Shown here: piece by piece, positions 1 to 64,000 of the stretch
Layout: the number at the start of each line of letters is the position of its first letter
Position numbering within the stretch: the stretch's first letter is position 1
Source: an uncultured Gammaproteobacteria bacterium
GTDB taxonomy: Bacteria > Patescibacteriota > Microgenomatia > Daviesbacterales > UBA10151
Length of the DNA stretch: 64,000 nucleotides
Direction: 5' to 3'
Assembly (NCBI GenBank): GCA_964360965.1
Contig: CAYHYM010000003.1
Span: 29 to 64,028, forward strand
Program-made: the position numbers and the translations under genes
Notes under the pieces: generated by a model
What the model saw: only the letters and a program-made list of their open reading frames with translations
Databases searched by the model: none
What the model was told of the DNA's origin: nothing

Positions 1-541
1 TGGTAAAAATCCCCCCTCCCAGCCTGGCAAAAACAGAAATCAGCGACCCTCCAAATCCCAGACCAATTAAAGCTCGCAGGTCTCCACCTGAATACTGATA
101 AAAACCCCAAACTGCCCCCAAAGCCAATCCTGCCACCAAAAATCCGGTTACTGCCCCGCCTCTAAAAGCCAGTGAAAAAGCAGGAGATAATCCCTTTTTG
201 GCAGCCTCGGTTACCCTGACATTGGCCCGGACAGCCACACTCATACCCGCAAATCCTGCCAAAGCTGATAAAGCGGCTCCCACCAAAAACCCCAAGGCAC
301 TATTTGTACCTAAAAATTGGTAGATGAAAGCAGCAAAAACCACCGCCACCAGTGCTACCACCGCATACTGCCTTTTCAGATATGCTGCAGCACCCTCTTG
401 GATGGCAGAGGCAATCTCTTGCATTTTAGAATCCCCTGCAGGATGTTTTAAAATATCAACTATCAACCATAGACCATAGAGTAAAGAAACCCCAACCGAG
501 ACCCAAATGATATTGTTAACATTATCTAAAATAACTTCCAT
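1..541 (-). CDS. hppA: Membrane-bound proton/sodium-translocating pyrophosphatase, N-terminal ~180 aa. The gene continues beyond the window start.
   Basis: Reverse-strand translation from ATG at 541..539 reads [10 protein letters not shown]...[10 protein letters not shown]...[48 protein letters not shown]...[24 protein letters not shown]. These are classic H+-PPase N-terminal motifs (RANVRT..AA..G, GGGI(F/Y)TKAADVGADL). Not in the ORF track because it is truncated. Confidence 0.8.
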   Translation of the reverse strand, partial: [180 protein letters not shown]

Positions 542-546
542 AAAAT

Positions 547-2961
547 TCATGCCAAGGCTGGTTGGTGGATAATGGGCAGTTCTTTTTGTATTCGAAGCTG
601 TAGCTGGCCAGTTAAGGCCACTTTTAACACCTCATCCATATGTTTGACAAAGACAAATTTTAGATCCTTTTGCACATAATCAGGAATATCCTCCAAATCC
701 TTTTCATTATCTTTGGGAATTATTACAGTTTTAACTCCGGCCCTGTGGGCTGCCAAGACTTTTTCTTTCAAACCGCCAATTTCCAAGACCCGGCCTCGCA
801 AAGTCACCTCACCTGTCATGGCCACATCACGTCTGACTGGGATTCTGATAAAAGCAGACACAATGGCTGAAGTTAAAGCTATTCCTGCTGACGGCCCATC
901 TTTGGGAATGGCTCCTTCCGGCACATGAATATGAATATCAAACTTATGAAAAAATTTCTCGGGTAGACCTAACTCTCCCCAATGAGACCTGACATAAGAC
1001 ATGGCTGCCTGGCCTGATTCTTTCATCACATCTCCCAAATGCCCTGTTAAAAGCAAATTTCCTCTGCCCGGCATCAGAGTCACTTCAATAAAAAGTACGT
1101 GCCCTCCACCCTCATCAACTGCCAAACCTGTAGCCATACCTATCTCATCCTCTTTTTCTGATAAAATGGATAAAAATTTGATCGGCCCAAGGTAAGTGTG
1201 AATGTCTGCCGGGGAAATTTTAAAGGATTTATGGCCATCCCCTTCAGCAATTTTTCTGGCCACTTTACGAAGGATTGAGGCAATTTCCCGCTCCAAATTT
1301 CTTACCCCTGCCTCTCTGGTATACTCTGTGATGATGGTATGTATGGCAGAATCCTCAAACTCCACTCCTCTTACCTTCAGTCCATGACTGTCAATCTGCT
1401 TGGGGATTAAAAAACTTTTGGCAATGTGGAATTTTTCATCCTCAGTGTAGCCTGGATAGCGAATTACTTCTAATCTGTCTCTTAGAGCTGGTGGGACAGT
1501 ATCTAAAATATTGGCTGTGGTGATAAACATCACATTTGATAAATCATATGGCACCTCCAAATAATGATCGGAAAAGGCAAAATTTTGCTCAGGGTCTAAA
1601 GCCTCCAGCAAAGCAGCAGAAGGATCTCCCCTAAAATCCACTCCAATTTTATCAATCTCATCCAGCATAAAAACAGGGTTGATAGTTCCTGCAGTTTTTA
1701 TCCCCTGAATTATCCTTCCCGGCATTGATCCCACATAAGTTCTCCTGTGACCTCTAATTTCAGCCTCATCCCTGATTCCTCCCAGAGACATTTTGACAAA
1801 TTTTTTGCCCATGGCCCGGGCTATAGATTTTCCAATAGAGGTTTTACCTGTTCCTGGGGGACCGACAAAACAAAGAATAGGACCCCTGACTTTTCCAGAC
1901 AGTTTATGAACTGCCAAATATTCAATGATCCTCTCTTTTACTTTAGACAACCCAAAATGATCTTCATCTAAAATTTGTTGGGCCTTTTTCAAATCAAGCT
2001 TGGTCCTGCTGCCATTTTTCCAGGGAAGGTCTGTTAACCACTCCAGGTAATTTCTAATATAGCCTGCCTCAGGGTTATAGGTGGACATTTTGGAAAGTCT
2101 GGAAAGTTCTTTATGGGCTTTTTCTTGTACCTCTTTGGGCATTCCTCCCTTTTTAATTTTTAGCTCCAGTTCCCGAATCTCCTGATTCTCACCTCCTTCA
2201 TCTAATTCCTCCTGGATGCTTTTCATTTGCTCCCTAAGTATTGCCTCTTTGGTCAGTTTTGATACTCTTTCTTGGGTTTGAGAAGAAATTTTTTGGGAAA
2301 TTTCCAAAATTCTGATCTCTTTTGCCAAAAGTTCGGAAACTCTCTGCAATCTTTCTGCTGCAGAAACCATCTCCAAAAGCTGTTGTTTGTCAATAGTTTT
2401 AAATTCTATAACATGGTGGGCTATTGCATTTACCAGCTGGTTTGGATCATCAGTATAGCCAAAAATAGACCAGTTAGAAAAACCTCCAATCTCAAACATG
2501 GGACTACCTCCAAGCCCTATAAAGCGTTTGAGTTGCTCTCTGACTGTTCTTATTAAAGCTTCAGTCTGATCAGACTTTTCATAAAGTTCAGGGATTTCCT
2601 CAATTTCTGCCTCAAGGTATGGTTCTATTTGGGTAAAACTCTTGATATAAACTCTGCTTAAGCCTTGTGCTTGAAGAGTATATTCACCTTCGGGAGAAAC
2701 CACTACCCTTTTTATTAAACAAACTGTTCCAACCCTGTATAAATCTTTTTCTGCGGGATCTTCTATTTTGGCATTTTTTTGGGTGACAAAAACAATCAAT
2801 TTATCCAAGTTCCAAGCCACATCCAAGGCTGCTTTTGATTTTTGGCGGCCTGATATGATTGGTACAAAATTACCCGGGAAAATAACTGTATCACGAAGGG
2901 GACCTACCGGCATGGTGGGATTAAGTTTAACTGGTTGGGAAAAAGACTTTGAATAATCCAT
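547..2961 (-). CDS. lon: ATP-dependent protease Lon
   Basis: 804 aa. N-terminal LON substrate-binding domain, AAA+ Walker [11 protein letters not shown]-terminal proteolytic domain with catalytic Ser motif PKDGPSAG. Confidence 0.95.
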
Positions 2962-2991
2962 TTATAAATTAGCAGTTTACATCATTGACTG

Positions 2992-3525
2992 CTAAAAGTC
3001 AACACCTTTTCTGGCCATGATTCCCTGTTGATACGGATGTTTTATCTGCTTCATTTCTGTTACCAAATCTGCCATGTCAATAAGTTTTTTATGGGCATGA
3101 TGGCCAGTTAAAACCAAATCCAACTGTTGGGGTTTGGCCTTTATTAATTTTACCACATTTGCCAAAGGCAAAACACCAGCAGAATTGGCTCCCACTATCT
3201 CATCTGCTACTATTATATCCCACTTTGGGGATTTTATCTCATTATACAGTATATCAAAAGCCTCTTTGGCTGCCTTTTTGTGTTGTGTAAGAGGAACTTT
3301 ATCTCCCAAAATATTCAAAAACCCCTTGCCTCCTTGAATAATTTTAACCAAAGGTGAAAGTAATTTAGCTCCCACCAACTCCCCGGTAAACCAGGCTTTT
3401 CCAAACTGCACTATTAAACATTTTTTCTTGTACCCCACTGCGCGCAGTACCAATCCCAACGCGGCCGTGGTCTTCCCTTTCCCCTCCCCGGTATATAAAA
3501 TAACTAACCCTTTTTCATCATTCAT
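2992..3525 (-). CDS. cobO: Corrinoid (cob(I)alamin) adenosyltransferase, CobA/CobO/BtuR family
   Basis: 177 aa. P-loop YTGEGKGKTTAALGLVLRAVG and C-terminal LVLTGHHAHKKLIDMADLVTEMKQIKHPYQQGIMARKGVDF align with BtuR (IITGRGCHRDILDLADTVSELRPVKHAFDAGVKAQMGIDY). Confidence 0.8.
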   Translation of the reverse strand: MNDEKGLVILYTGEGKGKTTAALGLVLRAVGYKKKCLIVQFGKAWFTGELVGAKLLSPLVKIIQGGKGFLNILGDKVPLTQHKKAAKEAFDILYNEIKSPKWDIIVADEIVGANSAGVLPLANVVKLIKAKPQQLDLVLTGHHAHKKLIDMADLVTEMKQIKHPYQQGIMARKGVDF

Positions 3526-3561
3526 GCGCCCATTTTACCAAACTGGAAACAAAGCGTATGG

Positions 3562-4310
3562 ACACCCTTGGGGTGTATTCGTATTGACACCTGCGGATAT
3601 TTGAGATATGCTAGGCTCAAATGCCTTCCAGAATTTTCCCCTTTGTAAATGGGCAGTATTACCACATCTATAATAGGGGTGTAGAAAAAAGAACTATCTT
3701 TGAAAAAAGCTGGGACTACTCAAGACTTAAAAAGACAATGCAGTATTATCAGCTTCTCGGCCCTAAGCCAAGGCTATCTAAATTCCTATTAGGCTCAATT
3801 CTCAAGCCAGATACCAATAAGAAGATCGTGGACATTATTTGCTACTGTTTAATGCCAAATCATTTTCACTTTCTTATAAAACAGTTAAAAGAGGGTGGAA
3901 TTACAGAATTTGTTAGTAAATTAAGTAACAGTTATACCAAATATTACAATGTAAAATATAAACGGGTTGGACCCTTACTACAGGGAGAATTTAAAGCTGT
4001 ATTAGTAGAATCTGATGAACAATTGCTACATGTTTCTCGCTATATTCATTTGAACCCGATTGCTTCTTTTTTGGTAAAAGACTTAAATCTCTATGAATGG
4101 TCTTCTTATAAAGAATATACTAATAACCATAAAGGTATTTGTAATACGGAAGAAATTATGGGCTTTTTTAAAGATAGCTCCTCTTATCAAAAATTTTGTT
4201 TGGACCAAGTTGAATATGCCCAAAAACTGGAACTAATTAAGCATCAATTATTGGAAGAAGAATAATACACCCTTGGGGTGTATTTGTATTGACACCTGCG
4301 GATTTTTGAG
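3562..4310 (+). mobile_element. IS200/IS605-like minimal element. A Y1 transposase gene is flanked by ~44-bp imperfect direct repeats, each starting with a small hairpin.
   Basis: Left copy 3562..3606 ACACCCTTGGGGTGTATTCGTATTGACACCTGCGGATATTTGAGA and right copy 4267..4310 ACACCCTTGGGGTGTATTTGTATTGACACCTGCGGATTTTTGAG. Each begins with the palindrome ACACCC-TTG-GGGTGT. Subterminal hairpins in the same orientation at both ends are the hallmark of IS200-family ends. Confidence 0.6.
3621..4265 (+). CDS. tnpA: HUH Y1 tyrosine transposase (IS200-like / RAYT-like TnpA)
   Basis: 214 aa. HuH motif CYCLMPNHFHFLIK, catalytic Tyr region LHVSRYIHLNP, N-terminal YHIYNRG typical of PF01797 Y1_Tnp. It is longer than canonical 140-aa IS200 TnpA, closer to the RAYT-like subgroup. 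Confidence 0.75.
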   Translation: MPSRIFPFVNGQYYHIYNRGVEKRTIFEKSWDYSRLKKTMQYYQLLGPKPRLSKFLLGSILKPDTNKKIVDIICYCLMPNHFHFLIKQLKEGGITEFVSKLSNSYTKYYNVKYKRVGPLLQGEFKAVLVESDEQLLHVSRYIHLNPIASFLVKDLNLYEWSSYKEYTNNHKGICNTEEIMGFFKDSSSYQKFCLDQVEYAQKLELIKHQLLEEE

Positions 4311-4343
4311 AAAATTTGACCGGCACCCTTGAAGGGAAGATAA

Positions 4344-4907
4344 CTATTTAATCAAATTACTAAAGCAGAGCGGGCATAAAAACTTCCTATAGATATTTGA
4401 TTTAGCCATAGTAGCACCTGGATGCATTACACACTTCGGATCTCTGCAGTGAGCACCCTGATCAAATATAGACTTGGCATAGTCATCAAAATGATCCTGA
4501 TTTTTAACTGCCCAATGACCTACTTCATGAACAGTTAAGTTCTTTATCCTACGTTCGTATTCTTTTTTGCTAACTCTTAGAACAGAACTGTCTTCTCCTT
4601 TTAATCCGCGCAGTCTGGCCAATGAAATTATCACACTTTTTGTTTTAGGACTTGAAACCCCATAACAAAAATCCTCTACTGATTTAGGATAAGCAGATAA
4701 GATTTGGTTGCCAGTTACATATACGGTATTAACAACTTTTGCTGGAAAATTAACCCGATAAATTCCAAACTCCTCATCGAACTCTAAAAAATCCTGATGC
4801 TCTTTTTTTCTTACAGATACTTTATATCCGAATATCTTTTTAATTATATCAGCGACTATTAAACCTTCTTTTCTAATATACGGGTCATAATCAACTGATA
4901 ATTTCAC
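4344..4907 (-). CDS. Archaemetzincin-like zinc metallopeptidase (peptidase M54)
   Basis: 187 aa. HEVGHWAVKNQDHFDDYAKSIFDQGAHCRDPKCVMHPGATMAKSNIYRKFLCPLC matches the HExxHxxGxxH...C...CxM...CxxC archaemetzincin signature. Confidence 0.7.
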   Translation of the reverse strand: MKLSVDYDPYIRKEGLIVADIIKKIFGYKVSVRKKEHQDFLEFDEEFGIYRVNFPAKVVNTVYVTGNQILSAYPKSVEDFCYGVSSPKTKSVIISLARLRGLKGEDSSVLRVSKKEYERRIKNLTVHEVGHWAVKNQDHFDDYAKSIFDQGAHCRDPKCVMHPGATMAKSNIYRKFLCPLCFSNLIK

Positions 4908-4925
4908 AACTTGAGTATACCAGAC

Positions 4926-7511
4926 TTAACACTTACTATATCCACAGGAGTAGCAGGTTTGGCAGCCTTCTTCCAGCACAAAAGAAGCAGTACCACACTC
5001 TGGACACAAATCCGCAGTGGCAGAAATATGCATCTGTCCCAAGGGCATCTTTTCTCCTCCATTACTCTGAGTTAAGTCTAGGGGTACTTGTTCTGGTGTT
5101 TGAGAACTACCATTTAAAGCTAAATCTTCTGCTAAAGCCTTAGCTATAGCATCAGCTAAACTCATCACTCTATCTTTACCAAACCCAATTTGAGATGATC
5201 CACCAATTCCCTTTAGTTGAGAAACTACCTTTACTGCAATTTCTTTTGAATTTGGCCTAGAGATCCTTAAAGCCAAAGAGACCAACCTACCAATAGCTTC
5301 TGCATCAGCTGATGTATGCATACCAGCCTTACCTATTGTCACAAACACCTCAAACGGGTGATCTTCGCTATCGCGATTGATTGTAACAAAGGCCTCTCCA
5401 ACCGGAGTCATCATTTTATAAGTTCTGCCTCTTAAGATTACTGGTCGCTCACCCATAGTATCAGCGCTATTTGTTTCTGTCTTAATTTCTCCGTTAGTAA
5501 GAGTTCCAGTTGAAAAATTAGTCCCTACGGCCAGCTGATCATAATAAGAATTATCTTTTTTAACCTCCAAGACCTGCTTTTCCCGGGATCCATCCCGATA
5601 AATGGTAATTCCTTTACAGCCTGTTTCATAAACCATCATATAGGCTCTTCGGACATCTTCTACGGTTGCTTCATGGGCAAAATTAATGGTTTTAGAGATG
5701 GCATTATCCACATGTTTTTGAAAAGCAGCCTGCATTTTAACATGTTCCTCAGGCAAAATATCATGAGCCACCACAAATACCTGCTGCCATTTTTCCGGCA
5801 CCTCACTCAAGCCTTGGACTGATCCGTAATTTTGCTCAATCTTCTCCATCAGTTGTTCCGAATAAAAACCTTCTGCCTGAGCTATTTGCAAAAATATCGG
5901 GTTAGTATTAAAAAGCCTTTTCCCTTCAATGGTATTTTTGGCGAAAGACAGACCAAAATACGGTTCAATTCCGGATGAGGCATCAGCCAGCATGGAGATG
6001 GTACCGGTTGGGGCTATGGTGGTCACAGCCCCGTTTCTAATTTTTAGGTTTTGTCCTAAAAAGTAGGGGCTTTTGGGATCAAAAATTGATCCACTCCAGG
6101 CCGGGAAAACTCCTCTTTCCCTGGCCAGATCTAAGCTTGCTATCTTGGCTGCCTTTTGAATACAGTCCATTATATCCTCTGCCACCTGTAAACCCTTATC
6201 TGTGTTATAACCCACCCCCAGCTTAAACAGGGCATCGGCAAATCCCATCACCCCCAAACCTATTCTTCTAATATTTCTGGTTGTTTGGGCAATTTCTTCT
6301 ACCGGGTAATTATTCATATCCAAAACATTGTCCAAAAAGTGAACTGACTGCCTGGTTACCTCTTCCAAACCCGCATAATCAATCTGGCCATCTGTGACAA
6401 ACTTACCCACATTGATAGACCCCAAGGTACAAGCATCATACGGTAACAGGGGCTGTTCCCCACAGGGATTAGTAGCCTCAATCATGCCAATTTGAGGAGT
6501 GGGGTTGGCCCCTGATTTATTAATCCGATCAATCATAATCATACCTGGATCACCATAGTGCCAGGCCAGCTGGGTGATAAGCAAAAATACCTTTTTGGCA
6601 TTTAATCTACCAGTCACCTGACCGGTTCTGGGATTAATTAACTCATATCCTTCATCCTTATGCCTCGCCCGGACCAGATCATATAATTTGGCCACCCCAT
6701 CCTCTACCTTTTTTAGCTTCAAATCAATATCACGGATGGCTTGAGCAGCCTTTATTTCCTTCACAATCTCTTCCCAATCCGGCTCACTTAAAACGTATCT
6801 GCTATCCTTTTTCACCTGTTCCATCCACTCCTCAGTGACAGTGACCGAGATATTAAAATTAGTCAGGGAAAATTCATCTACCTTCATCACTGCAAAACGC
6901 AAAATATCCGGATGAGTAATATATAAAATACCCATATTGGCGCCGCGCCTGACCCCTCCCTGTTTAATCTGAGAAGTCACATCATTATAAGCTTGCAAAA
7001 ATGAACATGGCCCCACTGTTTTACCGCCAGAGGAAGAAATCACATCTCCAAAAGGACGCAGTCTGGAGAAAGAAAATCCAGTGCCGCCGCCGGATTTGTG
7101 AATCATTACCATATCCACCATGGTTTTGGCAATTGATTTCATATCATCTTCAATAGGCAGCACAAAACAGGCGGACAGCTGCTGCATTCTCTTACCTGCA
7201 TTAAGCATGGTGGGGGTGTTGGGAACAAACTGCTGACAGGACATGATTTTATAAAACTGTCTGGCTAAATCTGTAACTTCTTTTTTACCTTCACCATAAA
7301 ACAGATCAGCTGATGCAATGTTATAGGCCACTCTCCAAAACATCTCTTTGGCATCCTCAACTGGCTCGCCTTTTTCATCGCGAAAAGCGTAACGGGTTCT
7401 GCCAACATATAAAGCATTTTCAGAAAGCTCAGGCTCCGTCAAATCTAGCGGTGCAGTGGGAATTTGTTGGCCAATTTTCCAGACATCTGCTAATTTATAT
7501 TTCTTTTTCAT
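4926..7511 (-). CDS. nrdJ: Class II (adenosylcobalamin-dependent) ribonucleotide reductase
   Basis: 861 aa. Active-site region NPCGEQPLLPYDACTLGSINV, C-terminal Zn-ribbon-like CPECG...CQTCYSCGYSKC. No N-terminal ATP-cone. Confidence 0.9.
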   Translation of the reverse strand: MKKKYKLADVWKIGQQIPTAPLDLTEPELSENALYVGRTRYAFRDEKGEPVEDAKEMFWRVAYNIASADLFYGEGKKEVTDLARQFYKIMSCQQFVPNTPTMLNAGKRMQQLSACFVLPIEDDMKSIAKTMVDMVMIHKSGGGTGFSFSRLRPFGDVISSSGGKTVGPCSFLQAYNDVTSQIKQGGVRRGANMGILYITHPDILRFAVMKVDEFSLTNFNISVTVTEEWMEQVKKDSRYVLSEPDWEEIVKEIKAAQAIRDIDLKLKKVEDGVAKLYDLVRARHKDEGYELINPRTGQVTGRLNAKKVFLLITQLAWHYGDPGMIMIDRINKSGANPTPQIGMIEATNPCGEQPLLPYDACTLGSINVGKFVTDGQIDYAGLEEVTRQSVHFLDNVLDMNNYPVEEIAQTTRNIRRIGLGVMGFADALFKLGVGYNTDKGLQVAEDIMDCIQKAAKIASLDLARERGVFPAWSGSIFDPKSPYFLGQNLKIRNGAVTTIAPTGTISMLADASSGIEPYFGLSFAKNTIEGKRLFNTNPIFLQIAQAEGFYSEQLMEKIEQNYGSVQGLSEVPEKWQQVFVVAHDILPEEHVKMQAAFQKHVDNAISKTINFAHEATVEDVRRAYMMVYETGCKGITIYRDGSREKQVLEVKKDNSYYDQLAVGTNFSTGTLTNGEIKTETNSADTMGERPVILRGRTYKMMTPVGEAFVTINRDSEDHPFEVFVTIGKAGMHTSADAEAIGRLVSLALRISRPNSKEIAVKVVSQLKGIGGSSQIGFGKDRVMSLADAIAKALAEDLALNGSSQTPEQVPLDLTQSNGGEKMPLGQMHISATADLCPECGTASFVLEEGCQTCYSCGYSKC

Positions 7512-7951
7512 GGTAGACTTTTTAACTCGCTTAAGAAATCTTTTGGATTACCAAAATCCCGATAAACACTGGCAAAACGAAGGTAAGCCACCCCGTCTAT
7601 TCTTTTAAGCTCAGATAACACCCATTTACCCAAGGTAACCGATGGCACTTCTTTTAAACCCCTGACCCTAATTCTACCTTCTATTTTATCAACCACTCTC
7701 TGAGCCCTGTCAATACCAGGTCTTTTCTGAAGGGCTTTTAAAATCCCCGTCTTTAACTTTTCAGTAGAAAAAGGCTCCCTTTTACCATCCTTTTTGATCA
7801 CCTGTAAAGACAAATGAGCCAGTTGTTCATAGGTGGTAAAACGTTTGCTGCAGTGTAAACATTCCCTACGGCGTCTGATCTCTCCCCTGCCGGCAACTGT
7901 ACGTTTGTCAACTACCTTGCTTTGTAAACTGTCACAAAAAGGACAATGCAC
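7508..7951 (-). CDS. nrdR: Transcriptional repressor NrdR (zinc ribbon plus ATP-cone); GTG start
   Basis: 147 aa, MHCPFCDS...CLHCSKRFTTYE followed by an ATP-cone. It overlaps the nrdJ start by 4 nt, forming an operon. The first codon is GTG. Confidence 0.9.
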   Translation of the reverse strand: MHCPFCDSLQSKVVDKRTVAGRGEIRRRRECLHCSKRFTTYEQLAHLSLQVIKKDGKREPFSTEKLKTGILKALQKRPGIDRAQRVVDKIEGRIRVRGLKEVPSVTLGKWVLSELKRIDGVAYLRFASVYRDFGNPKDFLSELKSLP

Positions 7952-7961
7952 TGATTAAAAC

Positions 7962-8011
7962 ATAACATATTGTTATTCAGACATGTCAAGATACAAGATA
8001 TAGTGTCTTGT
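7962..8011. promoter_or_regulatory. Two candidate NrdR boxes upstream of nrdR-nrdJ
   Basis: Perfect palindrome ATAACATATTGTTAT (7962..7976) and ACAAGATATAGTGTCTTGT (7993..8011). Both resemble the acaCwAtATaTwGtgt NrdR box. Centres are ~33 bp (three helical turns) apart, as typical for tandem NrdR boxes. Divergent TTGACA-like hexamers overlap them. Confidence 0.45.
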
Positions 8012-8042
8012 CAATAAGCTTACCTAAATTGACAATGACAGA

Positions 8043-10934
8043 GTGAAATTGCTGCCCCTTTTAATTTTTCTATTCACTTTTATTACGCTTCCCTCCCCAA
8101 TCTATGCTGTCACCATTGCTGAGCAAACCCAAAACTTTGGAAATCAGCTAAATGTCTGGCAGGCAATTCAAGAGCTGGGCAGCTTGCTTGATGGCAAGGC
8201 CGGTTCCTTTACTTTCAGGGTACGTACCACTAAGACCAACCTTGAAATGTTTGATTATACTGCTCAAAATACCAAGATTTATGATAAGGACACAAACACC
8301 AAAGTTGCCAACGGCTGCCACACAGGTTCTGCCTCTGATCCTTTGGGTGGCTTGACCTTTACCACAGCCGGGGTACCTGTTGGTTTTGAAGACGTGACAA
8401 TTGATTTTTCATCCTGTAACTCTTACTCCTTCACTCAAGGACATAAATATTTAATTATTATAAGTAATGCCAATATGGCACAATTTGGTGGAAGTTTAAT
8501 CTATTTTGCAGCCGCTGCTTACGGGTCAAGCAGCACTGACCATTTTAATGGTGGGGGTTTAAGGTATGCTTTTGATAATAAATTTTGCAACCCAATCACT
8601 TACCAATGGAATTCTTCAATAAGTAATGCAAATGAAGACCAATGTAATATTTGGACCACACCCAAAGATGACCTTTATTTTATTTTAGCCAACACCTCCC
8701 CTCCTCCCAAAACCCCGGTTATTTTTATACCCGGGATAGGGGGGTCTGAATTTAAAGCAGGGCAGGATATTATCTGGGCAGATCAGGATGATGGACATGG
8801 AGGAAAGTTTTCTCATGCTTATACATCTGGGGAGAAAATTTGGGTCAATGAGGGTAAGGCGGCCGAACTGGGGGAGGATGATTATTTTGATGTATTAAGA
8901 TTAAAATCTGATGGAGTAACTTCTGAGGCTTCTCTAAGTTTAACAGGAGATCTGACTTCTTTTGGTTATGGGGATATTGATTCATTTTTTACCGGATTGG
9001 GGTATGAGAAAGGTAAAAATTTCTTTGTTTTTCCCTATGATTGGAGAAAGGATGTGAGAGTTACCAAAGATAGTTTGGATGCCTTAATTGAGGAGGCAAA
9101 AACCAAATCAGGACAAACTAAGGTTAATCTAGTGGCCCATTCCATGGGAGGCTTGGTAGCCAGATATTATATTGCTGATTCAGGGAGAGCTTCTAAGGTT
9201 AATAAGCTAATTTCTATGGGAGTTCCCCATTTGGGAGCAACAAAAGCTTTGAAAACCCTAATGTATGGAGATGAAATAAAGAAGGATGTATTTGGTATAT
9301 TTGCACTAGGAATCCCATCAAGTGAGGTCAAAGACGTATTCCAAAATCTCCCCAGCGCATTCCAGCTTTTACCTTCCAAAAAATTTTATGATTTCTATGA
9401 CAACTCTGCTCAGAAACCTTTCCCGTTTAGCGACGAAAGAGATATTGACAGTAACAAAGTTACTGGAGCACTAAACTTTATTCAAATCAAAGGATTGCTG
9501 GAAAATTTAATACACAATATGACAGTATTTGACTTTGGAGAACAACTTCATAATTTAGCTGATCCATTACTTAATCAATCTTCAACAGTCAAGTTGTATA
9601 ACATAGCTGGTACCAGCCAACCTACTTTAGGACAAATCAGGGAAACGTGGTTAATACAGTGGCCTATTAATTTAATCTCTATAAGAGACGAGGTCTTTAT
9701 TAACGGAGACAATACAGTGCCGCTCTATAGTGCCTCACTTAAAAGTGATTCTTTAGATTTTTCAGGCAGTGCAACTATTTATTATGTGGAACAAAAACAC
9801 AGTGATCTGGTTTCAAAAGATGGCACAGCTATGCAAACAGTAAAGTCTATTTTAGAAGAATCTGATTTACCTGTTGAGGTTAAATCCGAAAAGATTGATT
9901 TGGAAGGACAGCATGTGTCTTTGGATGATGGGGAATTGGAATTGTATGATGATGAAGGAAAACATACTGGCATAAAAGATGACGGAGAAATTGAAACCAA
10001 TATTCCTGAAACTTTTTATTCAACATCAGGTAAAACTAAACATGCTTTTGTTAAAAAGAAAGCTAAAAAAGTGAAAGTGAGGGCTACTCGAAAAAAGAAA
10101 ACCTCATCAGATCCCAAAACAACCAATCTAAAAATTAGAAGTTATAAACAGGATAAGGTTTCTAAAACCACAATTTATAGAGATGTCTTAATTGCTGAAA
10201 CAGCCAAAGTTGAATTTGATCTGGATCCAGCAATTGATACTTCTCCAACCCTTGCATTATTTCCTGATTCCACCAAATCTGACAGCACAAATATTAATCT
10301 CACTAGTGAGGTATCAGGTGGTCCTGCCTTAGACCAAACATCACCTTCTACAAAGATAGAACTATCAGGAAGTAAAGATTCATTAGGCAAGTTTATATCC
10401 TCTGCCACAGTAACCTTAAGTTCCTCTGATTCTGAATCGGGAATTTTAAAAACAGAATATAGTTTGGATAATGGTAAGACTGTTCAAACGTACAGTAATC
10501 CATTCACTGTCTCAACTCCTGGTAAAACTACTTTACAGGTAAAGTCTATTGATAAATTAGGTAATGAGGAAATACCACAAGAAAAGGTCATAGAGATTGC
10601 TTCATCAACTTCTAGCTCATCTTCTTCCAGCTCATCTGGCAATAACTCATCAAGCACTGCACAATCCACCTCTGAGGAGTCCGTTCCGGTCACCTCCGAG
10701 GTGTTACGAAGTGACTCCTCGGAGGTGGATAGCACAAGCTCATCACAAGATATCCTGGGACTTAGCACCCAAAATCCAGTTTCATCTGCTCAATTAAAAC
10801 CTCTAACTAACAACCAACCTAATCTACTAACAAGCAGTATGTTGATCTTAACAATGTTTATGGCCCAAAGCGGAATAATTCTTTTGTCATCCTTAAGATC
10901 AGTTCTTTCTTTTCTTAAACCAACCCCAAAATAG
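8043..10934 (+). CDS. Large secreted, C-terminally membrane-anchored alpha/beta-hydrolase (lipase/LCAT-like) with Ser-rich low-complexity linker
   Basis: 963 aa, GTG start. Signal peptide MKLLPLLIFLFTFITLPSPIYA, PVIFIPGIGGSEF oxyanion region, nucleophile elbow VAHSMGGLVARYY, Lys-rich segment, poly-Ser stretch and C-terminal hydrophobic anchor LLTSSMLILTMFMAQSGIILLSSL. Confidence 0.6.
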   Translation: MKLLPLLIFLFTFITLPSPIYAVTIAEQTQNFGNQLNVWQAIQELGSLLDGKAGSFTFRVRTTKTNLEMFDYTAQNTKIYDKDTNTKVANGCHTGSASDPLGGLTFTTAGVPVGFEDVTIDFSSCNSYSFTQGHKYLIIISNANMAQFGGSLIYFAAAAYGSSSTDHFNGGGLRYAFDNKFCNPITYQWNSSISNANEDQCNIWTTPKDDLYFILANTSPPPKTPVIFIPGIGGSEFKAGQDIIWADQDDGHGGKFSHAYTSGEKIWVNEGKAAELGEDDYFDVLRLKSDGVTSEASLSLTGDLTSFGYGDIDSFFTGLGYEKGKNFFVFPYDWRKDVRVTKDSLDALIEEAKTKSGQTKVNLVAHSMGGLVARYYIADSGRASKVNKLISMGVPHLGATKALKTLMYGDEIKKDVFGIFALGIPSSEVKDVFQNLPSAFQLLPSKKFYDFYDNSAQKPFPFSDERDIDSNKVTGALNFIQIKGLLENLIHNMTVFDFGEQLHNLADPLLNQSSTVKLYNIAGTSQPTLGQIRETWLIQWPINLISIRDEVFINGDNTVPLYSASLKSDSLDFSGSATIYYVEQKHSDLVSKDGTAMQTVKSILEESDLPVEVKSEKIDLEGQHVSLDDGELELYDDEGKHTGIKDDGEIETNIPETFYSTSGKTKHAFVKKKAKKVKVRATRKKKTSSDPKTTNLKIRSYKQDKVSKTTIYRDVLIAETAKVEFDLDPAIDTSPTLALFPDSTKSDSTNINLTSEVSGGPALDQTSPSTKIELSGSKDSLGKFISSATVTLSSSDSESGILKTEYSLDNGKTVQTYSNPFTVSTPGKTTLQVKSIDKLGNEEIPQEKVIEIASSTSSSSSSSSSGNNSSSTAQSTSEESVPVTSEVLRSDSSEVDSTSSSQDILGLSTQNPVSSAQLKPLTNNQPNLLTSSMLILTMFMAQSGIILLSSLRSVLSFLKPTPK
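10691..10728. repeat. Family-A GC-rich palindromic module (CACCTCCGAGG-N15-CCTCGGAGGTG) inserted in-frame in the Ser-rich region of the lipase-like CDS
   Basis: 11-bp stem, 15-nt loop. Encodes VTSEVLRSDSSEVDS. The same arm sequences recur at 37955, 40767, 49149 and 54015. Confidence 0.6.
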
Positions 10935-11174
10935 ATGGATAATCCAAAACCAGAAAGTAATGTTTATTAGGTATACTAACAATATTTTTATCTTTTCATA
11001 ATGCTGCAAACATAATGCAACTGGGTATCCTGTAACTGTACACGAACTACCTAAAAGCGAGAAACCTTGTGGCCAATAGCTAGAATTAAAAAGTTGTATA
11101 AAATTACTTACCACCCATACCAATATACTTATACCCAAAGTAACAAAAAATCTTTTTTTAGAAAATCCCCACAT
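10899..11174 (-). CDS. Small hypothetical membrane protein (uncertain)
   Basis: 91-aa hydrophobic ORF overlapping the 3' end of the lipase-like gene by 36 nt. No motif support. Confidence 0.25.
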   Translation of the reverse strand: MWGFSKKRFFVTLGISILVWVVSNFIQLFNSSYWPQGFSLLGSSCTVTGYPVALCLQHYEKIKILLVYLINITFWFWIIHLFWGWFKKRKN

Positions 11175-11209
11175 GTATTAAGAATAACATAAACTTAATT
11201 AAAAAATAC

Positions 11210-12139
11210 TTAAGAACCTAATTTCTTAAAGGAGTAATCCAATAGTTCTCTGGCCTCATCCCTTCTGTTTTCAGAGCCCAAAATTACTCCCAAAACCTCC
11301 TGGCCATTTTTACGGGCCAAAGTTATTAAAACCAATCCAGCCTCCGGAGTATAACCTGTTTTAAATCCTAAAACTCCAGGATAAGTGGTAATTAAATTTA
11401 TCCCTGAGTACATATCATAATCCTGATGCTGGGGAGTCCCTTCAATAAAAATATGTTCAGTTTTTGAGATTTCCACCAAAACCGGATAATTCCTGATGGC
11501 ATATCTTGCCAAAATGGCCATATCATAGGCTGTTGAGTATGAATTTTGGCCGTCCTCATCCAGCCCTGTGGGATTAACAATATGCGTATTTTTCATCCCC
11601 AATTGCAAAGTCTTATCATTCATCAGTTTGATAAATTCCTTCAGATCTCCTGTTGTACCTTGGGCTAAAACCTCTGCCGCATCGTTGGCTGAAATTAAAA
11701 ATATGCCATATAAAAGTTCTTTTAAAGTTAATCTTTCTCCTGGAATTAAAAGCATCTTGTCAGGTTCCATATCAGCTGCTCTTTGAGAAACCACATACTG
11801 ATCATCCAAGCTTTTATGTTCCAAAGCAATCAAAGCTGTCATGACTTTGACCAAAGATGCAATTGGTAATTTTTCATGAGCATTTTTATCATAAAGCACC
11901 TGACCAGTTTTAGTGTCCACCAAAAAGGCCGCTTTGGCTGTGATTTGCGGAGCATTAATTTGCACCCCTAAAGTATTTTGAGGAAACCACAAATTTATTC
12001 CCAAACTTTTACCACTTTTTAAAACAGGGGCTATTAGTGTACCATCACCTTCTTGCCTAAAAGAAATAATAAAAAGAACCGTCAAGGCAATTGTTAAGAT
12101 ACCAATTAAAAAGGTGTAGCCTAACTTGCCTCTTGACAT
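11210..12139 (-). CDS. D-alanyl-D-alanine carboxypeptidase (peptidase S11, PBP5-like)
   Basis: SxxK (ASLVKVMTA), SxN (LISANDAA), KTG (KTGYT). N-terminal TM anchor. Confidence 0.85.
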   Translation of the reverse strand: MSRGKLGYTFLIGILTIALTVLFIISFRQEGDGTLIAPVLKSGKSLGINLWFPQNTLGVQINAPQITAKAAFLVDTKTGQVLYDKNAHEKLPIASLVKVMTALIALEHKSLDDQYVVSQRAADMEPDKMLLIPGERLTLKELLYGIFLISANDAAEVLAQGTTGDLKEFIKLMNDKTLQLGMKNTHIVNPTGLDEDGQNSYSTAYDMAILARYAIRNYPVLVEISKTEHIFIEGTPQHQDYDMYSGINLITTYPGVLGFKTGYTPEAGLVLITLARKNGQEVLGVILGSENRRDEARELLDYSFKKLGS

Positions 12140-12168
12140 AATATTAAATATTACTACACACTGAAATT

Positions 12169-12873
12169 ATGCTCCATCGTTTTCTGCCTCTTACCGCAGT
12201 CTTATTTTTAATAAGCCTTATCGCTTTTAATTTTCCAACTGTTAAGAGGGATCTATCATATAAGTTAAATCTGGATAATGATCCTACCACCTCCTGTTGC
12301 AAGCTGAATCAGATATCCAAAACCGGTGAATTTGATGAAAATGCCTCTTTGGCTGTCTTTAACAACCAATCCATTGATTATCCTAAAACTTCCCTTGCTT
12401 ATGGCAGTATACCTTATGAGTACAACCCCAATGTTTTGGGTACCACCAATGCAGCCGGGGAGGAGAAATGGATTGAGGTATCTTTAGATGACCAAAAAGT
12501 CAGAGCCTGGGAGGGGAATAAAATGATAATTGAATTTCCTATCTCATCCGGTAAATGGGCTCCCACCCCCAAGGGAGATTTTAGAATCTGGTATAAAACC
12601 AGGAATCAAAAAATGGAGGGAGGGTCAAAAGAACTGGGAACCTATTATAATCTACCCAATGTGCCGCACAGCATGTTTTTTTATCAAGCATATGCTCTAC
12701 ATGGAGCTTATTGGCATAACAACTTTGGCCAACCAATGAGCCACGGCTGTGTTAATGCTCCTTTGGCCAATGCGGCCGAAATTTTTGAATGGGCAGGACC
12801 GGTACTGCCACCGGGAGTAAATGCACTGCGAGCTTCTGCTGATAACCCCGGCACCCGAGTCTTTGTACATTAG
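12169..12873 (+). CDS. L,D-transpeptidase (YkuD domain)
   Basis: 234 aa, N-terminal TM. Catalytic HGAYWHNNFGQPMSHGCVNAP (H...SHGC) motif. Confidence 0.75.
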   Translation: MLHRFLPLTAVLFLISLIAFNFPTVKRDLSYKLNLDNDPTTSCCKLNQISKTGEFDENASLAVFNNQSIDYPKTSLAYGSIPYEYNPNVLGTTNAAGEEKWIEVSLDDQKVRAWEGNKMIIEFPISSGKWAPTPKGDFRIWYKTRNQKMEGGSKELGTYYNLPNVPHSMFFYQAYALHGAYWHNNFGQPMSHGCVNAPLANAAEIFEWAGPVLPPGVNALRASADNPGTRVFVH

Positions 12874-13139
12874 GATATATCCCTGTGGGTGGTGTACATA
12901 AAGGCTGCATCTTTGTTTAGATGTTTTAGTTCCTCCCCAACTTTTCTGAAAATTTGATCACTAGTCATTTCCTCTTTCCCCTCCAGCCACTTTTTCACTT
13001 CCTTTATCACAAGATTTGCCGTTACTGCTGCCTCCTCTTTATCAATATTGGCAGATAAACAGGCAGCATAAACAGAAGCATACAATTTACGCTCATCAAA
13101 TTTTTGTTTATGCCCCTTACGTTTGACAATATGTGTCAT
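12870..13139 (-). CDS. Stand-alone ATP-cone domain protein
   Basis: 89 aa. IVKRKGHKQKFDERKLYASV...DAAFMYTTHRD matches the ATP-cone profile (ViKRdGr.e.Fd..KI......aYi.YR). Confidence 0.6.
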   Translation of the reverse strand: MTHIVKRKGHKQKFDERKLYASVYAACLSANIDKEEAAVTANLVIKEVKKWLEGKEEMTSDQIFRKVGEELKHLNKDAAFMYTTHRDIS

Positions 13140-13157
13140 GTTTTTCCAGGTGTCTTA

Positions 13158-13862
13158 CTATCCAAAATTAATCGTACCATTGGCAATCAGAATCAACAAC
13201 CATCCCAAGCCTACCAAAAGCAGTCCTATGGCAAGTCTCATTAAACCTCTTGATTCCTGTTTCCAACTCTTAACAGCAGGCAATTTGGTACCCCCGGCAA
13301 CCATCAGTAAAATTACAACAAGTGGCAAAACAAACACTATGTTGTATAAAACCAGCATTAGAAAAGCCATGAAATTAAAATTTGTAGATAAAATTGTGAT
13401 AATTGCCAAATAGGGCGCGCCTGTACAAGGCAGTTCCACCCCTGCCACAAAAGCCCCGGTTAAAATTACCCCAGGCACGGTGACATTTTTGGCCAAATCA
13501 TGAATTTTTTTGACAAAATATACAGGAATCCCTAAAGAAAAACCCCTGCCGTACCAAAAGTAATCTTTGACCTCCACCAAACCTAAAAGAACAATTATTG
13601 TCCCCACAGCAATGGAGATGTATTCAGTTACAAGCAAAGGGATGGATCCCAAGAAAAATAGCAAACCCAGCCCTGCCAGAAGGTAAGTCACAAAAATAGA
13701 AAAAATATAAAGCCCGCCCAAATAAAGCATTCTGCCCACGGATTTATGACCACCCAAAATCACAGAAATCATCAGTATTAAAACCCCAATAGCGCAAGGG
13801 TTTATGGAATCAATGGCAGCAGAGCCAAGAACCAGTCCTAATGTTGGTAAATGAATATCCAT
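13158..13862 (-). CDS. DsbD/CcdA-family thiol:disulfide-transfer membrane protein
   Basis: 234 aa polytopic. Conserved Cys in TM segments DSINPCAIGVL and VELPCTGAPYL (DsbD_2-like). Confidence 0.5.
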   Translation of the reverse strand: MDIHLPTLGLVLGSAAIDSINPCAIGVLILMISVILGGHKSVGRMLYLGGLYIFSIFVTYLLAGLGLLFFLGSIPLLVTEYISIAVGTIIVLLGLVEVKDYFWYGRGFSLGIPVYFVKKIHDLAKNVTVPGVILTGAFVAGVELPCTGAPYLAIITILSTNFNFMAFLMLVLYNIVFVLPLVVILLMVAGGTKLPAVKSWKQESRGLMRLAIGLLLVGLGWLLILIANGTINFG

Positions 13863-13868
13863 ATTATG

Positions 13869-14507
13869 TCATTCTGAGCGCAGCGAAGAATCTAACTTTT
13901 CTATTAGTTCCCCCTTCTCCACTGACACCTGGTAAAAATTACAAAGCTTATTAGTTTTTTCTTTAGGTTTATCTAGTTCAATAATGATACAATCCCCGGG
14001 TGGAACTTGTGGATGAGGTGAGAGTATATGGGAAGCAGGATCAGCTAATTTTTTCTGATGAAAATTACTGCCAGAAGTTTGATATACAAAAACCTGTAAC
14101 TCCCCTGGTAAACCATTACATATCACACCACTTTCTAAACTAACCACTCCATTATTAGTAGGCGCAACCAATGAACTTGCAGTCATTCTTCCACCTATCA
14201 CTTTAAAAAATTCACCCAAACTAATATCTTTATACTCTATCACCGGTCCCTCAACATGAATCCTATTATCATTATGCTCATGTAGAATTGGTGTGCCAAT
14301 TTTGTTAGATAATCCCTTGGGGTCTATTAAGTCCACTTTGTTTCCGCAGTTCCAAATTCCAAAATCAGCATGCCAGTGAACAGGACCACCAGTAACAGAG
14401 GTTTGGTTTGTGGAGATGGTTGACCAAACAAGATAAGCTGTAATTCCCAAAACCAGCAAAACAATTGTAAGAAATAAAAAATATTTTAAAATTTCTCTTT
14501 TTTCCAT
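13869..14507 (-). CDS. Exported or membrane-anchored hypothetical protein with His-rich motifs and 4 Cys
   Basis: The track ORF extends to 14576. The probable start is the internal MEKREILKYFLFLTIVLLVLG (signal anchor). Motifs HWHADF and HEHNDNRIH. It is divergent from the P-type ATPase gene. Confidence 0.4.
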   Translation of the reverse strand: MEKREILKYFLFLTIVLLVLGITAYLVWSTISTNQTSVTGGPVHWHADFGIWNCGNKVDLIDPKGLSNKIGTPILHEHNDNRIHVEGPVIEYKDISLGEFFKVIGGRMTASSLVAPTNNGVVSLESGVICNGLPGELQVFVYQTSGSNFHQKKLADPASHILSPHPQVPPGDCIIIELDKPKEKTNKLCNFYQVSVEKGELIEKLDSSLRSE

Positions 14508-14557
14508 CCATTTTCCACTATACCATCCAGTACTTATGTAATACAATTTAATTTGTA

Positions 14558-17161
14558 GTGGAAAAGGCATATACAAAAACCGCTGAGCAAGTTATTAAAG
14601 ATCTAAAAACTGATCTTAAAGACGGGCTGACATCAGCCCAAGCCCAAAAAAGATTAGCACAATATGGCCCAAATGTCTTAAAAGAAGAGATCGGTAAAAA
14701 TCCTTTGCTGATTTTATTTTCCCAGTTCAGAAGCTTTTTGGTGATTATTTTAATAGTTGCCTCCATCATCTCATATCTGTTGGGTCATAGCCTTGACGCC
14801 TTGATGATTTTGGCCATTGTCGCAATTAATGCTGTCTTAGGCTTTATTCAAGAATATCGGGCAGAGGAATCCATCAAACATCTGAAAAAACTGGTCACTG
14901 CCAATGTCCAGGTGATCAGAGATGGCCGGTTAGTAGAGATTCCCCACTTTCAACTGGTACCAGGAGATTTGGTAATTGTAAGTGACGGCCAAAAAGTCCC
15001 GGCTGATTTAAGAGTAACACAATCCATCTATCTGCACCTTAATGAAGCACCACTGACCGGAGAATCAATTCCTGTCACCAAAGTAACAGACAGCTTACCC
15101 CCCAACACCAACATAGCTGATCAAAAAAATATGCTTTTTGCAGGCACCTCAGTCTCTTCTGGCAAGGGTATGGGGATAGTTGTATCAACAGCTATGAAAA
15201 CAGAAATTGGCCAAATTGCCCATCTGGTATCACAAGAGGTGGAACCAGAAACCCCCCTCAAACAAAAGCTGGATCGTTTGGGCAAACTTTTGGGCAGAAT
15301 TGTTTTAATCGTCGCCTCCTTAATTGCCCTGGAACAAATAATATTGGGTGAACCAGTTATTGAAGCTCTCATCTCATCAGTGGCCTTGGCAGTAGCAGCC
15401 ATACCAGAAGGCTTGCCTGCCATTGTCACCATCTCTTTGGCTTTGGGCACCAAAAGGCTTCTTAAACAACGTGCCTTAATCAGAAATTTGCCTGCCTCAG
15501 AAACCTTAGGATCAACAGAGGTAATATGTGTAGACAAAACTGGCACCCTAACAGAAGGAGAAATGTCTGTGAGAGAGATTTACGGCGCAAATATTCAAAA
15601 AATTCTCACTGTGGGGATACTTTCAAGCAATGCCAGAAAAAATAAAGACAGAATTATTGGAGATGCCACTGAGGCAGCTTTAATACAAAAGGCCATAGAT
15701 TCAGGACTGGATCAGGATCAATTGGATAAAAAATTTCCTCGAGTACAAGAAATACCCTTTTCTTCAGACAGAAAAATGATGACCACCATCTGCAAAGAGG
15801 ATAATCAATACCGGGTGACCAGCAAAGGTGCAACCGAAGTCATCTTGGACAAATGTTCACATATTGAGGAGAATGGCCAGGTTATACCATTAACTGAGGA
15901 GAAAAAAGAACAGATTTTAAAAGTTAATGACCAAATGGCCCAAGATGCCTTGAGGATTTTGGCTTTTGCCGAGAAGCGCATACACCTTGCAGGTGAAGAA
16001 AATGCAGTTACACCTGCGAGGTGGAAAGAAGAAGAGATAGAAAAAGATCTGATCTTTCTAGGCCTTCAGGGAATGATGGATCCACCAAGGGAAGGTGTTA
16101 AAGAGGCTATTGAGGTTTGTCAAAGAAAAGCAGGAATTAAAGTAATAATGATCACCGGAGATCACCTGTTAACTGCCCAATCCATTGCCAAAGAAATTGG
16201 TATCAAGGGGGAGAGCATCAGCGGTCAAGAGCTTGACAATCTTTCTGAAGAAGAATTTGTCAAAAAAGTTCAGGAAATTAACATCTATGCCAGGGTCAGC
16301 CCCACTCATAAAATTAGGATCATCAAGGCCCTAAAAGCCCGCGGTCATCAGGTGGCCATGACAGGTGATGGGGTCAATGATGCTCCGGCCTTAAAGGCTG
16401 CTGATACTGGGGTGGCCATGGGGGTTACGGGCACCGACGTGGCCAAAGATGCCTCAGATATAATTTTACTGGATGATAATTTCACCACCATTGTGCAAGC
16501 CATAAAAGAAGGAAGGACAATTTTTGACAACATCAGAAAATTTGTTAATTACCTGTTATCTTCAAACATTATGGAAATAATGGTGATATCTTTGGCTGTA
16601 ATTTTGGGTGGGGGACATTTGCCGCTTTTACCTATTCATCTTTTATGGATCAATCTGGTCACTGATGGGCTGCCGGCCCTGGCTTTGGGAGTTGATCCGC
16701 CCAGAGCAGACATCATGAGTTTACCGCCCCAAAATTTTAGGCAGCAGATATTGGGTGGTAGATCTTTAGGGCCTTTAACTGCCGTCAGTGTACTTTTAAC
16801 CATAGCTATCCTTGCTATTTTCTTTATCTATCAAAAAGATCCAATTTATGAACAAACCATGGTTTTTACATCCATTGTCTTTTATGAAATGTTAAGAATT
16901 ATTGCCATAAGGTCTGAATATAAACTGCCGTTTTTCTCAAATAAATTCTTAATCCTTGCTATAGCTGGATCATTAGCACTGCATCTTGTGATTCTTTATC
17001 TACCATTCTCTTTTGCAGGAGTAACATTGCAAGAATTATTTAAAGTTCAGCCGTTAAATCTTTTTGACTGGGTACTACTGCTTGGAATTGGCATCTTCCT
17101 TCTATTTATCATGAGAATCTTGGTCATTACACCTGTATTTAATTTTTTAAAAAAGCCTTGA
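14558..17161 (+). CDS. P-type cation-transporting ATPase, type IIA (Ca2+/SERCA-like)
   Basis: 867 aa. DKTGTLT, PEGLPA, TGDGVNDAPAL, 10 TM segments. Carries an in-frame palindromic insertion at 15983..16023. Confidence 0.9.
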   Translation: MEKAYTKTAEQVIKDLKTDLKDGLTSAQAQKRLAQYGPNVLKEEIGKNPLLILFSQFRSFLVIILIVASIISYLLGHSLDALMILAIVAINAVLGFIQEYRAEESIKHLKKLVTANVQVIRDGRLVEIPHFQLVPGDLVIVSDGQKVPADLRVTQSIYLHLNEAPLTGESIPVTKVTDSLPPNTNIADQKNMLFAGTSVSSGKGMGIVVSTAMKTEIGQIAHLVSQEVEPETPLKQKLDRLGKLLGRIVLIVASLIALEQIILGEPVIEALISSVALAVAAIPEGLPAIVTISLALGTKRLLKQRALIRNLPASETLGSTEVICVDKTGTLTEGEMSVREIYGANIQKILTVGILSSNARKNKDRIIGDATEAALIQKAIDSGLDQDQLDKKFPRVQEIPFSSDRKMMTTICKEDNQYRVTSKGATEVILDKCSHIEENGQVIPLTEEKKEQILKVNDQMAQDALRILAFAEKRIHLAGEENAVTPARWKEEEIEKDLIFLGLQGMMDPPREGVKEAIEVCQRKAGIKVIMITGDHLLTAQSIAKEIGIKGESISGQELDNLSEEEFVKKVQEINIYARVSPTHKIRIIKALKARGHQVAMTGDGVNDAPALKAADTGVAMGVTGTDVAKDASDIILLDDNFTTIVQAIKEGRTIFDNIRKFVNYLLSSNIMEIMVISLAVILGGGHLPLLPIHLLWINLVTDGLPALALGVDPPRADIMSLPPQNFRQQILGGRSLGPLTAVSVLLTIAILAIFFIYQKDPIYEQTMVFTSIVFYEMLRIIAIRSEYKLPFFSNKFLILAIAGSLALHLVILYLPFSFAGVTLQELFKVQPLNLFDWVLLLGIGIFLLFIMRILVITPVFNFLKKP
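15983..16023. repeat. Family-B 41-bp hairpin module (CACCTYGCAGGTG-AAGAAAATGCAGTTA-CACCTGCGAGGTG) inserted in-frame in the P-type ATPase CDS
   Basis: 13-bp perfect stem with 15-nt loop. 35 nt are identical to the intergenic copy at 40403..40443. Encodes RIHLAGEENAVTPARW in the cytoplasmic domain. Confidence 0.7.
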
Positions 17162-17197
17162 CAGATTTAATTAAATTTATTTATTATGAAATACAAT

Positions 17198-17332
17198 ATG
17201 GCCCAAAAAAGATGTGTTAAGTGCGGCAAAGTTATCAAACTTGGGCAAAAGTATACCCATCAAGGAGAGGTTTATTGTTGTGAAAATTGTTGCAAGATCA
17301 AGAATACTCCTGGAGTTTGTGAATTTTGCTAG
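17198..17332 (+). CDS. 44-aa Cys-rich TRASH/YHS-like metal-binding mini-protein
   Basis: MAQKRCVKCGKVIKLGQKYTHQGEVYCCENCCKIKNTPGVCEFC. C-x2-C-x17-C-x3-C fits the TRASH/YHS pattern (CxxC-x19-22-CxxxC), plus an extra C-terminal CxxC. Promoter-like TTGACA(17158)-18-TATTAT(17182) gives a nearly leaderless transcript. Not in the ORF track (<60 aa). Confidence 0.5.
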   Translation: MAQKRCVKCGKVIKLGQKYTHQGEVYCCENCCKIKNTPGVCEFC

Positions 17333-17544
17333 GATTTTTTAAACCATCGCCTCATTAACCCCTTGAACTTATCATGGTCAACTATTAATTCAGAAAATAC
17401 AGCAAAAGGTAATGCCACAAAAAAGGCAATCCAAAATATCCTAAAATCGATTGGTTCCCCAGTAACCAAAAAAATGGCAATTAAATCCTCTATTACCCCT
17501 AAAGCAAGTCCCACTATAAAGAATTCTAGGAATCTATTTAACAT
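17329..17544 (-). CDS. Small 2-TM hypothetical membrane protein
   Basis: 71 aa, hydrophobic, tandem with the next membrane ORF. Confidence 0.35.
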   Translation of the reverse strand: MLNRFLEFFIVGLALGVIEDLIAIFLVTGEPIDFRIFWIAFFVALPFAVFSELIVDHDKFKGLMRRWFKKS

Positions 17545-17554
17545 AATTTTAAGA

Positions 17555-18112
17555 CTAAATCACTTTAGCCACTGATGCAATCATTAAAATTCCCACAGAG
17601 TTTGAGATATAGGATATTAAAATAAATCTTGCCTCGGACATTTTGGAAATTCCCAAAAGGGATACTCCCAGCTCATCAGGCAGTGGCGAGGCAATTATAA
17701 ATACACCTATTATGGGAAGAGTCCAAGCAATATATTTTGAATGAAGTAAAGCTTTTATATGCGATGTTTCTTGCTTGCCAAAAAGTATAGCCAACTCCTC
17801 TTGCAGACGACTCCTTACCAACTTAAAAACCAGATAGTCTCCCCAAACCGCTCCCACACCACCAATCAAAGCAATTGCCATGGGATGTAAATTTTGAGTC
17901 ATGATGGCAATAACTACTGTTGAGATGGCCACAGTGAATGAGGAAACAAAAAGCATCCCGGCAATTAAAGCTCCAATATATTCCAAGGATCCTAACCCTA
18001 AAAGCCAGTTTTTAAAGGCTTCATTTTGTGCCAATATTATGGCCAATAGAATACTTATTAAAACAGCAGTCAAATACGGATATCTCCACTTTTTCCAGAA
18101 ATTAGGCACCAT
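17555..18112 (-). CDS. Hypothetical polytopic membrane protein
   Basis: 185 aa, 5-6 TM segments. No confident family assignment. Confidence 0.45.
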   Translation of the reverse strand: MVPNFWKKWRYPYLTAVLISILLAIILAQNEAFKNWLLGLGSLEYIGALIAGMLFVSSFTVAISTVVIAIMTQNLHPMAIALIGGVGAVWGDYLVFKLVRSRLQEELAILFGKQETSHIKALLHSKYIAWTLPIIGVFIIASPLPDELGVSLLGISKMSEARFILISYISNSVGILMIASVAKVI

Positions 18113-19157
18113 GGTGTGCCTCCGCAGCCGGGCTTTGTTTTTTCCGCTTCAATAAATAATTATATGCAGCCAAGGCAGCCCTTACCCCATCACCTGCAGA
18201 AATATTATTTTGTTTATAAGGATCATTGGTGACGTCCCCACAAGCAAAAACCCCGGGATGGGAGGTGGTGGCATGTTGAAAATTCACCATGATTTGTCCA
18301 TGGTCATCAATTTGTACCAAATCTTTAACCATCTCAGAGTTAGGAACTGAGCCTATTTCCACAAATATCCCGCCCACTTCCAAAGTCTTTTCTTCTGCAC
18401 TTCCACTCCCGATGTGGGATTGAGCTGACACATCGGGAGTGTGTATTCGGTATTTGAGCCCGGTTACCAATGCTTCCCCCACCACTTCCACAGTTTGGGC
18501 ATTAAGAATAATTTGTCTAAGTTTGGGGTTTTTCTTGATTTCCTCAATAGTTGCCGGATCAGCTCTTAAGATCTCACCCCTCTCCATCAGGTAAATTTCT
18601 GATGCATAGGGAAAAAGGTCCTGTACTGCCTCGAGTCCGGCATTTCCTCCACCAACAACTGCCACCTTTTTATCGCGAAAAAGGGGAGCATCGCATGTTG
18701 AGCAATATACCACACCCCTACCTTCAAACTTATCCTCCCCTGGAATGCCTAGTTTCCTACGTCTGGCACCTGAGGCCACAATGACGGTTTTCCCCTGATA
18801 TACTTGTCCTGAGCCTGTCGAAGGATCTGTAGTCACCTCAAAATCACAGATCCTCCCAGCAGACACCTCGGATGGTGTGGACTCAGTAGACCTGCATGCA
18901 ACAGATTTTACCTTCACCACCTTTTCTGTTTTTATATCAACAATATCTGGATAAGCTCTAACATGAGCTTCCAGTTTTTTAGCTAAATTGAGTCCAGAAA
19001 TATGTACCTCTCCTATCCAGTTTTGAATATCATCTGAGACAATTGACTGCCCGCCAAAAGATTCTGTAATAAGGAGAGTTTTCATCTGCTTTCTTGCCGC
19101 ATAAACAGCAGCAGCACAAGCTGCAGGTCCTCCACCAATGATAATTACGTCATACAT
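18102..19157 (-). CDS. trxB: Thioredoxin-disulfide reductase carrying two in-frame palindromic insertions
   Basis: 351 aa. FAD site IIGGGPAACAAAVYAAR, redox-active YCSTCD, NAD(P) site VAVVGGGNAGLE. It is ~40 aa longer than typical TrxB because of insertions at 18405..18440 and 18801..18824. Confidence 0.8.
   Translation of the reverse strand: MYDVIIIGGGPAACAAAVYAARKQMKTLLITESFGGQSIVSDDIQNWIGEVHISGLNLAKKLEAHVRAYPDIVDIKTEKVVKVKSVACRSTESTPSEVSAGRICDFEVTTDPSTGSGQVYQGKTVIVASGARRRKLGIPGEDKFEGRGVVYCSTCDAPLFRDKKVAVVGGGNAGLEAVQDLFPYASEIYLMERGEILRADPATIEEIKKNPKLRQIILNAQTVEVVGEALVTGLKYRIHTPDVSAQSHIGSGSAEEKTLEVGGIFVEIGSVPNSEMVKDLVQIDDHGQIMVNFQHATTSHPGVFACGDVTNDPYKQNNISAGDGVRAALAAYNYLLKRKKQSPAAEAHHGA
18405..18440. 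repeat. Family-D hairpin module (ACTCCCGATGTG-N12-CACATCGGGAGT) in-frame in trxB
   Basis: 12-bp perfect stem. Encodes SAQSHIGSGSAEE. A near-identical copy at 20492..20528 sits in an unrelated aldolase gene and encodes HTQSHIGSGTTKA. Confidence 0.7.
18801..18824. repeat. Family-E module (TACTTGTMCTGAGCYTGTCGAAG) in-frame in trxB
   Basis: Encodes DPSTGSGQV. Related copies lie at 24398..24429 (cop[11 protein letters not shown]) and 47781..47806 (DUF3048 protein, STSSVQV). Confidence 0.6.
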
Positions 19158-19159
19158 AC

Positions 19160-20119
19160 TTATACCTTAACAGGAGTAAGTGGAGGTTGTCCAGATAAAA
19201 CCGCAATTATATTTTTGGCTGCCAATTCTCCCATGGCTGAACGGGCTTCTATTGTTGCAGAAGCAATATGAGGAGTTAGAATCACATTTTCTAAATCCAC
19301 CATACCAGCAGCCCATTTAGGTTCTGTTTCACCCACATCTAAAGCTGATCCGGCAATGACTTTATTTTTCAAGGCTTCGACAAGCTCAGCCTCATCAACC
19401 ACAGGACCACGGGAAGTATTGACCAGATAGGCCGTGGATTTCATCATCTTCAGATGCTCGGCGTTAATTAAATGTCTTGTAGAATCAAGTAGGGGGACGT
19501 GAATTGAAACCACATCTGATGTGGAAAGTAGTTCTTCAGGTGTTGCTTTAAAGACTGCTCCCACCTTAGTTTCAAAATCCGGATTTTGTTTAACATCGTA
19601 ATAGATCACATTCATACCAAAACTTTTCCCAATCTCAGCCACCCTTGAACCAATCCTGCCGAGTCCTAAAACCCCCAAGGTTTTATCTTTAAGTTCCATC
19701 CCCAACATGACTTCCGGACCAAACTGCGCAGACTCTGTAAGAGCCAATTTATGGGCTTCAACAACTCTTCTTGAGATTGCCATTATCAGTGCAAATGTAT
19801 GTTCAGCAACAGCCTCTGTTAACACATCCGGGGTGTTGGTGACCACAATACTTCGCGACAAAAGGGCGGGGAGGTCTAAATTATCTGTACCTACAGCGTA
19901 ATTGGCAACTATTTTTAAATTAGCCCCAGCAGCGTTAATAAACTCCTGATCCACCTTATCAGTCAACATGCTCAACACCCCATCTGCACCCTGTATAAAA
20001 TTCAAAAGTTCCTGTCTTTCCAAAGGCCGATCATGTGGTGAAACCACCACTTCATACCCAGCATCCTGCAACATCTTTATCCCACTGCCGGGAATTTTTC
20101 TGGTAACTACAACTTTCAT
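19160..20119 (-). CDS. D-isomer-specific 2-hydroxyacid dehydrogenase (glycerate/phosphoglycerate dehydrogenase-like)
   Basis: 319 aa. NAD-binding GLGRIGSRVAEIGKSFGMNVIYYD, catalytic His region. SD GGAGGTG lies 7 nt upstream. Confidence 0.85.
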   Translation of the reverse strand: MKVVVTRKIPGSGIKMLQDAGYEVVVSPHDRPLERQELLNFIQGADGVLSMLTDKVDQEFINAAGANLKIVANYAVGTDNLDLPALLSRSIVVTNTPDVLTEAVAEHTFALIMAISRRVVEAHKLALTESAQFGPEVMLGMELKDKTLGVLGLGRIGSRVAEIGKSFGMNVIYYDVKQNPDFETKVGAVFKATPEELLSTSDVVSIHVPLLDSTRHLINAEHLKMMKSTAYLVNTSRGPVVDEAELVEALKNKVIAGSALDVGETEPKWAAGMVDLENVILTPHIASATIEARSAMGELAAKNIIAVLSGQPPLTPVKV

Positions 20120-20143
20120 CTTCTTCCACCTCCGAGGTGTTTT

Positions 20144-20989
20144 CTAATCCATCATAACAACTTCTGTTAAAACTTTAAATCTTTCTGGTAAGGTTTTTGT
20201 TAAAAACTGTTGTTTTTCTTCCCCTTGCAAACTGCAAACCTCCTGCCACAGCGCCCTTCCTGCTAAAAAGCCTTTGGCCCCTGCTTTTATTGCAACTTTC
20301 AAATTTTCTTTAAAAACCTCAAAACTATCTCCTCCTGTAAGTAAAATCCATGGAGTATCACCTACCATATTGGTAATTTCCACGCATACATCCAAATCAC
20401 CCGGATATTCCAACTTCCACACATCTGGAACTATCCTAACCTCCTTAAAAATTTTCACTGACTCGATCACCAACCCTGCTTTAGTGGTCCCACTCCCGAT
20501 GTGAGATTGAGTATGCACATCGGGAGTGTACGTGACAATTTCTAAAAAAAATGGGAAATCATGAATCTTACAATCCTCTAAAACTTTCCTGGCAGTTTCC
20601 AGCTGTTTTTTTGCACTTTCTAAGTTTGGATTAAAATAAATCAAAAGTTTGGCCCCAGAAGCCCCCAGCTCTTTTAACTGCCCAACTATGTATTCCAACT
20701 CCGTAATTCTTTCTCCAGCCTGGTTAACGTATCCGCTTTTTTCTAAAGGTAATAAAAATGGTTTTGTTTGGCAAGCTTCTTTACATGCCTCTATGCCATA
20801 GTGTTCATCAATCAACAGTCCTGAAACTTGACCTGCTAAAGCATTGATAATTTCTGATTTCAGGGAAACAACAGTCTCATCAGAAACACTATCAGCATCC
20901 TGTGGATTTATTAATTTCTTAAATGATCCCCTATGGTCCAAAGCCAACATCAAAAATTTGCCATCAGATGTAAACTTACTTAAATCCAT
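20144..20989 (-). CDS. Class I aldolase of the tagatose-bisphosphate aldolase (LacD)/DhnA-like family
   Basis: 281 aa. N-terminal GKFLMLALDHRGSFKKL resembles LacD ALAFDQRG. Carries Family-D insertion 20492..20528. Confidence 0.55.
   Translation of the reverse strand: MDLSKFTSDGKFLMLALDHRGSFKKLINPQDADSVSDETVVSLKSEIINALAGQVSGLLIDEHYGIEACKEACQTKPFLLPLEKSGYVNQAGERITELEYIVGQLKELGASGAKLLIYFNPNLESAKKQLETARKVLEDCKIHDFPFFLEIVTYTPDVHTQSHIGSGTTKAGLVIESVKIFKEVRIVPDVWKLEYPGDLDVCVEITNMVGDTPWILLTGGDSFEVFKENLKVAIKAGAKGFLAGRALWQEVCSLQGEEKQQFLTKTLPERFKVLTEVVMMD
20492..20528. repeat. Family-D hairpin module copy, in-frame in the aldolase gene
   Basis: ACTCCCGATGTG-AGATTGAGTATG-CACATCGGGAGTG. Same stem as 18405..18440; the loop differs at 4 positions. 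Confidence 0.7.
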
Positions 20990-20992
20990 AAT

Positions 20993-21976
20993 CTAAATTT
21001 CCTTGGCTATTATTTTAGAATTTTCTTTTAATTTTTCCTGCATCTTATCATAAGTTAAAAGACCTGCTTGAGGACCAATTTGTTCAACCACAGCTGCTCC
21101 ATTGGCAGCTCCCCACCGCATAGCCTCTGGTAAATCTTTACCATAAAAAAGTCCTGCTAATACTCCTGTAGCATACCCGTCTCCTGCCCCTGTCATTTCC
21201 AAAAGTTTGGCTGGAAAAATCCCCAAATGATAATATTTGCTTCCATCAAACCCATATGAACCTTCCTCACCATCTGTAATAATAATCATTCTTGGTCCTA
21301 AATCACAAAGTCCTTTCAGCAATTTTTTAATGGCTATATCTTCCTCATCTTGATATCCTAATATTCTTTTGGCTTCCTCTTCGTTCACTATAAATAGTTC
21401 TGTTAGCAACAGCAGCTGTGGACTCTTTTTAATTCCTGCCTGAATTTGATAAGTACCGGGATTATATAGTAGCTTGCCTCCAACTCTTTGTAAATATTGT
21501 ACCAGCTGGCTGATTATATTAGATTGAGTAAATGAGCGCGACACGGAGGTAAAATATACCCATTTTGTTCTATCCAGATCTGGCAGATCATACTTCCAAG
21601 CCTGATGATAAACCAAGATTGTCCTTTCCCCCTGAAAGTTGATAACCGTTGATAAGTTGGACTCCATTCCCTTATTTATTAATACATACTGCGGACTGAC
21701 TCCTTCTTGTTTAAACTTATCCAATATTTGTTTGCCAGCTGGGTCTGAACCAACGTTGACATAAATTGCGCTGTTAAGCTTAAGTCTTGCTCCACCAACT
21801 GCATTATTGGCAGCATTGCCAGCCACCAGATGTGTCAGCTTATCAACCGCAATCTTATCCCCGTAATCAATGCAAAGTTTGCAGTCTTCTTTATTTAGGC
21901 TGCACCTGACTTCTGCATCTTGAATTTGCACAAAATTATCAATAGTTGCATCACCAACTGAGATTAAATCATACAT
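20993..21976 (-). CDS. PfkB-family carbohydrate kinase (ribokinase/phosphofructokinase-like)
   Basis: 327 aa. GG motif near the N-terminus and C-terminal anion hole TGAGDGYATGVLAGL. Confidence 0.8.
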   Translation of the reverse strand: MYDLISVGDATIDNFVQIQDAEVRCSLNKEDCKLCIDYGDKIAVDKLTHLVAGNAANNAVGGARLKLNSAIYVNVGSDPAGKQILDKFKQEGVSPQYVLINKGMESNLSTVINFQGERTILVYHQAWKYDLPDLDRTKWVYFTSVSRSFTQSNIISQLVQYLQRVGGKLLYNPGTYQIQAGIKKSPQLLLLTELFIVNEEEAKRILGYQDEEDIAIKKLLKGLCDLGPRMIIITDGEEGSYGFDGSKYYHLGIFPAKLLEMTGAGDGYATGVLAGLFYGKDLPEAMRWGAANGAAVVEQIGPQAGLLTYDKMQEKLKENSKIIAKEI

Positions 21977-21978
21977 AA

Positions 21979-22010
21979 AGTTAGGGTCTAGGGTATAGCG
22001 TATAGGGTAT
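21979..22010. repeat. Tandem direct repeat TAGGGTATAG x2 (with partial third) between copZ and the sugar-kinase operon
   Basis: TAGGGTCTAGGGTATAGCGTATAGGGTATAG lies immediately upstream of the PfkB kinase start. Candidate operator. Confidence 0.3.
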
Positions 22011-22014
22011 AGTT

Positions 22015-22236
22015 TTAAAAATCAACTGGCTCTGCCTTATAGCCGGATTTTTTAATAGTCTCCAGAATCAGTTGGCCAGTTACCTTATCTGGATCAAATT
22101 CTATTTCTGTTTCTGCTTTAGCATAACTGGTCTTGACGCTCTTTACTCCTTCTACCTCCTCCAAATCCATATCTATGGTTAGGGCGCAAGAAGTACAGTG
22201 CATATCAGTTATTTTAAATTTCTTTTTAATCATCAT
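22015..22236 (-). CDS. copZ: Copper chaperone CopZ (HMA domain)
   Basis: 73 aa, MHCTSCAL (MxCxxC) metal-binding motif. Confidence 0.85.
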   Translation of the reverse strand: MMIKKKFKITDMHCTSCALTIDMDLEEVEGVKSVKTSYAKAETEIEFDPDKVTGQLILETIKKSGYKAEPVDF

Positions 22237-23264
22237 ATTATCTCTATAGTCCCACTGTACATCCCCATAGAACAGGTCCAGGTAAGTTTACCGGGAGTTG
22301 TTGGAGTAAATTCAACCGGAGTAGTAACATTCTGAGCAAGCGTCTTACTAAGTCCCAGTTGAGGAATCCTAAAAGCTGCTGTGCATCCATATCCTCCTTT
22401 GGGTGTCAAATTAAGTCTTACTGGTAAACCAGACTGAACTTTAATATTGTTTGGAGTATAACTTGTGGGAAAAACTGTGATATCTGCAACTTGCACCCCT
22501 TCCTCATTTCGAACTAAAGATTCTGAAGTGGATTCTCCAGACAAATCAATATAAATTGGGATGGCATCTCTTATTGTGGCAAGGGTAATTGGAGATCCTG
22601 CCAAAACCAAGCTACTGTTAAATGTGGTAATTCCCAAATACATAACCAGAGCTCCTGATAACTTAAAAAACTTAAGTTTAAAAGCATCTCCCAAAGTTGT
22701 TGTTAAAAACCCCAAGCCAAAAAACAATGGCACTGTTCCTATAGTAAATACCCCCAAAATAGCTGCTCCCAAAATTGGGGAGCCGGAAGATATAGCAAAA
22801 GCTTCCATGGCCAAGGTGGTGCCACAAGGAATAAATACTGTCAGAGCTCCCAAGAGTGCCGGAGCAAATAGGTCACGGCTTTTAGTGGTATCCTTAACCA
22901 TTATCATCATAAACCTGGGAGGTTGAATAATTGCATACCTGAAAACGGGATGAATATTTAAAAGATTCAAAGCCACAGCAATCATATAAACCCCAGCCAG
23001 TAGTTGCATTACAATCCTAGCTGTATCTGATAAAGCCAAGGCAGAGCCAAATGCTCCTAGTATAAAACCTAAAGTGACATAGGCTAAAAATTTGGTAGTC
23101 AAGAAGGCCAAAATAGGAAAGAGATTGTGTTTTCTCCGGCTACCTTCTTCCAAATCCTGTTCCTCGCGTACAGCAATAGTTGATGCCAAAAGCCCACCCT
23201 GTACTGCCAAACAGGTAAGTCCTCCAACAGTTAAACCAGTTAAAAATATAAGCCAAAGATCCAT
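22233..23264 (-). CDS. Polytopic membrane protein with paired-Cys TM motifs and a C-terminal cupredoxin-like domain (copper operon)
   Basis: 343 aa. TM motifs GLTCLAVQGGLL and FIPCGTTLAME (DsbD/CcdA-like). C-terminal LTWTCSMGMYSGTIEII is paralogous to the C-terminus of the 119-aa protein at 25276..25635 (YTYSCGMNMFHGKIIVK). Confidence 0.45.
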   Translation of the reverse strand: MDLWLIFLTGLTVGGLTCLAVQGGLLASTIAVREEQDLEEGSRRKHNLFPILAFLTTKFLAYVTLGFILGAFGSALALSDTARIVMQLLAGVYMIAVALNLLNIHPVFRYAIIQPPRFMMIMVKDTTKSRDLFAPALLGALTVFIPCGTTLAMEAFAISSGSPILGAAILGVFTIGTVPLFFGLGFLTTTLGDAFKLKFFKLSGALVMYLGITTFNSSLVLAGSPITLATIRDAIPIYIDLSGESTSESLVRNEEGVQVADITVFPTSYTPNNIKVQSGLPVRLNLTPKGGYGCTAAFRIPQLGLSKTLAQNVTTPVEFTPTTPGKLTWTCSMGMYSGTIEII

Positions 23265-23265
23265 A

Positions 23266-25272
23266 CTATATTTTCACTCTTTTTAATAATAACGAATTAG
23301 TAACAACAGATATAGAACTTGTGGCCATAGCAACTGATGCAAAAATCGGATTCAATAGTAAATGAAAGAATGAATAGAGAATTCCCATAGCAACAGGTAT
23401 CAGTATAATATTATATCCAAAAGCCCAAAACAGATTCAACTTAATAGTTCTCATGGTTTTTTGGGATAACTCAACTGCATGAGCTACGGATTTTAAGTCT
23501 TTATTGATTAGTGTAATATCAGCAGCTTCTATTGCTACATCCGTACCAGTTCCCATGGCAATGCCTATATCTGCAGCAGCCAGAGCTGGAGCATCGTTAA
23601 TCCCATCACCAACCATAGCAACTTTTTTACCCTCTGCCTGAATTTTTTTCACCTCTGCTTCTTTCTGATCTGGTAAGACTTCTGCCAAAACTCTTTTAAT
23701 ACCCACTTGATCTGCAATAGCGTCAGCAGTCCTCTTATTATCTCCTGTAATCATCACAACTTCTATGCCCATTTTTTGCAATGACTGCACACCTTCTCTG
23801 GCAGTGTCTTTTAAAGTATCGGCCACAGCAATTAAACCCGCTAATTTTCTATTTGCAGCCAGCATCATTACTGTCTTACCATCATTTTCAAATTTCTCAA
23901 TATCTGTGAGATTTTTTTCATAAATCACGTTCTCCCTGTCCATAAGCTTGCGATTTCCCAGGAAAACTTTCTGGTTGTTAACTACCCCTTCTATCCCAAA
24001 TCCAGGGATTGCTTTAAAATATTTAACCTTCGGAATAGTCTCACCCTCTATGCCAAGATTTCTTCCATACTCTAAAATTGCTTCTGCAAGAGAATGTTCT
24101 GAAGACTTTTCCAGAGCAACTGCCCGAGAAAGTATTAGCATATCACTGTTATACATTCTATTACCCGTTGTCTTAATATCTGTAACCACTGGTTTCCCTT
24201 TGGTGAGTGTTCCTGTTTTATCAAAAATCACGGTATTTATTTTATGGGCTGTTTCCAAGCTTTCTGCATCTTTTATTAAAATCCCATGCTCTGCCCCAAT
24301 CCCTGTTCCCACCATAATAGCTGTGGGAGTAGCCAGACCCATGGCACAAGGGCAGGCAATAATTAAAACTGCTATGGCATTTAACATGGCAAATAAGAGG
24401 GGGACCTGCCCTGAGCTTGTCGAAGGGCCAAACACATACCAACCGACAAATGTGACAATTGCCAGCATAATCACAATGGGCACAAAATAAGAGGAAATTA
24501 AATCTGCAATCCTTTGGATTGGAGCTTTAGAGCCTTGTGCTTCCTGGACTAACTTAATAATTTGAGCGAGCATGGTATCAGAACCTACTTTTGTGGCTTT
24601 ATAAGTAAAAGTGCCTGATTTATTAATTGTTGCCCCGACAACTATATCTCCTTTAGCTTTATCAACCGGCATACTCTCACCAGTTATCATTGACTCATCT
24701 ATAGAGGATTCACCTTCAACTATCACTCCATCTACTGGAATTTTCTCACCAGGTCTGACTCTGATTACATTACCAACCACAACCTGATCAATAGGTATAT
24801 CTTTTTCCTGACCATCAACTAGAACCCTGGCAGTTTTAGCTTGTAATCCAATTAATTTTTTAATAGCTTCAGAAGTTCCAGCTTTGGCTTTGGCCTCAAA
24901 ATAACGGCCAAGCAAAATCAAACCGATAATAATTGTGGAAACATCAAAATACGGTTCCGGTTTGATGCCAATATTTTCCATCACTTGAGGAAAAATAGTC
25001 ACAAAGGCGGAATAGGAAAAAGCCACACTAGTACCAATGGCAACCAGTGTGTCCATATTGGCAGTACGATGACGCAGTGCAGGCAGTGTTGCTTGATAAA
25101 ATTCCCATCCTGCCCAAAATTGAACTGGGGTGGCCAAAAGCAGTTGTACCCAGAAGTTTTGTAAAATAGTTGGGGAAGTTACCATTAATCCTGGAAAAGA
25201 ACCCCATAAAATCAGTCCACCTAAAACCAAACTTATTACCACTTTAATTTGTAAATCCTTCTCTCTGTTCAT
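23266..25272 (-). CDS. copA: Cu+-exporting P1B-type ATPase (no N-terminal HMA domain)
   Basis: 668 aa. TM CPC motif [29 protein letters not shown]. Carries Family-E insertion 24398..24429. Confidence 0.9.
24398..24429. repeat. Family-E module copy, in-frame in copA
   Basis: GGGGGACCTGCCCTGAGCTTGTCGAAGGGCC shares the CTGAGCTTGTCGAAG core with 18801 and 47781. Encodes [10 protein letters not shown] between TM helices. Confidence 0.6.
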
Positions 25273-25275
25273 AAG

Positions 25276-25635
25276 TTATTTCACAATAATCTTTCCATGA
25301 AACATGTTCATCCCACAGGAATAGGTATATTCACCCGTATTTTGTGGGGTTATTTCTACAGTTACTTTTTCATTCAAAGGTAAGTATTGGCGGATTCTAA
25401 AATCACCCAACACAACCTCTTCTAAACAACTACCTGGATCTTTACGGATAAAATTAATCTTTGTCAGTTTTCCTTTAGGTATAGAAATCATCTCTGGAGA
25501 ATAACCACCTTCAACCACAACATCCACCTCGTTCTCCACTACCACCTCTTTTTCTTTCTTCATCAGGAAAAACCAATAAGTAAAGATTATTCCAGCTATT
25601 CCCATAAACAATACCAATAACTTATCAAAACTCAT
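25276..25635 (-). CDS. Membrane-anchored cupredoxin-like copper-binding protein
   Basis: 119 aa, N-terminal TM. C-terminal YTYSCGMNMFHGKIIVK (Cys/Met/His ligand cluster). Confidence 0.5.
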   Translation of the reverse strand: MSFDKLLVLFMGIAGIIFTYWFFLMKKEKEVVVENEVDVVVEGGYSPEMISIPKGKLTKINFIRKDPGSCLEEVVLGDFRIRQYLPLNEKVTVEITPQNTGEYTYSCGMNMFHGKIIVK

Positions 25636-25901
25636 TGTGATTTTTTAAAAACGTTCATAATTTCAAAAATGGCTTCCTTTTGCCGACCTGCTTTAATAGC
25701 TTTTGCAGCACAAGTTTTTAAATGATTTTCTAAAGTTAAGGCATCTGCTTCCTGCAAGGCTCTTTGGACTGCTTTAGATTGATGAATCACATCAATACAG
25801 TATTCACCACCCTCTACCATCTTAATAACCCTCTTTAGGTGTCCCTGAGAAATCTTTAGTCTATGAAGAATTCTTTCCTGAGTATCCTTAGGTCTATACA
25901 T
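25632..25901 (-). CDS. csoR: Copper-sensing transcriptional repressor CsoR
   Basis: 89 aa. RLKISQGHLKRVIKMVEGGEYCIDVIHQSKAVQRALQEADALTLENHLKTC is the CsoR/RcnR (DUF156) fold with the Cys-His-Cys ligand set. Confidence 0.85.
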   Translation of the reverse strand: MYRPKDTQERILHRLKISQGHLKRVIKMVEGGEYCIDVIHQSKAVQRALQEADALTLENHLKTCAAKAIKAGRQKEAIFEIMNVFKKSQ

Positions 25902-25910
25902 AATACCTAT

Positions 25911-25939
25911 ACTATATCCCCCGGTAGGGGATATGTCAA
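25911..25939 (-). promoter_or_regulatory. Copper-operon promoter with a CsoR-type GC-rich palindromic operator filling the spacer
   Basis: Read on the minus strand: TTGACA (25939..25934), a 17-bp spacer containing the palindrome ATATCCCC-CGGTA-GGGGATAT (25914..25934), TATAGT (25916..25911), then csoR ATG at 25901. The G/C-tract inverted repeat resembles known CsoR operators. Confidence 0.55.
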
Positions 25940-26072
25940 GTCAACGAAAATACTTATTTTCTCCCTTTCTTAATTCCGGAATCAGTCAGTTTTTCTTAAA
26001 GCCCGCAGTGTAAAGAGGTGTAGGAAACTCTAAAGCTAAATTCTTTTGCGGACTAGGAGTTGACAATTAGAT

Positions 26073-27005
26073 TTGAATACTGATATCATTAAATTAATGC
26101 TCACTTCAGCTAAATTCAGTGTAAACGGACAAAAAGGATTTATCTATACTCCAATTTTAGTAGTCTTAATTACTGTAGTTACTGTGGGTACTATGTTAGC
26201 CAGCCAAAATCCCCTCCCAGATGTTAAAGGAACATTAATTGCCAAGGATGATGATTCATCTGGATCATCAGGAAGTGGAACAGGTGGAGATAACACCAAA
26301 ACTGAAACCACCACCCCAGAAGGAGTAAGAATAAAAGCCAAAACAGATGAAGATAAACAAAAGACAGAAATAAGATTTGGTGAAGGTGAAAAGATCAAGA
26401 CTAAAGTTGAAGAAGGGAGAACCAGAATTGATGTTTATTCGGGTGGAATAAAAGTCAGATATGAGGTTAGAGATGGTAGAGTAACAATTAAGGCTAAAAC
26501 AGAAGGAGGTGAAAATGTAGAAGAACAGGAACTTTTCAAAATTGTAGATAGACTTAATAAAACAGGTATAAAAGTGGCCACAGAAGGAGGTAAACTTTTG
26601 GTAGTAAGAAATAATATAGGAGCTCTATCCAATTTTCCACTATCGGTTGATCTAAATACCAATCAACTAATTGCCTCAACCTCTGCAGGGACAAGAGTAT
26701 TAACAGTTCTTCCTGATCAAGCAGTCCAAAACATGCTTGCGGCAAATGTTATCTCTAGGCTTGGTCCAAAGGCAATTACAGAGGCTGCAAGGACAGGACA
26801 GGCAACCACTGTAAGTAGCATTATTCAACTTGGATTAAGAAATAATATTCCTGTTTATGAAATTCTAGGAATACGCGACTTCCGATTGTTGGGATTCATC
26901 CCAATATCTTTACCTGTTACAGCAGTAGTTTCTGCAGAAACAGGAGATTTAGTTAATGTAGATCAACCATTAACTACCACCATAGTAGACTTACTTTCCC
27001 CTTAA
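26073..27005 (+). CDS. Secreted or anchored hypothetical protein with Gly/Ser/Thr-rich linker
   Basis: 310 aa. The track start is TTG; ATG at 26097 (MLTSAKFSVNG...) is more likely. N-terminal TM, then DDDSSGSSGSGTGGDNTKTETTTPEG. Promoter-like TTGACA 26059..26064. Confidence 0.5.
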   Translation: MNTDIIKLMLTSAKFSVNGQKGFIYTPILVVLITVVTVGTMLASQNPLPDVKGTLIAKDDDSSGSSGSGTGGDNTKTETTTPEGVRIKAKTDEDKQKTEIRFGEGEKIKTKVEEGRTRIDVYSGGIKVRYEVRDGRVTIKAKTEGGENVEEQELFKIVDRLNKTGIKVATEGGKLLVVRNNIGALSNFPLSVDLNTNQLIASTSAGTRVLTVLPDQAVQNMLAANVISRLGPKAITEAARTGQATTVSSIIQLGLRNNIPVYEILGIRDFRLLGFIPISLPVTAVVSAETGDLVNVDQPLTTTIVDLLSP

Positions 27006-27715
27006 CTTCCTCTAATAACTTTGACTAACTGTCTAAGACGATTTGGATCAAAATCTTCAGTTCCTGGGACAAGCAAACTGGTAGCTACTAAGAAAGCATC
27101 GGTATAAGGCATATAAACTTCTACGTTTTTGGGGGAGATGCCACTGGCGATAGCTAAAGGGTAATTACCAATAGCTTCTCTGAATATCCTAATTTTTTCT
27201 GGATCAGCCTCTTGTCCAGTGGCAGGACCAGAGGTAGTAATTACATCAGTATAGACCATAGTTTTTCTGGCAGCCTCACCTAACATATCTTTGGGAACTG
27301 GACGCTGATATTTAAAAGCTACCCCGCCAAAGTCTAATCCCTCCCAGCCACTATTCTCCCTTACCTTTTTATTTCTTTCTGCCATGACTTGCTCCTCCAA
27401 CCTCTCATCGACCTCGACATTATCGAACCATAAACCTGGTACTCCCTGGCTTAAATACCTAAATACCAAAGGTGTCTCTGCACCCAAATAATTTACTCCC
27501 ACCCAAAAATCAGGTATTTGCTGCTGAACTACCTGGTGTACATTCCACAGATTTCTATGATCCATCCCCCTCATGCTAATCAGGAACGCTCCATTGCAAC
27601 CAGTATCTTGAGCAATTCTGATATTATGTACTGCTTGAGTAACATTTTCTACATGAACAACAGACAAGATAGTATGTTCACTGGTAAAAACTTCTCTGAA
27701 ATTAGCCATCATCAC
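27002..27715 (-). CDS. BtpA/SgcQ-family TIM-barrel protein
   Basis: 237 aa. C-terminal VITTSGPATGQEADPEKIRIFREAIGNYPLAIASGISPKNVEV...DAFLVATSL matches the BtpA profile (vtGkaTG...PvlvGSGvtpeNv...DgaiVGtsfK). Confidence 0.55.
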   Translation of the reverse strand: MMMANFREVFTSEHTILSVVHVENVTQAVHNIRIAQDTGCNGAFLISMRGMDHRNLWNVHQVVQQQIPDFWVGVNYLGAETPLVFRYLSQGVPGLWFDNVEVDERLEEQVMAERNKKVRENSGWEGLDFGGVAFKYQRPVPKDMLGEAARKTMVYTDVITTSGPATGQEADPEKIRIFREAIGNYPLAIASGISPKNVEVYMPYTDAFLVATSLLVPGTEDFDPNRLRQLVKVIRGS

Positions 27716-27727
27716 CAGGAGTATAGG

Positions 27728-28750
27728 TTATTTATCCTTCATGCGCAAGACCGCAGTCACAGCTTTAATAATAGCCTCTTTGCCCAAGCCAAATTTTTCC
27801 ATTAGTTCACTGGGTTCTCCACTTTCTCCAAACCTATCTTCCACCCCTACTCTTTTAATTGGTACTGGATAATTTTCAGACAAAACTTCTGCTACTGCCC
27901 CACCTAAACCACCAATTATTTGGTGTTCTTCAACTGTTACTATTGCCCCACAATCTTTTGCAGCTTGTAGGATCGTCTTTTTATCCAAAGGTTTTAAGGT
28001 GTGGGAATTTATTACTCGAACACTTATTTTGTGCGATTCTAGCTCTTTTGCAGCCAATAGAGCCTGATAAACTAAAGGCCCACAGGCGATTAGACAAACA
28101 TCTAATCGTCCTGAGCGAACATCGTGAGTCGAGGGACCACCATCCCAGAGTACTTCAGCCCTACCTATCTCAAATGGCGAATCCTCTGTGGTGAATACAG
28201 GTGTTTTTTCTCTAGTAAATCTAAGATAAGTAGGCTTACCATTAAATGCTGCAGCAAGGGTGGCTTTCTTGGCTTCAATGCTATCACAAGGGGCAATCAC
28301 CATTATATTAGGCACAGCCCGCATGATGGCCATGTCTTCCAGTTGTTGATGAGTAGCCCCATCAGGACCAACAGAAATCCCGGCATGGGCTCCGGCAATC
28401 TTAACCGGCACATCGTTTATAGCAATGGTGGTTCTGATCTGTTCCCAATTTCTGCCTGGTGAGAAAGCAGCATATGATGAGATAAAAGGAATTTTGCCAT
28501 AATTGGCCATTCCTGCTGCCACTGTAGCCATCATTTGCTCTGCCACCCCAACTTCAATAAAACGATCAGGGAATTTTTCTTTAAAAAGAATAGACCTGGT
28601 AGACTCTGTTAAATCCGCACATAAAACCACTACCCTTTCATCCCTCTCTCCAGCCAAGACTAATCCCTCCCCATACCCTTCCCTGGTCGGTATTTGTTCA
28701 ATATCCTGATCAAATATTTTTGGATTAAGATGAGCGTTTTTGTTTACCAT
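27728..28750 (-). CDS. tkt: Transketolase, C-terminal subunit (pyrimidine-binding plus C-terminal domains)
   Basis: 340 aa, split-type transketolase B subunit. The partner N-terminal subunit is at 29636..30493. Confidence 0.9.
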   Translation of the reverse strand: MVNKNAHLNPKIFDQDIEQIPTREGYGEGLVLAGERDERVVVLCADLTESTRSILFKEKFPDRFIEVGVAEQMMATVAAGMANYGKIPFISSYAAFSPGRNWEQIRTTIAINDVPVKIAGAHAGISVGPDGATHQQLEDMAIMRAVPNIMVIAPCDSIEAKKATLAAAFNGKPTYLRFTREKTPVFTTEDSPFEIGRAEVLWDGGPSTHDVRSGRLDVCLIACGPLVYQALLAAKELESHKISVRVINSHTLKPLDKKTILQAAKDCGAIVTVEEHQIIGGLGGAVAEVLSENYPVPIKRVGVEDRFGESGEPSELMEKFGLGKEAIIKAVTAVLRMKDK

Positions 28751-28753
28751 ATT

Positions 28754-29260
28754 TTATCCCCACATATCTTTTAAAGCTGGAAATCTCTCAATATTTAATA
28801 AATCCATTAAAGCCAAGTTCCACCCAGTGTGTAATATCTCATGATCATTTAACCCATAAAGCATGGTAACTGCTGAAACTGGTTCTTGACTCCAAGGAAC
28901 TATAATAAGTTTGTTTGCAATATCATCATTAGAAAGTTCCTCTATCAGTTTTTTATCCAATTCCTGAAGTCTTTGTAATGCTTCTTCTCTGCTTAATGAT
29001 TTAAGGTTTTTATCATCACCAGAAACAAATTCTAATTTGCCGGTCTCCAATGCAATTACATAATCTCTCTCAGCTCCAATTTGATGACCCAAACTTTCCC
29101 TTATGGAGTCAGCTTTTCTGTCTGGATTATCAACCATTCTAAAATCTAGTTTATCTTCCGGAACTCTTTTATAGAATTCAATATTAATATTTCTATTGGT
29201 CAGAAACTGTGTAAGAAAACTTTTTACTTTAGAATTAGTAATTTTTTTAATTTCATCCAT
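28754..29260 (-). CDS. DinB/YfiT-like (DinB_2 superfamily) putative metal-dependent protein
   Basis: 168 aa. His at ~57 (ESLGHQIGAERDY) and H143/H147 (NDHEILHTGWN) fit the DinB_2 three-His/Asp pattern. Lies between the two tkt halves. Confidence 0.4.
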   Translation of the reverse strand: MDEIKKITNSKVKSFLTQFLTNRNINIEFYKRVPEDKLDFRMVDNPDRKADSIRESLGHQIGAERDYVIALETGKLEFVSGDDKNLKSLSREEALQRLQELDKKLIEELSNDDIANKLIIVPWSQEPVSAVTMLYGLNDHEILHTGWNLALMDLLNIERFPALKDMWG

Positions 29261-29280
29261 GTTTATATTCCTTACTTAAC

Positions 29281-29630
29281 TTGTCATCCCCGCGCAGGCG
29301 GGGATCCATTTAAATGACCTGACTATATAAATCAGACCATTCTGGATTAAACTTATTAATTAGCTTCATCTTCCAGTATCTTTTCCATTTCTTCATTTGT
29401 TTCTCTCTCAATATAGCATCATTAATATTCTGATGCTGTTCATAATACACCAGTTCATGTACTCCATATTTTTCAGTAAATCCCTTCACTAAATTATTTT
29501 TATGTTCCCAAACCCTTCTTACCAAATTATCTGTTACTCCTATGTAAAAAGTCCCGTTTTTTCCGCTAGCCAGTATATAAACATAATATTCCATTTGTTA
29601 AGTGGATTCCTGCTTTCGCAGGAATGACAA
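29281..29630. mobile_element. GIY-YIG nuclease cassette bounded by ~27-bp hairpin-containing inverted repeats
   Basis: Left end 29281..29307 TGTCATCCCCGCGCAGGCGGGGATCCA. Right end 29603..29630 reverse-complements to TTGTCATTCCTGCGAAAGCAGGAATCCA. Each end is itself an 8-bp-stem hairpin. The element occupies exactly the gap between the tktN stop and the DinB-like start. Confidence 0.5.
29310..29594 (-). CDS. Stand-alone GIY-YIG nuclease-family protein
   Basis: 94 aa. MEYYVYILASGKNGTFYIGVTDNLVRRVWEH...KYGVHELVYYE has GIY/YIG and the conserved Arg/Glu. Confidence 0.8.
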   Translation of the reverse strand: MEYYVYILASGKNGTFYIGVTDNLVRRVWEHKNNLVKGFTEKYGVHELVYYEQHQNINDAILREKQMKKWKRYWKMKLINKFNPEWSDLYSQVI

Positions 29631-29635
29631 AATCA

Positions 29636-30493
29636 CTATTCATGTTCGCCTTTGATCTTGCCACCTAGTGTCCTTAGTTGATGTAGAGCTTTTTTGGCTT
29701 CCTCAGGATTTGGTGGCTTGCTATGCCAAGCTGGATTCCACTCCATGAAATCAACTCCTTTTCCTGGAATTGTGTGAGCAATAATCACAGAAGGTTTACC
29801 ATATTCAGATTTGGCATGACCCACAGCATCCGTGAACTCCACAATGTTATGACCATCAACATGCAAAACATGCCAACCAAAAGCCTCATACTTCTCAACC
29901 AAAGGCTCAAGCGGCATCACATCTTCTGTATGGCCGTCTATTTGAATATTGTTTCTATCAACTACAACTATTAAGTTTGACAGTTTGTATTTGCCGGCAA
30001 AAAGTACTGCCTCCCAGTGATTACCAGCATCATGCTCCCCATCAGAACAGATACAATAAACCCAAAATCTTTTTTTATCCATCCTGGCAGCATATGCATA
30101 ACCTGAAGCTTGGGCAAGGCCAGAGCCTAATGGTCCAGATGTTGTCTCAACTCCAGGCAATTTGGTTCTTTCAGGATGACCCTGTAACCTAGTTCCAAGT
30201 TTTCTGAATGTTTTAAGTTCTTCAATGGGAAAATACCCAGAATGAGCCATGGCCACATACCTGACCGGACAAATATGGCCATTGGATAAAAATAATCTAT
30301 CTCTCTCTTCCCATTCTGGATTTTTTGGATCATGGTTTAAGATATTAAAATAAAAGGCAGTGAAAATATCTGCCATCCCCAAAGGTCCTGCAGAGTGCCC
30401 AGACCCTGCCTCAAGGAGCATCTTGATAATATCCTGGCGAATTTCATTAGCTTTTTCCTCTAACTGGTGGATGTCATGACTTAAGATGGACAT
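29636..30493 (-). CDS. tkt: Transketolase, N-terminal (thiamine-diphosphate-binding) subunit
   Basis: 285 aa. GSGHSAGPLGMADIFTAFYF, GDG...N motif region CSDGEHDAGNHWEA. Confidence 0.9.
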   Translation of the reverse strand: MSILSHDIHQLEEKANEIRQDIIKMLLEAGSGHSAGPLGMADIFTAFYFNILNHDPKNPEWEERDRLFLSNGHICPVRYVAMAHSGYFPIEELKTFRKLGTRLQGHPERTKLPGVETTSGPLGSGLAQASGYAYAARMDKKRFWVYCICSDGEHDAGNHWEAVLFAGKYKLSNLIVVVDRNNIQIDGHTEDVMPLEPLVEKYEAFGWHVLHVDGHNIVEFTDAVGHAKSEYGKPSVIIAHTIPGKGVDFMEWNPAWHSKPPNPEEAKKALHQLRTLGGKIKGEHE

Positions 30494-30498
30494 ATTTT

Positions 30499-31158
30499 TT
30501 AAATTGTAAAGGCATTTTCCCCATCACTGGTCACTGCAAGATGGGCATGTTTGCCTTCTTTAATTTCTTTACCAAATTGAGTAATATTTACCAGTACCTC
30601 ATGTGGAGAATTGGCAATTTTAAAAACCAGCAGGTCATCCCCTCTTAAATTCATATTTTTTTTAAAAGCTTCAATAATCTCATGCCAAAATGATCCATAT
30701 AAAATCAAGGGTTTGTGATGGCCAAAATATAATCTGGCCAGCCCCCAGGCCATGCCAAATTCAGAAATGGTGCCAGTCCCACCATTAAAAATAACATAAA
30801 CCTGTCCTCTTTCCAAAAGTTTTAGTGTTCTTTCCACATAATTTTGAGTTATAACTTCCTCATCAACATTATTTTGTGGATCTTTTCCTTCAAAATTTGG
30901 TATCTGTTTGGGATAAAAAGTCACTCCCACAACTTTTCCTCCACCTGCCTTTGCCCCATTGGTGGCAGCCAGCATCACTCCCGGACCACCTCCATTAACC
31001 ACCAAATATCCATTTCCAGCTAAAGTTTTTGCCACCCCGTATGCATCTTTATAAAGCAGGTCTTCCTCTTTGGCATCGGCAAAACCAAAAATAGCCACCC
31101 TGTCAATTATATCCGGTTTTTGATGATCCAAAGCATTGTTGCATCCAAAATTATCCAT
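30499..31158 (-). CDS. LOG-family (TIGR00730) nucleotide-binding protein / cytokinin riboside 5'-monophosphate phosphoribohydrolase-like
   Basis: 219 aa. VVNGGGPGVMLAATNGAKAGGGKVVGV and FNGGTGTISEFGMAW. Confidence 0.8.
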   Translation of the reverse strand: MDNFGCNNALDHQKPDIIDRVAIFGFADAKEEDLLYKDAYGVAKTLAGNGYLVVNGGGPGVMLAATNGAKAGGGKVVGVTFYPKQIPNFEGKDPQNNVDEEVITQNYVERTLKLLERGQVYVIFNGGTGTISEFGMAWGLARLYFGHHKPLILYGSFWHEIIEAFKKNMNLRGDDLLVFKIANSPHEVLVNITQFGKEIKEGKHAHLAVTSDGENAFTI

Positions 31159-31822
31159 GGGTTGCCTCCAATATTTTTCTTAAACCTTCTTCCAGATTAT
31201 CATATTTGAAAAGAGCGCCGCCCAAAACCAGATAATCTGCGCCGGCACCGTATAAAACTTTGACATTAGTTTCATTAATTCCCCCATCTACCCCGATGAT
31301 CAAATCCGGCCTCAAGGTTTTTAGCTGTCCAATTTTGGGTACAACTTGCGGGATAAATTCTTGACCTCCAAAACCAGGATTTACACCCATCACCAGCACC
31401 ACATCAAGATCATACAAATATGGTTCAACTAGGTCAACAGCAGTTTCCGGATTTAATGATAATCCCACCTCTATACCGTGATTTTTAATATGTTTAATTC
31501 TTTCTTTAACGCCCTCCGTATCTTCTACCGGAAAAATTATTCTATCTACTTTAATTTTTACCAGTTCATCAATCCAATTTTCCGGATATTCCACCATCAG
31601 TTGCGCTTCCAGTTTTAAACTGGTTGGGTATTTTGCAATAATATCAGGCCCAATACTTTCATTTTGAACAAATTTATTATCCATGAGGTCAATTTGTACC
31701 CATCCTTTGGCCCCAGGGCTAGTCCTTATTTTATTAAGCTTTTCTTTATACTCTTCTTCAGATGTAGCCAAAATAGCTGGAATAATTTGAATCATTTGGT
31801 ATAGTTTAGTGTTTCTCCTCAA
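31151..31822 (-). CDS. rpe: Ribulose-phosphate 3-epimerase
   Basis: 223 aa. QIDLMDNKFV, VMGVNPGFGGQEF, GVDGGIN. Confidence 0.9.
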   Translation of the reverse strand: MRRNTKLYQMIQIIPAILATSEEEYKEKLNKIRTSPGAKGWVQIDLMDNKFVQNESIGPDIIAKYPTSLKLEAQLMVEYPENWIDELVKIKVDRIIFPVEDTEGVKERIKHIKNHGIEVGLSLNPETAVDLVEPYLYDLDVVLVMGVNPGFGGQEFIPQVVPKIGQLKTLRPDLIIGVDGGINETNVKVLYGAGADYLVLGGALFKYDNLEEGLRKILEATHG

Positions 31823-32252
31823 CTTCCTTCATTTCATTCAGTCTTCTAATATGGCGTTCCTCTCCATTAAACTCTGTTTTCAAAAAAGCTTTAACAATCT
31901 CATATAAGTGCTGGTCATCCAAAGTATCAGCAGCAAGGGATATAACATTGGCGTCCTCATGCTCTCTTGCCTGAATAGCCCGGGGAACATCAAAAACTAA
32001 GGCTGATCTGATACCTTTAATTTTATTGGCCACCATATCCACTCCTGCCCCAGATCCGCACAAAATTATGCCGCGGTTACCAATATCACCAACCACAGCC
32101 TCAGCCACACTACTCGCAAAATCAACATAATCATCTTGCGGATCTAAATGATCATTTCCCAAATCAGTCACCTTATATCCATCATCCAAAAGTCTTTTTA
32201 GAAGCCTTTCTTTTAGCTCAAACCCTCTATGATCAGCCCCCAAATAAATCAT
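31806..32252 (-). CDS. rpiB: Ribose-5-phosphate isomerase B (RpiB/LacAB family)
   Basis: 148 aa. MIYLGADHRGFELK...ILCGSGAGVDMVANK. Confidence 0.85.
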   Translation of the reverse strand: MIYLGADHRGFELKERLLKRLLDDGYKVTDLGNDHLDPQDDYVDFASSVAEAVVGDIGNRGIILCGSGAGVDMVANKIKGIRSALVFDVPRAIQAREHEDANVISLAADTLDDQHLYEIVKAFLKTEFNGEERHIRRLNEMKEVEEKH

Positions 32253-32512
32253 TTACTACCTCCTACAATTTCCAAGACCTCATCCAGTTTTGTTTTGTCA
32301 AAGCCCAATATGGTAATTGGAGAACTGCCATCTTTTTTGATAACAGTAAAAGGCACTCCCATCTGTCCTGAAATTTTAACCATCTCCTCTGCCTCTTTTG
32401 GGTCTTGATCAACGTAAATTTCCTCAAATTTTATACCTTTGCTGTTTAAATATTCTGTCTCCATTTTACAAAAGGGACAGGTTGTAGTTTTATATATTTT
32501 CACACTAACCAT
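32249..32512 (-). CDS. Glutaredoxin-like small redox protein
   Basis: 87 aa, thioredoxin fold with TCPFC active site. Confidence 0.7.
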   Translation of the reverse strand: MVSVKIYKTTTCPFCKMETEYLNSKGIKFEEIYVDQDPKEAEEMVKISGQMGVPFTVIKKDGSSPITILGFDKTKLDEVLEIVGGSK

Positions 32513-32574
32513 TTAAATACCTCCCTTCTATATTATTGTATCATGATAGATTTTTGATGTGGTAAACTGATCTT

Positions 32575-33357
32575 ATGTATCTACTTTTTGATATTGGGGG
32601 AACAAAAATAAGATTAACTACATCTGACGGTAAAACCATTAACTCTCCTCAGGTTTCACCAACTCCCATAAACTATCAAGATGGTCTTAAAATTTTTAGA
32701 AATTTTATAAAAGATAAAAAAGTAACAGCTGTCTCAGGAGGAATACCCGGTCCTCTTGATCATCAAAAAACAAAACTGGAAGACTCTCCCCAACTGCCAA
32801 ATTGGATAAATAAGCCTTTAAAGATAGACCTTTCAAAAATTATCAAAGCTCCTGTTTTTTTGGAAAATGATGCGGCGTTGGCAGGACTGGGAGAAGCCAT
32901 ACGAGGCGGCGGTAAAGGTTATTCTGTGGTGGCATATTTAACAGTGAGCACCGGAGTAGGGGGAGCAAAAATAGTTGATGGCAGAATTGATAAAAATGTT
33001 CATGGTTTTGAACCAGGACAGATGATGGTCAAAGACGGAAAACTGGGCCAGTTTGTCTCCGGTATGGCTCTGGAGAAAAAATATAAAATGAAGCCCGAAC
33101 AAATAAAAGATCCAAAGATATGGGGTAAGGTGGCAAAAGTCTTGGCAGAAGGAATAAACAATTTAATACTTGACTGGTCACCTAATGTTGTTGTTTTGGG
33201 AGGATCAATCATGAAAAGCATAGATATTAAAAAAGTAGAAAAATATTTAAGGTCAGATTTAACAATTTATAAAGACATCCCTTCTCTAAAACTGGCTTCT
33301 TTGGAGAATTTGAGCGGTCTTTATGGAGCTTTGGAATATTTAAAGCAGATGCTCTAA
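32575..33357 (+). CDS. ROK-family sugar kinase (glucokinase-like)
   Basis: 260 aa. MYLLFDIGGTKIRL, ENDAALAGLGEA. Confidence 0.8.
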   Translation: MYLLFDIGGTKIRLTTSDGKTINSPQVSPTPINYQDGLKIFRNFIKDKKVTAVSGGIPGPLDHQKTKLEDSPQLPNWINKPLKIDLSKIIKAPVFLENDAALAGLGEAIRGGGKGYSVVAYLTVSTGVGGAKIVDGRIDKNVHGFEPGQMMVKDGKLGQFVSGMALEKKYKMKPEQIKDPKIWGKVAKVLAEGINNLILDWSPNVVVLGGSIMKSIDIKKVEKYLRSDLTIYKDIPSLKLASLENLSGLYGALEYLKQML

Positions 33358-33386
33358 TAAAAATTGAATGACTGCGGCTTTATCGC

Positions 33387-33402
33387 CAAATTCGAATTTG
33401 GA
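33387..33402. terminator. Bidirectional hairpin between the convergent ROK kinase gene and tRNA-Gln
   Basis: Perfect 16-bp palindrome CCAAATTCGAATTTGG, weak flanking T/A tracts. A near-twin AT-rich palindrome occurs at 61417..61432. Confidence 0.4.
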
Positions 33403-33409
33403 ACTCTAG

Positions 33410-33480
33410 CTGCGGAGCAGGGATTCGAACCCCAATACCGACATTCAGAGTGTCGTGTCCTACCATTAGACGACTCCGCA
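33410..33480 (-). tRNA. tRNA-Gln (anticodon CUG), no encoded 3' CCA
   Basis: Minus-strand read UGCGGAGUCGUCUAAUGGUAGGACACGACACUCUGAAUGUCGGUAUUGGGGUUCGAAUCCCUGCUCCGCAG. 7-bp acceptor stem (U1:A72 as in E. coli tRNA-Gln), D-arm GUCUAAUGGUAGGAC, anticodon loop CUCUGAA, T-loop UUCGAAU. The 3' end is followed by TAG, not CCA. Confidence 0.85.
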
Positions 33481-33509
33481 ATATTTTGAAATTATATCAG
33501 ATTTTTACA

Positions 33510-34883
33510 TCACTCGGGGAATTTGCGAAGAAAAAAGCCCACTGCTCTTAATCTTACCATAGTTTCCTCTTCTCCCAAAATTTTAATGCTTTCAAATAAG
33601 GGTGGAGTAACAGTTTGTCCTGAAATGGCTACTCTGATTAACTGAAAAGTTTGAGTAGCAGATAAACCATGTTCTTCGCCAAATTGCCTAAATCTCTTTT
33701 CAAAATCATCAGGACTCCAAGGTCTTTTCATTTTTTCCAGAGTTTCCAGTATACCTCGCATAATACTTTTTAAATCTTGAGATTCTTCGCGGAGTTTACA
33801 CTGAGCGAAGCGAATGTGCTCAGAATGACGTACGAGGATCTTTTTAAAAACATCCTTTTTATATTCCGGTTTTTCAAAAAGAAAATCAGTCAGTGGCACA
33901 AAATCAGATAACTTTTTAATCCTCTCTTTTATTAAAGGGACAACTGGTGCAATTTTTTCCTTATTGGGATGACCCGCTTCGTCTGCGTAGCGAGGCGAGT
34001 CTACCAAGAACTCCTGCAGTCTTTGGGTTAACTCTTTATCAGACATCGCTCTTATATACTCCCCATTCATCCACTCCAATTTAGTTAAATCAAAAACTGC
34101 TGCTGAGCTGTTAATATCTTTGATCTTAAAAAGTGAAGTCATCTCTTCTAAACTTAATAACTCCTTAGCTTGTGGTGGCATCCATCCTAAAAGTGCCAAA
34201 AAGTTAACCAAGGCTTCTGGCAAAAATCCATCTTTTTTAAAATCTAACACCCCAATGCTGCCGTGTCTTTTGGATAGTTTACTTCTGTCTGTTGCTAAAA
34301 TATTGGGAAAATGTCCAAATTGGGGTAAAGCCCAGCCAAAGGCTTGATAAAGCATAATGTGCTTGGGGGTTGATGAAATCCAGTCTTCGCCTCGAAGTAC
34401 ATGAGAGATATCCATTAAATGATCATCCACCACACTGGCCAAATGATAAGTAGGGAAACCATCAGATTTTAAAATTACAAAATCCTCCTGAATACTATTG
34501 TCAAACTCAATTTTCTTATTTCCCACTAAATCTATCCAGGAAGTTTTACCGCTCTTTGGGGTTTTGAAATAGATAGCTTCATCTTGCTCATAGCTTAAGT
34601 CTTTATCCACCAGTTTTTTTGCATGCTCTTTATAAAAAGAGAGTCGTTCAGATTGTAAGATCGGACCTTCATCCCAATTAAGCTTTAACCATTTTAAACT
34701 CTCATAAATTGCTTCATAACTTTCCCTGACCTCTCTTTTTTTATCAGTATCTTCAACCCGTAAGATAAACTTACCATTTTGGCTTTTGGCAAAAAGAAAA
34801 TCAAACAAAGCAGTTCTAATATTGCCTACATGTGGATTACCGGTTGGTGACGGAGCAAATCTAACCCTGATCATAGTGTCCAT
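33510..34883 (-). CDS. gltX: Glutamyl-tRNA synthetase
   Basis: Start placed at MDTMIRVRFAPSPTGNPHVGNIRTALF (HIGH-class motif); the track ORF extends further to 34982. KLSKRHG (KMSKS). Carries GC-rich in-frame modules at 33801..33823 and 33973..33999. Confidence 0.9.
   Translation of the reverse strand: MDTMIRVRFAPSPTGNPHVGNIRTALFDFLFAKSQNGKFILRVEDTDKKREVRESYEAIYESLKWLKLNWDEGPILQSERLSFYKEHAKKLVDKDLSYEQDEAIYFKTPKSGKTSWIDLVGNKKIEFDNSIQEDFVILKSDGFPTYHLASVVDDHLMDISHVLRGEDWISSTPKHIMLYQAFGWALPQFGHFPNILATDRSKLSKRHGSIGVLDFKKDGFLPEALVNFLALLGWMPPQAKELLSLEEMTSLFKIKDINSSAAVFDLTKLEWMNGEYIRAMSDKELTQRLQEFLVDSPRYADEAGHPNKEKIAPVVPLIKERIKKLSDFVPLTDFLFEKPEYKKDVFKKILVRHSEHIRFAQCKLREESQDLKSIMRGILETLEKMKRPWSPDDFEKRFRQFGEEHGLSATQTFQLIRVAISGQTVTPPLFESIKILGEEETMVRLRAVGFFLRKFPE
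33973..33999. repeat. Family-C module (CCCGCTTCG...GCGAGGCGAG) in-frame in gltX
   Basis: GACCCGCTTCGTCTGCGTAGCGAGGCGAGTCTACC encodes SPRYADEAGH. The related copy in miaA (54029..54050) encodes SPRCEAGH. A second gltX module at 33801..33823 is CTGAGC-GAAGCGAATGTG-GCTCAG. Confidence 0.55.
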
Positions 34884-34917
34884 ATTATATCTTCGATTTC
34901 TGTATAATAGAAGGGGT

Positions 34918-35907
34918 ATGACTCTAACTGCCGTTGCCAGAATAACACGCTGGACACTTTTTTTTATTATCATATTTTCCATCCTTTCTTTGGGTGGGTT
35001 TGCGGCCTATCGGATATGGTATAACAATTACCTAACATCCCTTCCTTTGGTTGAAGAAAAACCAGATACTAAATTTGGAATACTGCCATATCCTGATTTT
35101 AAAAAAAGTGATGTTTCTTCCTCCAATTTTTCCTACTCGCTGGATACTGTAACAGGAGGCTTACCAGCTTTTGAAAAAATTATCAAAGTTTATTTTATTC
35201 CCAAATCATATGTCAGCTTTCTTGCCCCGGAAAAAGCTGAAAGTTTGGCCCGGCAATTTGAGTTAGATACACAACCTGAAATTTTATCCGAAACCAAATA
35301 CATATTTAAAAAAAATGACAAGAGTTTAACTTTAGATACTGACAGCGGAAATTTTATTTTTGAGAGGGAAGCAACAGCAGCAGCTCGAGCACCTGCGGAT
35401 GATGAACAAAAGCTGATCCAAGATTTTAAAAATTTACTGGAAAAACAGCAGCTACTTTCGGAAGAGTTAAAAAAAGGGCCACATAAAATTAAATATCTGG
35501 AGGATCAAACAATGGATATTTCTCTTTGGCAGGAAAATATTGAGGATAAACCAATAGCCAACCCCACTTTTATCCATTCTTTAGTCAGGGCAAAAGTGCT
35601 GGGATCCGCATTGGATATTAAAAATTATTTATCTTTAAATTATACCTGGTGGAAGGTTGATAAAAATACTTTTGCCACATATCCAATAAAAACAGCTCAG
35701 CAAGCATATGAAGATTTAAAATCAGGCAAAGCCTCCATTGTAATAAACCCTTCTCAACCTCAAGTTTCCATCACTTCAGTATACCTTGGATATTATCTTA
35801 GTGAAAATTACACTCCCTATCTGATGCCAATCTTTATTTTTGAAGGACCTTCCTTTGTGGCATATGTACCAGCTATTTCCGGACAATTTATTGAGCAGGC
35901 CAGATAA
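34918..35907 (+). CDS. Hypothetical membrane-anchored/exported protein
   Basis: Start placed at MTLTAVARITRWTLFFIIIFSILSLGGFAAY (SD GAAGGGG upstream); the track ORF starts at 34786. Divergent from gltX with a 34-bp gap. Confidence 0.5.
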   Translation: MTLTAVARITRWTLFFIIIFSILSLGGFAAYRIWYNNYLTSLPLVEEKPDTKFGILPYPDFKKSDVSSSNFSYSLDTVTGGLPAFEKIIKVYFIPKSYVSFLAPEKAESLARQFELDTQPEILSETKYIFKKNDKSLTLDTDSGNFIFEREATAAARAPADDEQKLIQDFKNLLEKQQLLSEELKKGPHKIKYLEDQTMDISLWQENIEDKPIANPTFIHSLVRAKVLGSALDIKNYLSLNYTWWKVDKNTFATYPIKTAQQAYEDLKSGKASIVINPSQPQVSITSVYLGYYLSENYTPYLMPIFIFEGPSFVAYVPAISGQFIEQAR

Positions 35908-36805
35908 AATTATTAAATACCCATTCAATAATCTGTTTAGTTTCCTCAAATCTATCATCTGATCCCAAAAGCACTATTAAAACTTGATGTCCCTCTCGCT
36001 CCACCAGGGTAACTAAATTCTCTTTTGACTGCGGTGTTGTCCCTGTCTTCACTCCCAAAACTCCTATCACTTCAGATAAAAGTTTATTTAAATTTTGTAA
36101 TTTATGTTGATATTTTTTATCCAAAGATAAAACTTCTGTTTCTTTGGTGGCAAAAATTCTTTTCAGCTGAGAATCTTTTAAAGCCTCCTGAGTAATTTTG
36201 GCAATATCTTCCGCGGTTGAAAAATGATCTGCAGAATCAAAACCTGCCGGATTATCAAAATGGCTATTTTTAAGGGATAAACTAACCGCTTTTTCATTCA
36301 TTTTATTTATAAATTCTTTTTCTCCTCCGGCATAATTTTGGGCAATGGTATAGGCAGCATCATTGCCGGAAGGCAGCAACATTCCGAAAAGTAACGCCCG
36401 AAAAGTTAATGATTCCCCTTTTACCAAACCTATCCTTGTTCCGGATATTTGAGTTCCTTGATATATCAGCACCGAGTTGGGTCTAAAATATTCTACTCCC
36501 ACCAGCGCTGTCATAATTTTGGTAAGAGAACCAACAGCTAATTTTAAATTTGCATCTTTTTGATAAAGTACCTCATCTGTTGCCAAGTCTTTAATTAGCA
36601 TCGCCCGGGCAAAAATATAAGGAGGAGGAATATTTAAACTTACGGGAGGAAGATTGTATTTTTGCACTCCTGCAATTTGGGCATTATTTTGAGGAATTTG
36701 TAAAGATAAAAGTATATCCTCTGTTGAGTCTATTAGTATTGGAATGCTATTTACCACAATGATTGCACATATAATAAACACTACGGAATACAGATAATGC
36801 TTCAT
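35888..36805 (-). CDS. D-alanyl-D-alanine carboxypeptidase (S11), second paralog
   Basis: 305 aa. SxxK (GSLTKIMTA), SxN (LPSGNDAA), KTG (KTGTT). Confidence 0.8.
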   Translation of the reverse strand: MKHYLYSVVFIICAIIVVNSIPILIDSTEDILLSLQIPQNNAQIAGVQKYNLPPVSLNIPPPYIFARAMLIKDLATDEVLYQKDANLKLAVGSLTKIMTALVGVEYFRPNSVLIYQGTQISGTRIGLVKGESLTFRALLFGMLLPSGNDAAYTIAQNYAGGEKEFINKMNEKAVSLSLKNSHFDNPAGFDSADHFSTAEDIAKITQEALKDSQLKRIFATKETEVLSLDKKYQHKLQNLNKLLSEVIGVLGVKTGTTPQSKENLVTLVEREGHQVLIVLLGSDDRFEETKQIIEWVFNNFIWPAQ

Positions 36806-38160
36806 TTAGTTAATCTAACATCCACTCTTTCCATATCTCTGGGAAAAAGCGAAGCTTGCCTGATATTAGAAAGGTTTAAGACGTGCATGGTAATTCTTTC
36901 TAAGCCGAAAGAGAAACCTCCTTCTGACGGCATGCCAAATTTAAAAGCCATCAAATACATCTCAAAATCTTTAGGATCCATCCCATGTGCTTTAATTGAT
37001 TCCACTAATTGTTTATAGTCATTAATTCTTTGAGAACCACTCATTATTTCAACCCCTCTAAATAGAAGGTCATAGCTTAAGGAATAATCCGGATCTTTTG
37101 GATCAGGTTTGGTATAAAAAGGTTTTGATTGGGTTGGAAAATGAGTAATGGTCACAAAATCGCAGTGATGTTTTTCTTTTGCCCATTTGCAGATATCGAT
37201 CTCATCCTGCGGAGTTAAATCTTTTTCTTTCCTGTTATCCCTTCCAAACTCTTTTAATATAACTTCCTGGGCTTCCCTAAGTGTCAATCTCGGAATATCT
37301 CCGAAAGCTATCTGTTCCATTCCAAGTTCTTTTAAAATATCACCACATCCATTTTCAGTTTGCTTTAATGTCTCCACTGCAACTTTTTCTAAAAGATCCA
37401 AAAGATCTTCAAACTCCACAAAACCTATCTCACAATCCATTTGAGTAATTTCCGATAAATGTCTTGTTGTCACAGAAGGTTCTGCTCTATATGCTTTTGT
37501 GATTGTAAAAACTCTTTCAAGGGATGGAACCAACATTTGTTTGTAAAGTTGCGGGCTTTGGGTCAAAAAGGCTTTATGACCATAATAGTCAACTTTAAAC
37601 ACTTGTGCTCCTCCTTCTGTAGATGAGGCGACAATGGTTGGAACAACAATCTCAGTGCAACCAATTTCTTTTGCAGCCTTTCTGAATCCTTCCAAAATAC
37701 TCGCTTGAACTCTAAATATTGCTTTAACTTTTGGATGGCGCAAAGTGAGAGAGCGAAAATCCAAAAGGGTTGGTAGTTGTAAATCCAAATCTTTTCCTCC
37801 CATATCAAACGGTAGCTCTTCTGCTTTTGACAAGATTTCCATGGAATCTGCAGATATTTCTATTTCACCTGTGGGAATATTTTCATTGACCAGATTTTCT
37901 GGCCGCTTGTTAACTTTTCCAGTTATACAAACTACATCTTGGGAGTGTAGGCTACCCACCTCGAAGGTGGGCTCTGACTCCTTCGAGGTAGATTTTGTCT
38001 GTTGTGATACTACCACTTGTATTAATCCACTTCTATCTAAGATATCCAAAAATAAAATCTTGCCATGGTCACGGCGGGTTTGCACCCACCCACAAACCTC
38101 AACAGATTCCCCAACTTTTTTACTACAATCTAGAATGAGAGTACGTTCCATAAATGTCAT
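36802..38160 (-). CDS. aspS: Aspartyl-tRNA synthetase, archaeal/eukaryotic type (class IIb)
   Basis: 452 aa. N-terminal OB fold, class II motifs, motif 3 GGFSFGLERITMHVL. Carries a Family-A in-frame module at 37955..37989. Confidence 0.85.
   Translation of the reverse strand: MTFMERTLILDCSKKVGESVEVCGWVQTRRDHGKILFLDILDRSGLIQVVVSQQTKSTSKESEPTFEVGSLHSQDVVCITGKVNKRPENLVNENIPTGEIEISADSMEILSKAEELPFDMGGKDLDLQLPTLLDFRSLTLRHPKVKAIFRVQASILEGFRKAAKEIGCTEIVVPTIVASSTEGGAQVFKVDYYGHKAFLTQSPQLYKQMLVPSLERVFTITKAYRAEPSVTTRHLSEITQMDCEIGFVEFEDLLDLLEKVAVETLKQTENGCGDILKELGMEQIAFGDIPRLTLREAQEVILKEFGRDNRKEKDLTPQDEIDICKWAKEKHHCDFVTITHFPTQSKPFYTKPDPKDPDYSLSYDLLFRGVEIMSGSQRINDYKQLVESIKAHGMDPKDFEMYLMAFKFGMPSEGGFSFGLERITMHVLNLSNIRQASLFPRDMERVDVRLTK
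37955..37989. repeat. Family-A palindromic module in-frame in the aspS anticodon-binding domain
   Basis: CCCACCT-CGA-AGGTGGG plus outer arms ACCTCGAAGG/CCTTCGAGGT. Encodes STSKESEPTFEVGS. Confidence 0.6.
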
Positions 38161-38182
38161 TCTGGCTTAATCCAGAATCTGA
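38156..38182. repeat. Hairpin GTCATTCTGG-CTTAAT-CCAGAATCTGA overlapping the aspS start codon
   Basis: Same GTCATTC...GAATC architecture as the GIY-YIG cassette ends. A similar string GTCATTCTGAGCGCAGCGAAGAATCT lies at 13869..13894. Confidence 0.4.
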
Positions 38183-38206
38183 TAGCATCATAACAACAGA
38201 GGTTGA

Positions 38207-38238
38207 CTCTTGACAAGATGGCAAGCCAATGCTAATAT
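38207..38238 (+). promoter_or_regulatory. Sigma70-like promoter TTGACA-17-TAATAT
   Basis: TTGACA 38208..38213, spacer 17 nt, TAATAT 38231..38236. Predicted TSS ~38244, only ~5 nt before the ATG of the small peptide ORF. Confidence 0.5.
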
Positions 38239-38248
38239 ACTACAAGAT

Positions 38249-38377
38249 ATGTCAAAAGTTGAAGTTATAGATTTGAAAAGATTTGTCCTGCCGCAGGCAG
38301 TTTCTTTTGAAACAATTTTGCTTGGCCTCCTTTTGGTGCTCATTATGGGCGCCTTTTTGGGAGGTCTTTTTAGGTAA
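38249..38377 (+). CDS. 42-aa single-TM peptide (leaderless or short-leader)
   Basis: MSKVEVIDLKRFVLPQAVSFETILLGLLLVLIMGAFLGGLFR. No SD; it sits immediately after the promoter. Not in the ORF track. Confidence 0.4.
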   Translation: MSKVEVIDLKRFVLPQAVSFETILLGLLLVLIMGAFLGGLFR

Positions 38378-38403
38378 ATAACACCTAAAAAAGATTGAAA
38401 TTA

Positions 38404-38429
38404 GACCTCCCAAATGGGAGGTTTTTTTA
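38404..38429 (+). terminator. Intrinsic terminator (ACCTCCC-AAAT-GGGAGGT then T7)
   Basis: 7-bp GC-rich stem, 4-nt loop, seven consecutive T. It lies between the small peptide ORF and the SD of the next ORF, an attenuator-like arrangement. Confidence 0.6.
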
Positions 38430-38451
38430 TGGATGAAAGGAGGTGGACATT

Positions 38452-38706
38452 ATGAATGAACGTGATATAGCTGAAGGACAAGCAACTCGTGAATGGTATT
38501 TTAACAGATTTGGAGTTGATGAAACACAACCAGCTCAATCAACTAAGACTAGTATACCGCCAACTACAGGAACGGTAAAGGCAGAACCAGATGAAATGCC
38601 TAAGCCAGAAAAGCCTAGGGTGGAAACTGTATATCGAGGAGATCAACCGGTTACAGTATTTAATCCAGGTATAGATTTTACAAAAGGCGGGAGTATACAT
38701 TTCTAA
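38452..38706 (+). CDS. Hypothetical 84-aa soluble protein
   Basis: ATG preceded by a strong SD AAGGAGGTG. MNERDIAEGQATREWYFNRFGVDETQPAQS..., Pro/Thr-rich middle. Confidence 0.5.
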   Translation: MNERDIAEGQATREWYFNRFGVDETQPAQSTKTSIPPTTGTVKAEPDEMPKPEKPRVETVYRGDQPVTVFNPGIDFTKGGSIHF

Positions 38707-38813
38707 TAAATAGCATTGTTGTAAAACTTTACAAGCTGTTATAGGAATTAGTCGCTTTATTTCAGATAAACTTCCAATAAATCATGAGGTTAAATGAAAA
38801 ATATAGTCACAGT

Positions 38814-40394
38814 TCAAACAATGCGAATATCTTTAACTTTAAGTTGTAATTTTTCATTACCATTGTAGCTATCTATTTCTGGTGTATAGGCTAAATCAAT
38901 GGACTGCCCATTAGTTAAGGTATTTGCCAGATCACCCATGCCAAAAGCTATGGCATCTAGACCATCTGCCTTAAATTTTAAATGCTTCCCTTCCCCCACA
39001 GTCCTAATATCTGAAATTTGAACAGCATCTGTGGTAAAAATGGGTCTGGGGTTACCAAAACCAAATGGCTCAAATTTTTTTAAATCATCCACCAAATCTT
39101 TGGTTAATTTATTAACCTTTATTTCCGCCTCAATTTCCAAAACCTGTTCCACTTCATCAGGTAAAGTTATCACCAGTTCCTCTAATCTTTTTTTGAACCC
39201 ATCAATATTTTTAGTTAAAATAGAAAATCCGGCAGCACGGGGATGTCCTCCCACATCTACTAAAATATCAGCATGTTTCCTGATCACCTCCACAATATTA
39301 ATCCCGTTAATTGATCTTGCAGATCCTTTGGATATCTCTTTCCCTAATGATATGGCAATGGTTGGACGATAATATTCTTGAGTAATCCTTCCGGCAATCA
39401 AACCAATAATGCCGGGCGACCAATCCTTACTGCTTAATACATGAATATTATTTTGGGTATCAATTAGTAATTTTGCTTGCTCTACAGCATCTATAGTCAT
39501 TTTTTGCCTCTCAGTGTTTGTCTTAGATAGTAGTTTTGCCAACCCCTTGGCTTTTGCTGGGTCTTTAGTGCATAAAAGTCTTAAAGAATCTATGGCATGC
39601 TCTAACCTTCCCATGGCATTTAATCTTGGACCCAAAATATGACCAATTTCATACGAAGAAATCTCATCTAAACTTATTCCAGATTCGTTAATAAGAGCAA
39701 GCAGTCCAATATTTGTGGTTCTTTGTAAAACCTTTAAACCTTCAGAAACAAAAGCTCTATTTAATCCAACCAGCGGCATTAAATCACAAACTGTTGCCAT
39801 TGCCACAAATTGTAATAATTCATGAGCCAATTCCTTTTTAATAACTTCTCTTACCAGACACCAGGCTACCGCTGCCCCACACATCTTGGTTGAATAAACA
39901 ATTGCATATGCATCAGGTTTCTTCTCCAAAGGGATATGATGATCTGTAATAATCAAATCAAGTCCTATTTCTTTGGCAAACTTTGCTTGAGGTATGGCAA
40001 CTATGCCGTTGTCTACAGTAATCACAACAGTTGCTCCAGAATCCCTAGCAAATTCCAAACCCAATTTTGATAACCCGTATCCTTCTTTTTCTCTATGAGG
40101 AATATAGGGTAAGGCTTTTGCCCCCATAGATGTCAGGGCTTTATAAAGTATTGCGCATCCACAGATCCCGTCCACATCATAATCTCCGTAAACTATTATT
40201 AATTCATTATTTTTTATAGCTTTATTAATTCTTGCCTGCGCTTTCCCAATACCTGAAATATTTAAATCTTTTTCATAGTCTGAAATTTTGGGGTTAAAAA
40301 ATTGTTCTTTTTCTTTAGGAGTTTTTATTCCACGGTTGATTAGCAACTGCTCAGTAATATCATCAGACCTTTTTGGTAATATCTTCCACTTCAT
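38814..40394 (-). CDS. recJ: Single-stranded-DNA-specific exonuclease RecJ
   Basis: 526 aa. DHH motifs IVYGDYDVDGICG and ITDHH, DHHA1 GGHPRAAGF. Confidence 0.9.
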   Translation of the reverse strand: MKWKILPKRSDDITEQLLINRGIKTPKEKEQFFNPKISDYEKDLNISGIGKAQARINKAIKNNELIIVYGDYDVDGICGCAILYKALTSMGAKALPYIPHREKEGYGLSKLGLEFARDSGATVVITVDNGIVAIPQAKFAKEIGLDLIITDHHIPLEKKPDAYAIVYSTKMCGAAVAWCLVREVIKKELAHELLQFVAMATVCDLMPLVGLNRAFVSEGLKVLQRTTNIGLLALINESGISLDEISSYEIGHILGPRLNAMGRLEHAIDSLRLLCTKDPAKAKGLAKLLSKTNTERQKMTIDAVEQAKLLIDTQNNIHVLSSKDWSPGIIGLIAGRITQEYYRPTIAISLGKEISKGSARSINGINIVEVIRKHADILVDVGGHPRAAGFSILTKNIDGFKKRLEELVITLPDEVEQVLEIEAEIKVNKLTKDLVDDLKKFEPFGFGNPRPIFTTDAVQISDIRTVGEGKHLKFKADGLDAIAFGMGDLANTLTNGQSIDLAYTPEIDSYNGNEKLQLKVKDIRIV

Positions 40395-40402
40395 TTGTAT
40401 TT

Positions 40403-40443
40403 CACCTCGCAGGTGAAGAAAATGCAGTTACACCTGCGAGGTG
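40403..40443. repeat. Family-B 41-bp hairpin module, intergenic copy (5' UTR of recJ, upstream of cca)
   Basis: CACCTCGCAGGTG-AAGAAAATGCAGTTA-CACCTGCGAGGTG. On the recJ mRNA the 3' arm GAGGTG lies 8 nt before the recJ ATG, so the SD is sequestered in the stem. Identical over 35 nt to 15983..16023. Confidence 0.7.
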
Positions 40444-40493
40444 TATTATATGGCAAATTGTACCATACTATGTCAGGGTGTAGAATTAAGCTT

Positions 40494-41906
40494 ATGAACT
40501 ACTCATTACCTAACGAGGTTAAAAATATTTTAGAAAAGTTTAAAAAAGCCAAATTTCAAATTTATATTGTGGGAGGAGCTGTCCGTGATCTTTTAATGGA
40601 AAAAGGGGTTAAAGATTGGGATTTCACCACTGATGCCAAACCGGAGGAGATTATAAAATTATTTCCGGAAGGTTTTTACGATAACAAATTTGGAACAGTA
40701 GGAATTCCTATAGAAGTGGGAAAAGACACTTTGGATGGTGGCAGGCTGAAGCGAAGCGTAATCCATGACTCCTCCGAGGTGGAAGTATATGAAATCACCA
40801 CCATGCGAAAGGAAGGAGTATACAAGGATTACAGACACCCAGACAAAGTGGCATGGACAGATAAAATTGAACAAGATCTAGGCAGACGTGACTTTACTGT
40901 TAATGCCATTGCCCTTTCCGTCATCCCGACAAATGTCGGGATCCAATTAACAGATCCATTTAATGGCCAGCAGGATATGAAGGATAAGATAATCAAAGCC
41001 GTGGGTGATCCTGGCAAAAGATTTCAAGAAGATGCTCTTCGTTTAATAAGAGCAATCAGAATTGCCACCCAGTTAGAATTTGACATAGATGAAAAAACTT
41101 ATTCTGCCATCAAAAAAAATGCTCATCTTTTAAAAGAAGTTTCCCGGGAAAGAATTCGTGATGAGCTCTTTAAAATACTTGCATCTGGCAATCCTCACTC
41201 CGGTATAGTGAAATTGAGAGAAACAGGCTTACTACAAATAATCTTACCCGAACTTGAAAGATGTTTTGGCATTGTCCAGGAAGGACCCAAACATGATAGA
41301 GTTTATGATATTGGAAACCATTCCCTGCTCACTCTTCAACATACACCGTCTACTGATCCGTTAACCAGATTTGCAGCACTTTTGCATGATATTGGCAAAC
41401 CGGACACTGTTAACACTGCTCAAGATGGCAATGTCACTTTTTACCATCATGATGTGATTGGTGGAAAATTGATTTTAAAAATTGGGAAAAAGTTTAATTT
41501 ATCGAAAAAGCAAAAAGATAAATTATACCGCTTAGTGAGATGGCACTTATTTACTGTTGATGAAAATCAAACAGACTCTGCCATCAGAAGATTTATAAAA
41601 AATGTGGGGTTAGATTATATAGAAGATATGATGGCATTACGTATTGGAGACAGATTGGGAGGAGGGACCCAAAAAGCTGTCTCTTGGAGAATGGAAAAAT
41701 TCGCTGATCGAATAAAACAAGTCCTTAAAAAACCATTCTCTATTTCTGATCTAAAAGTAAATGGCCATGATGTAATGGAAGTTTTAAAAATCAAACCAGG
41801 CCCCAAGGTTGGTGAAATCCTCCAAAAACTTTTTGAAGAAGTCCTAGAAGATTCATCTAAAAATAATCGGAATTATCTTATTGATAGAATGAAGGAACTT
41901 GGTTAG
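40494..41906 (+). CDS. cca: CCA-adding tRNA nucleotidyltransferase with HD domain
   Basis: Start at MNYSLPNEVKNILEKFKKAKFQIYIVGGAVRDLLM; the track ORF starts at 40395 inside the hairpin. PolyA_pol head GGAVRD, D..D, HD domain LLHDIGKP. Carries a Family-A/C composite in-frame module at 40748..40782 (GRLKRSVIHDSSEVEV). Confidence 0.85.
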   Translation: MNYSLPNEVKNILEKFKKAKFQIYIVGGAVRDLLMEKGVKDWDFTTDAKPEEIIKLFPEGFYDNKFGTVGIPIEVGKDTLDGGRLKRSVIHDSSEVEVYEITTMRKEGVYKDYRHPDKVAWTDKIEQDLGRRDFTVNAIALSVIPTNVGIQLTDPFNGQQDMKDKIIKAVGDPGKRFQEDALRLIRAIRIATQLEFDIDEKTYSAIKKNAHLLKEVSRERIRDELFKILASGNPHSGIVKLRETGLLQIILPELERCFGIVQEGPKHDRVYDIGNHSLLTLQHTPSTDPLTRFAALLHDIGKPDTVNTAQDGNVTFYHHDVIGGKLILKIGKKFNLSKKQKDKLYRLVRWHLFTVDENQTDSAIRRFIKNVGLDYIEDMMALRIGDRLGGGTQKAVSWRMEKFADRIKQVLKKPFSISDLKVNGHDVMEVLKIKPGPKVGEILQKLFEEVLEDSSKNNRNYLIDRMKELG

Positions 41907-43111
41907 GAAGTAGGCTTTAGAGTTTGTTTTGGTAAAATACGCCATCCTTTGGTGAAATCTTCAGGTTGCTGACTAACAACATTAATATTGAGCTGCAATT
42001 TACCTCTACCTGTGAGCACAGGCAAGCTTGTATATTCTATTAGTTTAGAAAAAACTTCTCCCTTTACAATGTTAGCTTTATCGGGATCTAAAAATTCATT
42101 ACTGTAAAGAGTCACATTTAGTACATTAGATAAATTATCTGGATCTTCAATTATTTGTGTCTCTAATTGAAATGGGATATCTAATTTCTCCCTTAAAAAA
42201 TCATAGAATCCAGAAATGGATAACTTCAACCCCGCAAAAATTAGCATACCATCTTCAGGATTTCTACCAATAGCGCTCAAATAAAGGTTTCCTTCATTAT
42301 CTATATTCAGCACACCTTGGTCTCCGGTAACATATCTCACAAGAATGCTCCCCTCATCTCTAAAAGTTGTAGAGATTATATTACCCCTTTGATCAAATAC
42401 TAATTGTCCTGTGCTATCCAATACTTCAATCAGTCGAGTATTAGCAACTCTATATTTAAAATCTTTCTCTGTATCTCCCTCTTTATATCTGTATGTCCCT
42501 ATGATACCGGTATCATTTTGCCCATAAGTGACAACAAAATCCGGCTCAACACCAACAACCTCTCTTAGCTGCGTAAACCATGTCTGAAGCTCTTGAAAAT
42601 TAACAGGTTCTGAACCAATCTCTATAAATAGCTGTTTCCCTTTGAGTTGTTTAATTATTGAAGGATCTTCTTCTAATAAATTCTTAATTTGATACATAAG
42701 CACTCTAAAGGGTGTTACTTCCGTTATAAGATAAATTGTATCTGCCTTCTTCGCATCTTCTAAAAATCCATTAGCATCATTATAAGATTCTAACCCTATG
42801 TCAGGTCGTATTGCTTGTAAGGATTCCTCGATAATTTTGTAATCTATTGACCAACTTCTGTGTAATAAAACAGGAGTTTTACTCTCCTGAATAGTTTTCA
42901 CAAAGGTCTCAGGAAATCGCACAATAAACTCACTTTTGGGAAAATAAAATTCTTTTGGCCTACCGGTTGTCCCAGTAGAAGAAACACGATACATCTCTTC
43001 AGCATTACCTCTCGTAAAACGCTTTGGATCTTGTCCTAACTCCTTAGATCTGACCAATGGAACTTTTAGAGAAAATTCTTTATAAGATATTCCTTGTGGA
43101 TCTAATCCCAA
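41903..43111 (-). CDS. Adenylate-forming enzyme of the PaaK/CapK/F390-synthetase family; start ambiguous
   Basis: 402 aa from a TTG codon. AMP-binding YRVSSTGTTGRPKEF. The frame stays open upstream to 43252 with no ATG. A separate ATG at 43289 (MPEEGTEVGSPLTTVERGMDT) is in another frame and overlaps, suggesting a frameshift or non-ATG start. Confidence 0.5.
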   Translation of the reverse strand: MGLDPQGISYKEFSLKVPLVRSKELGQDPKRFTRGNAEEMYRVSSTGTTGRPKEFYFPKSEFIVRFPETFVKTIQESKTPVLLHRSWSIDYKIIEESLQAIRPDIGLESYNDANGFLEDAKKADTIYLITEVTPFRVLMYQIKNLLEEDPSIIKQLKGKQLFIEIGSEPVNFQELQTWFTQLREVVGVEPDFVVTYGQNDTGIIGTYRYKEGDTEKDFKYRVANTRLIEVLDSTGQLVFDQRGNIISTTFRDEGSILVRYVTGDQGVLNIDNEGNLYLSAIGRNPEDGMLIFAGLKLSISGFYDFLREKLDIPFQLETQIIEDPDNLSNVLNVTLYSNEFLDPDKANIVKGEVFSKLIEYTSLPVLTGRGKLQLNINVVSQQPEDFTKGWRILPKQTLKPTS

Positions 43112-43373
43112 TGGTTCTATTACTTCTTGACCATAAGGTGTTTCATAAACAGCTTCAAACGTTTTTACTAATTGAGGTCTTTTACCCTCAAAATAGCGCT
43201 CATATAGGTCTGCTTCACCTCTCTCAGGTGTCCATCCCTCTCTCCACAGTAGTTAATGGCGATCCAACTTCTGTACCCTCTTCTGGCATAACAAAGTTAG
43301 TATATCAGGATAAGAAATTATTTATCAAATTGATATCAGGTTAAGTTATTAGTTATGGTAAAATTTTAGAAAG

Positions 43374-44258
43374 TTAATGGCCTAATTTTTCTTCCCACCA
43401 AACAAGTAAGGCTGTGGCATTAAAGATTGAGGAATAAGTCCCAGAAACAATTCCCACCAGAAGTGCCACCACAAACCATTTGATGGTTTCCCCACCAAAT
43501 AAAAGTAAGGCTACCAGTACAAATACCACTGTCAAAGAGGTATTTAAAGACCTTCCTAAAGTCTGGATTACAGATATATTGGCCACCTCTATAAATTTTT
43601 TGCCAATATTTTTTAAAAGGTTTTCTCTAATTCTATCAAACACCACAATGGTATCGTGTACTGAAAAGCCAATTACTGTTAAAAGAGCTGTCACAAATAA
43701 TATATCAACTTCCACTCCCAGAAATTTTCCTAAAATGGCAAACACTCCCACTACCAATAAGACATCATGCGCTAAAGCCACAATGGCTGCAATACCAAAT
43801 CTTAAAGAAGATGCAGGTTTGGGAACTTTTCTAAAAGAAAAGGCAATATATAAAACTATGGCAATACTTGCCAAAATTATAGCCATTAATGCTTTTTGTC
43901 CAAGTTCTCTCCCTATTACCGGGCCAACATTTTCCACTCTTCTTTCTTCCAAGGATCCAAATTTTTTCTCCAGCACAACTCTCAAGGAGTTTATTTTTCC
44001 CTGTTCTGCCGGTTTAGTCCTGATAATTAAGCTTCCGTTTCCTCCTTCCTGTATTTGTCTTACCTCTAAACCTTCTTGCAAAATAGTTTTTGTTAAAATC
44101 TCATTTTTAATTTGTTTTTCAAATTTGTACTCAAGCAAAGCTCCTCCTGTAAAGTCAATTCCTAAGTTCAACCCTGAAGTTAGTAAAAAATAAATCCCAG
44201 GTAAAATTAGAATTAAAGAAAATATAAAATAAAATATTTTGTAACGCATTAAATCCAT
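43374..44258 (-). CDS. secF: Protein-export membrane protein SecF
   Basis: 294 aa. N-terminal MDLMRYKIFYFIFSLILILPGIYFLLTSGLNLGIDFTGG and 6 TM. Confidence 0.9.
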   Translation of the reverse strand: MDLMRYKIFYFIFSLILILPGIYFLLTSGLNLGIDFTGGALLEYKFEKQIKNEILTKTILQEGLEVRQIQEGGNGSLIIRTKPAEQGKINSLRVVLEKKFGSLEERRVENVGPVIGRELGQKALMAIILASIAIVLYIAFSFRKVPKPASSLRFGIAAIVALAHDVLLVVGVFAILGKFLGVEVDILFVTALLTVIGFSVHDTIVVFDRIRENLLKNIGKKFIEVANISVIQTLGRSLNTSLTVVFVLVALLLFGGETIKWFVVALLVGIVSGTYSSIFNATALLVWWEEKLGH

Positions 44259-44260
44259 AC

Positions 44261-44590
44261 CTATTTGACCTTTTTTACCTCCTTTAAATCCTTATACATT
44301 TGAGTCACCAGTTCATCTGCCACTTTTTTAATTCTTTCTTCCACATTCTCTATTTTCTCTTTTAAAAACTTAAGTAATTTTTCATCTTCAGGATTTTCAT
44401 GCAATAATTTTAAAAATAATTTTTTATCTTGCGTCTTTAAATTAGATAAAATTTCATCCAAAATGGCATGATATATTGATGAATCCAAAAGATTTGTCAA
44501 ATGGTGTTTTTCTTCATCTGATAAATCCAGAAGGTGGAGTTCTGCCAAGATTGGATCAATGACAATAATTTTTTGATAAAAATAAATCAT
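44261..44590 (-). CDS. Hypothetical coiled-coil protein between secD and secF
   Basis: 109 aa, Lys/Glu-rich, no family assignment. Confidence 0.4.
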   Translation of the reverse strand: MIYFYQKIIVIDPILAELHLLDLSDEEKHHLTNLLDSSIYHAILDEILSNLKTQDKKLFLKLLHENPEDEKLLKFLKEKIENVEERIKKVADELVTQMYKDLKEVKKVK

Positions 44591-45474
44591 ATTATCTTGG
44601 GTCCCAAAGGAACTTGATCCTGCGGGTCATCAATAAAAAAATAAAATACCGGACCTTGTCTCGGACCGGATGCCAATCCTAAATAATGCATCACCTCGGG
44701 TGATCCGCCTAAGTGTTTGCCGGTCCACTCGGCAGGTCCGGCATCCCCCACCACCGCCACCACAGCCTGTCCTGTTTTGGCATTTACCACCAGCATTTTT
44801 CTAAATTTAAAAAAATCTCTATATTTGTCAACATTCTCGGCAAAACCCGGAGCAAGGAAGGTTTGAACTGCCAAATAATATTTTTCCCTCATTTTGTCTT
44901 TTTCGGAAAATTCTGATTCTGTCGGGGTAAAATATCCCCAGGCTCCCAGAGCGGGCGCAATGCCGGATGATCCATACATGGCCCATTCAGTAAAATTTTG
45001 CGCATGTTTGTATAAATTATCACCGGGAAAACGATAAAGATGCTGCTCTCCTCCAATAATACCATAACTTCTGTTAAGCCTTATTCCCTCCAAAAAGGCA
45101 CTCACTCTCAAGTTAAAATTTTTTGAAAGAATATCCTCCACTTCTTTTTCCTCATCATTTGTTAAAGATTTAGCATCTTTGGGGATTCCAAAAAGTTGCC
45201 GGGCAACTTTTTGGTTTTCATCAATTTGTGCTGTAATGTGCTGGTTGGGTAAAAGTAAAGGAGGCTGGGATAAATAACCTACCGGTTGAGCAAGAAGCAT
45301 CAAAGACCCCAGTGATGAAACTGCCAGCTGTCTTACGGGGATGCTTTTAGTTAACCAGTCAAGAGAACTTTTGTGTTTTTCCCAAACTTTATTTTGGATA
45401 GCCCGATGACGACCGGTCCATCTTTTCTTTAAATATTCATAATGTGGCCTTTTAGATATAAATTTCCTTGTCAT
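44587..45474 (-). CDS. Exported RlpA-like double-psi beta-barrel (DPBB/3D-like) domain protein, putative peptidoglycan-binding/lytic
   Basis: 295 aa, N-terminal signal anchor. C-terminal MLVVNAKTGQAVVAVVGDAGPAEW...GLASGPRQGPVFYFF resembles the RlpA DPBB core (V.V.D.GP...). Confidence 0.4.
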   Translation of the reverse strand: MTRKFISKRPHYEYLKKRWTGRHRAIQNKVWEKHKSSLDWLTKSIPVRQLAVSSLGSLMLLAQPVGYLSQPPLLLPNQHITAQIDENQKVARQLFGIPKDAKSLTNDEEKEVEDILSKNFNLRVSAFLEGIRLNRSYGIIGGEQHLYRFPGDNLYKHAQNFTEWAMYGSSGIAPALGAWGYFTPTESEFSEKDKMREKYYLAVQTFLAPGFAENVDKYRDFFKFRKMLVVNAKTGQAVVAVVGDAGPAEWTGKHLGGSPEVMHYLGLASGPRQGPVFYFFIDDPQDQVPLGPKII

Positions 45475-46733
45475 CAGGTCCTTATAATCAATCTTAAAAA
45501 TGTTCTAGTTACCACATAGGCCGTAAAAATGGACACCAAAACTCCAATTGAAAGAGTGATGGCGAAACCGCGAACCAGTGATGTACCAAAATAATAAAGG
45601 ATGGCAGCAGTAATTAAAGAAGAAACATTGGAAGCCCAAATTGAGACCCAGGCTCTTTTAAAACCCAACTCCATTGCCATAGTTTTACTTTTCCCCCACC
45701 GTATCTCTTCTTTTATTCTCTCAAATATTAAAATATTGGCATCAACAGCCATTCCTACGGACAGAATAAATCCCGCAATACCGGCCAGTGTTAAAGTTAC
45801 CGGAGGCAGAATAAAAAAACCGCTTTTAAAAATTGCCAAAACTAAAAGTGCATAAATTAAGAGGGCAAAATCTGCTACCATTCCCAAAACACCATAATAT
45901 AGCCCCATATAAATCACCACCACAGAAAGACCGATCGCACCAGCTATAAAACTATTCTTGACAGATTCTGCTCCTAAAGTTGGACCAATAAATCTTTGCT
46001 CAATTATTTTAATTGGCACAGGCAGCGCTCCGGCATTGAGCTGGATACTCAAATCACGAGCTTCTTGGGTGGTAAATTGTCCGGTAATAACAGCAGACCC
46101 TCCCACTATTTCCTGCTGTACCACCGGAGCGGATACCAGTTGATCATCCAGAAAAATAGCCAATGGTTTGCCCAAATTTTTCTTGGTAATTTGGGCAAAC
46201 TTCTCAGAGCCCTCTTGAGTAAATTCAATTGCTACCTGTGGCCCTGCTGCCGACCCCTGACCTGACCCAAAAGTAACCTGAGCCTTTTTTAAATCTGCTC
46301 CTGTTAATCCTGTTGGTGTAAACAGCAATGGGATAGCTGAATCAGTTGATTGCCCGGAGGCAGTGGCTGGTAATTCCCGAAAATCCAGTTGTGCAGTTCT
46401 ACCAACCAACTTTGCTGCTGAAGACGCATCTTTTAATCCCGGAAGTTCAACTAAAATTCTCCTATCCCCCGAAACTTTGGAAGTTTGAACAACAGCCTCT
46501 GTTACCCCAAATAAATTAACTCTTTTTTCAATTACCTCTCTGGCAGACTCCAAAGCGGATTCATAATCTTTGGGGTCAATTTTCCCCATATCAGTTAAAA
46601 GAATCATCTGTATACCACCCTTAAGATCAAGCCCCAATTTTAATGGAAAATTAAAAGATAACTTGGGAATGTTAATAAATATAGCAAAAACAGTAGCAGT
46701 AATAATGATCAATAAACTTAACCTGAGATTCAT
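45474..46733 (-). CDS. secD: Protein-export membrane protein SecD
   Basis: 419 aa. MNLRLSLLIIITATVFAIF...LGLDLKGG, periplasmic domain, 6 C-terminal TM. Confidence 0.9.
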   Translation of the reverse strand: MNLRLSLLIIITATVFAIFINIPKLSFNFPLKLGLDLKGGIQMILLTDMGKIDPKDYESALESAREVIEKRVNLFGVTEAVVQTSKVSGDRRILVELPGLKDASSAAKLVGRTAQLDFRELPATASGQSTDSAIPLLFTPTGLTGADLKKAQVTFGSGQGSAAGPQVAIEFTQEGSEKFAQITKKNLGKPLAIFLDDQLVSAPVVQQEIVGGSAVITGQFTTQEARDLSIQLNAGALPVPIKIIEQRFIGPTLGAESVKNSFIAGAIGLSVVVIYMGLYYGVLGMVADFALLIYALLVLAIFKSGFFILPPVTLTLAGIAGFILSVGMAVDANILIFERIKEEIRWGKSKTMAMELGFKRAWVSIWASNVSSLITAAILYYFGTSLVRGFAITLSIGVLVSIFTAYVVTRTFLRLIIRT

Positions 46734-46736
46734 TTA

Positions 46737-47324
46737 CTAAACAATCACACCTTCTAAAAGTTCCTCCTCGCTTCCAAAAAGCATTATTTTGGGCTGGACC
46801 ACAACCCGCAGAATAAACGGATCTCTTCTACGCACCCTAAAACGAAACTCTTCCTCATTCATCACCGAATAGTTAACCTCAGCTTCTTTTTTGGCCTGCT
46901 CATCAGAAATGATGGATTGAAGTTCTGCCAGCACGACCTGACCAACTACCAAAAGATCAATATCTTCAGAACCTGCAGGTTTTCCCTGTAAAAAACGGGT
47001 TGAAATAAAGACAAATTTTATTTTGCCCAGTTTATTTTTGTTTTTTATAATGTTTCCGCCCAAACCAGTTGTTTTGGCTGCCAGGCTTAAAAGCTCATTA
47101 TAAAAAATATAATCCTTGCGAAAACGATATAACCTTCTGTTGGCCCGCCACTCAGATGTAACCATGCCATATTTCTCCATTCTGGCAAGTTCACGCCTGA
47201 CTGCGTTAATCTCCTCTTGAGTGCGCCTGACTATCTCTCTGACATGAAAAAGCTGATCTTGGTGAGATAAAAACAACTGCAATATTTTCACCCTAACACG
47301 GGAGACAAAAAGTTCTTCTAGCAT
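46737..47324 (-). CDS. Putative winged-helix transcriptional regulator with uncharacterised C-terminal domain
   Basis: 195 aa. N-terminal wHTH-like segment VREIVRRTQEEINAVRRELARMEKYGMVTSE. Confidence 0.35.
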   Translation of the reverse strand: MLEELFVSRVRVKILQLFLSHQDQLFHVREIVRRTQEEINAVRRELARMEKYGMVTSEWRANRRLYRFRKDYIFYNELLSLAAKTTGLGGNIIKNKNKLGKIKFVFISTRFLQGKPAGSEDIDLLVVGQVVLAELQSIISDEQAKKEAEVNYSVMNEEEFRFRVRRRDPFILRVVVQPKIMLFGSEEELLEGVIV

Positions 47325-47351
47325 TTATTTTCACCACCTCCCTGAGCAGTT

Positions 47352-48566
47352 TTAATAACTTATCTTTGCGCCTTCCGGCACAGTCTGAATCCAAATCTGA
47401 CCAGGATTAAATTCTATTTCCTTACCATTGCTACTGACAAATTTAGTTCTATCTACTCTTTTATTTTTAACCCATTTACCTTCTATCGCAACACCGTCTT
47501 GAAAAATTAAAGCTTTACCAGTTCCTGTTGTACCATAAAGTAAATGGATATTGCCCGGATATCCGTCATTGGCATTTGCCTCCCTCTGAAATTGAACAAC
47601 TATATTTTTGGCTGCAAGCTGACGCTTATTGTTTAAATCAGTTTGTTCTATACCGCCATTTTTTCTTTTATAAGAATTTGAGACAGCATCATAAATCCAC
47701 TCCACACCATATTCACCCTGTCCTTCCCAGAAACTGACTGTAATTTTACTTATTTGCCCTTTAGTCTCTTGTGGTGAGCGTACTTGTACTGAGCTTGTCG
47801 AAGTAGTCGAACCATTAAACTTCCAAGGTACATAATTTTTGTCCCAGGAATCTCCATCCTCATCTTTTTCTACCCACCCTCTTTTGGCTGCTGTCTCCCA
47901 CAGCTTTTGGGTGGTGGAATACATGGTATGTTCTGTTGCCACCGGATGACCCAGTCTTTGATAATCCCTCCAAAAAATAGGAAAACCAATGCTAAATTGA
48001 TTTAAATCTTTGATTTTATATGCAATAATTTGAGAAAGCGCATCTGCCGGACCTGGGGTATTTGCTCCGCCAACATGGGCATATAAAGCATCATATTCTG
48101 AAAGCCAGTCCAGATAATAAGTCCGAGCAGATCTGACCGGTCCCACCTGAATATCAGACAAACGACAGTAAAAAATAGCCATAAATCTGGTAATTCCACC
48201 TTCTGCCACCGCCTCATAAATAATATCTGCAGAGGATAATCCTGATTGAGGTCTGGCCTCTGAGTGATTTTCAATCATTATTGCCAAGGGCCTTCTTTTC
48301 TCCCAAGCCTCTTTAGCCGCCTTGGTATGTAGACTGCCATTTAAAGGACATTTTTCTGTTTTTGGCTCTTTTTCATCTTCTTCAACAACGCTTGAGGGTC
48401 CCGGCAAAGAACTGATTAGCTCTCCGTTTAATGAGGGTGAGGTAGAGGAGAATACCGAATAAGAAAGTGTGGCGGAGGCACCGTAAATAAAAATTGATAA
48501 AATTATACCTACCAAAATCTGCTGCAGTTTAGTTAATTTTTGAAATGTTTCCAAAATACTGTTCAT
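47352..48566 (-). CDS. DUF3048 (YerB-like) secreted protein
   Basis: 404 aa. Signal anchor, then RPLAIMIENHSEARPQSGLSSADIIYEAVAEGGITRFMAIFY...VGPVRSARTYY matches the YerB/DUF3048 core. Carries Family-E module 47781..47806. Confidence 0.6.
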   Translation of the reverse strand: MNSILETFQKLTKLQQILVGIILSIFIYGASATLSYSVFSSTSPSLNGELISSLPGPSSVVEEDEKEPKTEKCPLNGSLHTKAAKEAWEKRRPLAIMIENHSEARPQSGLSSADIIYEAVAEGGITRFMAIFYCRLSDIQVGPVRSARTYYLDWLSEYDALYAHVGGANTPGPADALSQIIAYKIKDLNQFSIGFPIFWRDYQRLGHPVATEHTMYSTTQKLWETAAKRGWVEKDEDGDSWDKNYVPWKFNGSTTSTSSVQVRSPQETKGQISKITVSFWEGQGEYGVEWIYDAVSNSYKRKNGGIEQTDLNNKRQLAAKNIVVQFQREANANDGYPGNIHLLYGTTGTGKALIFQDGVAIEGKWVKNKRVDRTKFVSSNGKEIEFNPGQIWIQTVPEGAKISY

Positions 48567-48575
48567 GTTAAATTT

Positions 48576-49049
48576 CTAATTTTTTAAAGCTTCTTTAACC
48601 ACCTGATCTTCCTCCTCTGAAAACTGGTATTTATAAGCTTTACCAAGCTTTACAGATTTGGCAAAAACTCTGGTTTCTGATCTGGAATGAAGGCTGGTTA
48701 TAACTATCCCTGATCCTTCATTATCTAAAAAGACAACTGAAAAACTCATATTCCCTCCAGTATCATCATAAGGGTTGTAGCGCAAAAGTGCCACCTTTTG
48801 AATATGTTCCAATCCATCTTTTTCCAATCTTTCCAAAGTTCCCTTGATCTCATCAATACCCTTACCAAAACCCTCTACTTCTTTTAAAACTTCTTCAAAC
48901 TTTTTTCTAACATCCCGTTCACCACTCTTTGGAAAAAGAGATTTTAAAAAATTCCTTTGCTGCCATGCCAAAATTGTCAAAACCGTAAGCCATATAAAAA
49001 CTGCCACTGGCAGCAGCCATCCGGCAAAGTCGAACCAATCCGAATACAT
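48576..49049 (-). CDS. DUF4446-like membrane-anchored protein
   Basis: 157 aa, N-terminal TM. VALLRYNPYDDTGGNMSFSVVFLDNEGSGIVITSLHSRSETRVFAKSV resembles the DUF4446 consensus. Confidence 0.4.
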   Translation of the reverse strand: MYSDWFDFAGWLLPVAVFIWLTVLTILAWQQRNFLKSLFPKSGERDVRKKFEEVLKEVEGFGKGIDEIKGTLERLEKDGLEHIQKVALLRYNPYDDTGGNMSFSVVFLDNEGSGIVITSLHSRSETRVFAKSVKLGKAYKYQFSEEEDQVVKEALKN

Positions 49050-49092
49050 AAGTTACTCTTTTAATATAACTTATGAGTACAATTGTTGTCAA

Positions 49093-49129
49093 CTACGTTC
49101 ATGTAAACGTTCATGTAAACTGAACATAG
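49093..49129. repeat. Reverse-orientation, internally duplicated copy of the rnpB P3 hairpin
   Basis: Reverse complement CTATGTTCAGTTTACATGAACGT-TTACATGAACGT-AG versus rnpB P3 CTACGTTCAGTTTACATGAACGTAG (52398..52422). 19 nt are identical, plus a 12-nt tandem duplication. A Family-A module follows at 49149..49175. Confidence 0.55.
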
Positions 49130-49175
49130 TCAATCAAGTAAAATTTAACACCTCGGAGGTGGACTCTAACTCCTA

Positions 49176-49712
49176 TCAGAAAGTGACTAAGATTGGGCAA
49201 AAAACTAAATAGGTTCTTAAACTATCAATAGCCTTCGTAATTCTTTCAATAGTGAAATAAAATCTTTTACCTTTCCAGGGATCAATAATCACAATTTTAT
49301 CTCCAATCATTTTCTCAACTAACACAAAATGTGGAGCATGTACACTATGTCTTAAGTAATATATGTCTAAGTGTAAAATAAATAATTTTTGCTTATGAAT
49401 TATTTTCTGAATAAAGGGAATATTAATTCTTTGAAATTCTATCTCAAGCTTTCGATTAACAGGTAGATTTTTTAAGACTTTAGTGAAATATTTGTTACCT
49501 ACCCATACTTTCAAGGGAAGATTAAATTTTGTTGAGAACTCATTTAAAATACCTATATGGTAAATCTCTCTCGCAAACAGTATTCCTTTAAACAAAAGTT
49601 CTTGTTCATCCTCCAGCTTAAAACTGGTTCCTTTTATGTAAGATAACCACATCAGCAAACAGGCAGGAAGACAACTTTCGCAGGTGGTCTGTTTATAGGG
49701 AATAATTCTCAT
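49176..49712 (-). CDS. Stand-alone C39-like (papain-fold) cysteine peptidase domain protein
   Basis: 178 aa. QTTCESCLPACLLMWLSYIKG fits the C39 Q..C..ACL.M.L..G catalytic-Cys motif. Downstream His HAPHFVLVEKMIGDKIVIIDPW. Confidence 0.55.
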   Translation of the reverse strand: MRIIPYKQTTCESCLPACLLMWLSYIKGTSFKLEDEQELLFKGILFAREIYHIGILNEFSTKFNLPLKVWVGNKYFTKVLKNLPVNRKLEIEFQRINIPFIQKIIHKQKLFILHLDIYYLRHSVHAPHFVLVEKMIGDKIVIIDPWKGKRFYFTIERITKAIDSLRTYLVFCPILVTF

Positions 49713-49867
49713 AAAGATAACTTAGCATTTAAAAATTATTAAACAAGCCCCAAAATTTAGGTTCAAATTGCAACTTGCATATAAATATTTAAATGCTATA
49801 CTCCTTCCACTTTGAATATAAAAAAATGAAATTTTTATAAATTCAAAGTTAAAAGGAGGTGAAAAAT

Positions 49868-50182
49868 ATGTCAGCAGAAAATTCTCCTGAGCATAGTCAA
49901 TTGATAGAATTTGACGTAGCGTTGCCAGAGAATCTAACACTTGGCTCTGACATAATAATTCAATTACTTGATAGATACTCACATGTATGCGTAGAATACT
50001 GGACATATATAAATAGACCAGCACAAGTACACTTTGGTTTAGGAGATGCTGTTTCGAGTATCCAATCTGATGCTGCACATGTGGCAAGCGTAGAAGAATT
50101 AGGAAAAGTTTTAGAAATAATTGGCTTACAGCCGCAGGCCCAAGAAATTTATAATAGGATTGGAGTTGAATTTAAGAGATAG
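49868..50182 (+). CDS. Hypothetical 104-aa protein
   Basis: ATG at 49868 preceded by a perfect SD AAGGAGGTG (the track ORF starts 9 nt earlier at GTG). Promoter-like TTGCAT-16-TATACT at ~49772..49800. The overlapping minus-strand ORF 49722..50087 is rejected. Confidence 0.55.
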   Translation: MSAENSPEHSQLIEFDVALPENLTLGSDIIIQLLDRYSHVCVEYWTYINRPAQVHFGLGDAVSSIQSDAAHVASVEELGKVLEIIGLQPQAQEIYNRIGVEFKR

Positions 50183-50305
50183 TATATCTCCTAGTACTTT
50201 TCTCAGCCATACTAATAGTTTTTCAACAAAAATCCCATAGTTTTAGCCTCATTTGGTGCTTGACAGGCATGTGGGCTTATGATAGGCTCACACTAGGCTC
50301 AAATT

Positions 50306-50587
50306 ATGGCTATCCTTCAAACCAAAAAACAATCTGATTTAGAAAAACGCCTTAAGTTTCTTCGCCAACAAATCTATGGTCGGGAATCAGTAGCTAGTAA
50401 CAAGCAGTATGTAGTAAGTGAAGAAATGACACCAAAAAATACCCATACTACCAACCTACTTACTGATGTAACCTATCTTAAGGGTGATCTTGCCAAAATT
50501 TCTCTTTTAGCAAGTGCAGCCTTGGGCATGCAGATCCTACTATACTTTCTGATGAAAAATCATATTTTAAATTTTATCAAAATTTGA
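50306..50587 (+). CDS. Hypothetical protein with C-terminal TM helix
   Basis: 93 aa, C-terminal ISLLASAALGMQILLYFLM. Confidence 0.4.
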   Translation: MAILQTKKQSDLEKRLKFLRQQIYGRESVASNKQYVVSEEMTPKNTHTTNLLTDVTYLKGDLAKISLLASAALGMQILLYFLMKNHILNFIKI

Positions 50588-50604
50588 AGGGAGGTGATAA
50601 AAAT

Positions 50605-50742
50605 ATGCAGATGTATTGTGTTAAATGCCGCACCAAAAGAGACGCTGAAGATGTCCAACAGGTCACTATGAAAAATGGCAAAAAAGCCAGCAAGGGTCGT
50701 TGTCCTGTTTGCAGCACTTCAATGTTTAGAATTGGCGGCTAA
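50605..50742 (+). CDS. 45-aa zinc-ribbon mini-protein (CxxC...CxxC)
   Basis: Strong SD GAAGGGAGGTGA 7 nt upstream. MQMYCVKCRTKRDAEDVQQVTMKNGKKASKGRCPVCSTSMFRIGG. Resembles DUF5679-type small Zn-ribbon proteins (recalled from memory, unverified). Not in the ORF track. Confidence 0.55.
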   Translation: MQMYCVKCRTKRDAEDVQQVTMKNGKKASKGRCPVCSTSMFRIGG

Positions 50743-50799
50743 TTACTTGGTGATTTGTTCACCATTTCTAAAAAGTCCTCCAAAATGTTGGGGGATTTT

Positions 50800-52353
50800 T
50801 TAGTGACTTTCATCTCTTGACCTGTATTGAAGGGCTTCGGCAATATGTTCAGTTAAAATACTATCCAATCCATCAAGATCAGCAATGGTGCGTGATAATT
50901 TAAGCACCCTATGATAACCTCTGGCTGATAAATTAATTGATGATATTGCCTGTTTTAAAAGCTCCAACCCTTCTTGAGTAATTTGGCAAAAATTCTTGAT
51001 CTCCGCATTTCCCATTTCCGAATTAGTTAAAATATGGCCGGTTTTAAATCTCCCTCTTTGAATCTGGCGGGCTCTAATTACTCTTTTCCTAATGGCCTTG
51101 GAATCCTCAACAGTCAAATCAGCTGATAATTTATCAACATCAACTGCCGGAATTTCCAGATAAATATCAATTCTATCAAGCAAAGGACCGGAAACTCTAC
51201 GCTGATATTTGGCAATCTGACCAGGAAAACAACTACATTGACGCTTTTTGTCACCCAAAAACCCGCATGGACAGGGATTTTGAGCGGCAAGCAATATAAA
51301 TTGCGCAGGAAATGTTAAAGTTCCGGCAGCGCGTGAGATGGTAATATGATGATCCTCCAGCGGTTGACGCAATGCCTCTAAAACATATCTGGGAAATTCA
51401 GGAAACTCATCCAGAAAAAGTACCCCCCTATGAGCCAAAGATATCTCTCCCGGTCTTGGGGTATTTCCTCCGCCAATAAGACCTATATGAGAAGCGCTGT
51501 GATGAGGTGTTCTAAATGGTCTTTGGGTTATCAAAGATTGCCCGTTGCCTAAATTACCGGATATAGAATAAATTTTGGTTACCTCTATCGCTTCATCAAA
51601 GGTAAGCGGAGGCAGTATTGATGGAAATGATCGGGCAAGCATTGTTTTACCGGCTCCCGGAGGACCCTTTAATAGAACATTATGTCCTCCGGCGGCAGCT
51701 ATCTCCAAAGCTCTTTTGGCGTGCTCCTGTCCTTTAATTTGGGAAAAATCATATCCATAATTTATATCCTCCTCAAACTCAATTTTTTGAGGTTTAACTG
51801 GATTTGTTAATTTTTGACCTAATAAAATTTGAGTTACATCTTTTAAACTATTACATGCCAGTACTTTTACCCCTTTAACTATTGCTGCCTCCTGTCCATT
51901 ATCTTTTGGAACAATCATTGTTTTAAAACCCCTCTGTTTGGAAAGTACTGCCAGCGGCAATACTCCCTTAGTTTTTCTTAAATCACCATCCAAAGACAGC
52001 TCACCAACAACCAGGACTCTATCCAAATCCAATCCGTTATCACTACCATTTGGAACCTGTCCTGATGCCAAAAGCAATCCCAAGGCAATTGGCAAATCAT
52101 ATTGCGGCCCCTCTTTGGGAAGATCTGCGGGAGCAAGATTAACAATTATTTTTCTGGATGGAAAATCACCACCTGAGTTTTTGATGGCAGATCTTACTCT
52201 TTCCTTTGATTCCTCAACTGCCCGATCAGCCAACCCTACTATGGTAAAAGAGGGCAGCCCTTGTGAGGCAATATCAACTTCTACCTCAATTGGTACTCCA
52301 TCAAGACCGACATTGGCACCAGATAAAATTTTAGCAAGCATTGGATTTTGCAA
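50800..52353 (-). CDS. comM: YifB/ComM-family AAA+ ATPase (Mg-chelatase-like)
   Basis: 517 aa. N-terminal Lon-like domain, AAA+ Walker A GPPGAGKTMLA, C-terminal Mg_chelatase_C. Confidence 0.9.
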   Translation of the reverse strand: MQNPMLAKILSGANVGLDGVPIEVEVDIASQGLPSFTIVGLADRAVEESKERVRSAIKNSGGDFPSRKIIVNLAPADLPKEGPQYDLPIALGLLLASGQVPNGSDNGLDLDRVLVVGELSLDGDLRKTKGVLPLAVLSKQRGFKTMIVPKDNGQEAAIVKGVKVLACNSLKDVTQILLGQKLTNPVKPQKIEFEEDINYGYDFSQIKGQEHAKRALEIAAAGGHNVLLKGPPGAGKTMLARSFPSILPPLTFDEAIEVTKIYSISGNLGNGQSLITQRPFRTPHHSASHIGLIGGGNTPRPGEISLAHRGVLFLDEFPEFPRYVLEALRQPLEDHHITISRAAGTLTFPAQFILLAAQNPCPCGFLGDKKRQCSCFPGQIAKYQRRVSGPLLDRIDIYLEIPAVDVDKLSADLTVEDSKAIRKRVIRARQIQRGRFKTGHILTNSEMGNAEIKNFCQITQEGLELLKQAISSINLSARGYHRVLKLSRTIADLDGLDSILTEHIAEALQYRSRDESH

Positions 52354-52370
52354 TCATTATATAGTAAAAT
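52341..52370 (+). promoter_or_regulatory. Candidate rnpB promoter TTGGAT-18-TAAAAT
   Basis: -10 TAAAAT 52365..52370 lies ~6 nt before the predicted rnpB 5' end. It overlaps the 5' end of comM on the other strand. Confidence 0.4.
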
Positions 52371-52375
52371 GTATC

Positions 52376-52662
52376 TGCCTAGGAAGAAGGATGATTGCTA
52401 CGTTCAGTTTACATGAACGTAGAGGAAAGTCCAGACAGCAAAGAGCAGGGTGTCCGGCGTAAGACGGAGGTCGTAAGATCCAGTTAGAGCAACAGTGACG
52501 AACCGAGGTAATGCTCGGATGAAACGGGCAATCCTCCCCGCTGCAATCCTAGAATCGGTCAGGTTGCTCGCCTGATGACCGGAGTAAGGAGCATTAGATA
52601 AATGATCATCAATCCTGACTAAATCGGGATGAACAGAATCTGGCTTACTCTCATCCTAGGCA
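52376..52662 (+). ncRNA. rnpB: RNase P RNA (bacterial type, compact)
   Basis: P3 hairpin 52398..52422, then GAGGAAAGTCCAGAC...AGAGCAGGGTG... (P4 5' strand, cf. GAGGAAAGTCCGGGC...CAGGGTGCC). Internal AGAGCAACAGTGACGAA (cf. GTGCAACAGAGAG). 3' ACAGAATCTGGCTTAC (P4 3' strand, cf. ACAGAACCCGGCTTA) then P1 closing TCATCCTAGGCA pairing with TGCCTAGG..ATGA at the 5' end. The 3' end overlaps the stop of the convergent AI-2E gene. Confidence 0.8.
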
Positions 52663-53624
52663 CTTTTTTCTTCTAATACTTCCATCCAAACTACTTGCAA
52701 AACAACCACAATCGGTACCGCCAAAAGTGCTCCCCCAAATCCTAAAAGTCTGGTCCCCACAGCCACAGCCAAAATAATAATTAAGGGATTTAAGCCTACT
52801 GCTCTTTTCATAACTTGCGGCACTATCAGATTATTTTCCAGCTGCTGAATAATAAAATACCAACCGACAACAGCAGCTGTTATAACCGGAGAAATAGTCA
52901 GCGCCAAAATAACTGCCGGAATTGCGGCAATGATCGGTCCAATAACCGGCACCACCTCCATGATTGCAGCAAGTAAAGCCAGAGGTAGCGCATAGGGAAT
53001 ATTTAAAATAATCAGCCCCAAATATACCAGCAATCCAATAATAATACTCAAAAACAACTGGCCCCTTACCCATGCTCCCAGCTTTTCCTCTATTCTGATG
53101 ATAGATTTTCTGATCTGTCCTGATCTTTCTCCAAATAAAGAAGGAGTTTTTTCTTCTAAACTCTCTTTTTCTAAAAGCAGATAGAAGGTTAAAACTAAAA
53201 CAAAAATCACCGTGATAAGATTACTGAATACTTCCAGGGTTATGGAAAAGATATTTTTGGAAAGATTGACCAATTGTGACTGAAAAACCGTGTCGTTAAC
53301 ATCTGACAGGTTAAATTGATCGGCTAGTAAAGGCGGAAGAGCAGAAATTAACCTGTTGCTTTGTTCAATAAGCGGCGGCAATAAAATGGCCAAAATGCCT
53401 GCCACTGCTGCTATTATGAAAATGTATGAAATGATAATTCCCAATGCTTTAGGCAATTTTAACTTAGTAAAAAAATTCACCAGAGGAGAAAGAGCAGACA
53501 TCAAAATTACTGCCACAAATAAAAGGATTAACAGATCTCTTATTAAGTAAAGCACCCAAAGACCCAAAATAAAAATGGTGATAAAAATAATTGTTTTATG
53601 TGAAATATCAATTTTTCTTGGCAT
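52656..53624 (-). CDS. AI-2E family transporter (UPF0118/PerM-like)
   Basis: 322 aa, 8 TM. Conserved LSALSPLV and PVIGPII motifs. Confidence 0.8.
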   Translation of the reverse strand: MPRKIDISHKTIIFITIFILGLWVLYLIRDLLILLFVAVILMSALSPLVNFFTKLKLPKALGIIISYIFIIAAVAGILAILLPPLIEQSNRLISALPPLLADQFNLSDVNDTVFQSQLVNLSKNIFSITLEVFSNLITVIFVLVLTFYLLLEKESLEEKTPSLFGERSGQIRKSIIRIEEKLGAWVRGQLFLSIIIGLLVYLGLIILNIPYALPLALLAAIMEVVPVIGPIIAAIPAVILALTISPVITAAVVGWYFIIQQLENNLIVPQVMKRAVGLNPLIIILAVAVGTRLLGFGGALLAVPIVVVLQVVWMEVLEEKSA

Positions 53625-54633
53625 TTTTTTTATTTATAGCACTATCATACCATTTAGCTACCAAGTTTTCTATTTGAAGAGAGTAATCTTTACCTGTAAT
53701 ATCAAACCAATTAATACTCTTTTCCTTTTTAAACCATGTTAGCTGACGTCTTACATAGCCGTGGATTTTGTTTTGCATTATTCTAATCAGCTCATTCTTA
53801 TTTTTAATTTTACCCTCCAAATAATCTGCCAAAACTCCATACTCTAACCCTAATTCTCTCATTCTTTTAAGCGATAAGCCATTTCCATGAAGTTTTTTTG
53901 CCTCCTCAATCATCCCCTGGTTTATGCGAGCTACAACTCTCTCATCCACTCTTTGATATAAAATCTTACGCGGAGCACTCAACCCTATTTTTAAAACATT
54001 ATAAGATGCAACACCACCTCGGAGGTGGCCCGCTTCGCAGCGAGGCGAGCCGTAAGGACTCCTCCTAGGTGAAATATCAAGCTCGATTGCCCTTATTAAC
54101 CTTCTTGAATTCTCCCTATCAGATTGATTTAAACTTTCCCATTTTTCAGGAGAAACCTTTTTTAACTTTTCTTGTAACTCTGCTTTAGATAATTTAGCCA
54201 GTCTATTTCTTAATTTTTTATCTACAGGTATGGCCAAATTTGGCAACCCCTCAAATATCGCTTTTAGATATAAACCTGTGCCACCCACTATAATTGGCAG
54301 CTTCCCCTTTGCCCTAATTTCCCCAATCACCCTGTCTGCATCTTTAACATAATCAGCCACACTGTATTGTTTTTTTGGAGAAACCACATCATACATCCAA
54401 ATTTTTATTCCATCTATTTCCCAATAACCTATATCATTAGACCTACAAGGTCTTATGCGTTTGACCTCATAGGTCGAATTAGATGGCATCTTGCCGGTGC
54501 CTATATCCAGTCCCCCATATATTTGTCTGGAATCACAAGATACCAACTCACCATTAAATTTCTTGGCCAAGTAAAGTGCCAAATCAGTTTTACCTGTAGC
54601 GGTCGGTCCCAAAATAACTAAAAGTTTTTTCAT
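53608..54633 (-). CDS. miaA: tRNA dimethylallyltransferase
   Basis: 341 aa. P-loop ILGPTATGKTDLAL, SCDSRQIYGGLDIGTGK. ~30 aa longer than usual owing to composite GC-rich insertion 54012..54072. Confidence 0.9.
   Translation of the reverse strand: MKKLLVILGPTATGKTDLALYLAKKFNGELVSCDSRQIYGGLDIGTGKMPSNSTYEVKRIRPCRSNDIGYWEIDGIKIWMYDVVSPKKQYSVADYVKDADRVIGEIRAKGKLPIIVGGTGLYLKAIFEGLPNLAIPVDKKLRNRLAKLSKAELQEKLKKVSPEKWESLNQSDRENSRRLIRAIELDISPRRSPYGSPRCEAGHLRGGVASYNVLKIGLSAPRKILYQRVDERVVARINQGMIEEAKKLHGNGLSLKRMRELGLEYGVLADYLEGKIKNKNELIRIMQNKIHGYVRRQLTWFKKEKSINWFDITGKDYSLQIENLVAKWYDSAINKKNAKKN
54012..54072. repeat. Composite Family-A plus Family-C GC-rich palindromic insertion in-frame in miaA
   Basis: CACCTCGGAGGTGG-CCCGCTTCGCAGCGAGGCGAGC-CGTAAGGACTCCTCCTAGGTG. 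Encodes ISPRRSPYGSPRCEAGHLRGGVAS. Confidence 0.6.
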
Positions 54634-54655
54634 AATTATCCCTTATAATTGATAT

Positions 54656-55885
54656 ATGGCTAGAAATATTATACTGTCTTATCTATTTCTTTTTTTAGTT
54701 GTCATAACATTACTACTTTTAGCCACTCATCCAGCTTATTATCCTCATTTACAAACAGATGTTTTTGTTTTTTACCAGAGGACTTCTTTTTTTATTAGCA
54801 ACTTTTATTTAACTAATTTAACTGGTAATGAATACCCACCAGGAGCAATGCTATTTTTTATACTGACTTCTCCACTGCTATTGATTAATAACTCTTTTGA
54901 AACCTATAAATTAGTATTATTTATAGCCAACTTTATACTAATATTTTTTCTGTCAGTAATTTATATAAAATTTACCAAAGCGGAAAATATTATAATTTTT
55001 GCAATTATTTTATTATTTACAGGACCAATTATATTTTTTAGGTTTGACCTGTTAGTAGTAGCTCTGGTTGCTCTATCTTTTTATTTATGGAAAGAAAAAA
55101 AGACTGCCTTGTCTTTATTTTTATTATCATTTGCTACTTTAATTAAAGTATATCCCATCATATTTATACCTTATCTATTAATTTTAAGTTATAAAAATAA
55201 TGGCTTAAATCAAATTGTAAAGAATTTTTTAATCTATTTGTTGGGAATTATATTTCTGGTATCTCTGTATCTTTTTATTTTTCAAGCTGACATCAAAAAT
55301 TTATACTACAGCTTAAATTACCATACATTGAAGCCTATCGGTCTAGAAAGTGTCTGGGCAACCATCATAATGTTAATCACTTATTTTAAAAATGGCACAA
55401 ATTTTCAAATTATTACCTCAGAAGGTATCTGGGGAATTTCCAGTAATCTTCAAATTGCTCCGTTGTGGTTATATAATTATATATGGATTGTCCCTTTGGC
55501 ACTTCTACATCTTTGGTTTATCAAAAAAATTAACAATAAACTGCTTAATTTTGATATTAAATTCTGCCTAATAAATATTTTACTGTTTTTACTTTTCTCC
55601 AAAGTAATCGCGCCTCAATATATTTTGTGGTTTTCTTTACTTTTACCTCTGGTAGATATTAAAAACTTAATCTTCAAAACTGAATGGATTATTAATCTAT
55701 TCCTCATTTTATTGATTGTATTTTTGTATCAGTACATATATCCGTTAAATTATAGTGAATGGTTAAACATGTTCAAACTCAATATGGGAATAGCTCCTCT
55801 TTTTCTTATCAATGCTTTACGTAATTTTCTATTAGTATTATTAGCAGTTAGATTATTCAACCAGCTAAAATCAGCATATGCTTAA
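54656..55885 (+). CDS. GT-C superfamily membrane glycosyltransferase-like protein (DUF2029/GT87-like)
   Basis: 409 aa, ~11 TM, very hydrophobic. Topology is typical of polyprenyl-phosphate-sugar dependent mannosyltransferases. Confidence 0.45.
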   Translation: MARNIILSYLFLFLVVITLLLLATHPAYYPHLQTDVFVFYQRTSFFISNFYLTNLTGNEYPPGAMLFFILTSPLLLINNSFETYKLVLFIANFILIFFLSVIYIKFTKAENIIIFAIILLFTGPIIFFRFDLLVVALVALSFYLWKEKKTALSLFLLSFATLIKVYPIIFIPYLLILSYKNNGLNQIVKNFLIYLLGIIFLVSLYLFIFQADIKNLYYSLNYHTLKPIGLESVWATIIMLITYFKNGTNFQIITSEGIWGISSNLQIAPLWLYNYIWIVPLALLHLWFIKKINNKLLNFDIKFCLINILLFLLFSKVIAPQYILWFSLLLPLVDIKNLIFKTEWIINLFLILLIVFLYQYIYPLNYSEWLNMFKLNMGIAPLFLINALRNFLLVLLAVRLFNQLKSAYA

Positions 55886-57116
55886 AAAAATTATCAGAAC
55901 AAAAAATCTTTTAATAATTCTCTTAATCTTTACAGCCATAACTAGACTTTATAATTTAAATTATCCCAATACTTATATTTTTGATGAAGTTTATCACGGC
56001 TTTACAGCCAAAGAATATTTAAAGGGTAATAAAGAAGCATGGAGCCCTTGGGGTAAATCTGAACCAGGTGTTGCTTTTGAATGGTTACATCCTCCTATTT
56101 CCAAAGAAATAATGACTGCCTCAATGTTTGTGTTGGGGAGTACTGATGCCTGGGCATGGAGATTACCAGGAATACTTTTGGGAGTATTAAGCGTTTTTCT
56201 AGTATATAAATTGGGTCTTCTCCTTTTCAAAAAAGAATCCGCAGCCTTAATCTCTGCGTTTGTTTTTTCCATTGACGGACTAAATTTTGTCCAATCTAGA
56301 ACCGGCATGAACGATGCTTATCTGGTAGCTTTTGTTTTAACAAGCATTATCTTCTTTCTTAAAGAAAAATATATTCTTTCAGCATTATTTATGGGGGCTG
56401 CTTTAGCAACAAAATGGCCCGGTATATTTCTAGCTTTAATCTATTTCCCCATTCTATGGTCTCAGCGCAGTTTTAAACGATTATCTTATTTTATATTAAT
56501 TCCTCTAATTATTTACCTACTAAGCTATTTGCCTTATTTTTTAATTGGCTATGGGTGGACAGATTTTGTAGAATTACATCAACAAATTTGGTGGTATCAA
56601 ACTAACCTTAAGGCTACTCATGATTATGCTTCACCTTGGTGGTCCTGGCCTCTCAATTTATATCCTGTCTGGTATTTTGTGGATTATCAGAAAGACAAAA
56701 TTGCCAATATTTTTGCCTCAGGAAATCCACTGGTGTTTTGGTTTGGAACACTTGCAATAATTTTAACAGCGTGGGAAGTAATCAAAGGATTTATCCTAAA
56801 CTCAAGTCGAGAAGTTACCCAAAATTTATTAATCATTTTAGCTGGTTTTTTCATTTTTTGGCTGCCATGGGCAGTCTCCCCCAGAATTATGTTTTTATAT
56901 CATTTTTCCCCGGCAGTTCCGTTTTTATCACTTGCTTTGGGATACCAACTCAATCAATTAAGCAAAATAAAAAATGGGACAACCTTAGTAATTATTGCCT
57001 TACTACTCATGATTATTAGCTTTTTATTTTTATATCCCTTCTTGACAGGAATTCCTTTACCTAAAGATTTAGCTAATTTATTCTTTTTAACAAACCTATC
57101 TAAAAACCCCTTTTAA
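55878..57116 (+). CDS. Phospholipid-carrier-dependent glycosyltransferase (GT39/PMT-like)
   Basis: 412 aa. First-loop motif YIFDEVYHGFTAKEYLKG (DE motif of the PMT/GT39 family), multiple TM. Confidence 0.75.
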   Translation: MLKKIIRTKNLLIILLIFTAITRLYNLNYPNTYIFDEVYHGFTAKEYLKGNKEAWSPWGKSEPGVAFEWLHPPISKEIMTASMFVLGSTDAWAWRLPGILLGVLSVFLVYKLGLLLFKKESAALISAFVFSIDGLNFVQSRTGMNDAYLVAFVLTSIIFFLKEKYILSALFMGAALATKWPGIFLALIYFPILWSQRSFKRLSYFILIPLIIYLLSYLPYFLIGYGWTDFVELHQQIWWYQTNLKATHDYASPWWSWPLNLYPVWYFVDYQKDKIANIFASGNPLVFWFGTLAIILTAWEVIKGFILNSSREVTQNLLIILAGFFIFWLPWAVSPRIMFLYHFSPAVPFLSLALGYQLNQLSKIKNGTTLVIIALLLMIISFLFLYPFLTGIPLPKDLANLFFLTNLSKNPF

Positions 57117-57172
57117 ATAAATTTAGGAACCAACGTCTCATATAATCTTTGACGACGACCCCACTGTCAAAC

Positions 57173-57955
57173 TTAACTGCTGGCTGAGGAATATTGTTTT
57201 AATGACCAGTTCCATACTTTTAATGATACATAAAATAAAACTAGAGAGAAAATAACAGCATAGGCAATAAGCTCAGGTGAAAGCAGGCCTAAAAGAGATT
57301 TAACCGGAAAACTCATCATTATCCCCACCGGTATGGCAAAAGTTAAAATCCCCCTGATTGGTTCACTATAAATATCAATTGGCATTCTGCCCATACTCGT
57401 AAAATCCCGATACATCATAATGGCATGATCAATCTCTGTTGTTAAAATTGCCAAAGATAAAACCAGGATATGAAATGATAAGGCAATGATAAACCCTGCT
57501 GCCACCAGCAGGATATAAATTAAGACACCGCCAAATTCAGCAATCTGCAACCTGTTTATAAAATAAATTATTGCACCCATAAGTGGTATCAGGGTGATAA
57601 AATCCAAAAGATCAGGTCCTACTGCCAGTGATCTAAAAAGAGCATTAATCGGTTTAATAAGATAAAAATCAAATGTGCCGGATACAACTGCGCTTCTAAA
57701 TCTGTAAACTTCCCTAAAGAAAAGTTGGGCCAAAATATCTATTAAATTAAATGTTAAAAAGAAAAAAATGGTTTGATCCAGACTATATCCTGCCAAAGCA
57801 TTTATTTTTTTAAGTAAAATGACAATAAAGAATGTAAAAATACCAAATCGCAGTATCTTACCGACCAGAAAAATAGCCAGACTCCAGCGAACCATCAGCT
57901 GGGTCTGAAAAGAATTAATGGCAAATAACCACCACACTTTTAAATATTTAACCAT
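57173..57955 (-). CDS. ABC-2 family transporter permease
   Basis: 260 aa, 6 TM. Confidence 0.6.
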   Translation of the reverse strand: MVKYLKVWWLFAINSFQTQLMVRWSLAIFLVGKILRFGIFTFFIVILLKKINALAGYSLDQTIFFFLTFNLIDILAQLFFREVYRFRSAVVSGTFDFYLIKPINALFRSLAVGPDLLDFITLIPLMGAIIYFINRLQIAEFGGVLIYILLVAAGFIIALSFHILVLSLAILTTEIDHAIMMYRDFTSMGRMPIDIYSEPIRGILTFAIPVGIMMSFPVKSLLGLLSPELIAYAVIFSLVLFYVSLKVWNWSLKQYSSASS

Positions 57956-57956
57956 G

Positions 57957-58751
57957 TTAGTGCCCTACAGCTGTGTAAATTTTAAGTCCTTTCTCTAAAG
58001 TTTTAATCATTAAAAACCACAAAGTAATAACCCAAAAAACTAAAACTGAAAACCCTTGGATAATTTCAACTGATGGCATGGTACCCAAATATAACTTAGA
58101 AGGAAAATAAATAAGATAAGGAAAGGGTGTCAGCAGAATAATTTGAGATAAAGGATTGGGCAAGATATCTATGGGAAAAAGTCCTCCTCCCAAACCTTCT
58201 AAAAAAATCATCAGTAAGAAAAATGGCCCCCAGCTATTTTCTACCCAAAAAGCTGTCATTCCCAAAATAAAACTAATTGTAAAATACAGTATCATTCCCA
58301 AAATTGCGGAAAGGATAAAAAGAGTCAAAAAAAAAGTGTCAGTTTGAAAAGCAATCTGAGGTTTGAGTAAAAAAATCAGCATGGTTATCTCCACTGCCAC
58401 AAATGAAATATTAAGAAGCTTATCAGCTAAATCTCTGGTAAAATAATAAGTAATAAAATCCAAAGGTTTAATTAAAAAATTTACAATACTGCCTTCATTA
58501 ATCTGCCCTGCCACATCCATCACCCGGGATGAAAGAATGATGGCTCTTATCAGTGCTGCCACCAAAATATAGGTTAGTATCAAAGATTGTGTATACCCAA
58601 AAATTTGCTCTTGATTTTGAAAAACAGTCCACCAGATAAAATATGCCAAAAGCAGCTGCAAAATTGACCTTACTCTCCACAGAGCAAAATTTAACCTATA
58701 AACCAATCCTTGCTCCCAAGTAATTTTAAAAACAGCCAAATATTTACTCAT
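57957..58751 (-). CDS. ABC-2 family transporter permease
   Basis: 264 aa, 6 TM. Stop and start overlap with the neighbouring permease and ATPase genes. Confidence 0.6.
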   Translation of the reverse strand: MSKYLAVFKITWEQGLVYRLNFALWRVRSILQLLLAYFIWWTVFQNQEQIFGYTQSLILTYILVAALIRAIILSSRVMDVAGQINEGSIVNFLIKPLDFITYYFTRDLADKLLNISFVAVEITMLIFLLKPQIAFQTDTFFLTLFILSAILGMILYFTISFILGMTAFWVENSWGPFFLLMIFLEGLGGGLFPIDILPNPLSQIILLTPFPYLIYFPSKLYLGTMPSVEIIQGFSVLVFWVITLWFLMIKTLEKGLKIYTAVGH

Positions 58752-59725
58752 GAGCTTTTGCTGAATACCTTTCTTATGACATCTTCAATCGGAGGCTCTT
58801 CAATAGTTAAGTCTAAAACCGGGAAACTATTAAGAAGTTTGCTTGTTCTGTTGGGCACTTCATCTCTGGGGACATGAATTAAGGCATGATGATTGTCAAA
58901 TTCTCTAACTTGCCCTATACCCTCCAACTTCTTCTGATCTATCTGGCCTTCAAATTCAATATTTATTACTTTGTGGGACACAAATTTTTCTACAATATCC
59001 TCAAGCAATCCATCATATAAAATCTTCCCCTGATCTATAATAATTACCCTTTGGCAAAGTTCTTTAACATCACCCATATAATGGGATGTTAATATAATGG
59101 TGGCTTTGTATTTTTGATTATATTGTTTAATAAAATCGCGCATTCTCTTTTGCGCCACCACATCTAAACCTATGGTTGGCTCATCCAAAAATAAAATTTT
59201 GGGTGAGTGCAAAAGTGCTGCCACCAGTTCACATTTCATCCTCTCTCCCAAAGATAATTTTCTTACCTGGACATTTAACAGGTTTTCTATCTCAAGCATT
59301 TCCGACAATTCAGCAACTACTTTTTTAAACTGCTCACCAGACACCTCGTAAATTTCTTTATTTAATACAAAACTTTCCCAAGCCGGCAGATCCCACCATA
59401 GCTGATTTCTTTGTCCCATCACCAGAGCAAATTGTTTTTGAAAATCGGATTGGCGCTTAAATGGTTCATATCCCAAAACACTGACAAATCCTGATCCGGG
59501 ATATAACAGTCCGGAAAGTACTTTTAAGGTGGTCGTTTTACCTGCTCCATTGGGACCAATGAACCCTACCAGCTCACCTTCATTTATTTCAAAAGATACC
59601 CCGTCAACCGCTTTTACATCTACATATTTTCTTTTAAGTAGTGATTTTAGGGAACCCAAAAATCCCGGATCTTTTTGATGAACAGAATAGTATTTTTTTA
59701 AATTTTTAACGGAGATAATACTCAC
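58748..59725 (-). CDS. ABC transporter ATP-binding protein
   Basis: 325 aa. Walker A GPNGAGKTTTLK, signature LSLGERMK, Walker B ILFLDEPT. Confidence 0.9.
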   Translation of the reverse strand: MSIISVKNLKKYYSVHQKDPGFLGSLKSLLKRKYVDVKAVDGVSFEINEGELVGFIGPNGAGKTTTLKVLSGLLYPGSGFVSVLGYEPFKRQSDFQKQFALVMGQRNQLWWDLPAWESFVLNKEIYEVSGEQFKKVVAELSEMLEIENLLNVQVRKLSLGERMKCELVAALLHSPKILFLDEPTIGLDVVAQKRMRDFIKQYNQKYKATIILTSHYMGDVKELCQRVIIIDQGKILYDGLLEDIVEKFVSHKVINIEFEGQIDQKKLEGIGQVREFDNHHALIHVPRDEVPNRTSKLLNSFPVLDLTIEEPPIEDVIRKVFSKSS

Positions 59726-59744
59726 TAAGTAGATATTACCACAA

Positions 59745-60017
59745 TCATTTAATCAGTCTCTTAATGGTTTTGCCTGCAGTAAAACCGGGAAGTTTTTTGC
59801 TGGGGATTTGAATAATCTCTCCTGTCTGAGGATTTCTGCCCCGCCTGGCAGACCTTGATCTTATCAGAAATGTACCAAAACCAGAAATAACCACTTTCTC
59901 GCCACGAACCAAACTATCTCTTACTAAATTAAAGGTAGAATTGACTGCATCTTGAGCTGCTCTTTTGGTCAAACTAGCTTTTTTGGCAACCTTTTCTATT
60001 AATTCGTTTTTAGTCAT
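59745..60017 (-). CDS. hup: DNA-binding protein HU
   Basis: 90 aa. MTKNELIEKVA...GFGTF...RNPQTGE. Confidence 0.9.
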   Translation of the reverse strand: MTKNELIEKVAKKASLTKRAAQDAVNSTFNLVRDSLVRGEKVVISGFGTFLIRSRSARRGRNPQTGEIIQIPSKKLPGFTAGKTIKRLIK

Positions 60018-60060
60018 AGATTTTATATAACAGAAGTTTTAACTTTTGTAAAGCCCCAAA

Positions 60061-61392
60061 TCAGTTTTGGGGAGTGGTCATGGTATATTCAGAAACTCTT
60101 TTCTCTCTGATGGATGTTATTCTAACTGCACCCGGTACCATCACTTCTTTGGATACTCTTGAAGCTATATCATGGGTTAATTTTGGTAGATCTTCATCTG
60201 ATACCTTTTCAGGGATAACAATCACCCTCACCTCTCTACCTGCTTGCAAGGCATAAGCTTTTTCAACACCCTCAAATTCGGTGGCTATTTTTTCAATATC
60301 AGATAATCTTTTGATATATTCTTCTACATCCTCATGTCTTGCCCCAGGTCTTGCTCCGGATATGGCATCAGCAATATAAACAAGTATGGATTCAATTGAG
60401 GAGAATGGTTGATCCTCATGATGCTGGGCAATACAATCTACCACCTCCTGGGGAAAACCAAATTTTTTGGCAAGTTGGACACCTCTTTCTACATGAGTAC
60501 CTTCATCCCAATCAGTCAAAATTTTTCCCACATCATGAAGAAGACAACCAAGCCTTACCACATTAACATTAGCATGGAGTTCTTTGGATAAGGCAATGCC
60601 AATTCTTGTTTCCTCTAGTGTGTGGGTAATCATATTTTGACCATATGAGTATCTGTATTTGAACCTACCCAAAAGACAAACAACTTCTCTTGGCAAATTG
60701 TAAACCCCAACATCATGACAAAGCTTTTCACCTGCCTGACACATCAATTTCTCTAAATCTTGCTTGGTTCTTTCTACGATCTCCTCAATTCTTTGCGGCT
60801 GTATCCTTCCGTCTGCAATCAGTCTCTCCAGCGCCACCTTGGCAATTTCCCGTCTGATGGGATCAAAAGAAGATATAATCAGACTGTTTGGAGTTTCATC
60901 ATCCATCACTACATCGCAACCTGTTGCCTGTTCAAAAGTCCTAATATTCCTTCCTTCCTTACCGATAATTCTTCCTTTAATCTCCTCATCAGGTAGAGAA
61001 ACTACCGATGTAGTAAATTCGCTGATATAATCTGTTGCTCCATGCAGCATCGCATCTGACAAAATCTGTTTAATCCGCTCATCTACCTCAAGTTTTATCT
61101 CATCTTCCGCTTGCTTTACTTTTTTAGAAATTTCTGCTGATAAGTCTTTTTCAATCTGCTCTAGAAGAATTTTTTTGGCCTCTTCCACATTCATCCCTGA
61201 AGCTTTCTCCATTTTCCCGGTCAAGTCTTTGCTTAAGTTTTCCAACTCTGTTAATCTTAAATCAGCTTGAATTTGTTTTTCAGCAATTTGGCGTTCTCTT
61301 TCCTCCAAAATTCCCTCTCTTTTGGCAAGTTCTGCTACATCTGCAGAGACAGATGAAACAACTAAATTTTTAGGACTGAATGTTTTTTGCAT
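60061..61392 (-). CDS. rny: Ribonuclease Y
   Basis: 443 aa. KH domain IKGRIIGKEGRNIR, HD domain LLHDVGK. No N-terminal TM in this ORF. Confidence 0.85.
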   Translation of the reverse strand: MQKTFSPKNLVVSSVSADVAELAKREGILEERERQIAEKQIQADLRLTELENLSKDLTGKMEKASGMNVEEAKKILLEQIEKDLSAEISKKVKQAEDEIKLEVDERIKQILSDAMLHGATDYISEFTTSVVSLPDEEIKGRIIGKEGRNIRTFEQATGCDVVMDDETPNSLIISSFDPIRREIAKVALERLIADGRIQPQRIEEIVERTKQDLEKLMCQAGEKLCHDVGVYNLPREVVCLLGRFKYRYSYGQNMITHTLEETRIGIALSKELHANVNVVRLGCLLHDVGKILTDWDEGTHVERGVQLAKKFGFPQEVVDCIAQHHEDQPFSSIESILVYIADAISGARPGARHEDVEEYIKRLSDIEKIATEFEGVEKAYALQAGREVRVIVIPEKVSDEDLPKLTHDIASRVSKEVMVPGAVRITSIREKRVSEYTMTTPQN

Positions 61393-61416
61393 AACTAATA
61401 GAAACTAGGGGAAACC

Positions 61417-61432
61417 GAAATTAATTTCGGCT
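61417..61432. repeat. Perfect 16-bp AT-rich palindrome CCGAAATTAATTTCGG between recX and rny
   Basis: Twin of CCAAATTCGAATTTGG at 33387..33402. Possible terminator or operator. Confidence 0.35.
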
Positions 61433-61505
61433 CTGAGGAGTAATATAATTATGTAAGTTTATCTCTTTCATAAAACCTCAGTATCTCTAGTTTTCCAAAT
61501 ATAGT

Positions 61506-62198
61506 TTATCTCTTTTCCAAAACATTTGCAACTACATTTTTAACAACGGAATATTCAAACCCTCTTCTTAATAAAAATTCCCATGCTTTTTTCTTCAAAT
61601 CTCGTAGAGATTTCTCGTTCAATTCATCCTCCGGCAAGCTTTTCCATACCTTCATTTTTTTCTCCAAAGCCTGAGAAGCTACCTCTTCTTCACTGTCCCC
61701 TGTACCCTGTTCACTGATCACTTTTTCAATTATTTCCCTATCAATACCTTTTTGATAAAGTTCCTGCTTTAGAGCAATCTTACCTTTTTTTCTAGACCTT
61801 CTCCTTGCCTCAACCCAACTTTTTGCAAACTCTTCATCGGACAAAAGCCCCTTTTGTTTTAATTTAGTAATTAAAAGTTCTATTGCAGCTTCTGAGATTT
61901 CTTCTTTGTCTTTTATTTTTCTTTTAAAAGATAAGTTCTTTAAATATCTTCTAACTTCTTCCTCTGATCTTGCTCTAATATTAAAAAGTCTATACATTCT
62001 TTCCATCAACTTCCCAACTTCTGCCTCAAATAACAACTTTTCCACATCGGATGTGTCAAGTACTTTTTCCACCATTAACCGATGCTCAACCACTAAATCC
62101 TCATCTGCCCCAAAGGCAAACTGCCCATCAAGATAAATATTAAATCTGTGCGGGTTTTTTTTCTGAGGTTCTACTGATGTAATCTTTATCATAGACAA
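61506..62198 (-). CDS. recX: Regulatory protein RecX
   Basis: 230 aa, three-helix repeat RecX fold. Located immediately downstream of recA. Confidence 0.8.
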   Translation of the reverse strand: MSMIKITSVEPQKKNPHRFNIYLDGQFAFGADEDLVVEHRLMVEKVLDTSDVEKLLFEAEVGKLMERMYRLFNIRARSEEEVRRYLKNLSFKRKIKDKEEISEAAIELLITKLKQKGLLSDEEFAKSWVEARRRSRKKGKIALKQELYQKGIDREIIEKVISEQGTGDSEEEVASQALEKKMKVWKSLPEDELNEKSLRDLKKKAWEFLLRRGFEYSVVKNVVANVLEKR

Positions 62199-63701
62199 TT
62201 AATACTTTTCCCTTTTTTGAACTTTAATTGTACCAAACTTTTGCTCTTGGATTACTTTGGAAAAATAATTTTCCTTGTTGATAAAATCCGCAACAATATA
62301 ATCACTAATACCTACCACAGGTTCAATAATCAAAAACCTGGTCAACGGCAAATCTGAGCGGGAAGTTACAATCTTAAGGTTTCCCGGGAAACCTGCTGCC
62401 GCATCCCCCCCCCAAACCGGTAAGATTCCATACCTTTCTTGTCCATACCATTCAAACAAATAACTCCAGGTGGTGTTTACAAAAAGTGGCACTGTCAAAG
62501 CATTTATTGAAAAAGGTTTTCCACCGGCCTTAATATAAATATAATCTATCACCTTTTTTTGATCTGAAATAAACATCCCCGGTTGGATAATGATATCGGA
62601 GTTAGGTCCAGAAATATTATTTTTTAAAATTAAGTGTAAATTACCTACCACTATCATCAGAGTTAAAATAACCGCCGCAATTTTCCACTTTAAAAACAAC
62701 CTGTAAATTAAATAACTTGCCAAAATAATTAAACTAACAGTTGCCCCGCCGCTGTAATAATAGCTGAAACGGGCAGATAAAATATGCGGAAGAAATCCCC
62801 CTACAAACCAGATCAAAAGAAAGACAATTTTTGGCCGAAGATCTCTACTGCGATAAAGCAAAAATAAAATAACAACTGTCAAAACTAAAATTAAATTCAC
62901 CAGCCCATCAACTGCCACCAGGTTATCTTTAAAAAATCGCTGGATGACAGAAAATATATAAGTAAAATCTGATAGATTGGATCCATCAGATTTTGAGAAG
63001 GAATTCAAAATATTAAAAATTGCCTTTGTGGATCTAAAATTAAATTTTAATTCCCCCAAAATAAAAGTGGAAACACTCAAAAGAAAAACTGCTGTTGATA
63101 TTACAATCGTCTTGAGGGTTAAATTTTTAAATTGTTTTCTAAAAGCTATCACTATTAAAAGAAGTACTAAAATTAACAATCCATAAACTGCTTCAAGCTG
63201 AACTGATAATCCCAACCCCATTAAAGCAATCATTAAACCATACTGTTTATTTTTAAATAAAAAAAGAGCCATCCCTAAGTAAAAAATTAAAACCGTTAAA
63301 GGGGAAGGAGAGGGATGTCCAAAAATTAAAGAATACTGTGATTGTTCATAGGATACGGCAAAAAGAAGGGCAGCTAAAAAACCGATCCATTTATTAAAAA
63401 TAATAGACCCCAAACCAAAAGCTAAAAATATACCCAGTGCGTTTATAATACGAAGTAAAAATGAGACAACTTCCGGATTATGAAACCCCAAAAAATATGC
63501 CGGAGCAATCAGATAATAAAACAATACTCCATGGAAAAGACCACTACTTAAAGAGGTTGGAGGACCGACAATTTTTAAATTCCCTGTCAGAATATCTAAG
63601 GCAGCAAAAGAATCTCTAGCGCCATCGTATGAAAAGTAAATATTTTCCGGAAAATATAAAAAACGGATTAAAATGGCAAGGATAAAAATTGCAATTAGCA
63701 T
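62199..63701 (-). CDS. GT-C membrane glycosyltransferase (GT39/ArnT-like)
   Basis: 500 aa. N-terminal YFSYDGARD motif (cf. DxD/DEArY loop of ArnT/PMT), >10 TM. Confidence 0.65.
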   Translation of the reverse strand: MLIAIFILAILIRFLYFPENIYFSYDGARDSFAALDILTGNLKIVGPPTSLSSGLFHGVLFYYLIAPAYFLGFHNPEVVSFLLRIINALGIFLAFGLGSIIFNKWIGFLAALLFAVSYEQSQYSLIFGHPSPSPLTVLIFYLGMALFLFKNKQYGLMIALMGLGLSVQLEAVYGLLILVLLLIVIAFRKQFKNLTLKTIVISTAVFLLSVSTFILGELKFNFRSTKAIFNILNSFSKSDGSNLSDFTYIFSVIQRFFKDNLVAVDGLVNLILVLTVVILFLLYRSRDLRPKIVFLLIWFVGGFLPHILSARFSYYYSGGATVSLIILASYLIYRLFLKWKIAAVILTLMIVVGNLHLILKNNISGPNSDIIIQPGMFISDQKKVIDYIYIKAGGKPFSINALTVPLFVNTTWSYLFEWYGQERYGILPVWGGDAAAGFPGNLKIVTSRSDLPLTRFLIIEPVVGISDYIVADFINKENYFSKVIQEQKFGTIKVQKREKY

Positions 63702-64000
63702 CTATCCTTCTGCAATTGTACCAGTATCTTCTTGATTATCTTCTTTGCCAACTACCAACTCTTTTCCTTCCTTTTGCTTTCCCCAAGCTTCTATAATTTC
63801 TTTTCCCAGTTTTTCAGCTTCTTTTTTATTGGTTTTTAGCCAAACAATAACTGCCTCTCTTCCCTGACCAAGTACCGCCTCATTCCACTTAATAAATGCC
63901 CCGGCTTTAACCAGTATCCCCAGTTCCACCCCCACATCAATTAGCTCTCCTTCATGCGAGATACCTTCCTCATACATATCAAACTCGGCAATTCTAAAAG
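63702..64000 (-). CDS. recA: Recombinase RecA, C-terminal part (gene continues beyond window end)
   Basis: ...GELIDVGVELGILVKAGAFIKWNEAVLGQGREAVIVWLKTNKKEAEKLGKEII is the RecA C-terminal domain. The ORF stays open to the window edge. Confidence 0.85.
   Translation of the reverse strand, partial: FRIAEFDMYEEGISHEGELIDVGVELGILVKAGAFIKWNEAVLGQGREAVIVWLKTNKKEAEKLGKEIIEAWGKQKEGKELVVGKEDNQEDTGTIAEG

Follow-up and report, generated by a model that had tools for sequence, protein, structure and literature searches.

The palindromic elements of Rickettsia (RPEs) are 100–150 bp long and lie mostly in frame within protein-coding genes. Helix P12 of cyanobacterial RNase P RNA reportedly contains STRR repeats, a finding ascribed to Vioque in 1997; STRRs are tandem heptanucleotide repeats inside P12 that form no self-contained whole-helix hairpin and make no target duplications elsewhere. 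REP and REPIN elements, including GTAG-tagged families and the SMAG elements of Stenotrophomonas, are mobilized by RAYT (Y1 HUH) transposases (PMC3733652, PMC2817692, PMC3116915). In REPs, a GTAG or CGTC tetranucleotide stands at one end, unpaired and outside the stem (PMC3733652), and most of the repeats lie downstream of genes, where the neighboring ORFs are convergent or co-directional. Bacterial MITEs, among them Correia/NEMIS, RUP, ERIC, and others, are roughly 50–500 bp long, with an internal region and a recognizable parent IS (PMC3184786). The GC clusters of yeast mitochondrial genomes are a mobile DNA of very short palindromes, scattered through a genome that is itself compact (PMC4478555).

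In a 64-kb stretch of DNA, here called the window, the palindrome at 49093–49129 and helix P3 of the RNase P RNA gene rnpB are probably, and we hold this with good though not full confidence, both copies of a single mobile DNA element that is small and non-autonomous, a 25-bp hairpin (Table 1). The family unit, N-Y-A-C-GTTCA-GTTTACA-TGAAC-G-T-R-N, is 25 nt long and folds into a 9-bp stem with a 7-nt loop. No description of the exact sequence or of such an element was found in the searchable literature. Like REPs, the element is a short (20–40 nt) dispersed palindromic hairpin of noncoding DNA with sub-families set by compensatory stem changes and a GT(A/G)G tetranucleotide at its foot, and with its 25 nt it falls within the REP size and stem-loop definition (a 20–40-bp palindrome). 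Unlike the unpaired REP tag, however, GT(A/G)G is itself part of the stem: as its 3′ foot it is base-paired to C(T/C)AC, and it thus occurs symmetrically at both ends. Its location also departs from that of REPs: divergent promoter regions and the interior of RNA genes often hold copies. The REP survey makes no mention of target duplication (PMC3733652), whereas copies of the element have one of 4 bp. The RAYT-like gene of the window is flanked by a different hairpin, ACACCCTTGGGGTGT, and its homologue in locus L164 by AACACCCGGTGTTG. Membership in the REP family was rejected on the unpaired GTAG tag, the genomic location, and the cognate RAYT.

The likeness to MITEs is closer in behavior than in size. 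Neither is autonomous; each ends in inverted repeats, duplicates a fixed length of its target site, inserts near promoters, and is patchily distributed with sub-families. The terminal inverted repeats are present as perfectly complementary 9-bp arms with conserved ends NYAC/GTRN, and the duplications and empty sites expected of a MITE are also met, with flanking repeats at 29 of 109 copies among the matches listed, against 1.6 expected, and seven relatives with an empty site. At 25 bp, comprising two 9-bp arms and the 7-nt loop, the element does not meet the MITE size range. With RPEs it shares the character of a selfish palindromic repeat tolerated in functional genes at permissive structural positions, but unlike them it avoids coding sequence and replaces whole RNA helices. 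With STRRs it shares the presence of a genomic repeat family within a peripheral helix of an RNase P RNA that retains its function. We know of no 4-bp YNNR duplication made by GC clusters. These resemble the element as very short, dispersed mobile palindromes but differ from it in being organellar, GC-rich, and of different size.

Table 1. Features of the window referred to in the text
Feature	Position	Strand	Basis or remark
RAYT-like gene	3621–4265		Pfam Y1_Tnp, 35.7 bits; NCBIfam REP_Tyr_transpos, 47.8 bits, below the cut-off of 80
DUF4446 gene, downstream of the insertion	48576–49049	−	Pfam PF14584; 54% identity to the L023 orthologue
Sigma-70-type DUF4446 promoter	49063–49092	−	−35 TTGACA 49087–49092, 18-nt spacer, −10 TATATT 49063–49068
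Downstream target-site duplication copy, TTGA	49089–49092	−	Bases 1–4 of the −35 hexamer TTGACA
Damaged copy of the 25-nt hairpin element	49093–49129	−	37 nt owing to a 12-nt internal tandem duplication
Tandem duplication GTTTACATGAAC x2 (loop and 3′ arm) within the element copy	49097–49120	−	
Upstream target-site duplication copy, TTGA	49130–49133	−	Sequence; family-wide 4-bp flanking direct repeat
"Family-A" hairpin CACCTCCGAGGTG, then TTAAATTTTA	49149–49161	−	Separate repeat family
rnpB, reduced class A RNase P RNA, 285 nt	52379–52663	+	Rfam RF00010, 125 bits, E 7.8e-38
Intact 25-nt element, the whole P3 helix	52398–52422	+	9-bp stem, loop GUUUACA
Second rnpB helix, P18-like position, ATCCTGACTAAATCGGGAT	52612–52630	+	

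The palindrome was flagged in an initial annotation of the window as an inverted duplicate of rnpB P3, 3.3 kb from rnpB, that carries a 12-nt internal tandem duplication, and both observations hold. Read on the minus strand, the segment is CTATGTTCAGTTTACATGAACGTTTACATGAACGTAG, which corresponds to P3 (CTACGTTCAGTTTACATGAACGTAG) with a single transition, C>T, and a tandem duplication of GTTTACATGAAC; GTTTACATGAACG is found at 49096–49108 and again at 49108–49120. The window contains the 17-mer GTTCAGTTTACATGAAC at exactly two places (49109–49125 on the minus strand and 52402–52418 on the plus strand), and its expectation from 100 dinucleotide shuffles is zero. The C>T change produces a U·G wobble on the minus strand, for which the predicted folding energy is −11.5 kcal/mol versus −5.8 kcal/mol for the plus strand. 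Covariance model R1 scores the P3 copy at 47.6 bits and the palindrome at 28.7 bits (E about 1e-5), and a scan of the 64 kb with this model returned no degenerate further copies, for a total of two. The identical 37-nt sequence, duplication included, is present in two Hainich groundwater contigs (L001 and L002); because these were assembled independently, the duplicated copy is no assembly artefact.

On either side of the intergenic copy stands the same 4-bp sequence, TTGA when read on the minus strand, a direct repeat that had gone undescribed in the initial annotation. The promoter that it adjoins, TTGACA-18-TATATT, is the top promoter match of the region (11 of 12 positions) and is kept in ten Daviesbacteria genomes, the alignment of the relatives beginning exactly at TTGACA. 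Seven of the ten (L213, L214, L215, L216, L218, L219, and L023) have an empty site with a single TTGACA. Two others, L211 and L212, have different hairpins at the same promoter TTGA, which is likewise duplicated. The filled site of L211 reads ..CCTTCA-TTGA-CCACAACTAGTTTACATAGTTGTGG-TTGACA, where the counterpart in L214 and L219 is ..CTTCA-TTGACA, and that of L212 reads TTGA-TCCCGATTTAATCGGGA-TTGACA. The window copy is inserted into the TTGA of the DUF4446 −35 box, and the duplication restored TTGACA, so that the promoter survived. The copy sits upstream of the −35 box and hence outside the DUF4446 transcript. The "Family-A" module previously reported at 49149 is present as CACCTCGGAGGTGG (49149–49162); this hairpin looks like a terminator of the upstream C39-like gene (49176–49712).

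A scan of public metagenomes with an 18-mer of the element retrieved at least 120 loci, and the motif is therefore not unique to the two loci of the window. Family statistics here and below are those among the matches listed. Conservation extends beyond the searched 18-mer to positions −1 (C, 106/110), −2 (A, 98/110), −3 (Y, 106/110), and +1 (T, 101/110), outside of which the flanks are random. Stem pair 3 is maintained by double changes (C-G 56, T-A 44, mixed 8), pair 4 occurs as all four Watson-Crick types, and 81 double-sided cells were counted versus 32.6 in shuffles, with none of 500 shuffles as high. Outside ORFs of at least 100 amino acids lie 104 of 119 copies; residence within coding sequence was rejected for the remainder, every one of which is at an ORF edge. 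Between protein genes there is no preference of orientation (7 sense versus 8 antisense), and the 22 copies with both neighbors within 160 nt comprise 15 in tandem, 6 in divergent, and 1 in convergent arrangement. An intrinsic terminator or 3′-UTR hairpin was also rejected: no T-run follows the hairpin family-wide, only 1 of the 22 copies lies between convergent genes, and copies occur within rnpB, introns, and divergent promoter regions. The element is dispersed across many genomes of uncultured bacteria, probably Patescibacteria/CPR, the host taxonomy of most of the metagenome contigs being unverified. GTDB loci around ComM, 900 kb in all, yielded no copy. Viral contigs gave seven 17-mer matches, six of them chance matches without the stem; one viral contig copy (L088) has a CAGG duplication.

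The duplication at the DUF4446 promoter is one of many. Of 109 distinct copies among the matches listed, 29 lie between perfect 4-bp direct repeats, where permutation gives a mean of 1.57 and a maximum of 7, and the flanking 4-mers of 14 further contexts agree at three of four positions. The repeats draw on thirteen different 4-mers and usually fit the pattern YNNR, with TTGA, CTTG, CAAG, CAGG, and CCTG recurring. An IS200/IS605-style model, in which guide and cleavage site correspond, was rejected; because the single outer-stem type CTAC is paired with six different 4-mers, there is no guide code for the flanking sequence. Among perfect hairpins in general, 4-bp repeats were seen at 40 of 1042 in hairpin-bearing loci and 6 of 202 in Daviesbacteria loci, against 10 of 5587 in other genomes. 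Reconstruction of empty sites among the hairpin-selected contigs yielded only tRNA cross-matches.

The second copy in the window constitutes an entire RNA helix. The Rfam alignment pairs 52398–52406 with 52414–52422 at a score above the threshold of 100 bits, and the element is flush with P2 and with the conserved AGGAAAGUCC (J3/4–P4), without a flanking duplication. The P18-like helix of the same RNA is a member of a different dispersed family of hairpins, NYCCGAT-NNN-ATCGGRN, with identity at 17 of 19 positions to the hairpin inserted at the L212 DUF4446 promoter. The initial annotation had proposed a comparison with the P3 of related genomes, and this P3 is not shared: L023, L211, L212, L213, L214, L217, and L218 have a different hairpin there. 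That the P3 of L023 might be a decayed element copy was rejected, as it is homologous to the L218-type P3, GTCCGACGTTACGTCGGAC. Beyond the window, the element is the whole of P3 in at least nine further RNase P RNAs that are only 55–68% identical to one another (L099, L100, L102, L103, L104, L183, L195, and L164 among them), and the rnpB genes of L102, L104, and L183 hold second copies. It also forms P8 of group I introns, some of which lie kilobases into 23S rRNA genes, as well as helices in a glmS ribozyme and a cobalamin riboswitch. An apparent CAGA/AAGA repeat around the intron copies was rejected as a 4-bp duplication, since it consists of the conserved P3′ and J8/7 and the hairpin is the whole of P8. 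RNA-embedded copies have no duplication and lie flush in place of the resident helix. Among the matches listed, 16 of 123 copies adjoin tRNA genes, at their 3′ ends and in some cases between tRNAs, as in L177 (..ggcCCTG[CCAC..GTGG]CCTGCCA). The suggestion that P3 derives from, or was donated to, a mobile hairpin family is supported by the metagenome loci and by the different P3 of related genomes. The direction is from element to P3, which is element-derived, because the element has target-site duplications at dozens of unrelated sites and also fills other helices of other RNAs.

The presence of the hairpin in so many RNAs could also be the outcome of selection. The hairpin would then be a functional RNA module, perhaps the binding site of a lineage-specific RNA-binding protein or a favored folding cap, that selection has brought into peripheral helices of group I introns and of RNase P, glmS, and cobalamin RNAs, as well as into the flanks of pre-tRNAs; intergenic copies would be by-products. 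We consider this unlikely, although it deserves to be kept in view, and it is compatible with mobility at the DNA level, in that a mobile element could have been exapted. Roughly 40% of the distinct contexts among the matches listed are in or touching structured RNAs, in which the hairpin is always a whole helix flush with conserved flanks, and several helices per RNase P RNA are occupied in L102, L104, and L183. The 21-nt core is identical across rnpB genes that otherwise share only 55–68% identity, the sense orientation dominates in structured RNAs (GUUUACA in 8 of 9 P3 helices), and compensatory changes preserve the stem, as in the GTACA/TGTAC variant of L140. Target duplications and empty sites nevertheless establish insertion of DNA, and selection on an RNA is difficult to reconcile with the position of the window copy outside the DUF4446 transcript or with the distribution among the matches listed, in which divergent promoter regions often hold copies (6) and the spaces between convergent genes seldom do (1). 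Both loop orientations are found in the same helix of homologous RNAs (P3 of L164, glmS of L156, and the introns of L095, L126, and L202), mismatches are not skewed toward G·U on the sense strand (about 12 G·U versus about 8 A·C), closely related genomes lack the element, and the same helices are filled by unrelated hairpin families. Flush replacement and the presence of unrelated hairpins at shared sites would be explained by copying without a transposase, in which replication or repair switches template at stalled hairpins through microhomology at the foot; identical 4-mers on both sides would give an apparent duplication, and differing microhomologies a flush swap. The absence of a transposase from the fetched loci, the small set of recurrent 4-mers, and the slippage evident in the 12-nt duplication of the window copy itself agree with such copying, which we regard as quite unlikely all the same. 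The repeat length is fixed at 4 bp, decaying to three of four matches with no spread of lengths, the YNNR symmetry of the target is typical of enzymatic staggered cleavage, and the identical core in distant lineages would require horizontal transfer as well. To our knowledge, template switching between distant loci at such frequency is not an established process.

Two explanations more local in scope carry little weight. An operator through which a dimeric DNA-binding protein regulates rnpB, from a site at +20 to +44, as well as the DUF4446 promoter, from a site just upstream of −35, would account for the perfect inverted repeat ACGTTCA-N7-TGAACGT and for its position next to the −35 box, which recurs in several metagenome loci, but we find it highly improbable. 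It was rejected because the arm positions covary as base pairs rather than independently and because the TTGA/CTTG target duplication accounts for the adjacency to TTGAC. Moreover, the loop is conserved and asymmetric, sites are found in the 23S rRNA introns and between tRNAs, and the site is missing from relatives that share the conserved promoter. We attach next to no credence to the 49.1-kb copy being a local duplication of an rnpB fragment or, as the initial annotation had offered, the remnant of a second, degraded rnpB. The two copies are only 3.3 kb apart, are both of the CTAC/GTAG subtype, and have TGATTG upstream with a 1-nt offset, but GATTG also precedes the promoter of the hairpin-less L023, and the flank match is thus probably coincidental. 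No RF00010 match was obtained in 48500–49800 at E ≤ 10, pairwise alignment gave no similarity outside the hairpin, the copy has a TTGA duplication of its own, and the element is present at no fewer than 120 unrelated loci. The P3 copy as transposition donor of the 49.1-kb copy is indistinguishable from any other donor.

On the mobile-element reading, an enzyme acting in trans would cut the target with a 4-bp stagger and insert the hairpin, as happens with MITEs. From its point change and slippage duplication, we infer that the intergenic copy is now dead; we also infer that the P3 copy is an older insertion, which may persist since a 9-bp hairpin between P2 and J3/4 would meet all requirements of P3. 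Copies presumably survive where hairpins are harmless, in apical RNA helices, at tRNA ends, and in promoter-proximal spacers; at tRNA ends, the CCA of the element itself would stand in for that of the tRNA. The mobile-element reading leaves unexplained the flush helix replacement without duplication and the identity of the moving protein, which is unknown. The flush copies count against it because simple insertion predicts otherwise. In 1.7 Mb of fetched loci, which are not whole genomes, neither a transposase or full-length parent element with these ends nor pairs of solo ends were found, and the only proteins recurrent beside the hairpins in these loci were those of housekeeping genes and LAGLIDADG endonucleases. 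All elements known to us that make target duplications are far larger than 25 bp, and the ends of a double-stranded 25-mer are hard to bring to cuts 4 bp apart. That no fewer than three unrelated hairpin families share the same TTGA site is odd for sequence-specific transposases, and the invariant 21-nt core and the predominance of GUUUACA could both be compatible with selection at the RNA level. The small number of copies, two in the window and none in the 900 kb of GTDB loci, also counts against mobility.

A broader proposal, which we advance only tentatively and think somewhat doubtful, is that Patescibacteria have a hairpin-mobilizing system that reads structure rather than sequence. Such a system may move at least three unrelated hairpin families of 17–25 nt, namely GTTCA-GTTTACA with its inner-stem variants, NYCCGAT-NNN-ATCGGRN, and CCYGTACC-ATMC-GGTACRGG. 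Their insertion may take place at YNNR sites, among them the TTGA of −35 boxes, and duplicate 4 bp there, and the system may also swap whole peripheral helices of ribozymes, introns, and riboswitches.

If the mobile-element reading holds, a 25-bp hairpin would be a complete mobile unit that makes target-site duplications, well under the size of any described MITE, which raises the question of which enzyme can move such a unit. Selfish or semi-selfish hairpins would fill peripheral helices of essential RNAs, comprising RNase P RNA, group I introns, the glmS ribozyme, and the cobalamin riboswitch, in a major and poorly known bacterial radiation. RNA homology searches, structure-based alignments, and phylogenies built from such RNAs would be affected, and an identical P3 in distant lineages would be no evidence of common descent. 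Repeated landings at the same −35 box and at tRNA CCA ends would regenerate the disrupted signal, providing a clean natural example of selection filtering insertions. The hairpin family also offers a testable handle on the mobile DNA of uncultured organisms, through insertion polymorphism in groundwater time series. Were the structure-recognizing system to prove real, its hairpins would be the smallest known transposable units, and module swapping would be a new route in the evolution of structured RNAs.

The G+C content of the window is 38%, and the genome is of the Microgenomates/Daviesbacteria type (Patescibacteria, CPR). Relatives of the window ComM/YifB protein at 70–77% identity carry the name Candidatus Daviesbacteria or Microgenomates, and identical contigs were recovered from 0.1-μm filtered Hainich groundwater. 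The gene order MiaA, AI-2E transporter, rnpB, ComM is kept across the Daviesbacteria relatives. The RNase P RNA is 285 nt long and represents a reduced form, because the Rfam alignment lacks both the P13/P14 region and the P18 normally present.

Features of the window and of compared loci (L-numbers: metagenome contigs, a viral contig and Daviesbacteria genomes)
Feature	Location	Strand	Remark
RAYT/IS200-like Y1 (HUH) transposase gene	window 3621-4265	+	Pfam PF01797 (Y1_Tnp), 35.7 bits
Family-A loci	window 10666-10728, 16010, 20126, 37956, 40403-40443, 40768, 49148, 54014
DUF4446 gene	window 48576-49049	-	one flank of the 37-nt hairpin copy
C39-like peptidase gene	window 49176-49712	-	other flank of the 37-nt hairpin copy
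rnpB, reduced class A RNase P RNA	window 52379-52663	+	sole Rfam RNase P RNA match in the window
P3 of rnpB	window 52398-52422	+	CUACGUUCA-GUUUACA-UGAACGUAG, Rfam alignment
Second-family copy	window 52612-52630	+
Second-family copies	L212 8888-8904; L119 7611-7627; L211 5610, 5782; L112 5259; L122 5133
Element copy, ATAC/GTAT subtype	L088 5854-5884		CAGG target duplication; phage-like contig IMGVR_UViG_3300005545_000003

The window contains exactly two occurrences of the 17-mer GTTCAGTTTACATGAAC, one within P3 and one at 49109–49125 on the minus strand, against none expected by chance. The minus-strand sequence at 49093–49129 is the P3 sequence carrying a tandem duplication of GTTTACATGAAC and a single C>T change, the latter producing a U·G wobble in that strand. 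The shared 17-mer and the identical 37-mer found in two independent assemblies confirm the P3-like hairpin copy described in the initial annotation, which had proposed either a mobile hairpin or a fragment of a second degraded rnpB. Around the copy, no further rnpB sequence is observed: an Rfam search at E ≤ 10 is blank, and no similarity is found outside the hairpin. On the minus strand, the spacer reads CACCTCCGAGGTG+TTAAATTTTA, TTGA, the 37-nt hairpin, TTGACA, 18 nt, TATATT, AAAAGAGTAACTT and ATG. The upstream Family-A hairpin, CACCTCCGAGGTG + TTAAATTTTA, looks like a terminator, and TTGACA-18 nt-TATATT scores 11/12, the top promoter match within 5.5 kb.

Public metagenome contigs were scanned for exact matches to the 18-mer GTTCAGTTTACATGAACG, which yielded at least 120 loci. 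These matches are not chance occurrences, and positions outside the query are conserved: among the matches listed, −1 is C in 106/110, −2 is A in 98/110, −3 is C or T in 106/110, −4 is C in 77/110 and +1 is T in 101/110, with random sequence beyond −5/+4. The conserved positions thus define a 25-nt hairpin unit with the consensus N-Y-A-C-GTTCA-GTTTACA-TGAAC-G-T-R-N. In the same matches, the two outer pairs covary, pair 3 being C-G in 56 and T-A in 44 and pair 4 adopting all four Watson-Crick types; 94% of cells are paired, and double-sided changes number 81 versus 32.6 in shuffles (0/500 as high). Extra, unselected copies on the same contigs are decayed, with stem and loop variants, and sister subfamilies share the ends and loop with an inner stem of AACTA/TAGTT, AAGCA/TGCTT or ATTCA/TGAAT. 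Most copies (104/119 among the matches listed) lie outside ORFs of at least 100 aa, and those examined among the ORF-internal copies are located at ORF edges and not within recognized domains. No copy was found in 900 kb surrounding ComM genes in 80 GTDB species, and IMG/VR yielded a single genuine copy, on the viral contig L088. A DUF3800-IX RNA motif lies approximately 950 nt away from that copy, which resides in an intergenic spacer.

Among the matches listed, the four bases 5′ of the hairpin are identical to the four bases 3′ of it in 29 of 109 distinct contexts, and three of four match in 14 additional contexts; permutation yields a mean of 1.57 and a maximum of 7 for the 4-bp repeats. 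Such identity marks a 4-bp target-site duplication. The flanking 4-mers are of thirteen kinds, mostly YNNR (CTTG, CAAG, TTGA, TCAA, CAGG, CCTG, CGGG, CCCG, TTAA and others), and the repeat-flanked share of perfect hairpins is 3–4% in hairpin-bearing and Daviesbacteria loci versus 0.2% in other genomes. The window copy has the context TTGA|CTATG..CGTAG|TTGAcaac, in which the second TTGA opens the −35 hexamer. The DUF4446 promoter is common to ten Daviesbacteria genomes, in which similarity to the window starts exactly at TTGACA. Seven of these (L023, L213, L214, L215, L216, L218 and L219) have a single TTGACA and no hairpin. The L211 promoter reads ..CCTTCA-TTGA-CCACAACTAGTTTACATAGTTGTGG-TTGACA, with the counterpart ..CTTCA-TTGACA in L214 and L219, and that of L212 reads TTGA-TCCCGATTTAATCGGGA-TTGACA. 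As seen in the window, L211 and L212, the same 4-bp target thus received a different hairpin in each of three lineages, and in every case the duplication restores the −35 box. The element also adjoins a tRNA 3′ end in 16/123 cases among the matches listed, where its own CCA(C) substitutes for the tRNA CCA and the original end is shifted downstream, as in L177 (..ggcCCTG[CCAC..GTGG]CCTGCCA). A tRNA-Ile/tRNA-Val spacer is made wholly of the element at L163 (11769–11797) and in L170; its outer stem there combines the CCA of one tRNA with the leading G residues of the tRNA that follows.

The element is also a building block of structured RNAs. It forms the entire P3 of the RNase P RNAs on L099, L100, L102, L103, L104, L183 and L195 and, with the loop orientation reversed, of that on L164; the RNAs with the element as P3 share only 55–68% identity. 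In L102 and L104 a second copy occupies a P18-like position, and in L183 a second copy lies in the P12/13 region. In group I introns, within 23S rRNA genes as well as elsewhere, the element likewise constitutes the entire P8 and occurs in both orientations; homologous introns have a 5-bp GNRA hairpin or a second-family hairpin instead. It also appears in the 5′ portion of a glmS ribozyme and within a cobalamin riboswitch. In all of these hosts, the hairpin is flush with conserved flanks and lacks a flanking duplication. Each of the 23S rRNA genes of L095, L112, L122, L126, L151 and L159 contains several group I introns, of which some include ORFs for LAGLIDADG endonucleases; the Rfam intron model misses some hairpin-carrying intron-like insertions in 23S genes.

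Comparison of P3 in related genomes, as the initial annotation had proposed, reveals that it differs: nearly every Daviesbacteria genome examined has a distinct perfect hairpin. L195, with the element as P3, is 86% identical to L023, without it, and the P3 helices of L211 (GTCCCGATTAAATCGGGAC) and L213 (ACCTGTACCATCCGGTACGGGT) belong to repeat families found elsewhere. The window P3 is therefore interpreted as element-derived; of the two directions left open, derivation from a mobile family stands and donation to one does not. It is judged highly probable that both window copies belong to a mobile hairpin family and that P3 derived from the element. This reading is supported, and it is sharpened by the 4-bp target duplication, the −35 box hot spot, the relatives' empty sites and the occurrence of the element as a complete helix in many structured RNAs.

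A second dispersed family, NYCCGAT-NNN-ATCGGRN, provides the P18-like helix of the window rnpB (17/19 identical to the hairpin in the L212 promoter), the entire P3 of the L211 rnpB and, in group I introns, helix P8; 4-bp direct repeats (TTGA, CTTG, TTCA, CCAA, CGAG) accompany its intergenic copies. A third, CCYGTACC-ATMC-GGTACRGG, is shared by two distinct RNase P RNAs, in a different helix of each: L213 5874 (rnpB P3) and L103 869 (rnpB P12 region). Family-A palindromes, CACCTC(C/G)GAGGTG, occupy nine window loci (18 matches versus 0.1 expected). Their sequence reads as an anti-Shine-Dalgarno paired with a Shine-Dalgarno. One copy (54014–54028) lies within a hypervariable linker of the MiaA ORF, a segment in which the relatives are a few residues shorter than the window protein. 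An ∼45-nt repeat, CACCT(C/T)GCAGGTGAAGAAAATGCAGTTACACCTGCGAGGTG, comprising two related hairpins, is present at ∼15985–16024 and 40403–40443.

The window also encodes a RAYT-like protein (RAYTs are Y1 transposases cognate to REP palindromes) with HUH (HFH) and tyrosine (YIHLNP) motifs, which scores 47.8 bits against NCBIfam REP_Tyr_transpos, under the model cut-off of 80. Its gene has 37-nt direct repeats on both sides (3562–3598, 4267–4303), which include the hairpin ACACCCTTGGGGTGT and a TTGACA, and a 40% identical homologue on L164 (7079–7744) is flanked by AACACCCGGTGTTG hairpins. This protein likely mobilizes a REP-like family, possibly Family A. The flanking hairpins resemble Family-A modules (CACCTCSGAGGTG) more than the P3-type element, which makes the RAYT a stronger candidate mobilizer of Family A than of the element.

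The data establish a 25-bp palindromic unit that is dispersed and noncoding, with duplicated 4-bp targets and empty orthologous sites; confidence in the enzymology of its mobilization is considerably lower than in the mobile-family reading. By inference, an enzyme acting in trans would move the element by making cuts staggered by 4 bp, with a symmetric preference for YNNR, and copies would be kept only where the hairpin is harmless. A point change and a slippage duplication may have inactivated the intergenic copy, and the P3 copy may have been retained because a stable hairpin placed between P2 and J3/4 is sufficient as P3. Four points weigh against a classical transposon: neither a parent element nor a recurrent transposase was found in 1.7 Mb of loci screened, the unit is very small, one target is used by unrelated families and the helix swaps are flush. 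The last two features would be explained if hairpins spread by template-switching or repair-based copying, which is a poorer fit to the fixed 4-bp length.

The enrichment of the element in structured RNAs, its invariant core across distant rnpBs and its sense bias in P3 (8 to 1) suggest a function at the RNA level, for example as a protein-binding module. Several findings weigh against such a function as the sole explanation: the same helices hold both orientations, orientation between protein genes is unbiased (7 to 8), mismatches lack a clear G·U skew, the element is absent in close relatives and the window intergenic copy lies upstream of the DUF4446 promoter, outside the transcript of that gene.

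The nearest described systems to the mobile hairpin are REP/REPIN elements and MITEs. Three parts of the REP definition (PMC3733652) do not fit the element: a GTAG/CGTC tag on one side that stays unpaired, placement downstream of genes and a cognate RAYT. The element also has a target duplication, a feature that goes unmentioned for REPs in that paper. The inverted-repeat and duplication criteria of MITEs are met, but the element is several-fold too small and without a known parent. In the searchable literature, the element sequence is absent, and no description of such elements in CPR bacteria was found. We classify the element with small palindromic mobile DNA, in which either the unexplained mobilization mechanism or the helix-swap phenomenon could prove new in kind.
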